Assembly: GCF_006345805.1 (NCBI RefSeq)
Contig: NW_021828191.1
Span: 1-9,002, forward strand
Direction of reading: 5' to 3'
Source of the DNA: Octopus sinensis
Lineage: Eukaryota
DNA: 9,002 nucleotides
The position numbers and the translations under genes were made by a program. Of the stretch, positions 1 to 9,002 are shown one piece after another (positions within the stretch are counted from its first letter, which is position 1; the number at the start of each line of letters is the position of its first letter). The notes below the pieces were generated by a model. That model searched no databases. It worked only from the letters and a program-made list of their open reading frames with translations, and was not told the DNA's origin.

Positions 1-145
1 ATACATACATACATGCATAATTCAGTACACAAGATACACTTTCAACTTTGTGCTCATTATTATTGCATCAACAGGATACCTACCAACCCGTCTAGGGCTA
101 AGTATGGCTGAACATAGAGAGAGAATGCAAAGCCTTAATTCATAT

Positions 146-466
146 GCGTAGGAGTGGCTGTGTGATAAATAGCTTGCTTACCAATCACATGGTTCCGGGT
201 TCAGTCCCACTGCATGGCACCTTCGGCAGGTGTCCTCTACTATAGCCTCGGACCGACCAAAGCCTTATGAGTGGGTTTGGTAGACGGAAACTGAAAGAAT
301 CCCGTCGTATATATGTATACGTGTGTGTGTGTGTGTGTGTGTGTATGTTTGAGTGTCTGTGTTTGTCCCTCCAACATCGCTTGACAACCGATGCTGGTGT
401 GTTTACGTCCCCGTAACTTAGCGGTTCGACAAAAGATGCCGATAGAGATTGAAACAAGTAAAAGAG
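146..466 (+). mobile_element. tRNA-derived SINE, CORE-like, resembling octopus OR-type SINEs, with an internal (TG)n and a probably internally deleted 3' part
   Basis: A-box-like TGGCTGTGTGA at 155-165 and B-box-like GGTTCAGTCCC at 198-208. These are followed by GCACCTTCGGCAGGTGTC, which resembles the start of the MIR/CORE domain (ACCTTGGGCAAGT). The body CATCGCTTGACAACCGATGCTG recurs in reverse at about 7474-7495. The tail TGAAACAAGTAAAAGAG (450-466) recurs exactly at 7690-7706. Confidence 0.8.
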
Positions 467-494
467 TATATATATATATATATATATATATATA
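467..494. repeat. (TA)n microsatellite between two tail-to-tail SINEs
   Basis: Perfect TA dinucleotide run. Confidence 0.95.
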
Positions 495-757
495 CCAGTT
501 TCCATGGCGTATGTGTTCCCCCCAGTTGGACGGGTCGCCAGTCCATCGCAGCGTTAATCAAGAAACAGGAAGAAAGAGTGAGAGAAAGTTGGGGCGAAAG
601 AGTACAACAGAGGTCGCCACCACCCCTTGTCGGAGCCTCGTGGAGCTTTTAGGTGTTTTCCCTCAATAAACACACACAAGGCCCGGTCTGGGAATCGAAA
701 CCGCGATCCTCCGACCACGAGTTCGCTGCCCTAACCACTGGGCCATTGCACCTCCAC
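495..757 (-). mobile_element. tRNA-derived SINE of a second family
   Basis: The minus strand begins GTGGAGGTGCAATGGCCCAGTGGTTAGGGCAGCGAACTCGTGGTCGGAGGATCGCGGTTTCGATTCCC, with A box TGGCCCAGTGG (745-735) and B box GTTTCGATTCC (701-691). The 3' part CTGCGATGGACTGGCGACCCGTCCA resembles a motif widespread in metazoan SINE bodies. It ends in (TA)n. Confidence 0.8.
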
Positions 758-1084
758 ATGTATGTATAGATATTTTGGTCTTATTTTTCTCACGCCGTCT
801 AAGCAGTTGTGAGCAACGTGGATCAAGAAAAAAAACCTTACATAGATTTAACGGAATAATCTTAGAAATTCCAGTTTACACAAACCTCCACATAGTTAAT
901 TTCAAAGATAATACCTAAATTTAGAAACGAATTAATATAACAATTGGAATTCTAAAGAAAGAATATTTTTATCAATGAGAATTCAATTAACCTACACTAA
1001 CACCCAAAGTTAATGCATATCCTTAATATCCTCGAATTAGGCCTGTCTTATTGTTTTTTTTTTTGTTTTTTAATGAGACAACAA

Positions 1085-1194
1085 GCAGGCAGAATCGTTA
1101 GACAATATTCTTAGTGACTCCTTAAGTTATGAGTTCAAATTCCACTGAGGTTGAATTTACTTTTCATTGTTTTAGGGTAGATAAAATAAGTATT
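1085..1194 (+). mobile_element. 5' half of a third-family SINE, split by the fold-back insertion
   Basis: GCAGAATCGTTA...GAGTTCAAATTCC (B-box-like)...TGAGGTT...TTTTCAT...GATAAAATA is collinear with the uninterrupted copy at about 2826-3053. Confidence 0.7.
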
Positions 1195-1250
1195 GCATTA
1201 TTTACCTTATTTACATTCGACGGATATTTGTCCTCACCTTGTTTGTTGTT

Positions 1251-1296
1251 AATACAACGTTTCGGCTGATATACTCTCCAGCCTTCATCAAGTGTC
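1251..1296 (-). ncRNA. Minimal type I hammerhead ribozyme motif, degenerate (C3U and one stem I mismatch)
   Basis: Minus strand reads GACAC-TTGATGA-A-GGCTG-gagagtatat-CAGCC-GAAA-CG-TT-GTATT. This gives stem I GACAC/GTATT, core (C>U)UGAUGA, a 5-bp stem II, GAAA, palindromic AACGTT in place of stem III, and a GUU cleavage triplet. Confidence 0.7.
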
Positions 1297-1344
1297 TTGG
1301 AGAAATTTCGAATCTTGGTTCTCATTCCTAAGGTATTTTTCGAT

Positions 1345-1410
1345 ATTATTATTATCATTATTATCATCATCTTCATCATTATTATTATTATTAGTAGTAG
1401 TAGTAGTAGT
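1345..1410. repeat. (ATT/ATC)n followed by (AGT)n trinucleotide microsatellite
   Basis: Read directly; it is the mirror image of the (TAA)n tract in the right arm. Confidence 0.9.
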
Positions 1411-1510
1411 ATTCAGGTCACTGCCTGGAATCGAACTCGGAATCTTGGGGTTAAGAGCGCGGGTTACTAACCCCAAGATTCCGAGATCGATTCCAAGCAG
1501 TGACCTGAAT
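1411..1510. repeat. Near-perfect 43-bp hairpin formed by two inverted tRNA-like heads, 14-nt loop
   Basis: Arms at 1411-1453 and 1468-1510 with 2 mismatches. The plus strand GGTTAAGAGCGCGGG-TTACTAA-CCCCAAGATTCCGAGATCGATTCC looks like a D-arm 3' side, anticodon arm and T-arm. An intact B box GAGTTCGATTCC lies on the minus strand of the left arm (1438-1427). Confidence 0.85.
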
Positions 1511-1511
1511 A

Positions 1512-1599
<88 letters not shown>
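1508..1599. repeat. (TAA)n microsatellite, 5' flank of the Dong-like element
   Basis: About 30 TAA units. Confidence 0.97.
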
Positions 1600-1601
<2 letters not shown>

Positions 1602-2298
1602 CAAAGCCCTGACCCATCAATGGCTAATGGCCTCTGGCTTAAAATCTGAAACAGAAGGGTTTATCATAGCAGCTCAAGATCAATGCCTACCAACAAGAAA
1701 CTACCAGGCCAACATATTAAAGAACGGCAGTAGCCCAACATGTGTATGTCGACAACAAAATGAAACCATTGATCATGTTGTCTCCAAATGCAGTCTTCTA
1801 GCGCCTACAGAGTACCTCAACAGGCATGATAGAGCTGCACAATATATTCACTGGGTAATTTGCAAAAACCTGGATTTGCCCCATGAAAAAAACTGGTGAG
1901 AACACAATCCAATGCTTGAAAATGACCACATCTCACTCCTCTGGAACTTCACCATTCAAACTGACAGAAAAATAGATGCAAATAGGCCAGACATCATATT
2001 GAAAGACTTCAGACAAAGAACATGCCTCCTCATAGATATGACTGTCCCAATCGATATAAACGTATCTGTCAAGACCTACCAAAAACTGAGCAAATATAAA
2101 GATCCTGAAATAGAAATCAGCAAAATGTGGAACCCGAAGACTAAAACAATACCTGTTGTCATAGGTGCCCTGGGAATGATAGCGAAAGGGGCTGATTGCT
2201 ACCTAAATCAGATACCAGGAAACCCCAAAATGGCAGAAATTCAAAAGATAGTGCTCATGGGAACTGCTCATATCCTACGCAAAATACTCTCTATGTAA
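1600..2298 (+). pseudogene. C-terminal fragment of an R4/Dong-type ORF (CCHC and PD..D/ExK RLE domain) with one premature stop
   Basis: DKALTHQWLMASGLKSETEGFIIAAQDQCLPTRNY...CVC-X8-H-X4-C (1741-1791), RHD (1822-1830), in-frame TGA (1897-1899), NRPDI (from 1981), IDMTVP, KLSKY, IPVVIGALG and GTAHILRKILSM*. ORFs 1627-1899 and 1912-2298 are in the same frame. Confidence 0.92.
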
Positions 2299-2507
2299 TC
2301 CCAAGGTTTAAAACAAACTTTTTTTTCTCTATTTTTTCTTTTTTTTATTTATTTATTAGACATTCACTAGTATAACAGAAAAAAAAACAACAAATATATG
2401 GCACACTAGACATAACAACAACGTGAACTTCCAACCTGTTGTCTCTTGAGGTCTCTGGGTGAGACTTGGAGCCAACTTGTACAAACATAAAGCAAAAGTC
2501 AAACATA

Positions 2508-2508
<1 letters not shown>
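1600..2508 (+). mobile_element. 5'-truncated R4/Dong-clade non-LTR retrotransposon (zinc knuckle, restriction-like endonuclease and 3' UTR)
   Basis: A single reading frame from 1600 to 2298 carries RLE-clade motifs, followed by about 210 nt of 3' UTR. Both ends abut (TAA)n, the known Dong target. Confidence 0.9.

Positions 2509-2560
<52 letters not shown>
2509..2560. repeat. (TAA)n microsatellite, 3' flank of the Dong-like element
   Basis: About 17 perfect units. Confidence 0.97.
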
Positions 2561-2608
2561 TCGAAAAATACCTTAGGAATGAGAATCCAGGTTCGAAATT
2601 TCCTCCAA

Positions 2609-2647
2609 GACACCTCATGAAGGCTGGAGCGTATATCAGCCGAAACG
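2609..2647 (+). ncRNA. Second hammerhead motif copy, inactivated (G5C, cleavage site deleted)
   Basis: GACAC-CTCATGA-A-GGCTG-gagcgtatat-CAGCC-GAAA-CG, followed by a duplicated AAGGCTGGAG instead of the TT-GTATT seen in the left copy. Confidence 0.6.
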
Positions 2648-2727
2648 AAGGCTGGAGGAAGATGAGGACAAATATCTGTCAAATGTAAATAATGCACATA
2701 ATTCTTCATCTCTTAAGTTTAGAACTG

Positions 2728-2820
2728 AAATGAGTATTAGTCATGTACTAAGGACAACTTAATCGACTTGCACCACCCCGAAATAGCTAACTTTGTGCGT
2801 TAGTTTGAAACTATTATTAC
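2728..2820 (+). mobile_element. 3' half of the split SINE
   Basis: AGTCATGTAC...TAATCGAC...TTATTA is collinear with AGTCAAGTAC...TAATCGAC...TTATTATTAT at 2961-3053. Confidence 0.6.
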
Positions 2821-2825
2821 AATGA

Positions 2826-3053
2826 GATAGCGAACCCGCAGAATTGCAGAATCGTTATCGTGTTAGACATAATGCTAGGTGGATTTTTTTCGGCGAAAGT
2901 TCAAATTCCGTTGAGGTTTACTTTGCTTTTCATCTTTCTGGGATTGATAAAATATATATCAGTCAAGTACCGTCGTCGAAGTAATCGACATCATTCCCGC
3001 CAATACTCAAAATTAGTGTATTTGAGCTAAAATTAGAAAAGAATTATTATTAT
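2826..3053 (+). mobile_element. Uninterrupted, diverged copy of the third-family SINE
   Basis: GCAGAATCGTTA, B-box-like AGTTCAAATTCC, TGAGGTT..TTTTCAT..GATAAAATA and an (ATT)n tail. Homologous to 1085-1194 joined to 2728-2820. Confidence 0.7.
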
Positions 3054-3559
3054 GAGGTTCATCACAATAATGGCCTTAACAGATAAACAGCCTATTATAA
3101 TGTTTTCAAACGGAAATATAGATAAAGAAATATTTTATGGAACAATCTGGCTAGTTGTTTAAACATGCAGAAACATATTTCTATTAAATATTTTTCAAAT
3201 TTCCCATGCCTCATTGGTGCCGTAAAATTTTAGTAAAAATTATGTTGAAGTAAGTTAGTTGCGCTGTCAATATTTTGCAGACTTCAGTAACTATTCCAAC
3301 AACAATAATATACTAGCGGGACTTTATATACACTTTATATACTTTACGCACATTTTTATAGACTTAATACAGAACACTCATAAAATAAATATTCACTCTT
3401 ATTTTTCTATTTTTTTTTTTCCATAAACTGAAAATATATATCTTGCACATATGATACAACCTTTAGTGAAATTTGAAATTGCATATATCCGCCACGTAAC
3501 TAAGCTTGAATATTTCGCTTGAATATGCGCTATATAAAAATACACTTTTCACTATCCAA

Positions 3560-3629
3560 TCACCACTGTCACCACCTCTACCACCACCACCATCATCTCT
3601 CCCCCTCTCTCTCTTCCCTTTTTGTCTCC

Positions 3630-3668
<39 letters not shown>

Positions 3669-3961
3669 CTTTAACCTCAGCAACAGAATATCATCCCTCT
3701 GTTAAAATTATTACGTTCCCCCTACCTCACGTCATGGACTCTTTTCTCTCCCTCTTTTTCTTTCTCTCTTCACCTTATCCTCTTTTTCTCTCTCCTTTTT
3801 CTTTCTCTCTCTTTCCCTTCAATTAATCACAGGAAAGAGTTACAATCACATTCCCTCTACCTCACTTCATGAACGCTCCTCTCTCCCGCTTTTTCCCCTC
3901 CTTTTTCTTCTCTCTCTCTCTTCTTTTTCCCTCTTTTTCTCTAATCACGTGAAAGCGTTAC
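3560..3961. repeat. Polypyrimidine, (CT)n and (CCA)n low-complexity tract with a cryptic 118-135 bp repeat
   Basis: (CT)n at about 3633-3662. TTCCC(C/T)CTACCTCAC(G/T)TCATG occurs at 3716 and 3851. AATCACnnGAAAGnGTTAC occurs at 3825 and 3943. Confidence 0.7.
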
Positions 3962-4741
3962 CGACTAGCTAAGTAACGAAATGACAAGGAGAATTATCAC
4001 AAGATTCTGTTTGCTGAGATCTATCAGCAATGGCCCGGCAATATCAATAATTTTTCGAAATATTTAATATATTGTAATAAATTCTTACTAGGCATCAAAG
4101 TTGTTCCAAGAAGTTATCTTGGCTTAATCAAAAAAACTTTTTGAAATTTGGTTTTATTAGCATAATCATATATTCATGAAAATTTTTTTAAATGCTTCAC
4201 AAGCCCTTCGATGTATATGAGATTTTAAAAAGAAATAATGATAAGTGACATTTAAATACTTGCGGTCAGTTTTCGATCACGGTACACCATATGCCAGTGG
4301 GAATATTTCTGTTCAAATTGACGCTGCAAACTTCGTTCAGGAGAGAAATATTTTTTTCAATTCAATGTCTTAAAGAAATATTCAGAGATTGCAGACATAC
4401 AGAAAATTATTTGGTTAGCAATTATATAATTACAAATGTATTATTCAGACAGCAAAGTAATTTTTCATATAGTAGATAACTGAGAAAAAACTTTGAACAG
4501 CTTGTCACGATCAACGGTTTAAAAATTTTCAAATACACCTAGACGCCAACAGTTATATCTTTACATCTTTACAGTACTGATAGAAAAACAATTATCAAGT
4601 CTCAACACGCAAACACATATATACGTATATGTGTGAATATATGTATATATAAGTGTATATCTTGCATCCCCTCTTACTTCCTTGAACTGGCTCCGAAGCT
4701 CTTAAGCTCTTGCTTTGAGCTGATGGACAATCCAGGATCCT

Positions 4742-4858
4742 TTAGCATATAGGCTGTCCACTTTTAGTGGTCAGTCCTCTAAATTTTGTATGTAACACAA
4801 TTTTTAATCTTCGGATTTTTTAAAATATACTAATATCAATTTCTACCCTTATTTAATT
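4742..4858 (+). repeat. Direct repeat, copy 1 (117 bp)
   Basis: TTAGCATATAGGCT..CACTTTTAGTGGTCAGTCCTCTAAATTTTGTAT...CCCTTATTTAATT matches 5238-5376. Confidence 0.92.
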
Positions 4859-5237
4859 TAAAATTTTAAAAAATGTTCTCTAACCGTTAAATTGACTGCT
4901 GTAGTTTATTAACTGCAGAGTAGTTTCCGAAGTGAAGGCATTTGAAAGATACACCTAAATATTATATGTAGAACTTTATACATGATGGATTTTGGTTGAG
5001 CGTTCTGTATCTACTTCTGGAAATTATGTTTTGTAAACGACAGACTATGCTGATGATCTTGCAGATATTTGCGTGTCCATATACGTAAATATTAACAAGT
5101 GAAACCAATGGTACATAGGTAATCGTTTTTTATTTCGTATATTTTCATTTGTCTTGTTTATTTTTACATTTTGGTTTTTTGATGAGATATTTCTTGCGAA
5201 CACATTCTTCGTGGTAATGGCGATTTGACGTCTATAG

Positions 5238-5376
5238 TTAGCATATAGGCTATTCACTTTTAGTGGTCAGTCCTCTAAATTTTGTATATAACACAATTCT
5301 TAATCTTCGGATGTTTTTAAATATGCTAAGCCACTGGTTTTAATTGATTAATATCAATTTCTCCCCTTATTTAATT
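5238..5376 (+). repeat. Direct repeat, copy 2 (139 bp)
   Basis: Same sequence as 4742-4858 plus 22 extra nt, GCCACTGGTTTTAATTGATTAA. Confidence 0.92.
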
Positions 5377-5387
5377 ACACACACACA

Positions 5388-5469
<82 letters not shown>

Positions 5470-5475
5470 ATATAT
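5377..5475. repeat. (CA)n(TA)n compound microsatellite
   Basis: Read directly. Confidence 0.97.
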
Positions 5476-6220
5476 GGCTCTACAGATACGGATCGAGAAA
5501 CACGGGGCCGATCTGCCTGAGATGAGGTCAGAGCGACGAAACCGTTCTGCATGCAATCGTGCAGTGTCCAACAATTTCCGACCTTTTGGCATATGTCGAA
5601 CGACTGCTGTCACGTGTGGGATAAGTCGGTTTATCAGCCGAGTCTATCGTCAATATCGTCACGCCTCTTTCCTTCAAACAGGAAGGAAGAGCTATTTTCA
5701 TCATACTTGTGACTATGGCGAAAGAGTGTATCTGGTTGACGCATCTGAAAGGATTGGAGACAAACACTTTCCTCTCTCGTCAATGTCTCATCAACTTCTT
5801 CAAGTATCACTTTAAAAGGAAACTGAGAGTAGAAAGGCAAGGTTTGTCTAGCAAATGATTAAAAAAAAGATGGGTGAATGTAGCAAGGGTTGCACGTATG
5901 AATGACACATAATCCTATGAACCCAGAAAAATTTAAAACAGGGAGTTACTTGCAAATAAATGTGTTAATATGTGACATTATTGACCGAGGTCTTTTCTGT
6001 AGGGTTTTTTCCACGGATAAACCTTATCTGTCTCCCCCTTTACACTTTACATCATGACATTTTTGTGATACACGATCCCTATTGATCGGTTTTTTTACGA
6101 TCCCTTTTGAACGTAGACCTCCTCCCTACCTTTTTTCCTCCCCAAAAAGAAATGCTCTACTTTATAATTTGTCCCCTCTGTGTTCAGCCCTGTGTGGCTA
6201 ATAAAGAAACATTTTTATGT

Positions 6221-6222
<2 letters not shown>
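5476..6222 (+). mobile_element. 5'-truncated L1/Tx1-clade non-LTR retrotransposon 3' end
   Basis: Decayed ORF2 C-terminus (5478-5912), a pyrimidine-rich putative 3' UTR and AATAAA at 6200-6205, flanked by (TA)n on both sides. The 3' boundary is approximate. Confidence 0.7.
5478..5912 (+). pseudogene. Decayed L1/Tx1-type ORF2 C-terminus with a zf-RVT-like zinc knuckle
   Basis: Frame starting at 5478 (not in the ORF track): LYRYGSRNTGPICLR*GQSDETVLHAIVQCPTISDLLAYVERLLSRVG*VGLSAESIVNIVTPLSFKQEGRAIFIILVTMAKECIWLTHLKGLETNTFLSRQCLINFFKYHFKRKLRVERQGLSSK*LKKRWVNVARVARMNDT*. It has C-X2-(C>stop)-X8-H-X4-C with ET..H, then AK..IW and a terminal W, as in Tx1-like ORF2 ends. Confidence 0.8.
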
Positions 6223-6261
<39 letters not shown>

Positions 6262-6449
6262 GTATGTTGCTGTGTGTGTGTGTGTGTGTGTGTGGTTGTG
6301 CGTGTGTGCTTGTGTGTATAGTATGTATTTAGATATATATATACATACATATATATATATGTTATGTATATATATATATAAATATCTATGCATATATATA
6401 TATATATACATACATATATATGCACGCGCGCGCGTGTGTGTGTATGTGT
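6223..6449. repeat. Compound (TA)n/(TG)n/(CG)n microsatellite
   Basis: Read directly. Confidence 0.95.
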
Positions 6450-7005
6450 CATTATTCAGCATTATTTCAAGATTTGTTGCCAATAAAGAGCCGGTTTCTA
6501 CCTAAATCCAAGACTCCTTCTTTGCAATTTCAACATGAGCAACAGGGTAGTTCTGTCTGTATGTCTGTCTGTATGTATGTATGTACGTACGCATGTGTGT
6601 ATGTAGTTATATGCATGACTCGCTGTGCTTAAACAGAGATTGCTTTACGATGGCGTATTTTATAAATATGGCAGTTCAACTATCATAATAGCATGAAACT
6701 ATCTGTACCTCTTTCGATTGTATGCCTAATGAAATATATAATATATAATACTTAATATATACACACACACGCATACATTTATATTTTTCTATTGCCTTTC
6801 TAATAGCTGTCTGAATGAAGAAACATATGTCTGTTTGCAATGCCATTTGTAATCCGGTTTTCTATTTCTGTGACGAAAACTATAAGTAACATTTATGTGA
6901 AACGCTGCAAATCATTTTCTTAACTTAAACGTCATTTCCGCTTTGCAACCCGTTGAAAATTAATCTTCAAACTCGGTCTGCATGTCTTCCAAATGGAAGG
7001 CACCA

Positions 7006-7042
7006 TGTGTGTGTGTTAGTGTGTTAGTTTGTGTGTGTGTGT

Positions 7043-7078
<36 letters not shown>

Positions 7079-7086
7079 TGTGTGTG

Positions 7087-7120
<34 letters not shown>

Positions 7121-7135
7121 TTGTGTGTGTGTGTG
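7006..7135. repeat. (TG)n microsatellite
   Basis: About 60 imperfect units. Confidence 0.97.
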
Positions 7136-7360
7136 CTTATTTTCACATCGTGGACCAGAAATGTCTTGAGTGAAAAGTGACACATATAAATTCATCTTCA
7201 TTAACTCTCCCCCTTTCTGTCACTAAATCTACACACGCATGATGTACACGCACATATACATATAAGCATCAATAAATGCATATATATATGCATATAGGCA
7301 CGTATGAGTGTATGTGCGTTCGCAGACACACGCACACACAAACACGCGCACACACACATA

Positions 7361-7520
7361 TATTCTAGTATTCTTTTGTTTCAGGCATTTGACTGCGGCC
7401 ATGCAGTCGACGAAGTCGACCCCTTGGCTTATACTCTGTAAGTCTAGTACTTGTGCTATCGTTGTCTTTCGCATCAGCATTGCTTGTCAAGTGATGGTAG
7501 AGGGGGCACCCACACAAAGA
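7361..7520 (-). mobile_element. Deleted 3' fragment of the first-family SINE
   Basis: Minus strand CATCACTTGACAAGCAATGCTG matches 375-396. GCATGGCCGCAGTCAAATGCCTGAAACAAAAGAA matches the tail at 7668-7705. Confidence 0.7.
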
Positions 7521-7549
7521 AGGTTTAATGACATACGTACGCATGCACT

Positions 7550-7552
<3 letters not shown>

Positions 7553-7592
<40 letters not shown>

Positions 7593-7622
7593 CATATATG
7601 TACGAATATGTATACATATATA
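7553..7622. repeat. (TA)n microsatellite
   Basis: Read directly. Confidence 0.92.
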
Positions 7623-7709
7623 GGTTTGGTCCTAGGGTCGATTGGCTCGACTAAAGGCGGTGCTCCAGCATGGCTGCAATCAAATGACTGAAACAAGTAA
7701 AAGAGATAT
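7623..7709 (+). mobile_element. 3' tail fragment of the first-family SINE
   Basis: GGGTCGATTGGCTCGACT...CCAGCATGGCTGCAATCAAATGACTGAAACAAGTAAAAGAG. The last 17 nt are identical to 450-466, and the fragment is an inverted homologue of 7372-7423. Confidence 0.7.
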
Positions 7710-8577
7710 CTGCTAAAATGAAACGTCAGTGTTATTTTAAGTTTGCATAATTCAAACGACAATATATATATTGTATATAACGGGAATCCTCCTAGTGATG
7801 TATATGTCTCTCTCTAGTATCAGCGTGGATATGTATTTATACCATATTCTCACATGTAATTGTGTGTATATGGTTAATCCAGGATTTTGAAATGGAAATT
7901 CTCTGGAATGTTTCATAAATCTTCTTAGAAACTCTAATCGATTGGATTTGGAGAATGTGATTCAGTTTGCATTGTTTTTGCTTGTTTGCTTGTCATTTAT
8001 TTTTGTTTTATTTTTCATTTCCTGCAAAAGTCCTGCAGTTTCAAGATTTCTTTGCCAATTTGATATTCATACATTACAAATAATAGTTTTCTCACAACGT
8101 AGAATCTTAAAACTCATCCTTATCTTTCTTAAGCATAAGCTGTCCTACTTTCTACGGTCAGTTTCTGAATAGCAAATCTGTATCCTTCTCAGTGGAATGG
8201 GACGTAAGCATCACAGTTCCAAAAGATGTTACACACCTTGGCAGTGTCTTTTCTGTCTTCAAGCTTACAGGATATACATTTGGGCATAACATTCATAGTT
8301 CTTCTTTCATCTTCATTTTAATCATTTTTGCTCTGTGACACTATTGACGTAGGGGCTTACTATGGCAGTTGGAACTTTCTTAATAAAGATGTCCAAGTTG
8401 TGGTTCTTATCAAATTTCCAGTCTAATATATTTAATTCTTTTAAAAAGAAAGACCTGTTTTTAACAAACAAACCTAGCTCTTTCGATGAAGTTTGCATTA
8501 CATAAACAAGGGTTACATTTTGAATTTTATAAAGATTTTCATTTTACTCTTACTTGCATATTATGTCATCAGACGTC

Positions 8578-8770
8578 TGTATGTATGTATGTATGTATGT
8601 ATGTATGTATGTATGTATGTATGTATGTATGTATGTATGTGTGTGTATGTATGTATGTGTGTATGTATGTATGTGTGTATGTATGTATGTATGTATGTAT
8701 GTATGTATGTTGTATGTATGTATGTATGTATGTATGTATGTATGCATATTTGTATGAATGCATGTATGTG
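8578..8770. repeat. (TATG)n tetranucleotide microsatellite
   Basis: Read directly. Confidence 0.97.
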
Positions 8771-8860
8771 TGTAATATATATGATTTTATATATGTACGA
8801 CTGAACATATGTATGTAGTTACAGTAAAACAGTATTAGCCTATATCACTCTTCATCTCGA

Positions 8861-9002
8861 TGTATGTATGTATGTATGTATGTATGACTGTATGTATGCA
8901 TGTATGTGTGTGTATGTATGTGTGTGTATGTATGTATGTATGTATGTATGTATGTATGTATGTATGTATGTATGTATGCATGCATGCATATTTGTATGAA
9001 TG
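8861..9002. repeat. (TATG)n tetranucleotide microsatellite, second block
   Basis: Read directly; runs to the window end. Confidence 0.97.

What the first reader, a model, noticed from the sequence alone, without database searches (positions are those of the whole stretch)
1251..1296. Two complementary-mutated copies reconstruct a canonical minimal hammerhead core
Seen: the left copy has TTGATGA and the right copy (2614-2620) has CTCATGA, so the simplest ancestor is CTGATGA. Both keep GGCTG/CAGCC stem II and GAAACG. The left copy continues TT-GTATT, which pairs with upstream GACAC at 4/5 positions including a G-U. There is an extra A between A9 and G10.1, an insertion known to be tolerated in the CChMVd hammerhead. 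Established: palindromic stem III (AACGUU) minimal hammerheads cleave efficiently as dimers. Inference: the family consensus is an active ribozyme cleaving after GUU, while both local copies are weakened or dead.
Basis: partly seen in the sequence, partly recalled or inferred. Interest (0 to 1): 0.7.

Follow-up and report, generated by a model that had tools for sequence, protein, structure and literature searches.

The report
Decayed hammerhead in tRNA-headed Penelope repeat
The motif is a real but damaged copy of the small, likely self-cutting RNA that Penelope-type jumping genes are known to carry in their end repeats; the less ordinary part is that this family's end repeat begins with a tRNA-derived stretch that likely acts as its promoter.

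Summary
Observation confirmed. The minus strand at 1296-1251 is a minimal type I hammerhead with C3U. The second copy (2609-2657, plus strand) has G5C and has also lost its cleavage site. The family majority has the canonical core; 3,500 genomic sites match the intact core and stem II exactly.

The ribozyme lies in the pseudo-LTR of an abundant Penelope/Poseidon-type retroelement (RT plus GIY-YIG), inside the first 70 nt of its ORF. The window holds one head-to-head pLTR pair, so the two copies are on opposite strands and cannot dimerise together. Such ribozymes are published; 'cleaves efficiently' is overstated. Copies decay neutrally (8 compensatory doubles against 9.2 expected). Rfam finds nothing, and RNA-seq shows no cut ends.

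Less ordinary: the pLTR starts with a tRNA-derived segment. Of 30 copies picked by that segment, 27 begin at its start, and the majority sense strand of the ORF has no T4 run. Pol III transcription is therefore likely but untested. I did not find this in print (four searches); this scan noted the same arrangement before on other DNA.

The parts
1251..1296 (-). Minimal type I hammerhead, left copy: stem I 5' strand 1296-1292, core 1291-1285 (C3U at 1291), inserted A 1284, stem II 1283-1279/1268-1264, GAAAC 1263-1259, GUU 1258-1256, predicted cut between 1256 and 1255, stem I 3' strand 1255-1251 (mismatch at 1253)
1196..1344 (-). Ribozyme-bearing part of the left pLTR, 94.6% to a fetched copy; ends in the 9-nt repeat (short 3' end)
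1323..1325 (-). ATG that opens the element's ORF in tandem copies, 34 nt upstream of C3; the ribozyme is read in frame
1345..1411 (-). (AAT)n-type linker of the left pLTR
1412..1453 (-). 3' half of the tRNA-derived segment, left copy (B-box-like motif kept, A box lost)
1449..1512 (+). 5'-truncated tRNA-derived segment, right copy; the head-to-head inversion junction is at 1449-1453
1508..1599 (+). (AAT)n linker of the right pLTR, first part
1600..2508 (+). 3' fragment of an unrelated non-LTR retrotransposon inserted in the linker (zinc knuckle and restriction-like endonuclease motifs; the R4/Dong label is recalled, not shown)
   Evidence: (zf-RVT, E 2e-4, under cut-off)
2509..2560 (+). (AAT)n linker of the right pLTR, second part
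2560..2727 (+). Ribozyme-bearing part of the right pLTR with the long 3' end (Penelope 'tail')
2609..2657 (+). Right hammerhead remnant: G5C; cleavage site and 3' strand of stem I replaced by a duplicated 11-mer

Best explanation
The site is a mutated copy of a minimal type I hammerhead motif in the pseudo-LTR of an abundant Penelope/Poseidon-type retroelement, and the window's two copies are the arms of one head-to-head pLTR pair that likely no longer cut. Shown: the element is pLTR - ORF (N-terminal domain, RT, GIY-YIG-type end) - pLTR; each pLTR is a tRNA-derived segment, an (AAT)n linker and about 185 nt holding the ORF's ATG and the ribozyme. Inferred: RNA starts at the tRNA-derived segment, probably from an internal Pol III promoter. 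The element's protein nicks AT-rich DNA and starts reverse transcription at two sites inside the ORF's 5' end. Copying to the RNA's 5' end gives the many solo pLTRs, often with an inverted piece. In master elements two same-strand ribozymes would pair through AACGUU and cut weakly after GUU, probably with protein help, removing the start codon; uncut RNA is the template, since copies run through the cut site. After insertion copies decay neutrally.
For: 3,500 exact core-plus-stem-II matches, control 0. Walking upstream reaches an RT/GIY-YIG-type ORF end (RVT_1 E 7e-7; 280 homologues at E<=1e-20). The ribozyme part lies directly upstream of the ORF start in 20 of 30 loci. Both pLTRs flank the ORF in L238, L240 and L241, and partly in L237, of 6 loci fetched; L238 has two same-strand ribozymes 2,885 nt apart. 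The ATG is in frame with the ORF in 11 of the 12 junction copies that keep both anchors, and relative P0004 starts with the same ribozyme-frame peptide. 3' ends are bimodal: 33 short and 32 long of 74. An inverted piece abuts the 5' end in 17 of 30. tRNA origin: best alignment score 63 to a genomic tRNA-Arg(TCT) against 35.6 +/- 3.2 for shuffles; ARAGORN at a lowered threshold of 54 against 2 of 540 shuffled. 27 of 30 copies start within -20..+12 of tRNA +1. No T4 run in the ~2,300-nt majority ORF, against 6 in 1.8 kb of another Penelope family.
Against: No cleavage was shown: no pile-up of read ends in three RNA-seq runs (unstranded). No within-family covariation: 8 double changes against 9.2 expected. 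Core positions are not clearly better conserved than flanks (3.0% against 4.9%, P=0.055). For Pol III: read depth shows no step at tRNA +1; the T4 deficit is weak (P 0.01-0.16 by four null models, two of them on a frame-broken majority); the start coincides with a palindrome that could itself stop reverse transcription; unchecked scan notes report fixed 5' starts in Penelope families without tRNA heads; an uncapped Pol III RNA would need an unexplained route to translation.
Confidence: 0.8

Rival explanations
1. The short copies are a separate Penelope-mobilised SINE (tRNA head plus pLTR tail), and the ORF-bearing element is only its helper.
For: Estimated copies drop from roughly 20,000 (tRNA segment) to roughly 1,000 (33-mer just upstream); small calibration samples. 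28 of 30 head-picked loci have the ribozyme part downstream.
Against: The tRNA segment is part of the ORF-bearing element: it follows the ORF end in 28 of 30 loci (the query held about 11 nt of the head) and occurs in both pLTRs of L238. The short copies look like run-off copies of one family.
Confidence: 0.12
2. The element is an ordinary Pol II-driven Penelope; the tRNA-like segment is an old SINE or tRNA insertion in its UTR, and 5' ends pile up because the palindrome at its start makes reverse transcriptase fold back or fall off.
For: A short palindrome spans -7 to +5 of tRNA +1, and 18 of 54 head copies start at its left edge. Palindromes at pLTR 5' ends and inversion junctions are reported for rotifer Penelopes (PMC3846280). 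Drosophila Penelope has a LINE-like internal promoter (PMC2377424). No depth step.
Against: A- and B-box-like motifs are kept in the majority; many starts fall at -3..+4 with no inverted piece; no T4 run in the majority ORF.
Confidence: 0.35
3. The motif is kept as protein-coding sequence or as a protein-binding fold and does not cut in vivo.
For: It lies in the ORF frame. Catalytic mutants did not affect Anolis Poseidon insertion in vitro, and no RNA-seq ends were seen at its cut site (PMC11167929). A downstream hairpin competes with stem I (probability 0.55 against 0.44 in an intact copy).
Against: Several unrelated families in this genome keep the same core with different paired stems (seen by eye, and the control count was as high as the real one, 218 against 235). 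The Anolis ribozyme does cut with protein.
Confidence: 0.25
4. The resemblance to a hammerhead is chance.
For: No Rfam hammerhead hit; folding z-scores only -0.8 to -2.0, and +0.05 for one longer stretch.
Against: Complete core, inserted A, G10.1-C11.1, palindrome and position in a pLTR match the published consensus.
Confidence: 0.01

Closest known systems
Minimal type I hammerheads in pLTRs of animal Penelope-like elements (Cervera and de la Pena 2014, PMC4209133; parts 1-2 of 4 read)
   Same: Core, base between A9 and G10.1, G10.1-C11.1, 4-5 bp helix I, palindromic 15.2-16.2, mostly solo copies, opposite-strand pairs 100-700 bp apart, tandem pairs about 3 kb apart.
   Different: Helix II is 5 bp plus a G-U (7-8 bp in Schistosoma). 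No tRNA-derived pLTR start is described in the parts read.
Poseidon element PAc of Anolis carolinensis (Frangieh et al. 2024, PMC11167929; parts 1-2 of 4 read)
   Same: pLTR-ORF-pLTR, ribozyme overlapping the ORF start, two RT start sites giving the tail, AT-rich targets. An Anolis protein (P0060) is 38% identical over the RT region; that it is PAc is my inference.
   Different: PAc's ORF starts at stem II, with the cut 26 nt after the start codon; here the ATG lies 34 nt before C3 and the whole ribozyme is coding. A tRNA segment is not mentioned for PAc in the parts read.
Schistosome Sm-alpha/Sj-alpha SINE-like repeats (review PMC6765202, passages)
   Same: Pol III promoter next to a type I hammerhead.
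   Different: Those are non-coding tandem units; here the unit is the end repeat of a coding element and the ribozyme is minimal.
Cassandra, Helenus and Ajax TRIMs (Kojima 2024, PMC10886601, passages)
   Same: Small-RNA-derived Pol III promoter inside a terminal repeat.
   Different: They are non-autonomous LTR elements without ribozymes; the paper argues that autonomous partners must use Pol II, whereas here the coding element itself carries the tRNA segment.
Animal non-LTR retrozymes (bioRxiv 10.64898/2026.07.22.740005; part 1 of 5 read)
   Same: Type I hammerhead, derived from Penelope pLTRs.
   Different: Retrozymes are tandem arrays; these copies are dispersed, solo or inverted.

Membership tests
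Minimal type I hammerhead of Penelope-like elements | Core CUGANGA / GAAA / UH in the family majority | tested here: met
   54 copies; 3,500 exact. Not met by either window copy.
Minimal type I hammerhead of Penelope-like elements | Base between A9 and G10.1, G10.1-C11.1 pair, palindromic 15.2-16.2, short helix I | tested here: met
   against the list
Minimal type I hammerhead of Penelope-like elements | Position in the pLTR of a Penelope-like element | tested here: met
Minimal type I hammerhead of Penelope-like elements | Covariation of stems | tested here: inconclusive
   None within the family at pair 10.3-11.3 (8 observed, 9.2 expected), as expected for neutrally decaying copies. Other families show different paired stems, by eye only.
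Minimal type I hammerhead of Penelope-like elements | Self-cleavage after H17 | not testable with these tools
   No read-end pile-up; those libraries are poorly suited to show one
Rfam hammerhead families | cmscan match | tested here: not met
   No hammerhead family up to E=10 in the window or in a near-intact copy
Endonuclease-bearing Penelope-like element, Penelope/Poseidon type | One ORF with RT followed by GIY-YIG | tested here: met
   RVT_1 hit. The endonuclease is read from motifs and from homologues, 5 of 120 of which carry PF01541; Pfam itself did not hit the endonuclease part. All fetched copies have stops or frameshifts.
Endonuclease-bearing Penelope-like element, Penelope/Poseidon type | Tandem pLTRs, inverted 5' copies, 30-40-nt optional tail | tested here: met
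Endonuclease-bearing Penelope-like element, Penelope/Poseidon type | Placement in the Poseidon clade on an RT tree | not tested
   Only pairwise identity and the absence of a linker zinc finger in the alignments
tRNA-derived SINE | tRNA-related head with A and B boxes, no T4 run on the sense strand | tested here: met
tRNA-derived SINE | Head absent from the autonomous partner (separate non-coding family) | tested here: not met
tRNA-derived SINE | Transcription by Pol III | not testable with these tools
   Indirect only; one search shows no depth step
Non-LTR retrozyme | Tandem arrays of short ribozyme units | tested here: not met
   One direct tandem pair (L046) among 30 position-ordered loci

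The most novel reading that the evidence does not exclude
An autonomous Penelope-like retrotransposon that is transcribed end to end by RNA polymerase III from a captured tRNA promoter in its pLTR, keeps its 2.3-kb ORF free of Pol III terminators, carries the whole hammerhead inside its coding sequence as a switch that removes the start codon, and sheds about 20,000 SINE-like solo repeats from the same promoter.
Probability: 0.25. Interest if true: 0.72.

Novelty: new variant of a known kind. Interest (0 to 1): 0.36.

Why it matters
The ribozyme itself is one more decayed member of a published class and matters little. The setting may matter more. How Penelope-like elements are transcribed and what their hammerheads do is open. 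A family whose start site is marked by a tRNA promoter, whose ribozyme is wholly coding and whose 5' and 3' copy ends are both sharply defined gives a simple test system. If Pol III reads the whole element, it would be a coding retrotransposon run by a polymerase thought to serve only short non-coding elements, and a direct route from an autonomous element to SINE-like copies.

Tried and rejected
Rfam: no hammerhead or tRNA hit in the window or an intact copy. ARAGORN at default: no call on the heads. Pfam GIY-YIG search of the genome found other Penelope families but not this one. Short-intron model (downstream ATG spliced into the ORF): no such joint listed, but only tens of reads cover the ORF junction and 8 joints were not shown; the in-frame upstream ATG explains the data without it. 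U3 as a propagated subfamily: rejected, 1 of 54 and 4 of 100 listed rows by hand count; the 5 of 42 are biased by the query. Compensatory subfamily: rejected. Loose pattern for sister ribozymes: 235 matches against 218 control, so no enrichment by count; no RNA holder listed on record; RNA runs laid were added by species label and may be another species. RNA reads cover the pLTR on both mate directions equally, so strand and start cannot be read. PDB and ESM Atlas gave no name for the inserted fragment. Two papers were not held: Lunse et al. was seen only as a title in a reference list; effects of U3-G8 and of G5 changes are recalled. Supplements were not read; the alignments in the supplement of PMC4209133 may list this family. 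Repbase and Dfam could not be searched.

Full report
1. Observation. The minus strand at 1296-1251 holds a hammerhead-shaped motif with U at position 3; the plus strand at 2609-2646 holds a second copy with C at position 5. Both keep stem II and GAAACG, and the left stem I pairs at 4 of 5 positions. Shuffles give 0.02 such sites per window against 2 seen. The right copy has also lost the cleavage triplet and the 3' strand of stem I to an 11-nt duplication. The window is a whole 9,002-bp contig of a 2.7-Gb animal genome.

2. Family. A DNA search gave 4,391 candidates, 40 scored. The intact core with stem II matches exactly at 3,500 sites, control 0; 12 of 88 independently picked copies match that pattern, so the family has roughly 25,000 copies. 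In 54 copies picked by other parts of the element, the majority is the canonical core with A or T at N7; 13 of 54 keep all 13 core positions; CpG sites differ in about 20% and other sites in 3-6%. C3U occurs in 1 of 54 and G5C in 0 of 54. At one stem II pair, single changes number 135 and 239 and the compensatory double 8, against 9.2 expected by independence. Rfam reports no hammerhead.

3. What carries it. Upstream of the ribozyme part lie an (AAT)n run and a tRNA-like segment. Walking further upstream reaches the end of an ORF with RT and GIY-YIG-type motifs. The ribozyme part also lies directly before the ORF start in 20 of 30 loci. Of 6 loci fetched whole, three show both pLTRs around the ORF and one shows a partial second repeat; L238 has two same-strand ribozymes 2,885 nt apart. 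An ATG 34 nt before C3 is in frame with the ORF in 11 of 12 junction copies that keep both anchors (of 30 loci), and an independent relative, P0004, begins with the matching peptide. 3' ends fall in two classes, 33 short and 32 long of 74, with 9 others, the Penelope tail signature. The window is a head-to-head pair of 5'-truncated pLTRs joined at 1449-1453, with a 0.9-kb fragment of another retrotransposon in the right linker. Because the two ribozyme copies are on opposite strands, they cannot form the dimer with each other.

4. The tRNA-derived start. The head majority aligns best with a genomic tRNA-Arg(TCT), score 63 against 35.6 +/- 3.2 for 300 shuffles (maximum 46); only the tRNA genes of 30 fetched loci were compared, so the parent tRNA is not settled. 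ARAGORN calls none at default and 10 of 54 at a lowered threshold, against 2 of 540 shuffled. Of 30 loci picked by the head alone, 27 begin within -20..+12 of tRNA +1, 3 run into the ORF, 28 have the ribozyme part downstream and 17 have an inverted piece at the 5' end. Exact counts of 1,313 (head) and 442 (33-mer just upstream), calibrated on 5 of 77 and 4 of 9 copies, give roughly 20,000 and 1,000 copies. The majority ORF has no run of four T, another Penelope family has 6 in 1.8 kb, and null models give P from 0.01 to 0.16. Against: read depth is about equal over the ORF end and the head, though the head is short and borders a skipped repeat; a palindrome sits at the same place; unchecked scan notes report fixed starts in families without tRNA heads.

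5. Mechanism. Shown: architecture, reading frame, end distributions, neutral decay. Taken from the Anolis Poseidon work (PMC11167929): nicking of AT-rich DNA, internal RT start, protein-assisted cleavage, uncut RNA as template. Inferred here: start of transcription at the tRNA segment by Pol III (about 55%), weak dimer cleavage in master elements, inactivity of the window copies. An intact copy folds stems I and II at -12.0 kcal/mol, the left copy's same fold at -6.4, and with flanks its stem I probability is 0.003. That G5 is essential and that U3-G8 impairs cleavage is recalled; C3G and G8C abolish activity in PAc. RNA-seq covers the pLTR at 2,000-3,000 reads against tens over the ORF start, equally in both directions, with no end pile-up; this fits passive read-through of many copies and shows neither cleavage nor its absence.

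6. Comparison and novelty. The ribozyme meets every sequence feature listed for Penelope minimal hammerheads (PMC4209133), and overlap of pLTR and ORF start is known. It is a new member of a known kind. A tRNA-derived segment in the pLTR of a coding Penelope element was not found in print (1 review; 0 papers; listings only); Repbase, Dfam and most subscription papers were not searchable. The nearest analogues are schistosome SINE-like hammerhead repeats and TRIMs with Pol III promoters. This scan reported the same arrangement in other genomes; I had reached the reading before seeing those notes.

7. Verdict. Observation confirmed, interpretation partly supported. The ribozyme is ordinary and dead or weakened here; the element is a variant of a known kind with one open, testable feature. 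Interest 0.36.

Noticed in passing
window 1600-2508; L008, L030 (same family); L004, L005, L014, L027, L038 (a related family): 3' fragments of restriction-endonuclease-type non-LTR retrotransposons sit repeatedly in the pLTR's (AAT)n linker, so the pLTR supplies their target.
   Followed up: partly
L065, L068, L077, L080, 570-940 nt after the ORF stop: Another Penelope family with a 780-aa open frame carries a hammerhead-like motif with the U3-A8 core variant.
   Followed up: no
L176-L205: Several further minimal hammerhead families with different stems I and II (for example L187/L193/L196, L179/L185, L176/L186/L200, L188/L204) occur in the genome.
   Followed up: partly
window 1258-1245, minus strand: A hairpin just downstream pairs with the cleavage triplet and competes with stem I in both intact and local copies; a possible off-switch.
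   Followed up: partly
L180: ORF end runs straight into (AAT)n and the ribozyme part with no tRNA segment; a deletion or a headless subfamily.
   Followed up: no
window about 140-320, 340-450, 560-760, 1120-1190 and 2898-2959: Other dispersed repeats, found in many fetched loci; some have A/B-box-like motifs and are probably SINEs.
   Followed up: no
window 4742-4833 and 5238-5329: Direct repeat of 92 nt, 92% identical, 496 nt apart.
   Followed up: no
L010 2463-2535: ARAGORN calls a tRNA-Glu(TTC) near an element copy.
   Followed up: no
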